DNA of 64,000 nt from a virus (taxonomy: Duplodnaviria > Heunggongvirae > Uroviricota > Caudoviricetes), in the IMG/VR virus record IMGVR_UViG_2563366960_000002; one strand, 5' to 3'. Position 1 is the stretch's first letter. Every line of letters begins with the position of its first letter. Positions 1-64,000 of this stretch are shown here, piece by piece. The notes below the pieces were generated by a model. It searched no databases, was not told the DNA's origin, and was given only the letters and a program-made list of their open reading frames with translations. Made by a program: the position numbers and the translations under genes.

Positions 1-2
1 TT

Positions 3-224
3 ATCTCCGGTGACATTACCGAGGACATGATCGCTGAAGCCATAGCTGGGGCAAATCCCAATAGCTATATGGGATTCGTTAACACCCTTGATGCTCCCGC
101 AAGTGATGTTCTCCGAACGCTGCATCTTTACGCTGGCTGGTTTGTTGATTGGCCAGCAGTAGATGGTGGCGATGAGGACGACGACGATGATTTTGGTGAT
201 CATGTAGACCAGATCGTATATTGA
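3..224 (+). CDS. 3' end of an ORF entering from upstream of the window (partial), acidic C-terminal tail
   Basis: Frame is open from the window edge to the stop at 222-224; tail DGGDEDDDDDFGDH; no family recognised. Confidence 0.3.
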   Translation: MSGDITEDMIAEAIAGANPNSYMGFVNTLDAPASDVLRTLHLYAGWFVDWPAVDGGDEDDDDDFGDHVDQIVY

Positions 225-228
225 AGAA

Positions 229-255
229 ATCCCGCCAATCGGCGGGATTTTTTTT
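229..255. terminator. Intrinsic terminator shared by convergent genes
   Basis: Stem ATCCCGCC / GGCGGGAT with 4-nt loop followed by a T8 run; lies between the + ORF ending at 224 and the - ORF ending at 254. Confidence 0.55.
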
Positions 256-1042
256 AATCGCTTTCCACTTCTTCCGTGGTGTTTTCTTGCAGTTCTGTTA
301 ATGCAGCACGACATAGGTTCCGGGCATTGGCTATAGCCACACTTTTGACTTCATCCGTCATCGTGCAGGTAATGTACTGATCGAGTTCTTCAGCGCGGAT
401 GATGCTTTTGCCAATCAGAAACTGTATTTGCCATAGCAGATCGGCATCCATAATCAGAATTTCTGCCGGGCCTTCAGGGCCAGCCGGGAAGGAAACGTAA
501 GACTGTTTGCCCAGGCCGACAACTCGACAACTTGCTTCAAGAATTGCGCGCTTGAGGTCTGACTTTATAACGGAAACAGGTTGATTTTCACCAGTGATTA
601 CGCCGTTGACATGGAAAGGCATGTAGCTTGAAATACGCTCCACTTTCCACACGCCAGCAAGCGATCCTTCATGCAGCACAATGGGGGTAACCGCGAGTTT
701 CATCTCACCATATAACTGCTGGCAGATAGCTGGATTGCTGAATACATCTAAAGGCTCACATTCAAACAGCGGCGCAATCTGCATGAGGTCCATCATGGTC
801 ATCCCTGGGGTACGAGCAGTAATGAATTTGCGCATACCAGTATCCATTGCGCTCCAGATAGCTACACCATGCTTTTTGCTCACTTCTTCAGTAAAGCCAA
901 GGTGGCACATGATGGTTTTTTCGATAGCCAGATCAGAGATAGAAACCTTTTCGCCAGGTACTCCATCATTATTGATGGTCACTTCGACACTCTGGCCATT
1001 ACGTAGGCGGTATTGAATGGTTTTAGTATTTTGTGCTGTCAT
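254..1042 (-). CDS. Hypothetical protein downstream of ssb (start ambiguous)
   Basis: Track ORF 254-1162 starts on a non-ATG codon; in-frame ATGs at 1156 and 1042. 1042 chosen for its purine-rich upstream stretch; 1156 would give about 300 aa. No domain recognised. Confidence 0.45.
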   Translation of the reverse strand: MTAQNTKTIQYRLRNGQSVEVTINNDGVPGEKVSISDLAIEKTIMCHLGFTEEVSKKHGVAIWSAMDTGMRKFITARTPGMTMMDLMQIAPLFECEPLDVFSNPAICQQLYGEMKLAVTPIVLHEGSLAGVWKVERISSYMPFHVNGVITGENQPVSVIKSDLKRAILEASCRVVGLGKQSYVSFPAGPEGPAEILIMDADLLWQIQFLIGKSIIRAEELDQYITCTMTDEVKSVAIANARNLCRAALTELQENTTEEVESD

Positions 1043-1244
1043 AGTCTTTTCTCTGCTTAAAAACTGATGTATTGCGTCTTCAGGTGGGTTAGGAATGTTT
1101 TCCCACCAGCGAAAGCAATATCTCGGGGTGTTCTGTTCGTTAAAAACGCGTGCCATTGCCAACTTTGGCGTTTTTTAGCGAGTTCGTGCTTTTGTTGGCG
1201 TTTGGACCACCGCTTTTCTTTCAGTCGTTTTTTACTCATAAACT

Positions 1245-1733
1245 CTAAAACGGAATATCGTCTTCAAAGTCCATTGGAGGTTCGTTATTGGCGCTGCTCT
1301 GAGGTTTGCCGCCACCGCTGTATTGCTGGTGGTTTTGAGGTTGGTTTGACTGCCCCCAGCCATTTGAGGACTGTGAATCGTCGCGGCGAGTGCCGATCAT
1401 TTGCATGGTGCCGCCCTGGCTGACGATAATTTCCGTCGTGTAACGTTCTACACCGGCGTCATCAGTCCACTTACGGGTTTTAAGTTTCCCTTCGATGTAG
1501 ACCTGAGAACCTTTTCGTAAATACTCACTCGCAATTTCAGCAAGTTTTCCGAACAAAACGACTTTATGCCATTCTGTTTGCTCTTTCTGTTGGCCCGTTT
1601 GCTTATCGCGCCATGATTCATTCGTTGCGATGCTGAGTCTTCCGACTGCGCCGCCATTTGGTATATACCTGATCTCCGGGTCTTGCCCCAGGGTACCAAT
1701 CAGGATGACTTTGTTTACACCGCGTTGTGCCAC
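1245..1733 (-). CDS. ssb: Single-stranded DNA-binding protein
   Basis: 162 aa; N-terminus [20 protein letters not shown] typical of E. coli-type SSB OB-fold; Gly/Gln-rich linker; acidic tail ending DDIPF; GTG start with AGGT Shine-Dalgarno. Confidence 0.95.
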
Positions 1734-1752
1734 TTTTCTTACCTAATAAAAT

Positions 1753-1769
1753 AAATTAATTAGAGCAAT
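1753..1769 (-). promoter_or_regulatory. C1 repressor operator upstream of ssb
   Basis: Reverse complement reads ATTGCTCTAATTAATTT, one mismatch to the P1 C1 operator consensus ATTGCTCTAATAAATTT; 20 bp upstream of the ssb start. Confidence 0.7.
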
Positions 1770-1793
1770 AATGTATATCTTTGAAACGTGGCT

Positions 1794-1815
1794 AACAAGT
1801 GATTTGCATTATCCT
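1794..1815 (+). promoter_or_regulatory. Candidate late-promoter element upstream of lyz
   Basis: AACAAGTGATT-N5-TATCCT; same motif family (AACAAGTGACT-N5-TAnnnT) recurs upstream of prt, pacA, the baseplate operon and the head gene. Confidence 0.4.
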
Positions 1816-1902
1816 GTGCCTTCTAAAGGGATCGAGTCAGTCGGTATTGGCTGTGAATGAGTGTTTGTCCTGGAGCGTAAAAAATTCGCTTATGAGGTCT
1901 TT

Positions 1903-2460
1903 ATGAAGGGAAAAACAGCCGCAGGAGGCGGTGCAATTTGCGCTATCGCGGTGATGATTACCATCGTGATGGGTAATGGCAATGTGCGAACCAACCAGGC
2001 GGGGCTTGAGCTTATCGGAAACGCTGAAGGTTGCCGACGTGATCCATACATGTGCCCGGCGGGTGTATGGACTGACGGGATTGGTAATACACACGGGGTA
2101 ACGCCAGGCGTGCGAAAAACCGACCAACAAATCGCCGCTGATTGGGAAAAGAATATCCTGATCGCTGAACGCTGTATTAACCAGCACTTCCGGGGCAAAG
2201 ACATGCCCGATAATGCCTTCAGCGCAATGACTAGCGCGGCATTCAATATGGGATGCAATAGTTTACGGACCTACTACAGCAAAGCGCGAGGCATGCGAGT
2301 CGAAACGTCCATCCACAAGTGGGCGCAGAAAGGGGAATGGGTGAATATGTGTAACCATCTCCCTGATTTTGTGAACAGTAACGGCGTCCCCCTGCCCGGG
2401 TTAAAGATTCGCCGTGAAAAAGAACGCCAGCTTTGCCTGACGGGGCTGGTCAATGAATAA
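1903..2460 (+). CDS. lyz: SAR endolysin (lysozyme)
   Basis: 185 aa from ATG 1903 (GAGG Shine-Dalgarno); N-terminal signal-arrest-release segment GGGAICAIAVMITIVMG followed by lysozyme-like domain; length and sequence as P1 Lyz. Confidence 0.9.
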   Translation: MKGKTAAGGGAICAIAVMITIVMGNGNVRTNQAGLELIGNAEGCRRDPYMCPAGVWTDGIGNTHGVTPGVRKTDQQIAADWEKNILIAERCINQHFRGKDMPDNAFSAMTSAAFNMGCNSLRTYYSKARGMRVETSIHKWAQKGEWVNMCNHLPDFVNSNGVPLPGLKIRREKERQLCLTGLVNE

Positions 2461-2707
2461 ACTCCGGCAGCTCCGCCGACTTTCGACAATGAAGTTATCG
2501 CTGGCGGCGATAGTTTTCGACTCGATTTTCATGGCGGTATATGTGCTCAATGAGACGTGGCCACTGGAACCGCTATTATATGCCGGGCTTCGGCTGTGCC
2601 TGACATTTTTGAGCATGGCTGCGAGATTGATGCAGCAGAAAGAAACCGCTTCAGATTGTCCACGCCGCGCGGTGCGCAAATATATGGCACGCAGGCGAAG
2701 GCGATAA
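2453..2707 (+). CDS. Small two-TM membrane protein translationally coupled to lyz
   Basis: ATG overlaps the lyz stop (ATGAATAA); two hydrophobic segments and an Arg-rich C-terminus; lysis-accessory role is inferred from position only. Confidence 0.4.
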   Translation: MNKLRQLRRLSTMKLSLAAIVFDSIFMAVYVLNETWPLEPLLYAGLRLCLTFLSMAARLMQQKETASDCPRRAVRKYMARRRRR

Positions 2708-2718
2708 TAGTTAACGAG

Positions 2719-2746
2719 AACCCCGGCAGCTGCCGGGGTTATTTTT
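2719..2746. terminator. Bidirectional intrinsic terminator
   Basis: Perfect palindrome CCCCGGCAG/CTGCCGGGG followed by TTATTTTT; sits between the convergent lyz unit and pro. Confidence 0.6.
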
Positions 2747-2751
2747 GGTGG

Positions 2752-5482
<2,731 letters not shown>

Positions 5483-5515
5483 TTAATTAGAATAATTCGC
5501 ATCGTGTTTTAACGG

Positions 5516-5537
5516 AATTTAACACTAGTCACTTGTT
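5516..5537 (-). promoter_or_regulatory. Candidate late promoter for prt-pro
   Basis: On the minus strand AACAAGTGACT-agtgt-TAAATT, in the prt/darB divergent intergenic region. Confidence 0.4.
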
Positions 5538-5548
5538 AAGGATTACCA

Positions 5549-8500
5549 ATGAACAAGCTATCTATGGGGGTGTTTCGCTGTTCAAGTGTCAGCGAAATAT
5601 TGAAATACATTAGGGCAATAACATCTCACCGAGCGCCGATTAAATACGGCGTGGAAAAGGTGGAAGGCAAAAGCTATGACCGACTGCGCCGGGAGGCGAA
5701 TCAGAAGGCGATAGATTTGCTTAATTCGCTGGTGGACGGCGCGACACTGACAGATGAACAGCGCCAGATCCTGGCTGGGTACACCGGTGAAGGCGGCATT
5801 GGCGGGTCCGTCTCCGAATATTACACACCAAAGCCGATCGCTGAAGGTGTCTGGGAGATCATGAAGCTCTACGGCGCGGACGTAGGTAACACTCTGGAAC
5901 CATCGGCGGGAACCGGCGTTTTTAATGAGACAAAACCGGTTGGTACGGTGATGACCGCGACTGAGATCAGCAGTGTTTCCGGTCGTATAAACCAGCTGTT
6001 GCACCCGGAAGACAGCGTACAGATTTCTCCGTTCGAACAACTGGCTGTAAGCACGCCTAACGATTCATTCGACCATGTTGTGGGTAACGTTCCGTTCGGT
6101 GGTCGTGATAACACACGCAACATCGATAAGCCTTACGCAGAAGAAACGGACATGGGTTCTTACTTCATGCTCCGCATGCTGGACAAGATAAAGCCAGGCG
6201 GATTCATGTGCGTGATTGTGCCGCCGTCCATTGTTTCAGGTTCAAACATGAAGCGGTTACGCCTGCGCCTATCACGGAAAGCTGAATTTCTTGGTGCCCA
6301 CCGCTTGCCTACCGGTACTTTTGACGCTAACGGGACCAGTACGGTCGTAGATGTGGTGCTGATGCGCAAACATCCGGCAGAGATGGCTGAGAAAATCCCC
6401 CTGGTGGATGAAAGCACTCTCGAATCGGCAAATGTGCTTTGGTCAACGTTTATTTCTGGCAAGTGGTTTGAAAAGGATGGCCGCCGGTTTGTTCATGGCA
6501 CCCAGGAAAAGGGCTTCCAGGGGCGTATTGAGGTTCGTGCCGACGGTCAGATTGATAACCAGGCTCTTAAAGCGAAGCTGATTCATCGTTTCGAAAGCCG
6601 TATCGACTGGTCTTTGCTCGATATGGCTGAACCGTCACCGACCGCAGACGTTGTTGGTGAAGGGGAAATGCGCCTGATTAATGGCGTATGGCAAAAATAT
6701 GCTGGTGGTCGCTGGATTGAAGCTGATGCAGGGAAGGAACTTAAGATCGATGCTGCCAGTTATGGCGCGGATAGCTGGGAGGCTCTTCAGCGTAACCTGA
6801 CTACAACAGAAGGCCGTCTCGGCATGACATTTACCCAGATGGCAAATGTCCGCGATAAGTACACCACATCAATCAGCGACGATATGGTGCAGCTGGTGGA
6901 CTGGATTAACAGCCAGCCTGAAAAATACCGTGAACGCTTGTATCGCGGGGCGATGATTGGCCGGATGTTAATTGAATATCAGGACATGAAGGCCGCCGGG
7001 CATAGTGCTGAACAAATCGAACAGCAGCGCCTTTCTCTGGTATCCCGTTTGCAGGCAGAGATTGACCGTTTTGGTAACCCCGGTCGCGGTCCGATAGCGA
7101 AATTATCGGGGAGCGGTGCGCGCGCCTGGTTTGCTTTCCGTGGTGCAATTAAGCTGGATGGCACTATTTCTGACGAGCTGACAGGAAAACTGGTTACGCA
7201 TGATTCCAGCGCCAGTTATGACTCCACCAGCTATCAGGACACCCTGCGTTATCTCTACAGTGATCTCACTCGCGATCCAATCCAGCTCGATGATTTCCGC
7301 CTTGCGTTTACCGGCGAACTGCCAGCCAGTGATGACGAGTTGCTTAATTTATTGGCCAGCACCCCTGGCATTGCGGTTTCACCGTATGGCGGGATTGTTC
7401 CGTTCGCCCGCGCCACCAGCGGCGACATTAACGAGATAGTGGCACCAAAACAGGAATTCCTTGCCACACTCCCCGACGGTCCAGTAAAGAACAACGTCCT
7501 TAATCAGCTGGCAGCGATCGAAGAGAAGCGCATCAAGACGCCAGCAGAGAATATCCGCTTTAAGCTCAATAGCCGTTGGTTCGACCGTTCCGTCATTCTG
7601 GAATTTTTGCAGGAAAACGGCTATCCGGATCTGCGCTATGTGCAGTCAGTGCAGCTGGAAGGCGACGAAATGGTTTCTGACACCTATCACGGTGGTGATG
7701 GTCTGTTCGTCGGGCACCGATACGGTGTCGTCCAGCGCAAGGATAAAGAAACAGGCGAGATCCGCTATGAGTGGGACCGTAAATCAGGTGAAAACGCGAC
7801 CGGGTTCCCGGCACAGCTGGAAAAGTATCTCAATGGTGCGCGTATCGGTGGCAAAGATAGCGCGACGGCGAACGGCTACCGCGAGCAGATGGCACTGCTT
7901 GAGGACCAGTTCAATAAGTGGATCAAGACGCACGATCGCTACGATGAGTTGGTTGCCAAATACAACGATGTGTTCAATAGCAATATCCCGTATGAACACT
8001 CTGGCGATCCGCTTGGGTTGAAGGGATTAAGCGGTAAGCGCCAGCCATTTGATTACCAGAATAGCGAGGTGCGCCGACTGTCCGAAGATGGGCGCGGCAT
8101 CCTGGGCTTCGGCACCGGGCTGGGTAAAACGACGACCGCGCTGGCGCTTGAGGCGTTCAACTATGAGAACGGTCGCTCCACCCGTACTGCTTATGTAGTG
8201 CCTAAAGCAGTGCTGGAAAACTGGTATTACGAAGCAAAAGAGTTCCTGAGTGAAGAGGCATTCAGTAACTACCTGTTCGTCGGTCTTGATGTGCTGATGG
8301 ATGGCGATCAGATTCGCCAGGTGCCGGTGCTCGATGAGAACGGTAAACCTGTTCTTGGTACTGATGGCACTCCAGTTATGCGCGATGCTCTTAAGCTGGC
8401 AGATGAAGCCACTATCACGGCGCGGATGAACGCGATCCCGCACTCAAATTACCGTGCAGTCGTGTTTACCAAAGAACAATACGCCCGCATTCCGCTACGT

Positions 8501-11500
8501 GATGACACCGTAGATGAGCATGCACAGGATATGCTTTATGACTTCGTTGCCGCCGGGCGCGTAGCCAGCGCAATGGATTCCGATTCCCATCGCAAAGAGG
8601 CGGCGCGTCGCCGGGTATTGTCGGAGTATTCAGATACCGGTACCGAAAAAGCAGAGAAGTATCCGTACTTTGAGGATATGGGCTTCGACAGCGTGATCGC
8701 TGACGAAGGCCACAACTACCGCAATAGCTATAAAAATGGTCGCGAAGCGTCACAGCTGGCCTATCTGCCCACCAGCGCGGTAGCGCAATCGGCGCGAGAT
8801 ATGGCAATCAAAAACGCGTACCTGATGAAAAAGAATGGCGGGCGCGGACCGGTTCTCCTGACTGCAACGCCAGTCGTTAACACCCCGATCGATGCATACA
8901 ACATGCTTTCTCATGTTCTGCCGAAGGAATACTGGCAGAAGATGGGGATCTACGGTCCTGATGACTTCGTTAAATTCTTCGGCAAGACCAGGCTGGAAAC
9001 GGTACAGAAAATCAGCGGTGAAGTTGAAGAAAAAATGGCGCTGGTGGGCTTTGAAAACCTTGATGCGCTGCGCGGTATATTCCATCGCTGGGTAACGCTT
9101 AAAACGGCGGAAGACGTTAAGGATACCGTGGAGATCCCGGAGCTGGACGAACACCAGCAGGATGCTCCACTTACTGAAGAACAACTGGCGGCGTATGAAG
9201 AATTGCGTCAGCAGGCGGAAGCGGCGGCCAAAGCCAACAATGGCGTAACGACCTCGGTCAATGAAGACGGCGTGATTGAGCACGAGAAAGCCCGTCCGAT
9301 CTTCTCAATAATCAGGGATATGGACCGCGTATGTACTGACATGGACCTGTACTATCGCCGGATCACCTATCGTTTCCTGCCGGAGTATGCCGATGCGGTG
9401 CAGCAGCTGGCGGACAGTTTGCCTAAACAAGCCACCAGCGAAGACGACGACAGTGATGATTCAATCACGCAGCAATCGCAATACTCCCTGATAGATAAGG
9501 GCGAGTTTATTCAGTTGCAGGTTCCGGAAGCGTTTGAGCAGGAAGTGAATAAGCGCCTGGCCAGGTTTGGCATTGACGAACAGACCGTAACTCACCCCTT
9601 TACGCCAAAATACGCGAAGCTGATCGCCACGCTGAAGGAGTTTTTCCCGGAAGGTAAGCAAATCATCTTCACCGATGAAAAAACGCAGCACCAGAAGCTC
9701 AAGCGCATTATCTGCAATGCTCTTAACCTTGAACCTTCAAAGGTGGGGATCCTGAATGCTCAGACGGTTGCCGAGGCAGGTAAAACCGGTAAGAAACTGA
9801 AAGCGGTTAAACCGCCGAAAGAGCTACCGGATGAACCAACAGATGCACAGATAGCGAAATACAACGAGCAAATGGCTCTGTATGACGCCTATATCGCGCA
9901 GCAAAATGAAATGTCGCTGGGCGGGCTGGAAAAGATTGCTGCCGACTTCCAGGAGGGCCGGACTCCGATCATCATCTGCAACAAAAAGGCAGAGGTGGGT
10001 ATCAACCTGCATCGAGGAACGACTGACATCCATCATCTGACGTTGCCATGGACTCCAGCCAGTATTGCGCAACGAAACGGTCGCGGTGCCCGAGTTGGCT
10101 CCAACCGTGCAAGCGTTCGCGTTCACTACTACTGCGGCAAGGGTTCTTTCGATGAATACCGACTGAAGACGCTGAAGCGTAAAGCAGGCTGGATCTCCGA
10201 TATCCTCCGTTCAGATAAGTCAGAAATGGAGAACGCCGACGCCAACGATATGATCGAAATGCAGATGTATACCGCTAAGGATGATGGCGAACGTCTGGCA
10301 ATGATGCAGGTTCAAATGGATAAGGCGAAAGCCGCGCAACGCGCTCGCCAGAAAGAACAGGCTACTATCGACCTTCAGAACTACATCAAGGCGCAGCACG
10401 CAGCTGGTGAGGATGTGGAAGCTCTTACCGCTGAATTGGAGCGAAGCAAAGCGGAACTTGAAAAGACCACCGCCGACGTCGCCAAATTCAAACAGGCGGC
10501 AATGGCCAAGGCAGCGGATAACGCAGACTGGAAGGCACGCTGGGGGAGTGTCCATAACGCTGACCGTATGTTGTTAGCTCAGTATCGTGCATCGTTGAAA
10601 AGTGCCATTCAGCGCAAGGCTAATATCTCTCAAGCCATCTCCCGCTATGAGAAATTATTGAACCGTACCCAGAAGGCTGCGACGGATATCAAACGCCTGC
10701 GCCCGCTGGTGGAGGATGCAATAAATAAAGGCATTCTGGATGTTGATCCTGATCTGGTTAACCATGCGAATGAGTTCCTTGTTATCGACGATCGCTCATG
10801 GCGTGTAGGCCAATACTACGATTGTGCCGGTGATATCGTTCGCATTAAGTCGCTGGACTTCGACAGCCAACGCGCAGACGTGGAGATCATCTTTACCTTC
10901 AAAGGTACCAAATCGGGTAACTGGGATGTGAAGACGCTGGATAAACAGGTGGATGTAACTCCCGATGAAGATGCTGTTATGCAGAAAATCAGTGGTGGCG
11001 TCTCCATCGCCGGGATTAACGGCATCATTTCCTGTGACGATTTCTACCGTTTCCAGCAGCGCGGCATGATCAAAATCACTGACTCATACGGCGTTCAGAC
11101 TACAGAGTCAGGCTATAGCATTGATTTTGTTGGTACCTATACGGACCCACTGAAGCATGCGGTTTACCCGGATCGCCGTGACGGCGCGCTGAAGTCGTCA
11201 ATTGCAAAATGGGTGCTTGGTATGATGTCGGAAGGGAATAACCGCCAGGTCCGTTTGGCAGAAGTATTCCTGACTGAACTGTTTGGCTCCAATTATGGCG
11301 ATGTAATCGCGTCATACGGAGATACGCTATCCCCTGAAGCAATTCAGGAGAAAATAGCGGATGCGATCGCCAGAATGCCGGAGAAAACAAGCCAGGGGGC
11401 TACTCGTAACGGGGATTCTGAACTTGAGGTCACCAATGCCATTTTCGGTACCCATGAGTTCCGGGCGTCAGATTATGAGATCACCACAGCACAGTTTGGC

Positions 11501-12316
11501 ACCATTGGCATTTACAGCAATAAAGACGAGATCAAGCAGGCAATGGACGCTGCAAGCGCGCGTATTGCAGCAGAACGGAAAGCCAATCTGAATCATGCAG
11601 TCGCCGCGCTGACTCAATCGTGGGTAACAGCAATCAGGGAGGCCGCCACCACAGGGAAAATCACACCGGCAATTGCGGATGTCGTAAACGACGGCTCTAA
11701 ATTTATGGATGCCTATCAAATGGATGCGGTGCAGTTGCCATCAGCCTATGGCCAACTCAGCTATCGCATGACCTACAACCTGGTATCAATGTTTTCCGAC
11801 CTTGCCATCCTTGGGCTGGTGGACCTTAACGAGGTTACGCCGGAATTGCTCAGCATTCGCAAGAACCATGTGGAGATATTGCACAGAATTAACACGGTAC
11901 TTTCCGGGCGCACCGATGAAGAGAAACAGGCAGACGCTGATCGGATAAACCTGGCCCTTGGCAACATCACGGAGGAAGAAATTGCCGCCAGAAACGAGAA
12001 ACAAGAAGAGTTATCATCAATACAGGGTGATGCCACCAGCATAGCTCAGTCTCTTGGTCTGAATTATCGCGTATCCACCGCCGACATGAAGATGATGTAC
12101 GCACCAAAATTCGCCGCTGGCGAGGTATTTGGGCTTCAGGAAGCCTCCGGCATGAAAGGGGTTCTTTTCCGTGCGAAAGACGCAATCAAGGCGAAATTCG
12201 GCGCTCGCTGGTTGCCAGCGAAGGCGAAGAACAGCGACTTCCCAGGTAACTGGTGGATTATCGAGACAAAACACAACGTGGCGGACGTTCTGGCCGTCAT
12301 CCAACAATACGCATAA
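5549..12316 (+). CDS. darB: DarB-like giant methyltransferase-helicase (defence against restriction)
   Basis: 2255 aa; N-terminal adenine-methyltransferase-like motif DHVVGNVPFG; SF2 helicase motifs GFGTGLGKTT, DEGHNY, QRNGRGARVG; size and architecture of P1 DarB; AAGGA Shine-Dalgarno. Confidence 0.9.
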   Translation: MNKLSMGVFRCSSVSEILKYIRAITSHRAPIKYGVEKVEGKSYDRLRREANQKAIDLLNSLVDGATLTDEQRQILAGYTGEGGIGGSVSEYYTPKPIAEGVWEIMKLYGADVGNTLEPSAGTGVFNETKPVGTVMTATEISSVSGRINQLLHPEDSVQISPFEQLAVSTPNDSFDHVVGNVPFGGRDNTRNIDKPYAEETDMGSYFMLRMLDKIKPGGFMCVIVPPSIVSGSNMKRLRLRLSRKAEFLGAHRLPTGTFDANGTSTVVDVVLMRKHPAEMAEKIPLVDESTLESANVLWSTFISGKWFEKDGRRFVHGTQEKGFQGRIEVRADGQIDNQALKAKLIHRFESRIDWSLLDMAEPSPTADVVGEGEMRLINGVWQKYAGGRWIEADAGKELKIDAASYGADSWEALQRNLTTTEGRLGMTFTQMANVRDKYTTSISDDMVQLVDWINSQPEKYRERLYRGAMIGRMLIEYQDMKAAGHSAEQIEQQRLSLVSRLQAEIDRFGNPGRGPIAKLSGSGARAWFAFRGAIKLDGTISDELTGKLVTHDSSASYDSTSYQDTLRYLYSDLTRDPIQLDDFRLAFTGELPASDDELLNLLASTPGIAVSPYGGIVPFARATSGDINEIVAPKQEFLATLPDGPVKNNVLNQLAAIEEKRIKTPAENIRFKLNSRWFDRSVILEFLQENGYPDLRYVQSVQLEGDEMVSDTYHGGDGLFVGHRYGVVQRKDKETGEIRYEWDRKSGENATGFPAQLEKYLNGARIGGKDSATANGYREQMALLEDQFNKWIKTHDRYDELVAKYNDVFNSNIPYEHSGDPLGLKGLSGKRQPFDYQNSEVRRLSEDGRGILGFGTGLGKTTTALALEAFNYENGRSTRTAYVVPKAVLENWYYEAKEFLSEEAFSNYLFVGLDVLMDGDQIRQVPVLDENGKPVLGTDGTPVMRDALKLADEATITARMNAIPHSNYRAVVFTKEQYARIPLRDDTVDEHAQDMLYDFVAAGRVASAMDSDSHRKEAARRRVLSEYSDTGTEKAEKYPYFEDMGFDSVIADEGHNYRNSYKNGREASQLAYLPTSAVAQSARDMAIKNAYLMKKNGGRGPVLLTATPVVNTPIDAYNMLSHVLPKEYWQKMGIYGPDDFVKFFGKTRLETVQKISGEVEEKMALVGFENLDALRGIFHRWVTLKTAEDVKDTVEIPELDEHQQDAPLTEEQLAAYEELRQQAEAAAKANNGVTTSVNEDGVIEHEKARPIFSIIRDMDRVCTDMDLYYRRITYRFLPEYADAVQQLADSLPKQATSEDDDSDDSITQQSQYSLIDKGEFIQLQVPEAFEQEVNKRLARFGIDEQTVTHPFTPKYAKLIATLKEFFPEGKQIIFTDEKTQHQKLKRIICNALNLEPSKVGILNAQTVAEAGKTGKKLKAVKPPKELPDEPTDAQIAKYNEQMALYDAYIAQQNEMSLGGLEKIAADFQEGRTPIIICNKKAEVGINLHRGTTDIHHLTLPWTPASIAQRNGRGARVGSNRASVRVHYYCGKGSFDEYRLKTLKRKAGWISDILRSDKSEMENADANDMIEMQMYTAKDDGERLAMMQVQMDKAKAAQRARQKEQATIDLQNYIKAQHAAGEDVEALTAELERSKAELEKTTADVAKFKQAAMAKAADNADWKARWGSVHNADRMLLAQYRASLKSAIQRKANISQAISRYEKLLNRTQKAATDIKRLRPLVEDAINKGILDVDPDLVNHANEFLVIDDRSWRVGQYYDCAGDIVRIKSLDFDSQRADVEIIFTFKGTKSGNWDVKTLDKQVDVTPDEDAVMQKISGGVSIAGINGIISCDDFYRFQQRGMIKITDSYGVQTTESGYSIDFVGTYTDPLKHAVYPDRRDGALKSSIAKWVLGMMSEGNNRQVRLAEVFLTELFGSNYGDVIASYGDTLSPEAIQEKIADAIARMPEKTSQGATRNGDSELEVTNAIFGTHEFRASDYEITTAQFGTIGIYSNKDEIKQAMDAASARIAAERKANLNHAVAALTQSWVTAIREAATTGKITPAIADVVNDGSKFMDAYQMDAVQLPSAYGQLSYRMTYNLVSMFSDLAILGLVDLNEVTPELLSIRKNHVEILHRINTVLSGRTDEEKQADADRINLALGNITEEEIAARNEKQEELSSIQGDATSIAQSLGLNYRVSTADMKMMYAPKFAAGEVFGLQEASGMKGVLFRAKDAIKAKFGARWLPAKAKNSDFPGNWWIIETKHNVADVLAVIQQYA

Positions 12317-12349
12317 CAGGAGCGCCCGGTTCGCCGGGCGTCGCATAAT

Positions 12350-12790
12350 ATGGCCACACTATCTGATACAATAAAACCGAATAAAACATATCTTGAGGCG
12401 GTACTGCGTACGGCGTTGTTAGGAAAGACAGAAGACGAATACGTTGATTTCTTCCTGTCAGGGCTACGCGGGCGATTACTGAAAAATCCCCGCCTGTACC
12501 GCAGCTATGGTCCATACTGGCCGGAAATTAAAAAATTATTACTGGAGCGCGGTTATGGTAATTTCGGTCGTCTCGTTGACCGTGACGTTCGCAAAATTTA
12601 CCGTTATGACCGCCCGGCGCTAACACTCATAGCCGCGACGCTCTACAGCCAGGAGCGTTTTGATAATGGTCAGATATACTCAGCCTGGCATTTACTGCCA
12701 GTGCCTGAAGAAGTTGACGACCAGGACTATGAGTTTGAGTCTTACGATTTGGAAGTTGAAGCCTTGGCACAGGCTGGAGAGAAAACTTGA
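12350..12790 (+). CDS. ulx: Ulx-like protein
   Basis: 146 aa directly downstream of darB and overlapping the start of lxc; named by size and synteny. Confidence 0.6.
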   Translation: MATLSDTIKPNKTYLEAVLRTALLGKTEDEYVDFFLSGLRGRLLKNPRLYRSYGPYWPEIKKLLLERGYGNFGRLVDRDVRKIYRYDRPALTLIAATLYSQERFDNGQIYSAWHLLPVPEEVDDQDYEFESYDLEVEALAQAGEKT

Positions 12791-13035
12791 AAAAGCGATA
12801 CTACACAGTAAAGCATGGGACGCTACGAGCATTACAAGAGTTTGCTGACAAGCATAACGTTGAGGTGCGCAGGGAAGGGGGAAGTAAAGCTCTGCGCATG
12901 TACCGTCCGGACGGGAAATGGCGTACGGTCGTCGATTTCAAAACTAACAGCGTTCCCCAGGGCGTCCGCGACCGGGCATTCGAAGAATGGGAGCAAATCA
13001 TCATAGATAATGCATTGCTCCTGAATGCAGATTGA
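12787..13035 (+). CDS. lxc: Lxc/Bof-like C1 co-repressor
   Basis: 82 codons with TTG start, as recalled for P1 bof/lxc; position after ulx. Confidence 0.65.
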   Translation: MKKRYYTVKHGTLRALQEFADKHNVEVRREGGSKALRMYRPDGKWRTVVDFKTNSVPQGVRDRAFEEWEQIIIDNALLLNAD

Positions 13036-13036
13036 C

Positions 13037-13065
13037 AATTTTGCCCGGAATTACCGGGCAAAATT
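13037..13065. terminator. Perfect palindrome between convergent lxc and the RSH gene (putative bidirectional terminator)
   Basis: AATTTTGCCCGG-aatta-CCGGGCAAAATT, 12-bp arms; no clean U-tract so terminator function is uncertain. Confidence 0.4.
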
Positions 13066-13071
13066 AAGCAA

Positions 13072-14199
13072 CTATCCTTCGCTACGAAGATGCTTATCTA
13101 AGAATTTTGTAAACTGGTTTGTTGAGCCAAAATAGTTGGGGTAGGCTTTTTTTAGTGACTTAATGTTATCTGTAGCAACGAGAACAGATATCAACACATT
13201 AGGATCGGAATCGTCTTTATTTAAGGCCTCAAGAGCTTCATCTGCTTCTTTTGTTTTAAATGCGCGAACAGATACAAGGAACATTTTTTTGTTTTTTGTA
13301 TGGGGCTTGTTTTCTGCATTTCTCATTGTGACTAAGTAATGCCCCTTATGATTTTTTGGCAATTTCTTAATCAGATCCGCATCAGAAGTTAGATTTAAGG
13401 CGAGGGTGTATGTGCTTAGTTTCCTCCGTACAGATAAAGCCTGCTCCAGCGCTTTAAGCTCGCCTTCATACTGAGCTACAACTAGTTCATCAAGAATGCA
13501 GGCTTTTTCGTCGTGCGCCACAAGACATCCTGCTAGATAGAAAAATCTTCTCCATTCCGGATGCCCTTCACTTGAAGTTTTCAGCTTGATACCTTCAAGG
13601 GTATCAATTATTTCAAGGCTAGTAGCCCAAGCATGTTGCAATTGAGTTCTTAACTGTATTTCAATTTTTGTTTTTCGCCATGGGTATTGCTCCTCCTTCT
13701 GATCAAAGCAACTGTATGCAAGGTGGATCCCACTATAGCCGCTATTTTTGGGAGTAAGATAATCATACTCTTTAACAATTCTATGAACAGATTTGCTTTT
13801 TAAAAGACGTTCCCTTAGCTGTTTCAACTGATCTAAGTTTCTGACTATGGCTCTACACCCGCCAATGTCCTGCATCCGTGTTAATTTAATTGCATTGCTA
13901 GTTCTGCCGCCATCAAGACTAGGACGCTCAAGTTTATCTATTATGGTAGAAAGTCGCTTAAGTCTTCTTGCAACGAGAATCTTTTTGTCTTTAGCAACCT
14001 TATCTGCCGCTCTAGCCAAATGGTTTTTCATGAGCATTAATGGATAAAGATGTAGCTCACGAAAATTCTGGATCATTTCAATCGCTTTTTGCCTTTCTCC
14101 ATCGCTGCATCCATGCCTTATCAATTGAGCTGCCCTGTCTATTTGAGATTTAGAATAATTTAGCTTGCATTTTTGGCTTTGATATACTTCATTCCCCAT
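13072..14199 (-). CDS. RelA/SpoT-homologue (RSH) nucleotidyltransferase-domain protein, candidate fused toxSAS toxin-antitoxin (CapRel-like) defence protein
   Basis: 375 aa; synthetase-type motifs GRTSNAIKLTRMQDIGGCRAIV (res 98-119), GYSGIH (154-159, Tyr155), EIQLRTQLQHAWA (180-192); about 170-aa C-terminal extension; about 35% GC versus about 50% flanks; occupies the P1 res/mod position. Confidence 0.8.
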   Translation of the reverse strand: MGNEVYQSQKCKLNYSKSQIDRAAQLIRHGCSDGERQKAIEMIQNFRELHLYPLMLMKNHLARAADKVAKDKKILVARRLKRLSTIIDKLERPSLDGGRTSNAIKLTRMQDIGGCRAIVRNLDQLKQLRERLLKSKSVHRIVKEYDYLTPKNSGYSGIHLAYSCFDQKEEQYPWRKTKIEIQLRTQLQHAWATSLEIIDTLEGIKLKTSSEGHPEWRRFFYLAGCLVAHDEKACILDELVVAQYEGELKALEQALSVRRKLSTYTLALNLTSDADLIKKLPKNHKGHYLVTMRNAENKPHTKNKKMFLVSVRAFKTKEADEALEALNKDDSDPNVLISVLVATDNIKSLKKAYPNYFGSTNQFTKFLDKHLRSEG

Positions 14200-14300
14200 T
14201 ACTACTACCTATGTTTTGGTTTAGGAATTTTCTAACATGTAATAACAAATAGAATGGGAAATCAATGGGCTATGAGCAGTAATGCAGGGTATCTTTATAA

Positions 14301-14942
14301 TTAAAGATATCTCCCCTTACCAGTCAATATACCTTGTGGTACATGCTTTTGTGCGAGTGTTTGGGTGCCGCGAATTATGTTAATCAGAGGGCTTAGTAAC
14401 GATGGTTCCTGGCTTGCCTCAACTTCTCCAGCCATTGCCCTGATGTAGTCGGCGCTGGCAACGTTGTTGTATTCCGCCGCAAAGCAACATAGTAACGTCA
14501 GAACATGCTCTGTCGTTATTTCGCTCCAGTTGATGTTGAAAAATTCATCGCCTTTTTTATCGTGTTCGGAATCGAAGATGCTTTGGTGGAGGATGTATTT
14601 GCCGGATTCCTTGCGCGGTAACTTGATCGCTTTCTGGCGTTCCAGCTCCTTGTAAATCTGCATTGCTTCAATCAGTACCGGCCTGCCGTTCATGAAGGGA
14701 TCGCGCAACCTTACACGCTGGCCAACTCGACCAGTAATAAAGCTGTTTTCCTCTTCCACCAGCACGATAAAACCTTTTTCCTCTTTCTCACGCAATTCGC
14801 GCAGCAACTGGAGTTCCATATCGCGGCGGCGTTCAGGGTAGCTGGTCCGCTCAGCCATTATCAGCTCGTTGTTGATCCATGCAGCAGTCATTGACGCCGG
14901 TTTGCCGACGCTCATCGAAACAACGCATATTTTCTTATCCAT
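14301..14942 (-). CDS. mat: Mat-like protein
   Basis: 213 aa from ATG 14942 (AGGGG Shine-Dalgarno; track start 14969 is GTG); located between ref and the hotspot as in P1. Confidence 0.55.
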   Translation of the reverse strand: MDKKICVVSMSVGKPASMTAAWINNELIMAERTSYPERRRDMELQLLRELREKEEKGFIVLVEEENSFITGRVGQRVRLRDPFMNGRPVLIEAMQIYKELERQKAIKLPRKESGKYILHQSIFDSEHDKKGDEFFNINWSEITTEHVLTLLCCFAAEYNNVASADYIRAMAGEVEASQEPSLLSPLINIIRGTQTLAQKHVPQGILTGKGRYL

Positions 14943-15130
14943 AGCGCCCCTACAAAAAAGAAAAGCCACCAGCGGCGGCTTAGCAATACAACAAAAGGTA
15001 GCGCCCGGTACTCAGACTGTGCCGTCCATGGAATATTTGAAAAGGGATCCATCCGTACCGGGCATGTGATGATTCTGACTGAAGTCACTTGTCAGTTGTC
15101 AATTATTTCAGATTAAAAATAATATATTTA

Positions 15131-15691
15131 TTAGTGCATAATGTTTGCCATCTCATAGGCGTCAGCCAGCAACTCCATCTCTGACTTGTTCAGCAAGGTG
15201 AATTCTTTCTTGCCTCCAACCACACCATCGGCATGAACAGGGACCAGCCAGGGATATTTTTCTCTTACTTCAGCCGGTGCTGCATGCTGGTGGTGCCATC
15301 TACAAAGGGGCAATTGCTTTTTGTGACAACCCGGCGCGGTACGACCGGAGATATGGTGCAAAGATACCTCTTCAGATATTACTCCATGCATGTAGCAGGC
15401 AATGCAGGGGAGAGCGCCAAGAGCACTGGCGATGCTCCGTTCCTCCGCTGTCGGTGTTCGCCCCTTCAAGCCACGAGATTTTATCTTTACCGCACTTTTC
15501 CGCGTTTTGCTGGCTGGTGGGCGCTCTTTCTGTTTAGCGATACGGCGGTCGATAGAATCCCGCATTTTCTGATATTGCGATTCTCGCCAGGCGGGGTCAG
15601 CCAACTTTTCCCGTTGCCGAGCGATCGCTCGTTCTCTGGCTGCCTTCTGCCACTCGCGGCGCTGTTCAAGTTTTTGTTCGATTGTTTTCAT
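15131..15691 (-). CDS. ref: Ref, RecA-dependent HNH endonuclease
   Basis: 186 aa from ATG 15691; basic N-terminal region and HNH-like core (CHKKQLPLCRWHHQHAAPAEVREKYPWL); matches P1 Ref length and sequence. Confidence 0.85.
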   Translation of the reverse strand: MKTIEQKLEQRREWQKAARERAIARQREKLADPAWRESQYQKMRDSIDRRIAKQKERPPASKTRKSAVKIKSRGLKGRTPTAEERSIASALGALPCIACYMHGVISEEVSLHHISGRTAPGCHKKQLPLCRWHHQHAAPAEVREKYPWLVPVHADGVVGGKKEFTLLNKSEMELLADAYEMANIMH

Positions 15692-15696
15692 ATGGC

Positions 15697-15722
15697 AAAA
15701 AAAAGGCGGCCTAATGGCCGCC
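15697..15722 (-). terminator. Intrinsic-terminator-like hairpin plus U8 in the ref leader
   Basis: Minus strand: GGCGGCC-atta-GGCCGCC followed by TTTTTTTT, ending about 6 nt before the ref ATG and downstream of the Op2 promoter. Confidence 0.5.
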
Positions 15723-15779
15723 AATGATGTCAAGGAGTGAAGTAATGGCAACGTCTTCGTAGTTGACAAAAACTGCGGC

Positions 15780-15806
15780 TCAATTATAGCAATCAATTAG
15801 AGCAAT
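15780..15806 (-). promoter_or_regulatory. Overlapping C1 operators with embedded -10 (ref promoter, Op2-like)
   Basis: Reverse complement ATTGCTCTAATTGATTGCTATAATTG: one full operator overlapping a second operator-like copy that contains TATAAT. Confidence 0.7.
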
Positions 15807-15936
15807 GGTAGATATTTTGTTTATCGCGAATCACATTTTTTCACTTCAGTACCTGTGTGCTATACTCCTTCTTGATTGATTGGATGCGGAATACAAACCC
15901 GCTCTTTTGTGCAGCCTGGCTCCTTGCCAGGCTTTT

Positions 15937-16248
15937 TTATTTCATCATGGAAGCTGTTAACGCTTTGGATCTTGCTGAACTGATTGAAAGGGCATTGTTT
16001 ACCTTACCCAGGAGTTCGCCAAATTCCGCCATCACTCTAGTAAGCCCGCGCCGCGCTTCCTCCTCCGTTGCATTCATCACAAAATGTTCAGCGCTCCGCA
16101 TGCTTTTAACGGGGAACGCAACAGATATCGAGTCGATATCAGGCATCCTATCGCTCAATTTTACGGTGACAATGACAGATGGTGACTGAATTTGAGAGCT
16201 TACAGACAGCACCACATATTTTCCGTCTATTTTGAAATCCTTCCGCAT
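15937..16248 (-). CDS. C1-controlled small protein between cre and ref (cra-like)
   Basis: 103 aa; ATG 16248 with GGTGA Shine-Dalgarno; operator immediately upstream; no domain recognised. Confidence 0.5.
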   Translation of the reverse strand: MRKDFKIDGKYVVLSVSSQIQSPSVIVTVKLSDRMPDIDSISVAFPVKSMRSAEHFVMNATEEEARRGLTRVMAEFGELLGKVNNALSISSARSKALTASMMK

Positions 16249-16264
16249 GCGTCACCATAAATAT

Positions 16265-16281
16265 CAAATAATTAGAGCAAT
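16265..16281 (-). promoter_or_regulatory. C1 operator
   Basis: Reverse complement ATTGCTCTAATTATTTG; lies between the cre stop and the downstream small ORF. Confidence 0.7.
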
Positions 16282-16298
16282 CAAGCGCAAATGAACGG

Positions 16299-17330
16299 CT
16301 AATCGCCATCTTCCAGCAGGCGTACCATTGCCCCCGTTTCACTATCCAGGTTACGGATATAGTTCATGACAATATTCACGTTGGTCCAGCCACCAGCTTG
16401 CATGATCTCCGGTATTGAAACTCCGGCGCGGGCCATATCTCGCGCGGCTCCGACACGGGCACTGTGTCCAGACCAGGCCAGGTATCTCTGACCAGAGTCA
16501 TCCTTAGCGCCGTAAATCAATCGATGAGTTGCTTCAAAAATCCCTTCCAGGGCGCGAGTTGATAGCTGGCTGGTGGCAGATGGCGCGGCAACACCATTTT
16601 TTCTGACACGGCAAAACAAGTAGTTATTCGGATCATCAGCCACACCAGAGACAGAAATCCATCGCTCGACCAGTTTAGTTACCCCCAGGCTAAGTGCCTT
16701 CTCTACACCTGCGGTGCTAACCAGCGTTTTCGTTCTGCCAATATGGATTAACATTCTCCCACCGTCAGTACGTGAGATATCTTTAACCCTGATCCTGGCA
16801 ATTTCGGCTATACGTAACAGGGTGTTATAAGCAATCCCCAGAAATGCCAGATTACGTATATCCTGGCAGCGATCGCTATTTTCCATGAGTGAACGAACCT
16901 GGTCGAAATCAGTGCGTTCGAACGCCAGTGCCTGTTTTGCACGTTCACCGGCATCAACGTTTTCTTTTCGGATCCGTCGCATGACCAGTGAAACAGCATT
17001 ACTGTCACTTGGTCGTGGCAGCCCGGACCGACGATGAAGCATGTTTAGCTGGCCCAAATGTTGCTGGATAGTTTTTACTGCCAGACCGCGCGCCTGAAGA
17101 TATAGAAGATAATCGCGAACATCTTCAGGTTCTGCGGGAAACCATTTCCGGTTATTCAACTTGCACCATGCCGCCCACGACCGGCAAACGGACAGAAGCA
17201 TTTTCCAGGTATGCTCAGAAAACGCCTGGCGATCCCTGAACATGTCCATCAGATTCTTGCGAACCTCATCACTCGTTGCATCGACCGGTAATGCAGGCAA
17301 ATTTTGGTGTACGGTCAGTAAATTGGACAT
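16299..17330 (-). CDS. cre: Cre site-specific tyrosine recombinase
   Basis: 343 aa; sequence recognised as P1 Cre (MSNLLTVHQNLPALPVDATSDEVRKNLMDMFRDRQAFSEHTWK...); loxP lies 420 bp upstream. Confidence 0.98.
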   Translation of the reverse strand: MSNLLTVHQNLPALPVDATSDEVRKNLMDMFRDRQAFSEHTWKMLLSVCRSWAAWCKLNNRKWFPAEPEDVRDYLLYLQARGLAVKTIQQHLGQLNMLHRRSGLPRPSDSNAVSLVMRRIRKENVDAGERAKQALAFERTDFDQVRSLMENSDRCQDIRNLAFLGIAYNTLLRIAEIARIRVKDISRTDGGRMLIHIGRTKTLVSTAGVEKALSLGVTKLVERWISVSGVADDPNNYLFCRVRKNGVAAPSATSQLSTRALEGIFEATHRLIYGAKDDSGQRYLAWSGHSARVGAARDMARAGVSIPEIMQAGGWTNVNIVMNYIRNLDSETGAMVRLLEDGD

Positions 17331-17337
17331 TTAACAC

Positions 17338-17559
17338 TCAGATAATGGTTTTAAGTAAAGTGTACAGGATCGGCTCTGCCTTTACCTGTTTATGGTTCTC
17401 GTCATAGAAACGCCAGCGACCGCGCGTGCGTTCTATTTTCTCTTCACCGCGAGATAATGACAGTTGGTAACTATCACGCTCAAACCCTTTTGCCCGCCAG
17501 TAACCACGGTTTTTCTCAAGCTCAAGATGAGTGGACACTTTAGCAGCTGAATATCCCAT
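17338..17559 (-). CDS. 73-aa ORF between loxP and cre
   Basis: ATG with strong GAGGTG Shine-Dalgarno; stop 8 nt before the cre ATG; basic protein, no domain recognised. Confidence 0.45.
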   Translation of the reverse strand: MGYSAAKVSTHLELEKNRGYWRAKGFERDSYQLSLSRGEEKIERTRGRWRFYDENHKQVKAEPILYTLLKTII

Positions 17560-17656
17560 TTTTCACCTCTGATTGATTGGTGGTGCTAAGTGCGCTACGC
17601 GAAATCTGTAGGACTAACACCGCCAACATTTCGCAGATTTTACGTAGCGCAACCTT

Positions 17657-17729
17657 GATCAAATGATCAAGTGATCACTATTTGACCTGATAAGGTATTG
17701 AACTGTATGGATTTACAGGTAAATTGATC
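17657..17729. promoter_or_regulatory. GATC (Dam) cluster in the cre promoter region
   Basis: Four GATC sites, three within 20 bp (GATCAAATGATCAAGTGATCAC); P1 cre promoters are known to be Dam-sensitive. Confidence 0.4.
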
Positions 17730-17748
17730 ATGTTCAATAACCCCTAAG

Positions 17749-17782
17749 ATAACTTCGTATAATGTATGCTATACGAAGTTAT
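17749..17782. other. loxP: loxP recombination site
   Basis: Exact ATAACTTCGTATA-ATGTATGC-TATACGAAGTTAT. Confidence 0.98.
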
Positions 17783-17825
17783 TAGGTCCGAAGAGGAGTT
17801 TACGTCCAGCTGCGCATAAAAATCA

Positions 17826-17842
17826 AGAATTATTAGAGCAAT
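17826..17842 (-). promoter_or_regulatory. C1 operator (immC cluster)
   Basis: Reverse complement ATTGCTCTAATAATTCT. Confidence 0.6.
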
Positions 17843-17902
17843 AAATTTTGAGAGAAAAATCCCACTCCACCAGCCAAAAACTGGATTGTTTTTCATAGTT
17901 GT

Positions 17903-17929
17903 TTGACAATTGCTCTAATAAATTATAGT
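17903..17929 (+). promoter_or_regulatory. Promoter (-35 TTGACA) overlapping a C1 operator, upstream of coi/c1
   Basis: TTGACA immediately followed by ATTGCTCTAATAAATTA (16/17 to consensus) and TATAGT. Confidence 0.7.
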
Positions 17930-17970
17930 TTTGCCGCCGTTTCGTAATACGACTTTGGATTCACTATTTA

Positions 17971-18084
17971 ATGTGTCTTCAGCGTTGTAGAGCGGCTCAG
18001 AAGGAAATGAGCAAACAGGGAAACCTTATACAACGGCATTACAGCTATGCATTGCTCATCTTACACACAGCGCAATGTTGTTAG
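17971..18084 (+). CDS. Small leader ORF upstream of coi (imcB-like?)
   Basis: 37-codon ATG ORF in the immC leader; contains an operator-like ATTGCTC start; weak evidence. Confidence 0.25.
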   Translation: MCLQRCRAAQKEMSKQGNLIQRHYSYALLILHTAQCC

Positions 18085-18163
18085 ATTACCCCAGCATGGA
18101 TCATGGGTGAAACAGTAGGTCAGAGCTTCAGGCTCTGTGTTGTCAATACAGTGAGGCATAATT

Positions 18164-18373
18164 ATGGCTTTCATTCCACCAACCATCGACGACGTTAGAC
18201 ATTGCTCTAACGCTTTATCTGTAGACCCCGCCGAAACCGACGCTGCCCGCGCCATTGCTGAACACTACTCAAAGATATCCAATCAGGAGTACCGCATCAC
18301 CCAAGACGACCTGGATGATCTCACTGACACAATCGAATATCTCATGGCCACTAACCAGCCAGACTCACAATAA
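18164..18373 (+). CDS. coi: Coi, C1 inactivator
   Basis: 69 aa; GAGG Shine-Dalgarno; directly upstream of c1 as in P1 immC. Confidence 0.85.
   Translation: MAFIPPTIDDVRHCSNALSVDPAETDAARAIAEHYSKISNQEYRITQDDLDDLTDTIEYLMATNQPDSQ
18201..18217 (+). promoter_or_regulatory. C1 operator-like site inside coi
   Basis: ATTGCTCTAACGCTTTA: the 5' half matches the operator consensus. Confidence 0.45.
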
Positions 18374-18418
18374 ATGCACTAATAAATCTATTATTTTCGT
18401 TGGATCCTTCTATAATGG

Positions 18419-18461
18419 TGGCCAACAACTCCCAGTGTAATCCGCTGTGAGTTGTTGGCCA
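18419..18461. other. 13-bp perfect inverted repeat between coi and c1
   Basis: TGGCCAACAACTC ... GAGTTGTTGGCCA with a 17-nt loop; preceded by TATAAT; no U-tract. Confidence 0.4.
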
Positions 18462-18483
18462 TGTCAATTCTGGAGGAGGATCA

Positions 18484-19335
18484 ATGATAAATTATGTCTA
18501 CGGCGAACAACTGTACCAGGAGTTCGTCAGCTTCAGGGATCTCTTTCTAAAAAAAGCTGTTGCACGCGCCCAACACGTTGATGCCGCCAGCGACGGTCGT
18601 CCTGTTCGCCCGGTTGTCGTTCTGCCGTTCAAAGAAACGGACAGCATTCAGGCTGAAATTGATAAATGGACTTTAATGGCGCGGGAACTGGAACAGTACC
18701 CAGACCTCAATATCCCAAAGACTATTTTATATCCAGTGCCTAACATCCTTCGCGGTGTGCGTAAGGTTACAACTTATCAGACAGAAGCTGTGAACAGCGT
18801 CAACATGACCGCTGGCCGCATTATTCATCTGATTGATAAGGACATTCGCATCCAGAAAAGCGCGGGGATCAATGAGCACAGTGCGAAATACATAGAGAAC
18901 CTGGAAGCAACAAAAGAGCTAATGAAGCAGTACCCGGAGGATGAAAAATTCCGTATGCGTGTACACGGCTTTAGCGAAACAATGCTGCGCGTCCATTACA
19001 TTTCCAGTAGCCCTAACTACAATGATGGTAAATCAGTTAGTTACCATGTGCCGCTGTGTGGTGTGTTTATCTGCGATGAAACTCTCCGTGATGGAATCAT
19101 CATCAACGGTGAATTCGAGAAAGCAAAATTTAGCCTTTATGACTCTATAGAACCGATCATCTGCGACCGCTGGCCGCAGGCAAAAATATATCGCCTGGCA
19201 GATATTGAAAATGTAAAAAAACAAATTGCCATCACTCGCGAAGAGAAAAAGGTCAAATCAGCCGCATCAGTTACGCGCAGCCGTAAAACTAAGAAGGGGC
19301 AGCCAGTAAACGACAACCCCGAAAGCGCGCAATAG
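18484..19335 (+). CDS. c1: C1 repressor of lytic functions
   Basis: 283 aa; N-terminus MINYVYGEQLYQEFVSFRDLFLKKAVARAQHVD recognised as P1 C1; GGAGGA Shine-Dalgarno. Confidence 0.97.
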   Translation: MINYVYGEQLYQEFVSFRDLFLKKAVARAQHVDAASDGRPVRPVVVLPFKETDSIQAEIDKWTLMARELEQYPDLNIPKTILYPVPNILRGVRKVTTYQTEAVNSVNMTAGRIIHLIDKDIRIQKSAGINEHSAKYIENLEATKELMKQYPEDEKFRMRVHGFSETMLRVHYISSSPNYNDGKSVSYHVPLCGVFICDETLRDGIIINGEFEKAKFSLYDSIEPIICDRWPQAKIYRLADIENVKKQIAITREEKKVKSAASVTRSRKTKKGQPVNDNPESAQ

Positions 19336-19359
19336 TTTCTATCCGGCATGGTCAATGAG

Positions 19360-20844
19360 TTATTCATTAAGCCATGCCAGAGCTTCATCAACCTGCGCTT
19401 CGTCTTCGACGCTAAGCACTTCATCCTGGGGAACATAATCCGCCAGCATAGCGAAACAATATGTATCCCAATGGTCTGGTGAGTGCAGGTTGAGTTTTTT
19501 CTTCATATCCTCCTTACTCATCACCTTCCATTGACCTGCGGAGTTAATCCCTACAGGGATTTTCGACGCTTCCTCAATAGTTTCATTACCCTTATCCAGT
19601 CTCATACGACCAGATTTTACGGCCTCTGCGGCTTGAACGTTGGCATAAGCACGTTTATCAAAGTACAGGCTCTTATCTTCACGGCTATGCATCTTTTTAC
19701 CCCAGCGTATACGCTGTACGGTAATACCATAATACTCGTACATCAGATCCGCCGTTGCTTTACCCAAGCCATCGCCGTCTATCGCTATGGTGATATTTGG
19801 GAATCGCTCAGGATTGCATTCTGCGAAAATTTTGGCGGCAAGCTGCGTTTCTGTAACGTCTGTGTATTCCAGCATTCGATAGTTGATTACACGGCGTTTA
19901 TTTCGCTGGCCGGACACCATCATGATATTGATAACGGACTTATCCCGTCCCGTACCACCAGCAACGTCCACACATGCAAGCCAGCCCCATCCTTTGGCAA
20001 TCTTGACTTTCCGCCGCGTTGCACGTTCAACCTCATCACGTCCAAGAAGGAAGCCATCCTGTGATTTAGGGAATAGGCCGCGTACCTTAATCATGTACAT
20101 AGGGTTATCACGCCCGCCGTACTCCGCCAGCTTCATTTTGATAAATGCTGGCGTTACCAGCGGTGATTCCTCACTGTTAAGCGTGATCGCCGTATAAACG
20201 CCATCAGGGTTACCAGGACGCTTGGCCAGTTTATGGTGTGTATCGTAGAAATAGCCGCTTGGGCGTGTAGGCTGTGACAGTAATAAGATGCGGTTATCCT
20301 GTCCGGTAAGAGCACCGGTGATGATACCGAAAGCTCTATCACTGACACCGGAGGCTTCATCGATAATATACAGAAGATGATCTGCGTGTTCACCGGCGAG
20401 AGCTTCTTCACTTCCCAGACGAAAGCCCTTCGGTACTACAGTCCATACACCTTTACCAGTAACCTCATAGAAAGCGGTTTCTGTCAGAACAAAATAATCA
20501 GCAAGCCATGGGAAACGGCTGGTGGCAGTAGCCCAGTTTATCTTGATGTACTTGAATATACCGGTCATTACCTGCTGAATTTTGTTCGCAACGATAATGG
20601 CGCGGGCACCGGGATACATGATTATGAACAACATGATCATGATAGAAGTCATGTCTGATTTCCCGGTACCGTGACCAGACGAAACAGATGTCTTGCTACC
20701 CTGTTCCTGCACAGACTCAATAATCAGATCCTGCTGCCAGGTAGGTGTTTTGCCGAACAAAACATCAGCGGCAGCAATCCAGTCATAACGATATAGCGCC
20801 ACCAGCTCGCGCCAACGTGGATCCGTTACGCAACTTCTGGCCAT
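19360..20844 (-). CDS. pacB: PacB, large terminase subunit
   Basis: 494 aa; ATG overlaps the pacA stop (TAATG); size and position as P1 PacB. Confidence 0.9.
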
Positions 20845-22037
20845 TAATCATCATCCCCGTATAGCTTGCGGGTAACTTCTTCGTCTTCCTCCTCGTCTTC
20901 GTCCAGGTCTTGTTCCAGCCATGGGTCGTTTGATACACCTTCAGTATCAACATCTCCATAACCGCCTGTATCAACGATATCGGCGATTTCTTCCCTACGC
21001 TGCTCAATCCACAATGCGGCATCGGCGCGGCGGTTGGCGGCCCGTTCTCGCGCAACTTTGTCCAGATCTTCAAGAGAAGGGCCACCGACGGCTGTTTGCC
21101 TTTCCTCATCATCGGTATTGGTCTTCGGAGCACGCAGATCGGCTTTGATTTGCTCCAGCATCAGGGGCGGCACTTTCCCGCCATGCGCCTCGATGAATTC
21201 AGCTGCTTCCAGCACTGACCAGTTATTTTCACGCTTTCGTTCGTATGCCAGCTTAACAATGCCAGCTTGCCCCATAGACAAAGCGTGCTTTTCCGCCTCC
21301 CGGCTTTCTTTTCGATAGTTATTCCGGATGCTGTAAATGGTGTTGATCAGGCTGCTTATCTGCGCGGAACAGCTGTTTAGCATGCTCGCGATACGGTATT
21401 CAGGCGGAGTACCTTCATCATCGTCCTTTTGCTGATCGCGCATTTCCTGCACCAGGCGAATACACGTATCCCTGGCATTCTCCAGCATAAGGAGATGAGA
21501 AAGAGACTTTTCCAGAAGAGTGGTTTCCAGAACATCGGCCCCGGACCGACGCAACATAGCGCGCGCGGCCTTCCGCGCTTCAACGTTATCTATCAGGTAA
21601 TCGCCAGCTTCGAATTCAAAGCGTTCACCATCATCATCCAGGGTGTCGCGTTCCAGGCGATCACGTAAGGTCCGGTGGGCGCGGGTGATCACGTCATGAT
21701 CATCAGAACGATCATTTATGCGCTTATTTTGGCGCTTCGCATTCTCGACTGCGGCACTGACAACGGCATTAACCCTTTGTTTTTCCGCTATTTCAGCCGC
21801 AATGTGATCACCTGCATGTTGATCATTAGAGTGATCAATGATCATGCTTTTTAGTGGCTTCCTGACTGGCTTATTTGGCTTGCGGCTGTCCGCTGTCCTG
21901 GTGTCTTCTTTGAAGGCACGGAGATAACGACGTGCAGTATTAGGGTTAAGATTAAACTCGGCGGCATACTGTGCGATGGTGTAACCACCATCTCGCGCCA
22001 GGCGAGCAAAATTCTTCTTGTGATCGTCCCAGGTCAC
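20844..22037 (-). CDS. pacA: PacA, terminase subunit containing pac
   Basis: 397 aa; GTG start with AGGAAG Shine-Dalgarno; contains the hexamer-repeat pac site. Confidence 0.9.
21685..21845. other. pac: pac packaging site
   Basis: Seven TGATCA-type GATC hexamers in two clusters (3 near 21687-21713, 4 near 21806-21843) about 95 bp apart, inside pacA; the P1 pac signature. Confidence 0.7.
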
Positions 22038-22072
22038 TTATGCTTCCTTTCGTAAAAACTCTTTTTGACGCG

Positions 22073-22093
22073 AGGGTAACGAAAGTCACATGT
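22073..22093 (-). promoter_or_regulatory. Candidate late promoter for pacAB
   Basis: Minus strand GACATGTGACT-ttcgt-TACCCT, about 35 bp upstream of pacA. Confidence 0.4.
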
Positions 22094-22122
22094 CAAAAGG
22101 CCCGGAACGGGCAAGCAATCAA

Positions 22123-22575
22123 TCAGATACGTGCGGATGTGGCATTACCGTAATGACGGTGCTGACGGGCCACCTTATTGAAAAGTTGACGCGCCATTAC
22201 CCAAGGCTGGTGCTCCCGGCGTTCCTTTTCGTCCTGCGTCATATAGAGTTCGTTCTGGAGTTTTTCATCAAACCGGCGCGGAGCGCGGCTACGGCGAAAG
22301 AATTCAGGATTCAGAGAGTGGATCTGAAATCTACGTGGGCGTGTACTGTCATCAATCAAAACAGACGAATACTTAGACACAGCGATAGCCTTTAAGCGCA
22401 GATAAACATCGCGCTTATCGACATCCAGATGCGGGTATTCCTTTTCAAGAATTGCTGCGAGTTCTTTCGCTGATAGAAGAGATTTAGTGCGGATCATGTA
22501 ATCCGCAATCTCGTACGATGTTATTCGTGAGTGATTTATTTCCATGAAGTGGCGTCCCTGCCAGTTAAGTAACAT
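22123..22575 (-). CDS. lpa: Lpa, late promoter activator
   Basis: 150 aa; ATG with AGGTGA Shine-Dalgarno; C1 operator directly upstream; position before pacA as in P1. Confidence 0.75.
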   Translation of the reverse strand: MLLNWQGRHFMEINHSRITSYEIADYMIRTKSLLSAKELAAILEKEYPHLDVDKRDVYLRLKAIAVSKYSSVLIDDSTRPRRFQIHSLNPEFFRRSRAPRRFDEKLQNELYMTQDEKERREHQPWVMARQLFNKVARQHRHYGNATSARI

Positions 22576-22635
22576 CCTGTCACCTACTGATTAGCCCATG
22601 TCAACTAATCAACGTGGAATATAATACCCTCGATT

Positions 22636-22662
22636 AAAGAAATAGCAATACATTAGAGCAAT
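22636..22662 (-). promoter_or_regulatory. C1 operator(s) upstream of lpa
   Basis: Reverse complement ATTGCTCTAATGTATTG overlapping a second ATTGCTATTT-type copy. Confidence 0.7.
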
Positions 22663-22663
22663 T

Positions 22664-23707
22664 TTATCTAACGCTCGACGAGTGACTTGTGATAGCGCCG
22701 ACTCCAAGCGCGTAATCAAAGAACAATCGTTGATGCATCGCCAGCCTACCGTGCGTCTTCTCCCAATTATCGCGGTCACGCTCAATATCACGCTGGCATG
22801 ACTGGCACAGAGGAATTGCGTAAATGTCATGCGCGCATAATCGACTATGACGAACGATATAAGGCGTAATGTGAGCGCCAGCTCCCGCCGCTCCACACCC
22901 ACAGCATGGACGGGAAGCAACAAAGTCCATGTACTCAGGTAATTTTAGCGATTGCAGTTTTGGTATTTTGAAATGCGCCATGCCAGGGTCGGAGTCAACA
23001 TCCACAGGGCATACTTTTGCACGCATCGGCGCGGCGCGTTCTTCCATCATCTGAACATATGCTGTAGCGCGATCGTCATACGGGCGAATATCCGCCTCTT
23101 TCAGAGGTCCGCTATCCTGCGTTGCGGCTTTCATCTTATTTATTGATATACGGCAAACTTCTTCCGGCATCAGGTGCATCATGTTGCGCATGAAAGCCCA
23201 CCAGCACAGTTCCTGAATACTTAAATCATGGCCATCTGAAAGCCCCATTTCCTGACGGGCGACATCCAGTATCCAGTTAACGCGATTATTATGCAGCGTT
23301 TCTTTCAGCTCATTAAAACCACGCATCCGGTAATGGTTATCGTGATGCCAGCACAACAACACCGCGCTATTGTCTCGTTCAGCGTGGACAATATGGTTGT
23401 CACACCAACTACGATCTGCGGCCTGGCATTGCCCCTCTTTCCTGCGCAACCACGCCACCAGCGAGTCAATCCCACCAATACGGCGAAACAGTTCATCGCT
23501 GTTAAAAAACGGCTGCAACGCCTCATTTGTTGCCATAGTTTGCTCGGAAACAACGAGGCCGTCGTCCATGTGCTCGATTAACTCACGCGGCACCGGCTCC
23601 ATAATAAATTTACGGCCAGCCTCCACCAGCTTTCTGACCTCCTGATCCACTTTGAATGTGGCGACGCCAAGCTCTTTTTGTACAAAGGGAGTAATTACGG
23701 CTTTCAC
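22664..23707 (-). CDS. pdcB: PdcB-like protein
   Basis: 347 aa; GTG start with AAGGTG Shine-Dalgarno; position downstream of doc; several Cys clusters; function unknown. Confidence 0.55.
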
Positions 23708-23734
23708 ATCACACCTTTCATCACTGATTGGGCT

Positions 23735-23914
23735 TTATCTGCTGCCCGGCATTCTCTGTTTAAGCACAACCATTTCCTGACGGCATAACACAGCAATAGC
23801 GGTCCTGACACCAACTTGCTTACCAACCAGGTATTGCTTTACCTCGCGGCGACTCACGCCATCAAGAAGCATCTTTAACGCTTCACGGGACAACTTGTTG
23901 TATTTACGTGCCAT
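23735..23914 (-). CDS. Small protein immediately downstream of doc (pdcA-like)
   Basis: 59 aa from ATG 23914, 5 nt after the doc stop; basic, HTH-like stretch. Confidence 0.4.
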   Translation of the reverse strand: MARKYNKLSREALKMLLDGVSRREVKQYLVGKQVGVRTAIAVLCRQEMVVLKQRMPGSR

Positions 23915-23918
23915 TAAT

Positions 23919-24299
23919 CTACTCCGCAGAACCATACAATCTACGTAACGTGTCGGCGACAGAAGATACAGATATCTCTCCGGTCGCAGCCCCTACGGTA
24001 AGGTCTGCCAGTTCTGGTGAATCAAATACCTGCACCCCGTTACGGCGTAGAAATAGCAGCGCACTGTTTAGCGCGGTACGCTTATTGGCATCATTGAATA
24101 TATGCCCTCTCGCAGTAGCCACCAGGTAGGTGGCGGAGACTTCGAAAAGGTCGGTGATATCTTCGTAGGCAACTCTGGCCTGAACTCTCCCGATAATGGC
24201 CTCTGCCCTACCCGGATCTGACATTCCCGGCAGGCCGCCGTAGCGGTTTATATTCGCATCATGAAGCGCAATAAGTTCTTCCGGTGATATATGCCTCAT
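23919..24299 (-). CDS. doc: Doc toxin (Fic-fold kinase) of the phd-doc addiction module
   Basis: 126 aa; Fic-like motif [11 protein letters not shown]; ATG overlaps the phd stop. Confidence 0.95.
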
Positions 24300-24520
24300 T
24301 ATCGGTTAACCAGTTCCTTGTTGGTGGAGTCCAGGGTGTCAAACAGGGATGCAAATTCAGCATCCAGCGCCGCTTTTTTGTAGGCTTCGAAAGTAGCCTT
24401 GCTGACAATTACTGCTGGCTCACGGCCTCTGCGAGTGATTTCAACCTCTTCCCCGGCTTCAACATTGTTGAGCACTTCAGAAAGGTTGCCGCGCGCGGTA
24501 CGGAAGTTAATGGATTGCAT
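24299..24520 (-). CDS. phd: Phd antitoxin
   Basis: 73 aa from ATG 24520 ([49 protein letters not shown]...), recognised as P1 Phd. Confidence 0.95.
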
Positions 24521-24592
24521 AAACACCTCGTGTACTCGTTATGTGTACACAATTATAAACCTCACAGGCATAAAGCACCAGCCCTTTGCAGC

Positions 24593-24982
24593 TTAAATGA
24601 CCGGACAATCATCAAATTCCCCACTTCGGGCATCATTGATGACATGAGTGATCACACCAAAAACAGCATTACTTCCCGTGCATCCATCGTCATCTACTGG
24701 TAACGCCTCTTTCTTCCCGGTGCTTAAATCCTCCAGGTGCTGGCGCGGATACTTTCGGTATCTCTTTATGCGATATTCACCCTCCATAGCGCACACAAGC
24801 AGCGAACCATCAACTGGAGTAAGCGAAGAATCAACCACCAGCAAAGCACCCTGCAATATTCCCTCACGGTGATGGCTATCAGCTGCCCGCATGAAGTAGG
24901 TTGCTGATGGATGCCTGATTAGTTGCTGATCAAGAGAAATTCGGCTTTCAACATAATCCGCCGCAGGAGAAGGGAAGCCCAT
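24593..24982 (-). CDS. humD: HumD, UmuD' homolog
   Basis: 129 aa; S24/UmuD-like sequence lacking the N-terminal cleaved segment; LexA box 22 bp upstream. Confidence 0.9.
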   Translation of the reverse strand: MGFPSPAADYVESRISLDQQLIRHPSATYFMRAADSHHREGILQGALLVVDSSLTPVDGSLLVCAMEGEYRIKRYRKYPRQHLEDLSTGKKEALPVDDDGCTGSNAVFGVITHVINDARSGEFDDCPVI

Positions 24983-25003
24983 AGCGTTTTCACCTCAATA
25001 ATG

Positions 25004-25019
25004 CTGTTCATTTATACAG
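25004..25019. promoter_or_regulatory. LexA (SOS) box
   Basis: CTGT-TCATTTAT-ACAG (CTGT-N8-ACAG) between humD and the divergent 25156 gene. Confidence 0.7.
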
Positions 25020-25155
25020 TATACATTAAAGAGACACCTTTGGTGCAAACGCGTTATGGATCTTAACCCCTCTGATGACTTTGTGCGCTTTGCTACTATT
25101 CATCACCGCTGGATCAGCGTAACCTCGTTACTAATCAATTAATAAGGAATTAGCC

Positions 25156-25740
25156 ATGCCTGCCCGCATTCCTCTCGATCCTGCATTGCCCAAAAATTTT
25201 GACTGCACTCCTAACGAGAAACGCTCCAAAGCCCAGCTGGACGCCTGGTGGGACCATCCCTATGGAGTTACAGAACCTGACGGGAAAATTCTTGTTTATT
25301 GTCTGAATGGTGGCGCGTGGGACCGTCCATCCGTGCTTGGTTTTGTAGATAACTATGATGAAGCCTGTGAACTTGCCGAAAGACAGCAAGCTAGATGGGT
25401 CAAAACACGGTCTAAACCGTCATTCATGTTTTCAAAAGAACCGCCATTTATACTGGCGAGGATGCCGCAGCGACCGGATCATCAACAAGAAATTGTTGCT
25501 GAATTTTCCTCAAGGGATGAGATGAATCTCTTCTCATTAAAGCAGGAAGAAAGGGATCGCGTCGAAGTGTCTCCAACTCTCGACCACAACCGGATGAACC
25601 TGGCCCAGCTCGCCTGGTACAGCAAAGAATTAGAGATGTCTATTGCCCGGCTTGAAAACGAAAAAGCCGCTATCCAAGTCCAGCACGAAGTAGTTCTGAA
25701 CCGGATTAGAGAAATGCAAAACGATAACAGGGGATTTTGA
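25156..25740 (+). CDS. Hypothetical protein (first gene of a two-gene module divergent from humD)
   Basis: 194 aa; AAGGA Shine-Dalgarno; C-terminal coiled-coil; no domain recognised. Confidence 0.6.
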   Translation: MPARIPLDPALPKNFDCTPNEKRSKAQLDAWWDHPYGVTEPDGKILVYCLNGGAWDRPSVLGFVDNYDEACELAERQQARWVKTRSKPSFMFSKEPPFILARMPQRPDHQQEIVAEFSSRDEMNLFSLKQEERDRVEVSPTLDHNRMNLAQLAWYSKELEMSIARLENEKAAIQVQHEVVLNRIREMQNDNRGF

Positions 25741-26097
25741 ATGGCTAAAATCGAGTACCATCGCGATCGCGGTAATTACCTGGAAATATACGATCATGAA
25801 TCTCTTAACGATATCAACGATGCGTTATATGAATACTGTGAAAAAACGAGCATCACAGATGCACCTGATGCATTTGTCGAGCTGCCGGTATATCTCCGCG
25901 ACATCTATGCAATACGAACACCGCCCGTATCGGTGATTCACATTGGCTATGTCCGCCTGTCCATCGAAGAAGATGAAGATCGTTATATCGTGCGCCACTA
26001 TACATTGGACAGAAAAGAACTTCCTAATGAATGGAACATGAGTAATTTCTACAACGGTGAATATGGCTTAAAATCCGCTAATAATTTACGGTCATAA
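25741..26097 (+). CDS. Hypothetical protein (second gene of the module)
   Basis: 118 aa; ATG directly after the stop of the preceding ORF; no domain recognised. Confidence 0.6.
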   Translation: MAKIEYHRDRGNYLEIYDHESLNDINDALYEYCEKTSITDAPDAFVELPVYLRDIYAIRTPPVSVIHIGYVRLSIEEDEDRYIVRHYTLDRKELPNEWNMSNFYNGEYGLKSANNLRS

Positions 26098-26959
26098 TCT
26101 ATACAGGCATGTATAACAACAATGAGCCTATTAGCTGTCAACAACGTTATTTTCTCAAATAAGAAAAAGCAGAAAACAAATTGTTTAAGGTCACAAATTG
26201 TGGCCTTGATGGAGGAGGGAGGCTTATTGGCTATGGCTAAAAATCAAATTAGACACTTCATGTTGCTGTAGCTCATCAAGATCCGAGGCCACAAAACCTT
26301 TTCCGAAAAACTTCACAAGTAACTCACTAGCCGCATCATTGTCACCTATTACACGAAAGTCATACGGCAACGTCGCAAGCTGACGATGTAATCCTGCTGA
26401 GAAAGTCGAATCTAACAGCGCCCAGAATTCCCACCGCAGGATAATACTCGCCTCTTAATACTGTATATATGTTGTTACGATATGTTTTTCTGTCTCTAAA
26501 AAAAGATGTTAATAGAATGCTAACCATTGAAGGGGATAAAAATATACAATTCCAACAAACGTTATTTTTAACAATTTTTTTCTTTGCGTTGACTTTCCCG
26601 GACACCTTGTCTGACCGAAGGTGCGCGAAAGCCACTTTTTCCTTCCTGAGTTATCCACAAAGTTATGCACTTGCAAGAGGGCCATTTTCTACATATTGTG
26701 GTGGCTAACAGATGAAATGAATGTAGATTAATTGAAGATAAGGAGAAAATTTGAGATGCAATCATGACGTTAATAGATAGGGTCTGCATTACAGACCCCA
26801 CCCGCATCAAGGAATTAGCCGTTCCCTGATGTTTTTCCGAAAACATGTGCCGTAAGCTCACGTTAACGACTTTCATTCACCGAATCCAACTATATAGGGG
26901 TTGGTTTTCTACGTCAACGTGAGCAAGTGCACCTTTACATTTGACAAGGAACCACCTGA

Positions 26960-27097
26960 ATGAACGCTTTTTTTCAGTTCCTGAGTGCATTTTTAGATGC
27001 GCCTATTATTAGCCAGATTCTGGCTATTATCCTCATCATCGTTTTGATTTTGCTTTTAAGGTCAGTAAAAAATGGAATTATGCACTGGCTTACTTAA
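26960..27097 (+). CDS. 45-aa hydrophobic peptide in an AT-rich intergenic island
   Basis: MNAFFQFLSAFLDAPIISQILAIILIIVLILLLRSVKNGIMHWLT: one TM helix plus basic anchor; AAGGA 9 nt upstream; hairpin AATGTTTC-agt-GAAACATT right after the stop. Confidence 0.35.
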   Translation: MNAFFQFLSAFLDAPIISQILAIILIIVLILLLRSVKNGIMHWLT

Positions 27098-27172
27098 TGT
27101 TTCAGTGAAACATTAAAATCTCCTTGATGTGGAAACAATCATTTTCTGTATGTGCTGGTGGGCACCTGTAGT

Positions 27173-27535
27173 TCAGCTTTCGTTGGCATTTAACTTCGTC
27201 TTTGCTTTCTCCACCAGCAACTTCCAGATGCCTATTTCATTAGCAGCCGCCTTGATGGCGGCATAAAAAGCATCTTGCTGATCGTAACGCTGGATCTGTT
27301 TTTTCAGTTTTGCCTCCACCAATTTAATTTCATTACGTGCTTTCTGAAGCCGCATCACCGCCCGGTTACGTCTGTTCTTGTATAGCGTGTTAATCTCTGA
27401 CAATTGCTTTAATTTACCAGCCTGACTGCGGATTATCGCCTCCCTGGCTTCTGCCGTGCGTCTCATCTGATCTCTTAAGAGTTCACCGTTTTCGATAATT
27501 CTTTCAAGGTGTTTGATGTGATCTGCAACTCTCAT
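27173..27535 (-). CDS. Hypothetical coiled-coil protein (last gene of an early operon)
   Basis: 120 aa; start overlaps the upstream gene stop. Confidence 0.55.
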   Translation of the reverse strand: MRVADHIKHLERIIENGELLRDQMRRTAEAREAIIRSQAGKLKQLSEINTLYKNRRNRAVMRLQKARNEIKLVEAKLKKQIQRYDQQDAFYAAIKAAANEIGIWKLLVEKAKTKLNANES

Positions 27536-28464
27536 ACTTCACCCTCGCTTGTATCACCAGCGTCCACCAACGACAATAAAGCCCTGGCCATCTTATGAAC
27601 CAACAGTGCATCAATAATGCCAAGCGTATGCCCCGGCTTAATGTTTAATGCTGCCTCAAGATGACACCTTTCCAGACCGCTTTTCTCGGCTTGTTTATGA
27701 TGATATGGCGTAATAACGTCGCCCAAAACACGGCTAATTCTTTCTCGTAATTGCTGAGTGCCAGCACACTTGATCGCTGTATCGTGGAGACGGTTAACCA
27801 GTTCGCGATAAACATGCGGCTTAATGCGGATACGTTCACCGGTGACGCCCTTTCCGGGCGCTGGCACCGAACTATCCGGAATATCCGGATAGTTGCCAGC
27901 CTCGTAAGCTACCCGCAGCCAGTGCATGAATGTTTCAGTGGACACACAACCACAGTCCACATCGATTTTCCCGCGTTGCTGTTCCAGCCATTGCCCAAAA
28001 TCCAACCTGTAAGTCTTACTTTCAAGTTCATCACCATTGAACTCGACTTTCTGCGACGCTATGAGAGCTGATTCGTATTGTTCGCGAGTGACAACTGACT
28101 GGTATTCATCGCTATCAAGGTCACCAATTGGAAGCTCAATCTCACAACAAAAATTGCGCCCAAAGAAAGTGTCTTTTTTGTGGTCTGAGCCAAAAGCAAA
28201 AGTCGCGCATGGTGCCATTAAATTGACACTGGGTAGGTAGCAATAACTCATTCCATCAGGCCACCCGCCGCACTTAGGCAGCTCCTTCACTAACAAGTCG
28301 ATAAACTTCATTTTTTTATCATCTTTGCAAGCCGCCAAAGCCATTTGGGCAAGTGCCAATACTTCATCTGCCGTATATCCAGCACCGTGACCATACATTT
28401 CGATACGGGAAATAATCTCTGATATACGCTCTTCAGTGATTCTGGTCATTTCTTTTTGCGCCAT
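27532..28464 (-). CDS. Hypothetical protein
   Basis: 310 aa ATG ORF; Cys-rich central region; no family recognised. Confidence 0.6.
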   Translation of the reverse strand: MAQKEMTRITEERISEIISRIEMYGHGAGYTADEVLALAQMALAACKDDKKMKFIDLLVKELPKCGGWPDGMSYCYLPSVNLMAPCATFAFGSDHKKDTFFGRNFCCEIELPIGDLDSDEYQSVVTREQYESALIASQKVEFNGDELESKTYRLDFGQWLEQQRGKIDVDCGCVSTETFMHWLRVAYEAGNYPDIPDSSVPAPGKGVTGERIRIKPHVYRELVNRLHDTAIKCAGTQQLRERISRVLGDVITPYHHKQAEKSGLERCHLEAALNIKPGHTLGIIDALLVHKMARALLSLVDAGDTSEGEV

Positions 28465-28820
28465 TTCTTTTCACATTCCTTAGTCCATTTTTCAATGTTC
28501 ATTTTGGCAATATCAGTCATTCCATCACCTAAGAAATACTTTCTCCGGTACGTCTTGCACTTAAACCACACTACAACAGCCACCAGCCAGAAAATAAAAG
28601 GCCATACAGCAATACCAACGACAGCCGCGATAAAGCCCAATAGCCATAAATGAAGCTCTCCAACTTCTGTTTCCAGCAATATTCTTAAAGAATTAAACAG
28701 CAGGCTGAACGAATGGTCGTATGCATTGGCAGTATAAGACATGCAATCCATATAATTAAAGTCATAGCCTGCGGCTGCCGCCCATAATGGGCGGTCAAGA
28801 AAATGTTTTAGTGTCATCAT
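28446..28820 (-). CDS. Small two-TM membrane protein with poly-basic C-terminus
   Basis: 124 aa; TM stretch LWLLGFIAAVVGIAVWPFIFWLVAVVVWF; tail KKWRKKK; AT-rich. Confidence 0.5.
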   Translation of the reverse strand: MMTLKHFLDRPLWAAAAGYDFNYMDCMSYTANAYDHSFSLLFNSLRILLETEVGELHLWLLGFIAAVVGIAVWPFIFWLVAVVVWFKCKTYRRKYFLGDGMTDIAKMNIEKWTKECEKKWRKKK

Positions 28821-28826
28821 ATAAAT

Positions 28827-29120
28827 TTAAGGTTCAGACCAGTTATCTTCAATAGCAATGCTTAATCTTTGTAGCCATTCTGCTAATTTCAGCATTGCTT
28901 CTCTTTCGCTTAAACCACGAGGAAAATCATCAAGCGAAATTGTTGGCTTGAAGCCCCCGTAATTATCCATTTCAACAGTCAGATTTTGCTCCAGCACGGT
29001 ATTCCTTATGCGGCTATTGTGCCGAAGCAAATATACTGAACGTGATTTATTGGTTTTATGGTCAAACTGATATTCGGTAAGTATCATCTGGCTTTTGCCA
29101 TGACTATTACCTCTCCACAT
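28827..29120 (-). CDS. Hypothetical protein in the AT-rich module
   Basis: 97 aa from ATG 29120 with GAGG Shine-Dalgarno; the upstream peptide stop TGA lies inside this Shine-Dalgarno. Confidence 0.5.
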   Translation of the reverse strand: MWRGNSHGKSQMILTEYQFDHKTNKSRSVYLLRHNSRIRNTVLEQNLTVEMDNYGGFKPTISLDDFPRGLSEREAMLKLAEWLQRLSIAIEDNWSEP

Positions 29121-29127
29121 ACTTACC

Positions 29128-29250
29128 TCACTTAATAAAACAAATCCATACGTAGTTGATGATTTTTCCCCACGTAATATAAATATGCACTCCAGCAGAA
29201 AAACCAAAACCTACAATTACTGAAAAAATCAAAACATTTACTTTTGACAT
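29128..29250 (-). CDS. 40-aa single-TM peptide
   Basis: MSKVNVLIFSVIVGFGFSAGVHIYITWGKIINYVWICFIK; below the track cutoff; translationally coupled to the downstream gene. Confidence 0.35.
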   Translation of the reverse strand: MSKVNVLIFSVIVGFGFSAGVHIYITWGKIINYVWICFIK

Positions 29251-29298
29251 TATAAAATTTCTCTCGTTTTCGTAGGTGATAGCACCATAATTGCTAAT

Positions 29299-29532
29299 TT
29301 AGTGAGTTAGCAGTTCCATTTTTTGGATGATTTCCGCATGAGTATCATCGTTGCCAACACTTAACTCGTTTAATGCCTCTCGCACTACATCAACTTCTTC
29401 TGGTTGGAAGAAGTCATCTCGGTAGTCACCAAATAAAACCGAAACAAGCCTGCCACCAGCAACATCAAGATTGGCGCTAACAGGTGGCTCTTTACCATCC
29501 TCAAATTCGACTACAAAAGTTAATTTTCCCAT
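29299..29532 (-). CDS. Small acidic protein
   Basis: 77 aa from ATG 29532; D/E-rich (FVVEFEDGKEPP ... DYRDDFFQPEEVDVV); AT-rich. Confidence 0.5.
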   Translation of the reverse strand: MGKLTFVVEFEDGKEPPVSANLDVAGGRLVSVLFGDYRDDFFQPEEVDVVREALNELSVGNDDTHAEIIQKMELLTH

Positions 29533-29614
29533 CGTTACCACCAGCGACAAATTGAATACAAACCCAGTGCTGCCGCCATCACAATTCCTACCGTTGCGAA
29601 TGCTTCAGGCCAGC

Positions 29615-30799
29615 TCATTGACCTGCCTCCTGCGGCGGTTCTGGTAGCGGCATCCAGTACAAGGCGTTCCCTAACCACGATAAAGTGCCATCGCTCAACT
29701 CCACGTATTCCCCTTGCACCTGTCCTGCCATATACTCACCGTGCTTTGAATAAATTAAAATCCAATCATCTTGAGCGGGCATTCGCTCACTACAGCTTAT
29801 CCAACTATCCGGAATAACCGGAGAATTGCCATTTACCAAGTCAGCTCGAACATATAGCGTGTCATCATGGTGCTGATTGTGGCTGCACCACGTTAATTCG
29901 CTTAACTCGCCATCTTCTGGCCATACTCCAGCTGTTTGCAGCCAGATATGGGCTGGCGCATCCTGGCAAGGTGTATTAACTGGAAACTTGTAAGTTTGGC
30001 TTACAGGTTGGCTACCCTGAAGCATGGCAGCGTGGCAGGCATACTCAACGCCCTTAACTGCATCTGCGCAGTAGTTATAGCGATTGCATTCCACTAATTT
30101 CCGTTTGAGTTTTTCAATTGCCTGCGCGACATCAGCCTGTATTACAGGAACTGGCGGAACGGCTGTTTGCTCTCGAACGTCATTAGTCGCTATCGGTTCT
30201 GCTGCCAACTGACTGGCATATTTGTTAATGGTAACGATAAGCTCTTGCTCAGCCTCATCCAGACAATCACCGATACCTCGCCTGTCACCGTCAAAATCAT
30301 CGAAATCGGCACGAATCTTGGCAACCTTCAGGATTGCGGACAACACCTCACTAGGAATTACCGGATAGTTGGTTGACGTTTCCGCGATTTCCCAAAAATT
30401 ATTGGTTGACGAATTCTTGTTTTCCCGAAAGTTTCCGGACTGAAGCATGGCGGCGCGGCAGGCGTTCCAGCCTCTCACCTCTGCAATAGCGGCAACAGCA
30501 TCGACCGCGTACATGCTAAGAGGATTAGGCATTGGTTTTTCTTCCGGTACTACTGGCGCTGGAGGGGCGGCGTAGAGTGGGATCCCTCTCCCTCCACAAG
30601 AAAATTCATTGTGAGCGTTATACTCACGACCATCTGCGTCATCACGCATCCACGCCACCGGCTCTGCTTCCAGCGATGCCAGAGCAATTCGTGCCAGTTC
30701 TTCCGCTTCTTCTGCTGGCAGTACAACGTTGCTACCCGGTCCGTATGTTTCGCGCCACTGCTTGATTGTCAGCAGTCGCTCTTTGGTAATAGTGATCAT
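29615..30799 (-). CDS. Phage protein with DUF551-like C-terminal domain
   Basis: 394 aa; C-terminal WISCSERMP...YWMPLPEPP resembles the DUF551 family common in enterobacterial prophages. Confidence 0.6.
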   Translation of the reverse strand: MITITKERLLTIKQWRETYGPGSNVVLPAEEAEELARIALASLEAEPVAWMRDDADGREYNAHNEFSCGGRGIPLYAAPPAPVVPEEKPMPNPLSMYAVDAVAAIAEVRGWNACRAAMLQSGNFRENKNSSTNNFWEIAETSTNYPVIPSEVLSAILKVAKIRADFDDFDGDRRGIGDCLDEAEQELIVTINKYASQLAAEPIATNDVREQTAVPPVPVIQADVAQAIEKLKRKLVECNRYNYCADAVKGVEYACHAAMLQGSQPVSQTYKFPVNTPCQDAPAHIWLQTAGVWPEDGELSELTWCSHNQHHDDTLYVRADLVNGNSPVIPDSWISCSERMPAQDDWILIYSKHGEYMAGQVQGEYVELSDGTLSWLGNALYWMPLPEPPQEAGQ

Positions 30800-31311
30800 G
30801 CCGCGTTTCCTTCTTTCTTATTAACAATTACACCGTCATATATTTCATTAAGGTGCCCTCTCAACTCCATGCGCCTTAATGCAGATAACATGTAATCGCA
30901 TTCAACCTGCTTATTTCCAGTAAATGGCTTATCGTCAGGATTACCCCAACAGCAATTACCCTTGGGCCACCCATGTACTTTCCGTACTCTTCCGTTAACA
31001 ACGTGAAGTAATCCCCAGCCAGGTGGTAAATCCTCAACTGAAATAATTCCCGGCTCACTAATAAAGAATCGCCAGTCGCCCATTCCAAGAGATGGATTTT
31101 TACGAAAACGCTTTTTTCTATCTGCCAACAAGTCAGCACGAGAACACTTCGCCTCTATCAGGCATGATGCTGAATTTCTGAATCCCATAGCATCTGGCTG
31201 TTCTCCGGTACTGGTTACAGCTATAAAGCGGTCATGAAAACAAACCTTGAACCCGTTGCGCTTAAGGAACTTATACGCAATCTGACAGAGTTCGCGGTGT
31301 GTTAACGCCAT
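30796..31311 (-). CDS. Candidate PD-(D/E)xK nuclease-fold protein
   Basis: 171 aa from ATG 31311; motif GEQPDAMGF...CLIEAKCSRADL resembles a D...(D/E)xK nuclease core; low-confidence fold call. Confidence 0.45.
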   Translation of the reverse strand: MALTHRELCQIAYKFLKRNGFKVCFHDRFIAVTSTGEQPDAMGFRNSASCLIEAKCSRADLLADRKKRFRKNPSLGMGDWRFFISEPGIISVEDLPPGWGLLHVVNGRVRKVHGWPKGNCCWGNPDDKPFTGNKQVECDYMLSALRRMELRGHLNEIYDGVIVNKKEGNAA

Positions 31312-31312
31312 A

Positions 31313-31501
31313 TCACTCTCCTTTAGTGCGCAAGTGGTTTTTCCAGCGGTTTTGCGCCGCGCTGGGCTTTTTGCAAAAACCACAATCCATCATCCCGTAA
31401 TATTTCATCAACCCCATCCGTCGGTTGCTGAGTCTCACCCACTGCCAGACGCCAGGAGCGTTTCTACGAACTAACAGAATCTTTGCTTTACGGTTTTTCA
31501 T
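31313..31501 (-). CDS. Small basic protein (paralog 2 of a tandem pair)
   Basis: 62 aa; N-terminus MKNRKAKILLVRR shared with the upstream ORF; contains CGFC. Confidence 0.45.
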   Translation of the reverse strand: MKNRKAKILLVRRNAPGVWQWVRLSNRRMGLMKYYGMMDCGFCKKPSAAQNRWKNHLRTKGE

Positions 31502-31674
31502 CTTACAGCGTACCCTTTCTTCCGCCTGTTCTGTGACGCAGTAGGCTTACGCTTTGCGGCAAAAGCCACCTGACCAAATGGATGGAGTACCGCTATCTTA
31601 TGGTTGCTAATAACCAGCTCCACCACACGCACAGGTCGCTGTAAAAAAAGTCGTTTTGCCTTACGGTTTTTCAT
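31498..31674 (-). CDS. Small basic protein (paralog 1)
   Basis: 58 aa; MKNRKAKRLFLQR...; ATGA overlap with neighbours on both sides. Confidence 0.4.
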   Translation of the reverse strand: MKNRKAKRLFLQRPVRVVELVISNHKIAVLHPFGQVAFAAKRKPTASQNRRKKGYAVR

Positions 31675-41294: not shown

Positions 41295-42512
41295 ATGCCA
41301 ACTGAATATGCTCGCGACAACCTTGGTCGCTATCAGACCGATGGATTAAGTGCAAAAGACTTTAACAAGGTCTTCGATCTTATCCGTAAACAGCAGCGTC
41401 AGAATCGGCGAAACGCGCGGCGTACACTCACCCCAAGGATTATGGGGATGCGTAACCGCGAACTTGAGGCATTCCTCAGCCTTGGGAAAAAGAAAGATGG
41501 CACCTACTTTACGCCCGAAGATATACGCAGTTTCAACACCTCAAGGCAGGCTCATAAAACCAAATTCAAGAGCACGGTACCCGGCATTACCTATGCTCAG
41601 CTGGTGGCGCAGTCCACCAGCATTGATATAAAACGCGCTAACAACAAAGTTTCTGATGGCACAGGGATCAAAGCCGCGACATTCCTCGGGCTAAAACACA
41701 ACCTTGCATTGATATCTGTTAATGCCTCGGATGAGTCGGTCCACCAGCATCACCGTGTCAGAATTCGATTTGAGGAATGGGATAAAGCCGTTGAGGAAAT
41801 TGCTGAAGACGGTGCGAAAAAAGCCCGAATCGCTGCCGATCTCTGCAAGGGCCGGGTATCTTTCGACTGTGATTGTGGACGCCATCAATACTGGTATCGT
41901 TATATGGCCACGGCTGGTAACTATGCTGTCGCGCCGCCAAAAGAGTATGCATTCCCCAAGATCCGCAACCCTGATCTGACTGGTGTAGCCTGCAAACATG
42001 TGTTGCACGCTATGACGCGTTTTCAATCTCCCACATGGCACAAGGCCATCATTATTGCCCTGGAAAAAGCAGCTGAACAGGTGGCCTTCGGCGATGACAA
42101 GCGGAAGACAACAACCTATTTCAAAGGCGAACTGGCTAAATCACTCGCACGCAACCGGACAACAACGACGGATCAGGCTAAAGCGGCGCGTGAGTATGAG
42201 TTATATCTGAAATCTCAGGATGCATTAGGCAAAAAACTACGCGCCAAAGATAGCGCCACGGACAACGTTCGCCGGTTGTTAAAAAAAGCTCGCACCACGG
42301 CAAACAGGAAGAATGCCGAACTAAAAGCATCGCGGGTGAGGGAAGCCCAGGCTCGCGCTGAAGCCGACGCCCTCAAAAAAGCCCTGCAAACGCAGGCGAA
42401 CAACCTCATAAAGTTTTTCATAAGTCAGGGAATGGACAAGGCCGCTGCCACCGCGCAGGCGCGAAGCATTCTTGAGACACAAATTAACGAAGCCCGTAAA
42501 CGGAAAGGATAA
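41295..42512 (+). CDS. SWIM-type zinc-finger protein with C-terminal coiled-coil
   Basis: 405 aa; FDCDCGRHQ...ACKHVLHAM (CxCx(n)CxH); AAGGGA Shine-Dalgarno. Confidence 0.6.
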   Translation: MPTEYARDNLGRYQTDGLSAKDFNKVFDLIRKQQRQNRRNARRTLTPRIMGMRNRELEAFLSLGKKKDGTYFTPEDIRSFNTSRQAHKTKFKSTVPGITYAQLVAQSTSIDIKRANNKVSDGTGIKAATFLGLKHNLALISVNASDESVHQHHRVRIRFEEWDKAVEEIAEDGAKKARIAADLCKGRVSFDCDCGRHQYWYRYMATAGNYAVAPPKEYAFPKIRNPDLTGVACKHVLHAMTRFQSPTWHKAIIIALEKAAEQVAFGDDKRKTTTYFKGELAKSLARNRTTTTDQAKAAREYELYLKSQDALGKKLRAKDSATDNVRRLLKKARTTANRKNAELKASRVREAQARAEADALKKALQTQANNLIKFFISQGMDKAAATAQARSILETQINEARKRKG

Positions 42513-45659
<3,147 letters not shown>

Positions 45660-45660
45660 G

Positions 45661-45690
45661 AAAAGCCCGGCGATCGGGCTTTTCTTTTAT
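45661..45690. terminator. Intrinsic terminator between convergent operons
   Basis: AAGCCCG-gcgat-CGGGCTT followed by TTCTTTT. Confidence 0.55.
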
Positions 45691-45704
45691 AATGGGTTCA
45701 ATTT

Positions 45705-46679
45705 TTATCCGTTACCGCACGACGGTTTCTGCGTGATAAACGTTTCAAGCATCTTTTCCGCGATTGCCGACCAGGTGTGACACTGGACCTTTTCAGCATT
45801 TTTCAGGCGATCAACGCGAGCAATCACCTCATCCCAATCAATCCGCGACTTGATAACCATATGGTTCACCAAAGCCAGGCGATCTGGCGGAAGGCAATCG
45901 GACGGCGTTAATATCAACGCCCCACACATTGCCGCCTCAAGAACAGTTAATCCAAGGCTTTCGGGATGCGTAACGATAAAAACGTCACTCTTACGCAATT
46001 CAGCTGCAAATTCGGTTGCTGGTACCGGCGTCCGTCTGTATGGAGTTACCGAAATATTCCCCGGATCAATGGTAACCAATCCGTCATCGGTCAACGTTCT
46101 GGCCTCATACGGAACAGTCAGACGCTGAAGGTTCATAAGGATACTTAAGGAGTGATCAAACCCACTAACATCAAATGCAGCGTGGTCTACAAAAATACGC
46201 AGAACATCGTCTGTTTTGGTTTCCAGATGGAACAGCTCCTGATTCGCTGCCCATCCAACATGTTTGTTAAAGCGATTATGACGCTCTAACCTGCCGGGAT
46301 TATCCAGGTACCGCCAGGTATCATCGCGGACAGTAAAAGTAATATCAACTGGTGCCGAATCCAGCATAGAACCGTCGTATACCTGAGCTACCCATCCAGT
46401 GAATCGACGACGCAGTTGCACGCCTATTTCCCTGGGCACCGTAGTAAAATACCGCAATCCTGGCGCTAAAATGGCTTTCGCAGAACACGAGAGCGCAGCG
46501 GTCAACACAGCTTCAACATAATCCTCCGGGCTTTCGACGCCGGGAGAATATGGACGATGGTATTGCAATGTTACCCCAGCCTCACTAAAGGCGCAGGCCA
46601 GGTTGTAAGCCCACATTTCCGTATATGTTTTCACATCACTGATAGCTTCAAATTTTCGCCCAATGATCAGGATGTTCAT
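45705..46679 (-). CDS. GT4-family (GT-B fold) glycosyltransferase
   Basis: 324 aa; N-terminal MNILIIGRKF; C-terminal EX7E motif ESLGLTVLEAAMCGALIL; last gene of the ban transcription unit. Confidence 0.65.
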   Translation of the reverse strand: MNILIIGRKFEAISDVKTYTEMWAYNLACAFSEAGVTLQYHRPYSPGVESPEDYVEAVLTAALSCSAKAILAPGLRYFTTVPREIGVQLRRRFTGWVAQVYDGSMLDSAPVDITFTVRDDTWRYLDNPGRLERHNRFNKHVGWAANQELFHLETKTDDVLRIFVDHAAFDVSGFDHSLSILMNLQRLTVPYEARTLTDDGLVTIDPGNISVTPYRRTPVPATEFAAELRKSDVFIVTHPESLGLTVLEAAMCGALILTPSDCLPPDRLALVNHMVIKSRIDWDEVIARVDRLKNAEKVQCHTWSAIAEKMLETFITQKPSCGNG

Positions 46680-46981
46680 TGCGTCTCCTTTTCCCTGACT
46701 AAAAGCTCATCCAGCTTGCTTTTATGTTTGAGCACATAGCCACATATTTTTCCTTTGGAGCTAATTTGCGGAATGGAATAATATTCCGAAAATACTAATT
46801 CAGCCTTTTCTAAGACAAGTGAAACACCATAGCGCGCAACATGTCTGTCGATCATTTTTGCATCTCTGAGATTACCTTTAATTGATAGCCAGTCGTTGAG
46901 GTACATATGGTTGCGATTGGCTTTTTTCAGCATGTCGCTCAACCAATTTTTATTACGCTTAGTTAGTTTCCGTTGCATCAA
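46676..46981 (-). CDS. Small AT-rich gene downstream of ban (dbn-like)
   Basis: 101 aa; start overlaps the ban stop; about 38% GC. Confidence 0.45.
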   Translation of the reverse strand: MMQRKLTKRNKNWLSDMLKKANRNHMYLNDWLSIKGNLRDAKMIDRHVARYGVSLVLEKAELVFSEYYSIPQISSKGKICGYVLKHKSKLDELLVREKETQ

Positions 46982-48342
46982 TAATCCTCTTGCCAGTCAG
47001 CACCAGCATAGTTATCAAACCGTGAGTATTGGCCGTTAAAAGCCAATCTCACCGTGCCAATTGGGCCATTTCGTTGCTTACCGATAATCACCTCGGCAAT
47101 GCCCTTCATTTCGCTATCCGGGTGATAAACTTCGTCGCGATACAGAAACATGATCAGGTCTGCGTCCTGCTCAATTGCTCCTGATTCACGTAAATCTGAA
47201 TTTACCGGACGTTTGTCCGCACGCTGTTCAAGCGATCGATTAAGTTGTGACAATGCCACCACCGGTACTTGTAATTCCTTCGCCAACGCCTTCAGTGAGC
47301 GAGAAATCTCGGCAATTTCCAGCGTTCGGTTATCTTGCAGCTCGGGGACGCGCATAAGTTGCAGGTAGTCGATCATAATCATGCTCAAACCACCATTTTC
47401 TTTATAAACACGACGAGCGCGGGAACGTAGCTCTGTCGGCGTCAGGGCGCTTGAGTCATCAATAAAAATATTCTGCTTGTCCAACAGAATCCCCATTGCG
47501 CCAGAAACCCGCGCCCAATCCTCGTCGTTAAGTTGCCCTGTTCGAATACGAGTCTGATCAACGCGTGCAAGAGAAGCCAGTGAGCGCATCATCAGCTGGT
47601 GGCTCGGCATCTCAAGGCTAAAAACCAATACGGGCTTATCGTTACGGACTGCGGCATTTTCGACGAGATTCATCGCAAACGTAGTCTTCCCCATCGATGG
47701 GCGGGCGGCGACAATAATGAGATCGGACGCCTGAAGTCCTGCCGTCTTCTTATTGAGATCGGTAAATCCGGTATCAAGCCCCGTTACACCATCATGCGGT
47801 CGCTGAAACAACTCTTCTATGCGAGATACCGTTGCATCGAGAATGCTGGCGATATCTTTTGGACCACTACCGCTCTTTTGTCGTTTTTCAGCTATTTCAA
47901 AAACGCGGCGCTCGGCCATATCCAGCAATTCATTGCTGCCCCTGCCATCCTGCGCATATCCAGCTTCGGCTATTTCATTTGCGACGGAAATCATTTCACG
48001 AACAACCGCGCGTTCACGAACGATATCCGCATAAGCACAAATATTTGCCGCGCTGGGCGTGTTCTTTGACATCTCCGCAAGGTACGCAAAACCACCGGCG
48101 CGTTCTAATTTACCGTTCTGTTCAAGTGCTTCAGCAAGTGTTATCAAATCAATCGGTTTGCCATGACTTAATAACCTCTCCATCTCACTGAAAATTTCAC
48201 GATGAGCACTGGTATAAAAATCATCAGCAACTATACGATCTGCAACTTCATCCCAGCGGCAGTTATCAAGCATTAAGCCACCAAGTACAGCTTGTTCTGC
48301 ACTAAGGGAATTTGGCATGGATTCAAGAGGGGATGCAGACAT
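46978..48342 (-). CDS. ban: Ban, DnaB-family replicative helicase
   Basis: 454 aa from ATG 48342 (GGAG Shine-Dalgarno); near-colinear with E. coli DnaB (AEQAVLGGLMLDN..., Walker A GKTTFAMN, ...GKQRNGPIGTVRL). Confidence 0.95.
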   Translation of the reverse strand: MSASPLESMPNSLSAEQAVLGGLMLDNCRWDEVADRIVADDFYTSAHREIFSEMERLLSHGKPIDLITLAEALEQNGKLERAGGFAYLAEMSKNTPSAANICAYADIVRERAVVREMISVANEIAEAGYAQDGRGSNELLDMAERRVFEIAEKRQKSGSGPKDIASILDATVSRIEELFQRPHDGVTGLDTGFTDLNKKTAGLQASDLIIVAARPSMGKTTFAMNLVENAAVRNDKPVLVFSLEMPSHQLMMRSLASLARVDQTRIRTGQLNDEDWARVSGAMGILLDKQNIFIDDSSALTPTELRSRARRVYKENGGLSMIMIDYLQLMRVPELQDNRTLEIAEISRSLKALAKELQVPVVALSQLNRSLEQRADKRPVNSDLRESGAIEQDADLIMFLYRDEVYHPDSEMKGIAEVIIGKQRNGPIGTVRLAFNGQYSRFDNYAGADWQEDY

Positions 48343-48627
48343 TAGCACTCCACCCAGGCGTGCTGAATGTCAGATATAATCGGCATACTCAAATCACTCC
48401 TAACGATATGAGTCATCACCAGAAAATCAGGATTAATGCGCCGGACTCTTCCCGGCTGTCACACCGAATCGCCAGGATGGTGAGTCCCTGTATCCGCTAT
48501 CCCTCCAACGGTGACTTGCACATTCCGGCTACCTGGTTTGTTGCCTGAGCTAGGGGAAAAGGTAACCCCTTTAACGTCACCAGACCGCTAACGACGCATG
48601 TGCCAGACGCCGTGTTACAACCAAATA

Positions 48628-48703
48628 TGGTGGCCCCTACCGGACTTGAACCGGTGACCGTGCGATTATGAGTCGCCAGCTCTAACCACTGAGCTAAAGG
48701 GCC
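48628..48703 (-). tRNA. tRNA-Ile2 (anticodon CAU, ileX-like)
   Basis: 76 nt, GGCCCTTTAGCTCAGTGGTTAGAGC...ACTCATAATCG...GGTTCAAGTCC...GGGGCCACCA; closely resembles E. coli ileX; cloverleaf checked by hand. Confidence 0.85.
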
Positions 48704-48730
48704 GGATTACTGCCAATTTTGCTTACGCTT

Positions 48731-49558
48731 TTATTTCACCGGAACAAACGGAACAGCGGCATTACTGGTCATATACTGCGGTAATGTACCGTTCCATTTG
48801 TTGATCGCTTCCAACTCCATAACACCGGGGTTCTGGCGCAGAGCTTCACCACGTAAACGAATGGCATCAGCTTCGGCCTGGGCTTTTGTGCGAATAGCAT
48901 CAGCCTGTCCGGCAGCTTCCGCGCGCAGCATGTTGGCCTCTGCTTCACGTTGTTTGACCTCTTGCTCGCGTTGCAGGGTTTTTTGGTTTGCCGTAACTTT
49001 GGCGTTAATACTGTCAATAACTGTTGGCGGATATTCTGGCTTACCTACATAAGAGAGGCTCATCACCTGAATGCCGATTGGCGTCATTTCTTCCTGAATG
49101 TCTTTAAGGGCTGCATCAAGCAATTCAGATTTGCCACCGTCGATAAATTTGTCGGTGGTCATTTTGCTGGCTAACCGGTTCAGAGCATCTGCAACCTTCT
49201 GGCGTAGATCGGTATCAGTAATATCATCTACACCTTTGCGATAGGTCTGAAATACCGTTGTGACTTTTGCTGGATCAACCTTGTAGGCTACGCCGATGTG
49301 GTAACCAATGGTTGTTCCGTCGCTCATCTGGAAGCTGAACGGCTCATCGTATGTCTTCATTTGCTTAAAGGTCGGGAAGATATAAACTTCAGTATTCAAG
49401 CCTGTCCAGTAGCGACCAACACCAACTACTTCACCGATACCTTTATCATCCCCCAGCTTATTTACTTTGATCCCTACGTTACCTGGCTCTACCCGATCGC
49501 ATCCGGTCAGACATAAAGAACCCAAAATAATCGCTGCACTAATCAACGTTTTTTTCAT
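48731..49558 (-). CDS. plp: SPFH/band-7 domain lipoprotein (Plp-like)
   Basis: 275 aa; lipobox LTGC after signal peptide; HflK/prohibitin-like core and Ala/Glu-rich coiled-coil. Confidence 0.75.
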   Translation of the reverse strand: MKKTLISAAIILGSLCLTGCDRVEPGNVGIKVNKLGDDKGIGEVVGVGRYWTGLNTEVYIFPTFKQMKTYDEPFSFQMSDGTTIGYHIGVAYKVDPAKVTTVFQTYRKGVDDITDTDLRQKVADALNRLASKMTTDKFIDGGKSELLDAALKDIQEEMTPIGIQVMSLSYVGKPEYPPTVIDSINAKVTANQKTLQREQEVKQREAEANMLRAEAAGQADAIRTKAQAEADAIRLRGEALRQNPGVMELEAINKWNGTLPQYMTSNAAVPFVPVK

Positions 49559-49775
49559 TAATTAATTTCCTGGTTTTTTCACGAAAAAAGACTACTGCGA
49601 AAGCCGGGTAAATGAGCGCGAGAAGGACTCCCAACAATACAAGTATTGTGCTGTTAGATGAGATCATATTTGGCAAAAGCCAAACATACAGAACCAGTGA
49701 CACAATCAAACAGAGGACGGCATAAATATATAACCGCACCCATAGCGTTCGACATTTGTTCGGATTGTTCTGCAT
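49539..49775 (-). CDS. upl: Small membrane protein upstream of plp (Upl-like)
   Basis: 78 aa, two TM segments; overlaps the plp start. Confidence 0.55.
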   Translation of the reverse strand: MQNNPNKCRTLWVRLYIYAVLCLIVSLVLYVWLLPNMISSNSTILVLLGVLLALIYPAFAVVFFREKTRKLINEKNVD

Positions 49776-50038
49776 CCTCTCACTCCATTATTTAACGAAT
49801 AAAAAAGCTGCGGTGCCGGGTACCTCCCGGTGTCCTTTGGCTGGTTATCCACCGTGGACGGGGAAACAAGGAGAAATGAATGGACTGATATAACCATTTC
49901 CCCGCGTGCGCTTAGCCGCATTCACCGCAATGGTAAGAGCACTTGGCTGGCTGGGCGGCGATGACGCCTGTATGCATTTGGTGATCCGGTTCTGCTTCCG
50001 GCATTCGCTTAATTAGCCAAATACTCTTAACGTTGCGC

Positions 50039-50125
50039 TGGCGGAGAGTAATGGAATCGAACCATCATCGCTTGCGCTATGGGACGGTTTTCAAGACCGC
50101 TTGAGCACCATGCTCCCTACTCTCC
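50039..50125 (-). tRNA. tRNA-like element with UGA anticodon loop (Ser-like, class II; possibly degenerate)
   Basis: 87 nt; acceptor GGAGAGT/ACTCTCC-G-CCA, anticodon arm GCGGT-CTTGAAA-ACCGT, T-loop TTCGATT; D-arm atypical. Confidence 0.35.
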
Positions 50126-50260
50126 CGTTATTGTGGCGACCGGTGCTGATCTCCGGCTTGCGGTTATTTCAGACTCTCACGGGCGTTTAATTGCCCCGCC
50201 GAACAGCTCTTTTCCGCAATAGCTGCAATGTCTTTCGCGCATCAGCCTGCGCATTCACCA

Positions 50261-50349
50261 CAACGTTGAGAACACTGGTTGTCACGCGCAACGCAACATT
50301 TATTCGTAGATTGGGATATGACCCCGTTACGCCAGTGTTCTCAACGTTG
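50261..50349. repeat. Perfect 18-bp inverted repeat with 53-nt spacer inside the tRNA cluster
   Basis: CAACGTTGAGAACACTGG ... CCAGTGTTCTCAACGTTG. Confidence 0.6.
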
Positions 50350-50578
50350 TAGTGCCGGTTACGGTTCCGGCCAGGCCTCTTCCTCAACGGGGTGTTCTCC
50401 ATACGGACTACCGTTTATTGGTCGTTCCTGCGGTTTATGTTGTGAAGCCAGATGCTTATCTTCTGGTTGCTTCAAAGAGCTGCACTTCATCACAACGGTA
50501 AGAGCATTTATGGCTCGCATCGCGGGAAAAAGCCCACGGTAGAGAGTCGAACTCTACAAATGCTCTTACCTGTTGTGT

Positions 50579-50654
50579 TGGTGCCGGTTAACGGGATCGA
50601 ACCGCTGACCATTCGCTTACAAAGCGACTGCTCTACCAACTGAGCTAAACCGGC
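50579..50654 (-). tRNA. tRNA-Thr (anticodon UGU)
   Basis: 76 nt, GCCGGTTTAGCTCAGTTGGTAGAGC...CTTTGTAAG...GGTTCGATCC...CCGGCACCA. Confidence 0.85.
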
Positions 50655-50658
50655 AATT

Positions 50659-50745
50659 TGGTGGGGAGTGATGGAGTCGAACCACCCGAGTCGCAATGAC
50701 AGTAGATTTACAGTCTACCCCGCTACCCCTACGGACTAACTCCCC
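50659..50745 (-). tRNA. tRNA-Tyr-like (anticodon GUA, long variable arm)
   Basis: 87 nt; acceptor GGGGAGT/ACTCCCC-A-CCA, anticodon arm GTAGA-CTGTAAA-TCTAC, T-loop TTCGACT; D-arm atypical. Confidence 0.6.
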
Positions 50746-50750
50746 TAAAT

Positions 50751-50827
50751 TGGCGATGGTGGGTGGATTCGAACCACCGACCGACAGCTTAGAAGGCTGC
50801 TGCTCTATCCTACTGAGCTACACCATC
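50751..50827 (-). tRNA. tRNA-Arg (anticodon UCU, argU-like)
   Basis: 77 nt, GATGGTGTAGCTCAGTAGGATAGAGC...CCTTCTAAG...GGTTCGAATCC...CACCATCGCCA. Confidence 0.8.
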
Positions 50828-51486
50828 ACTTGCCGGGTACGTCTCCGGCGAGGGCTTCCACCTCCGTATGCTTTTCGGCGCACCGCGCCCTGGCTGCAAT
50901 TCGGTAACAGGGGATGCACAACCCTGGCTTCCAACGTGATTAGCGCCTTCAGCATGACGGGATATACCCGTAGTAGGACGTTATCTTCAAATTGCTAAAA
51001 GCAATTGCTGTTACGCAGAATGAAAAAGGACGTAACAGGTAAGGACGCTGACCAAAAAGATGGCCCCTTCTCGCTCATCTGGTTAATCGAACCAGCGCCC
51101 TTACCTGTTGTGCCTCCCCGTTCCCTAATACACAGACGGGGACACTCTGCGGTCGATTTTTTGACGGGGGACGACTCATACCCCGTGGCGTCTGGCTTCT
51201 TAGGCCGCTACCATCATCAGATCATCGTTTGCATTTACTTTAATGGTCAGTTTCTAAACCGCCGCAAAGTCGCTAACCATGACGAAAACCCTGAAAAAAA
51301 CGCCCACCCGAAGATGGGCAAACTGGAAGCTCGTAACGCACTTCGGTGTTGCCACTTAGGCGTATGGTCAACCTGGCAACTCGGCGTCATGATGGGGAAG
51401 GAGTCACTACCCCGCCATACTTGCCGCCGCGCCTGTCGCGGCTAACAGCTAAATCGCTCTATAAATCACGATTCATTGATGCGATA

Positions 51487-51513
51487 TTACACTAATAAAT
51501 TTATTAGAGCAAT
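51487..51513 (-). promoter_or_regulatory. C1 operator (perfect consensus, palindromic extension) at the head of the tRNA/plp/ban unit
   Basis: Reverse complement ATTGCTCTAATAAATTT (17/17) overlapping an opposite-orientation ATTACACTAATAAATTT; overlaps the dmt stop. Confidence 0.7.
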
Positions 51514-53768
51514 ATAGCCATAACGTCATGAGCAACACCACGAGTGTCTCCCTTACAAGACACAGAACGTCTGGCAAAGAGAGGTTCCACTCTGAAGCCA
51601 CTATCCTGATAAAGTTCTCTGACGTTTGGCGCGCCACTGTTAGTAATGAGTACCTTTGCACCTCGGCGATGAGCATCCGTCAACAGAGACACCAGGCGTT
51701 TTTGCTCTTCAAACTTAAAGTCATGACCGGAATAGTTCGTAAACCCCTCTGTATTGGGGAGCGGTTCATACGGCGGATCGCAAAAGATGACATCTCCTTC
51801 TCCGGCAGCTTCAATCACTGCTGCAAAATCACCGCATACAAACTCAGACCGCCCTTCCGCACCGAGGAAGGCTTCCATCTCCTGTAATGGGAAATACGGA
51901 GTTTTATACTTCCCATAACCGACATTGAACTCACCGGCCTGGTTGTAGCGCGTCAATCCATTAAAACAATGTCGGTTCAGGAACAAAAACGCCGCTGCGC
52001 GATGTAAATCATCATAGACTTGTTTGTTAAACGCATTCCGTACTGCCAGGTATCCTTCCTGTGTGTTGTAGTCCTGGAAAAACTGATGCGCCAGTGCGAT
52101 AAGTGAATGCGCCTCGCGTTGCAGAGTCTTGTAAAAGTTAATCAGGTCAGCATTCACATCATTTAGCAGATTTTCCTGGTATCCGGCATTCATGAAGACA
52201 GCTCCGCCACCGACGAAAGGTTCAATCAGGCGCTTCCCTTCTGGCAAATAGCGAAAGATTTGTTCCAGAACACCAAATTTTCCACCGGCCCATTTGAATA
52301 TGGACCGTTCGAATTCTGCCGCTGGTTTAAGTTTTCGCTCTTTTGTTTCACTTCCTTCTTTCTGCCGACATACGGCCTTAGTAATCCGATCGCCAATCCA
52401 GCGCATTACTGGTATTGCCATACTATTGCCGATCGCTTTGTAACGCGGTCCGTCAGCTGCAAGCATCGCGGCCTCTTCTTCGCTTAAATCTGGATAGTGA
52501 TTGCGAAGATATGCCAGTTCATCTGAATTAACTTTTTTACGCTTTTCCGTAGGGATCAATGTATGTCCATCAGGAAAACCTTGCAGCCTTTCACATTCGA
52601 CAGGGGTAAGACGGCGGACAGCTACTTCTGCGTTTCTTACTTCATAGCAAACAGCTGTTGGATTTTTAGCCATTAGAGATGGTGAAGTATTCTTAGTTGC
52701 AGCATGTTGTGTACCGCTCATACGCTCAGGAAAAGCCAATGTAACAAGATGCTCATGGCTTTCTTGCTCACGTGCCCGCAATGTACCATGCCCTTCTGAC
52801 CAAAAACCTGCTCCTGTGCTGCTAAAAACGGCAAGGTCAGTGGCATCTTTAAAATCTCTTGCCTTTACTGTCGATGCGGTTTCATCGTCAATATATTCCC
52901 CAAATGCCGCCATCCTGAAAGCGTTTACGGCTTTCGTCGATTTCATACCGGGTGGCATGTCAGCGTGTAGGCATGGATTTAGGCTTTCGCCACTGATTGC
53001 AGCGCCATTTGCAATAATGGCGGAAGCGATTTCCTTCTTTTTTCGGCTCGGCGCAATATTCCGGCGCACGCCTTCGAACTCAAAAAGTACCGTTGCGGGA
53101 TCGAGGTCTGTTCGAGCACTTGCGACAACAAACACGCGTCGGCGTCGTTGTGCCACTCCGAAGTATTGGGCATCAAGGATTCTCCAGGCCACCTTTCGCT
53201 GCGGTCCATAAATACAACCACACTGCGGCCACTTTGGAGCATGGCAACCGGTTTTGCCATCCCACCGCCAGAACGCGTTACTTTTTCCTGATTCAGGTCG
53301 ATCACCTGGTTCAAATGGCGCATCTTCTCCAGCCAATCCGGCAAGGAAACATCCGAAGGCGTTATCTGCCGATGACAGGACTCCTGGGACATTTTCCCAG
53401 ACGATAACTGTCGGTTTGAGGAAGGACTCAGACCGTTTGTCGTCAATTGCATTTGCAAGCTCCACATACTTCAAAGTTAGCGCGCCGCGTTCATCATCAA
53501 GCCCACCACGTAAGCCCGCGATACTGAATGCCTGACAAGGCGTACCCCCGACGAGCACATCAGGGGATTCGATTTCCCCAGCCAGGACTTTTTGGGCAAG
53601 TTTTGTCATGTCGCCAAGGTTGGCGACATGGGGCCAGCGGTGCGCAAGAACGGCAGATGGAAAAGGCTCGATTTCAGCAAACCACGCCGGACGCATACCC
53701 AACGGTTCCCAGGCAATACTCGCGGCTTCAATTCCACTGCAAACAGATCCATAGCACAGCTCTTTCAC
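51504..53768 (-). CDS. dmt: Dmt, fused C5-cytosine / N6-adenine DNA methyltransferase
   Basis: 754 aa; N-terminal half with PCQ motif ([12 protein letters not shown]) and ENV; C-terminal half with Dam-like DPPY; GTG start with GGAGAGG Shine-Dalgarno. Confidence 0.9.
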
Positions 53769-54670
53769 TGCTTAGCCTCTCCACCAAGGGCATTTACCAG
53801 AGCATCAACCAGGCACGAAATTTCACTGGTCAACAGGAAGAAATCTGCGTCCAGTCGCTGCGCAACATCTTCACTATCAATATCAGAGTTCTGCTCAAGC
53901 AATTCATCCGCAAATTTGACGCTGGTAAGGCTGAAGTTATGGTCCAGTGTAAATTTAATGCGGTTCTGCCAGTCGAGTGCCAACTTAGTGACGAGCTTGC
54001 CAGCTTCCAGGTGTGTGGAAATTTCATCGCTTCCCAAATCCTGCTTTTTCACTCGGGCAATACCGCCATCCTCAAGCACTGCCTTAAGTTCTGCCGCATC
54101 CCCCATTTGAAATCCCTGTGGAGCACTACCATCACGTACCCAGTCGGTCAGCGTTAATTCAATGGGATTTTCAACACTCAGGGGAACAACAGGAAGAGAA
54201 CCAAGAGACTTACGCATAAGCGCGAGCATATCCTCTGCCTGCCGCGCGCTGGCATTGATATAGATACGTTTAGTTGAACCGTCGTAGATCGCCTGGATAA
54301 CAGAAAACTTTGAAAAAGCCCGTGGCAGAAGAGAATGCAGAACTTCGTCTTTCAGGGAGTCCTTCTCTGTTTTCTTCAGTTTACGCGCTTGTTCTTGCTC
54401 AAGTTTTTCAATTTTTTCTTGAATAGCTCGCTGGATAACCGGCGGGGGAAGAATTTTTGTTTCGCGCTTTGCTTCAACAAGGATAAAACCATTTCCATGC
54501 ATAGCGATAACTTCGGAATTATCACCAAATGGCGATACAAAACCGAACTTGGCCATATCCTGACTACCGCATGGCGTGAAAAGGATCATTTTCTTTTTAT
54601 CTTCTAAGTCGGTCAGATCCGCCTCACGAGAAAGTTTATAAATAGTAATGTTTTTCCAGTGCTTAAACAT
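53765..54670 (-). CDS. hrdC: RdgC-like recombination-associated protein
   Basis: 301 aa from ATG 54670; near-colinear with E. coli RdgC ([11 protein letters not shown]..., [43 protein letters not shown]). Confidence 0.9.
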
Positions 54671-54947
54671 GTTGTAACCCTTGAATATCAACCACAGAAA
54701 GCTCGTCTTTGTAGAAAAAGGCCAGGTTGTGGCACCCCCTCGTTTGAGCGTATGAGCTGGGACCAATTTCGTTCTTCCAGACAAATGGCTTCAAATCCGT
54801 ACGGCGAAGCATAAAAACGCGATTTGTTCCGCTCTGATTCCCAATGAGGCAAAAGCCTTCTTTCACCTTGATAGCCTGCAAGTTGTCGAGTTCACCGCTG
54901 GTTACACGGCTATCGAACTCCTTGCGGCTTATTAGCTCCATCTGCAT
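54663..54947 (-). CDS. Small protein upstream of the rdgC-like gene (uhr-like)
   Basis: 94 aa from ATG 54947 (GGAG Shine-Dalgarno); operator about 70 bp upstream. Confidence 0.45.
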
Positions 54948-55017
54948 CTGACGACTCCAAACAAATGCCCATTGAAGGGCGATGGCTGAATGGTACCGAA
55001 AACACGACATAAAAAAC

Positions 55018-55034
55018 AATATTTATTAGAGCAA
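55018..55034 (-). promoter_or_regulatory. C1 operator upstream of the uhr/rdgC-like/dmt operon
   Basis: Reverse complement ATTGCTCTAATAAATAT (16/17). Confidence 0.7.
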
Positions 55035-55116
55035 TTTTGTAATAAGTAAACGCCATACAGACCACAAATAACCTAAGTTAAAATAACGAAAATCAGAGCA
55101 AATCATTGGTGGTGAT

Positions 55117-64000: not shown

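What the first reader, a model, noticed from the sequence alone, without database searches (positions are those of the whole stretch)
49800..51450. Expanded tRNA cluster with tRNA-like relics and long-stem/50-nt-loop hairpins
Besides tRNA-Ile(CAU) next to ban, a tight array encodes tRNA-Thr(UGU), a Tyr-like class II tRNA(GUA), tRNA-Arg(UCU) and a Ser-like tRNA-like element. Canonical P1 is recalled to carry three tRNAs (Asn, Thr, Ile). Between them are a perfect 18-bp inverted repeat (50261-50349) and two further imperfect long inverted repeats (about 50493-50575 and 51032-51108) whose loops hold T-arm-like hairpins, plus recurring ACAGGTAAG(A/G)GC motifs.
Basis: partly seen in the sequence, partly recalled or inferred. 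Interest (0 to 1): 0.5.

Follow-up and report, generated by a model that had tools for sequence, protein, structure and literature searches.

The report
Non-coding RNA island in P1-like phage
This stretch is the untranslated leader of the ban operon of a P1-like phage-plasmid: real tRNA genes alternate with a widespread family of long RNA hairpins that phage lambda also carries, and beside them lies an unannotated reading frame that looks like the tmRNA degradation tag.

Summary
On the minus strand (the sense strand of the ban operon) there are tRNA-Arg(UCU), Tyr(GUA) and Thr(UGU), an atypical tRNA-Ser(UGA)-like gene, tRNA-Ile2(CAU) next to ban, and four long-stem hairpins rather than three.

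- The "expanded" tRNA set is one common allele of a combinatorial slot seen in many P1-like plasmids.
- The hairpins are not decayed tRNAs. They belong to a conserved RNA hairpin family that is also present in canonical P1, in lambda directly after tR', and in lambdoid, T1-like, N4-like and Vi1-like phages.
- Their stems covary: 92.9% of cells are paired, 12 of 21 pairs change on both sides, and G·U outnumbers A·C 57 to 5. This points to RNA on the ban-sense strand.
- Their loops are interchangeable cargo. Six of 75 loop types hold a canonical T-arm.

Most likely the hairpins are RNase III-type processing or punctuation stems that also act as recombination linkers between RNA cassettes. This is inferred, not shown.

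An unplanned finding lies at 51114-51290. It is a start-codon-less reading frame of 10 codons (ANDDLMMVAA*), under clear coding constraint and followed by a covarying pseudoknot. It is a tmRNA-like tag module with no recognisable tRNA-like domain, it occurs in five phage groups, and it is not annotated.

The parts
51486..51513 (-). C1 operator (Op72/Oban) and ban promoter region at the 3' end of dmt. This is the start of the leader.
   Evidence: The sequence ATTGCTCTAATAAATTTATTAGTGTAAT aligns with the annotated P1 Pban/Obanab.
51289..51389 (-). Region that P1 annotates as 'dicF-like'. It ends in an intrinsic terminator (stem 51301-51320 plus a U run).
   Evidence: P1 annotation mapped through alignment A1 and the terminator scan. 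There is no Rfam DicF hit at E<=10.
51114..51290 (-). tmRNA-like tag module. It comprises a conserved 5' part, a start-less ORF GCA..TAA at 51200-51232 (ANDDLMMVAA*), a small hairpin with the stop codon in its loop, an H-type pseudoknot (about 51152-51186), and hairpin B (51114-51143).
51029..51114 (-). HP1, a long-stem hairpin of the family (23 pairs, 36-nt loop).
50828..50975 (-). Nearly invariant non-coding block directly upstream of the first tRNA. Its function is unknown.
   Evidence: Alignment A1, columns about 550-716.
50751..50827 (-). tRNA-Arg(UCU). It shares its acceptor stem, D stem, T arm and G73 with the tRNA-Asn(GUU) that fills this slot in P1.
50659..50745 (-). tRNA-Tyr(GUA), class II, with A73 and an encoded CCA.
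50579..50654 (-). tRNA-Thr(UGU). This allele differs from the P1 allele in the anticodon stem and T loop.
50493..50577 (-). HP2. It starts 3 nt after the CCA of tRNA-Thr. Its loop holds a canonical T-arm (GUAGAGUUCGACUCUCUAC) followed by a closed hairpin.
50254..50356 (-). HP3, the most perfect stem (23 pairs). Its loop forms a three-way junction.
50039..50125 (-). Atypical tRNA-Ser(UGA)-like gene. It has G73, an encoded CCA and a covarying long variable arm, but an abnormal D arm with a long stem and a very small loop.
49926..50037 (-). HP4. Its loop is module M2, the conserved element found in lambda at 44847-44977.
49809..49929 (-). Homolog of the prophage sRNA family STnc100/PasD, ending in a terminator-like hairpin and U run.
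   Evidence: Rfam scores 35.1 bits here and 48.7 bits in L011, against a gathering score of 47. See also the preprint 10.64898/2026.05.13.724894.
48628..48703 (-). tRNA-Ile2(CAU), called trnI in P1, upstream of ban.

Best explanation
Region 49800-51450 is the non-coding leader of the C1-repressed ban operon of a P1-like phage-plasmid. It is read on the minus strand.

It is a mosaic of RNA cassettes: a dicF-like region with a terminator, a tmRNA-like tag module, three canonical tRNAs, an atypical Ser-like tRNA, module M2 and an STnc100-like sRNA. These cassettes are separated by four copies of a long-stem hairpin family.

The hairpins fold in the RNA. Their near-perfect stems of 20-25 bp most likely serve as RNase III-type processing sites. 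Such cleavage would cut the polycistronic leader into separate RNAs, release tRNA 3' ends, and leave structured ends on the neighbouring RNAs.

Because the arm sequence is shared between copies and between phages, the hairpins also act as homologous-recombination linkers through which loops and tRNA cassettes are swapped. That would produce the combinatorial tRNA alleles.

The tRNAs mainly supply codons that the phage uses more often than the host does (AGA, AUA, ACA, UCA).

Shown: the tRNAs, the hairpin family, its RNA-level covariation, its spread across phages, and mosaic boundaries at the arms. Inferred: RNase III cleavage, the recombination role, and codon supplementation.
For: Context. 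P1 annotation places Pban/Op72 at the end of dmt, with trnA, trnT and trnI in the leader. The window aligns to this region.

Strand and structure.
- Minus-strand folds are more stable than plus-strand folds.
- Over 55 distinct arm pairs, 92.9% of cells are paired against 82.9% in shuffles (0 of 500 reach it). Twelve of 21 pairs change on both sides. Slid controls give 35-51%.
- G·U pairs outnumber A·C 57 to 5 in stem columns 8-20.
- Basal stems take alternative complementary sequences: CACAAC/GUUGUG, CUAUC/GAUAG and GAAAUCUGG/CCAGUUUUC.

Spread.
- The hairpins occur in P1, P7, D6 and P1-like plasmids, and in lambda right after tR'.
- There are 75 loop types across the fetched loci.
- The hairpins flank the tag module in T1-like, N4-like and Vi1-like phages and in HK620.

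RNase III. Stems of 21-27 pairs are long enough. [quoted passage not shown]

Mosaicism. In alignment A1 the HP2 loop is replaced between P1, P7 and the window while the arms and flanks stay conserved. The insertions in Ro157c2 and pEA15 abut hairpins or bring in an extra one. The tRNA slot holds Asn-Thr, Asn-Tyr-Thr, Arg-Tyr-Thr, Arg-Thr or Asn, each with or without Ser+M2.

Codon use in the window ORFs, per 1000 codons, against recalled E. coli values: AGA 4.9 vs about 2.1, AUA 9.3 vs about 4.3, ACA 11.9 vs about 7.1, UCA 10.6 vs about 7.2.
Against: - No cleavage data exist for these hairpins. I could not read the lambda paper, so I cannot say that its mapped sites fall in this hairpin.
- RNase III does not need a specific sequence, so the strong conservation of the arm core (GGUAAGRGC / GYGCUCUUWCC) is not explained by processing alone.
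- HP1 and HP3 are not adjacent to tRNAs.
- An intrinsic terminator (51301-51320) lies between Pban and everything downstream, and no sigma-70-like promoter was found in the region. How the island is transcribed is therefore unclear.
- Tyr codons are not enriched in the phage, so codon supply does not explain tRNA-Tyr.
- The hairpins used for the pair counts were chosen because they fold, which inflates the percentage paired.
Confidence: 0.55

Rival explanations
1. The hairpins are decayed tRNA genes, that is, tRNA-like relics left by turnover of an expanded tRNA cluster.
For: Canonical T-arms occur in 6 of 75 loop types against 0.23 expected from shuffles, with a maximum of 3 in 1000 shuffles. 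HP2 in the window and HP2 in P1 each carry one. The hairpins sit among tRNA genes.
Against: No tRNA covariance hit falls on any loop at E<=10. Most loop types (69 of 75) lack a T-arm. The T-arm lies on the 5' side of the loop in some types and on the 3' side in others. The conserved, covarying part is the long stem, which no tRNA has. The family occurs in lambda, which has no tRNAs. The HP1 'T-arm' is a window-lineage variant of a GUGUGAUUAA loop.
Confidence: 0.1
2. The repeats act only in DNA, as linker or boundary sequences for homologous recombination between phage modules, or as cruciform or single-strand hairpins. They have no role in the RNA.
For: Arm sequences are conserved across unrelated phages, and loops and cassettes are swapped between them.
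Against: G·U outnumbers A·C 57 to 5 on the transcribed strand, and the minus-strand RNA folds are more stable than the plus-strand folds. Basal stems change sequence while keeping complementarity. A pure homology linker does not require that.
Confidence: 0.15
3. The hairpins are genes for stable small RNAs: a long terminal stem plus a tRNA-like or other structured head. This resembles bacterial Y RNAs (YrlA) or T4 species 1/2 RNAs. They would act as decoys for tRNA-targeting defence nucleases or for tRNA-binding enzymes.
For: HP2 has the order long stem, T-arm, closed hairpin, D-like segment, long stem. This is the YrlA topology and is read directly from the sequence. M2 in the HP4 loop is conserved in sequence in lambda, P1-likes and lytic rV5-like phages, while its closing stem changes sequence. 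The neighbouring tRNAs (Tyr, Arg, Thr, Asn) are of kinds known to be targeted by anticodon nucleases (own knowledge).
Against: No Rfam YrlA hit falls on the hairpins; the weak hits lie on real tRNAs. Loops are hypervariable, with 75 types, which argues against a single conserved ligand. No Ro/Rsr gene was looked for or seen in the region examined.
Confidence: 0.15
4. A hairpin plus the adjacent tag module together form a two-piece (permuted) tmRNA-like RNA. The hairpin would be the long P2-like helix carrying a tRNA-like head, and the tag module would be the coding piece.
For: In most non-P1 phages a family hairpin lies immediately 5' of the tag module and another lies about 100 nt 3' of it. 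In L175 the Rfam tmRNA model hits the hairpin T-arm (model positions 347-363) upstream of the tag (model positions 83-140), which is the permuted order. The tmRNA_permuted model reaches 33 bits.
Against: ARAGORN finds no tmRNA in about 150 loci. No acceptor end with CCA or a G3·U70 pair was found. T-arms are absent from most flanking hairpins. In P1-likes the element upstream of the tag is a terminator, not a hairpin. All covariance-model scores are below the gathering score.
Confidence: 0.1

Closest known systems
P1 ban-operon leader with trnA(Asn), trnT(Thr) and trnI (P1 genome annotation NC_005856)
   Same: Same locus and orientation, same C1 operator, same trnI next to ban. HP1-HP3 and the tag module are all present in P1.
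   Different: Arg(UCU) replaces Asn in the first slot, and Tyr is inserted. The Thr allele and the HP2 loop differ. The Ser-like tRNA with HP4/M2 is present here, as in P7 and D6. An SPFH-domain gene replaces upl/plp/tciABC.
Lambda late-operon leader downstream of tR', where RNase III processing sites are reported (Daniels et al. 1988; known to me by title only)
   Same: A hairpin with the same arm sequence (CACAACAGGTAAGAGC...GCTCTTTCCGTTGTG), followed by M2, at lambda 44790-44977.
   Different: Lambda has one hairpin and no tRNAs. In lambda, M2 has its own 9-bp closing stem, whereas here it sits inside a family hairpin. I have not verified that the mapped RNase III sites lie in this hairpin.
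tmRNA (SsrA) mRNA-like domain
   Same: A start-less frame opening with GCA AAC GA, 10 codons long, ending in hydrophobic-Ala-Ala. UA at positions -5/-4 before the resume codon. The stop codon lies in a hairpin loop and a pseudoknot follows.
   Different: There is no tRNA-like domain, no CCA end, and no similarity to E. coli ssrA outside the tag. The tag ends in VAA, MAA or AVA instead of LAA. All Rfam scores are below threshold.
T4 tRNA cluster with stable species 1 and 2 RNAs (own knowledge)
   Same: Phage tRNA genes are co-transcribed with structured RNAs of unknown function. As I recall, RNase III cuts species 1 RNA in vitro.
   Different: No sequence relationship was tested or seen. The phage family is different.
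STnc100 / PasD prophage sRNAs (RF02076; Zhu, Shabalina and Storz, bioRxiv 2026)
   Same: The 3' end of the island (49809-49929) matches model positions 31-147, including the terminal hairpin. The family is typical of lambdoid late leaders.
   Different: The score here is 35 bits, below the gathering score of 47. The element sits in a P1-like ban leader rather than between Q and the lysis genes.

Membership tests
tRNA (RF00005 / ARAGORN) | A cloverleaf that scores at or above the Rfam gathering score (29 bits) | tested here: met
   Arg 72.1, Thr 67.2, Ile2 64.7 and Tyr 41.9 bits. All are also called by ARAGORN.
tRNA (the Ser-like element 50039-50125) | A cloverleaf that scores at or above the Rfam gathering score | tested here: not met
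   It is not listed at the gathering threshold. ARAGORN calls it Ser(TGA). The D6 annotators note that tRNAscan-SE did not assign an amino acid. The variable arm covaries between P1-like and rV5-like copies, and G73 plus CCA are present. It therefore probably works like a class II tRNA but fails the model test.
tRNA-Sec (RF01852) | Score at or above 47 bits and a UCA anticodon | tested here: not met
   The score is 41.8 bits and the anticodon is UGA.
tRNA (hairpin loops taken as relic tRNAs) | Any covariance-model hit to the tRNA clan on the loops | tested here: not met
   No hit at E<=10 on 51029-51114, 50493-50577 or 50254-50356.
RNase III processing site | A double-stranded RNA stem of about 20 bp or more on the transcribed strand | tested here: met
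   The stems have 16-23 pairs by the simple scan and 21-27 pairs across relatives. Covariation and G·U asymmetry place the structure in the RNA.
RNase III processing site | rnc-dependent staggered cleavage in vivo or in vitro | not testable with these tools
   Only the title of Daniels et al. 1988, on the lambda late leader, is available.
tmRNA | An mRNA-like domain: a start-less tag frame under coding constraint with a resume-codon context | tested here: met
   There are 32 distinct ORFs and 17 peptides, all 10 codons plus a stop. Synonymous/non-synonymous single-nucleotide codon differences are 537/599 in the tag frame, against 67/1244 and 230/950 in the other two frames.
tmRNA | A tRNA-like domain with an acceptor stem, G3·U70, a T-arm and a 3' CCA | tested here: not met
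   ARAGORN in tmRNA mode finds none in about 150 loci. Nothing further was found in the whole window.
tmRNA | A covariance-model score at or above the gathering score (47 bits for RF04321 and RF00023) | tested here: not met
   24.1 bits in the window. The best score in relatives is 33.5 bits.
DicF sRNA | A match to the Rfam DicF model | tested here: not met
   No DicF hit at E<=10 in 48300-51800. The label 'dicF-like' comes only from the P1 annotation.
STnc100 (RF02076) | Score at or above 47 bits | tested here: inconclusive
   35.1 bits in the window. The orthologous position in L011 scores 48.7 bits.
YrlA / bacterial Y RNA (RF02553) | A covariance-model match on the hairpins, and linkage to an Rsr (Ro) gene | tested here: not met
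   Only weak hits of 25 bits, and these lie on real tRNA pairs rather than on hairpins.

The most novel reading that the evidence does not exclude
Enterobacterial phages of at least five groups (P1-like, lambdoid/HK620, T1-like, N4-like and Vi1-like) carry a conserved RNA that encodes an SsrA-like degradation tag, with the pattern A-N-[DE]-[DEN]-x-[FYVM]-[LMK]-x-[AV]-A. The ribosome would have to enter this frame without initiation. That would make it a phage trans-translation template. It could work as a two-piece tmRNA whose tRNA-like part is supplied by the flanking long hairpins after processing, or it could exploit host tmRNA/SmpB. The long-hairpin family that punctuates phage tRNA islands would then be part of that system.
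Probability: 0.3. Interest if true: 0.85.

Novelty: new variant of a known kind. Interest (0 to 1): 0.6.

Why it matters
As a tRNA cluster this is ordinary. P1-like elements carry a polymorphic tRNA slot, and this window holds one common allele.

Two things go beyond that.

The family has clear RNA-level covariation but no Rfam entry. It gives a testable model of how phages process and reshuffle non-coding RNA cassettes in operon leaders.

Second, next to the hairpins lies a tmRNA-like tag frame under coding constraint, with a covarying pseudoknot but no tRNA-like domain. It is present in 660 of 5426 complete E. coli genomes and in 265 phage records, and the listed records carry no RNA annotation there. 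If it is translated, it would link phages to ribosome rescue and proteolytic tagging in a way that the literature I could search does not describe.

Tried and rejected
- Integron attC-like cassette sites. The arms do not fit the RYYYAAC/GTTRRRY cores and no integrase is nearby. This was judged by inspection only.
- Host ssrA copy. Smith-Waterman alignment of the tag module against E. coli ssrA scores no better than shuffles outside the tag.
- M2 as a small protein gene. The lambda and rV5-like versions differ by a 1-nt indel inside the candidate ORF and the ATG is lost.
- Tag ORF read in another frame, from the conserved AUG. Lengths vary from 5 to 9 codons and the synonymous/non-synonymous count is 67/1244.
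- An ORF running into the tag from upstream. There is a conserved in-frame UAG 8 codons upstream, and 1-nt indels lie before it.
- Stx phage 933W as a home of the hairpins. It has none. K-12 DLP12 also has none.
- A PK1-like structure 5' of the tag. RNAalifold proposes a helix, but its register is not kept in N4-like copies.
- A first version of the T-arm scan missed bulged stems and was redone.
- Literature. The P1 genome paper and Daniels 1988 are not held. Searches for phage tmRNA-like elements found nothing relevant.
Full report
**What the window is.** The stretch matches P1-family phage-plasmids. It is 99.9% identical to E. coli plasmid NZ_CP124376 and about 90% identical to P1, P7, D6 and RCS47. 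In P1 this interval lies between dmt and ban. It is the leader of the ban operon, which is transcribed from Pban under the C1 operator Op72. In the window the operon runs on the minus strand: dmt is 51504-53768, ban is 46978-48348, and the operator sequence is at 51486-51513. Every feature discussed below is on that strand.

**Check of the observation.**
- ARAGORN finds tRNA-Arg(UCU), Tyr(GUA) and Thr(UGU) at 50579-50827, a Ser(UGA)-type gene at 50039-50125, and the CAU tRNA (trnI of P1) at 48628-48703.
- Rfam's tRNA model accepts Arg, Thr, Ile and Tyr.
- The Ser-like element passes no gathering score. Its best match is tRNA-Sec at 41.8 bits against a threshold of 47, because of an unusual D arm with a long stem and a tiny loop.
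- The Ser-like element nevertheless has G73 and an encoded CCA. Its long variable arm keeps pairing through compensatory changes between P1-like and rV5-like phage copies. It is probably a working but atypical class II tRNA. The D6 annotators already flagged it.
- I found a fourth hairpin at 49926-50037, directly after the Ser-like tRNA.
- The four minus-strand folds have z-scores from -3.0 to -8.7, and HP1-HP3, the three also folded on the plus strand, are more stable on the minus strand.
- The motif ACAGGTAAGRGC occurs twice against 0.02 expected.

**The tRNA set is an allele, not an expansion peculiar to this element.** I examined 12 annotated relatives and about 100 IMG/VR loci. The slot holds Asn-Thr, Asn-Tyr-Thr, Arg-Tyr-Thr, Arg-Thr or Asn alone, each with or without the Ser-like gene. 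The window's combination recurs in plasmids L007 and L010 and in about 16 viral contigs.
- The Arg(UCU) gene shares its acceptor stem, D stem, T arm and discriminator with the Asn(GUU) gene it replaces. Only the D loop, which now carries A20, and the anticodon arm differ. The replacement therefore happened inside the tRNA gene.
- Arg, Tyr and the Ser-like gene are about 83% identical to those of lytic rV5-like phages.
- The window's ORFs use AGA, AUA, ACA and UCA 1.5- to 2.3-fold more often than the E. coli values I recall. Tyr codons are not enriched.
- Codon supply therefore fits four of the five tRNAs. For Tyr, a role against tRNA-cleaving defences is only a conjecture.

**The hairpins are a widespread RNA family.**
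- HP1-HP3 are present in canonical P1. HP4 travels with the Ser-like gene in P7, D6 and many plasmids.
- Lambda has the same hairpin immediately after tR'. It is followed by a conserved module, M2, which in the window forms the loop of HP4.
- M2's 19-mer occurs in 103 viral contigs. The lambdoid hairpin+M2 stretch used as a query occurs in 839 of 5426 complete E. coli genomes, with no annotated feature under the listed matches.
- In rV5-like phages the M2 sequence is kept while the closing stem has a different, still complementary, sequence. An inner hairpin shows GGCG/CGCC, GUCG/CGAC and GGAG/CUCC.
- For the hairpin stems, 55 distinct arm pairs give 92.9% paired cells against 82.9% in shuffles (0 of 500 reach it). 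Twelve of 21 pairs change on both sides. Slid controls give 35-51%.
- G·U pairs outnumber A·C 57 to 5. Basal stems occur as CACAAC/GUUGUG, CUAUC/GAUAG or GAAAUCUGG/CCAGUUUUC.
- Together these results place the structure in RNA of the ban-sense strand.
- Caveat: the hairpins were collected because they fold, so the percentage paired is inflated. The asymmetry and the double-sided changes are not affected.

**Loops are cargo.** I counted 75 loop types across the fetched loci. Six hold a canonical T-arm (a 5-bp stem with a UUCRANY loop), against 0.23 expected from shuffled loops. T-arms are therefore truly enriched, but they are a minority, and they lie on either side of the loop. No loop scores as a tRNA. 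The window's HP1 'T-arm' is a two-base variant of the loop GUGUGAUUAA found in P1, P7 and D6. That motif recurs in a different hairpin of other phages. The 'relic tRNA' reading is therefore not the general explanation.

**Likely mechanism.**
- Near-perfect stems of 20-27 bp are what RNase III cuts.
[quoted passage not shown] I could see only its title. I cannot confirm that the sites fall in this hairpin, so this step is inferred.
- HP2 and HP4 begin 0-3 nt after the CCA of Thr and of the Ser-like tRNA. The same juxtaposition is seen in rV5-like phages.
- Because all copies share arm sequences, the 3' arm of one hairpin is complementary to the 5' arm of the next. Segments between hairpins could therefore also close on themselves after cleavage.
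- The same shared arms are natural sites for homologous exchange. In alignment A1 the HP2 loop differs between P1, P7 and the window while the arms and flanks are conserved. The large insertions in Ro157c2 and pEA15 abut hairpins or bring in an extra one.
- What this model does not explain: why the arm core is so conserved in sequence; the roles of HP1 and HP3; and how transcription passes the terminator at 51301-51320. No promoter-like site was found in the region.

**An unplanned finding inside the given coordinates.**
- Between that terminator and HP1 lies a block that is invariant among P1, P7, D6 and the window. It has homologs of 70-88% identity in 265 phage records: Vi1-like, T1-like and N4-like phages and HK620. 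It is also present in 660 of 5426 E. coli genomes.
- It contains GCA AAC GAT GAT CTG ATG ATG GTA GCG GCC TAA at 51232-51200, which reads ANDDLMMVAA*.
- Across 146 copies there are 32 distinct sequences and 17 peptides. All are exactly 10 codons plus TAA or TAG, with the pattern A-N-[DE]-[DEN]-x-[FYVM]-[LMK]-x-[AV]-A.
- Single-base codon differences are 537 synonymous to 599 non-synonymous in this frame, against 67/1244 and 230/950 in the other two frames. The other frames mostly contain stops.
- There is no start codon, and an in-frame UAG lies eight codons upstream.
- The stop codon sits in a small hairpin loop. An H-type pseudoknot follows, in which both stems covary. Stem 1 is 94.5% paired. 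Stem 2 occurs as CCGA/UCGG, CCAG/CUGG, CCAA/UUGG or GUCG/CGAC.
- Rfam's permuted-tmRNA model matches the resume-codon context at up to 33.5 bits, below the threshold of 47.
- No tRNA-like domain is detectable. ARAGORN finds no tmRNA in about 150 loci. There is no similarity to E. coli ssrA beyond the tag. Nothing else was found in the window.
- Some copies have their own TTGACA-17-TAGATT promoter. Most are flanked by family hairpins.
- A 2014 census lists phage ssrA only in mycobacteriophages and Bacillus phage G (PMC4131195). My searches found no description of this element.
- How a ribosome would enter this frame is unexplained.

**Other parts of the island.** The 3' end (49809-49929) is a homolog of the prophage sRNA family STnc100/PasD, with a terminator. 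It scores 35 bits here and 48.7 bits in a relative. The 'dicF-like' label in P1 is not backed by the DicF model.

**Verdict.** The tRNA cluster itself is a known polymorphism. The hairpins are members of a conserved, apparently uncatalogued RNA hairpin family, and are most likely RNase III-type punctuation and recombination linkers (confidence about 0.55). The adjacent tmRNA-like tag module is the most novel item and needs experimental work.

Noticed in passing
window 51114-51290 (minus strand); also L120-L123 and about 120 IMG/VR loci: A tmRNA-like tag module. It is a start-less 10-codon frame (ANDDLMMVAA*) under coding constraint. The stop codon lies in a hairpin loop, followed by a covarying H-type pseudoknot and a hairpin with the loop GUGUGAUUAAUAA. 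No tRNA-like domain was found. It occurs in P1-like, HK620, T1-like, N4-like and Vi1-like phages and is not annotated as an RNA in any listed record.
   Followed up: yes
window 49950-50015 (loop of HP4); lambda 44847-44977 (L116 1060-1140); L012 2490-2580: Module M2 is a conserved structured element (AAUUAAGCGAAUGCCGGAAGCAGAACCGGAU...GGCGUCAUCGCC). It is shared by lambda, lambdoid prophages, P1-likes and lytic rV5-like phages, with a covarying closing stem and inner hairpin. It has no Rfam family. The lambdoid hairpin+M2 stretch is found in 839 of 5426 E. coli genomes.
   Followed up: partly
window 50751-50827 compared with L001 3277-3352: tRNA-Arg(UCU) and the tRNA-Asn(GUU) that fills the same slot in P1 share acceptor stem, D stem, T arm and G73. 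Only the D loop (which gains A20) and the anticodon arm differ. This is a chimeric or remoulded tRNA gene. tRNA-Thr likewise exists as two alleles that differ in the anticodon stem and T loop.
   Followed up: partly
window 49809-49929 (minus strand): A homolog of the prophage sRNA family STnc100/PasD with a terminal terminator-like hairpin. It scores 35.1 bits here and 48.7 bits in L011. The family is normally described in lambdoid late leaders.
   Followed up: partly
window 51289-51389 (minus strand): The region that P1 annotates as 'dicF-like' ends in a strong intrinsic terminator (51301-51320). That terminator lies between Pban and the whole RNA island. The Rfam DicF model does not match it.
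   Followed up: partly
window 50828-50975 (minus strand): A block of about 150 nt directly upstream of the first tRNA is almost invariant among P1, P7, D6, Ro157c2 and plasmids, although the neighbouring sequence varies. It is neither a tRNA nor a family hairpin. Its function is unknown.
   Followed up: no
window 50357-50490 (minus strand): The invariant spacer between HP2 and HP3 can be read as a 43-codon ORF (MKCSSLKQPEDKH...). In Ro157c2YLVW this ORF is interrupted by an in-frame TAG, so coding is doubtful.
   Followed up: no
L012 2676-2767 and 2385-2483 (phage phita32, rV5-like): The tRNA array of a lytic rV5-like phage holds an unrelated 25-bp long-stem hairpin between Tyr and the Ser-like gene. 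It also holds a 99-nt tRNA-like gene with a long extra arm that ARAGORN cannot assign (Rfam tRNA 35.5 bits).
   Followed up: no
window 48731-49775 (minus strand): Between the RNA island and trnI the window has a 78-aa ORF and a 275-aa ORF. The 275-aa ORF is annotated in relatives as an SPFH-domain protein or 'putative serine protease'. Canonical P1 has upl/plp and tciABC in this position.
   Followed up: no
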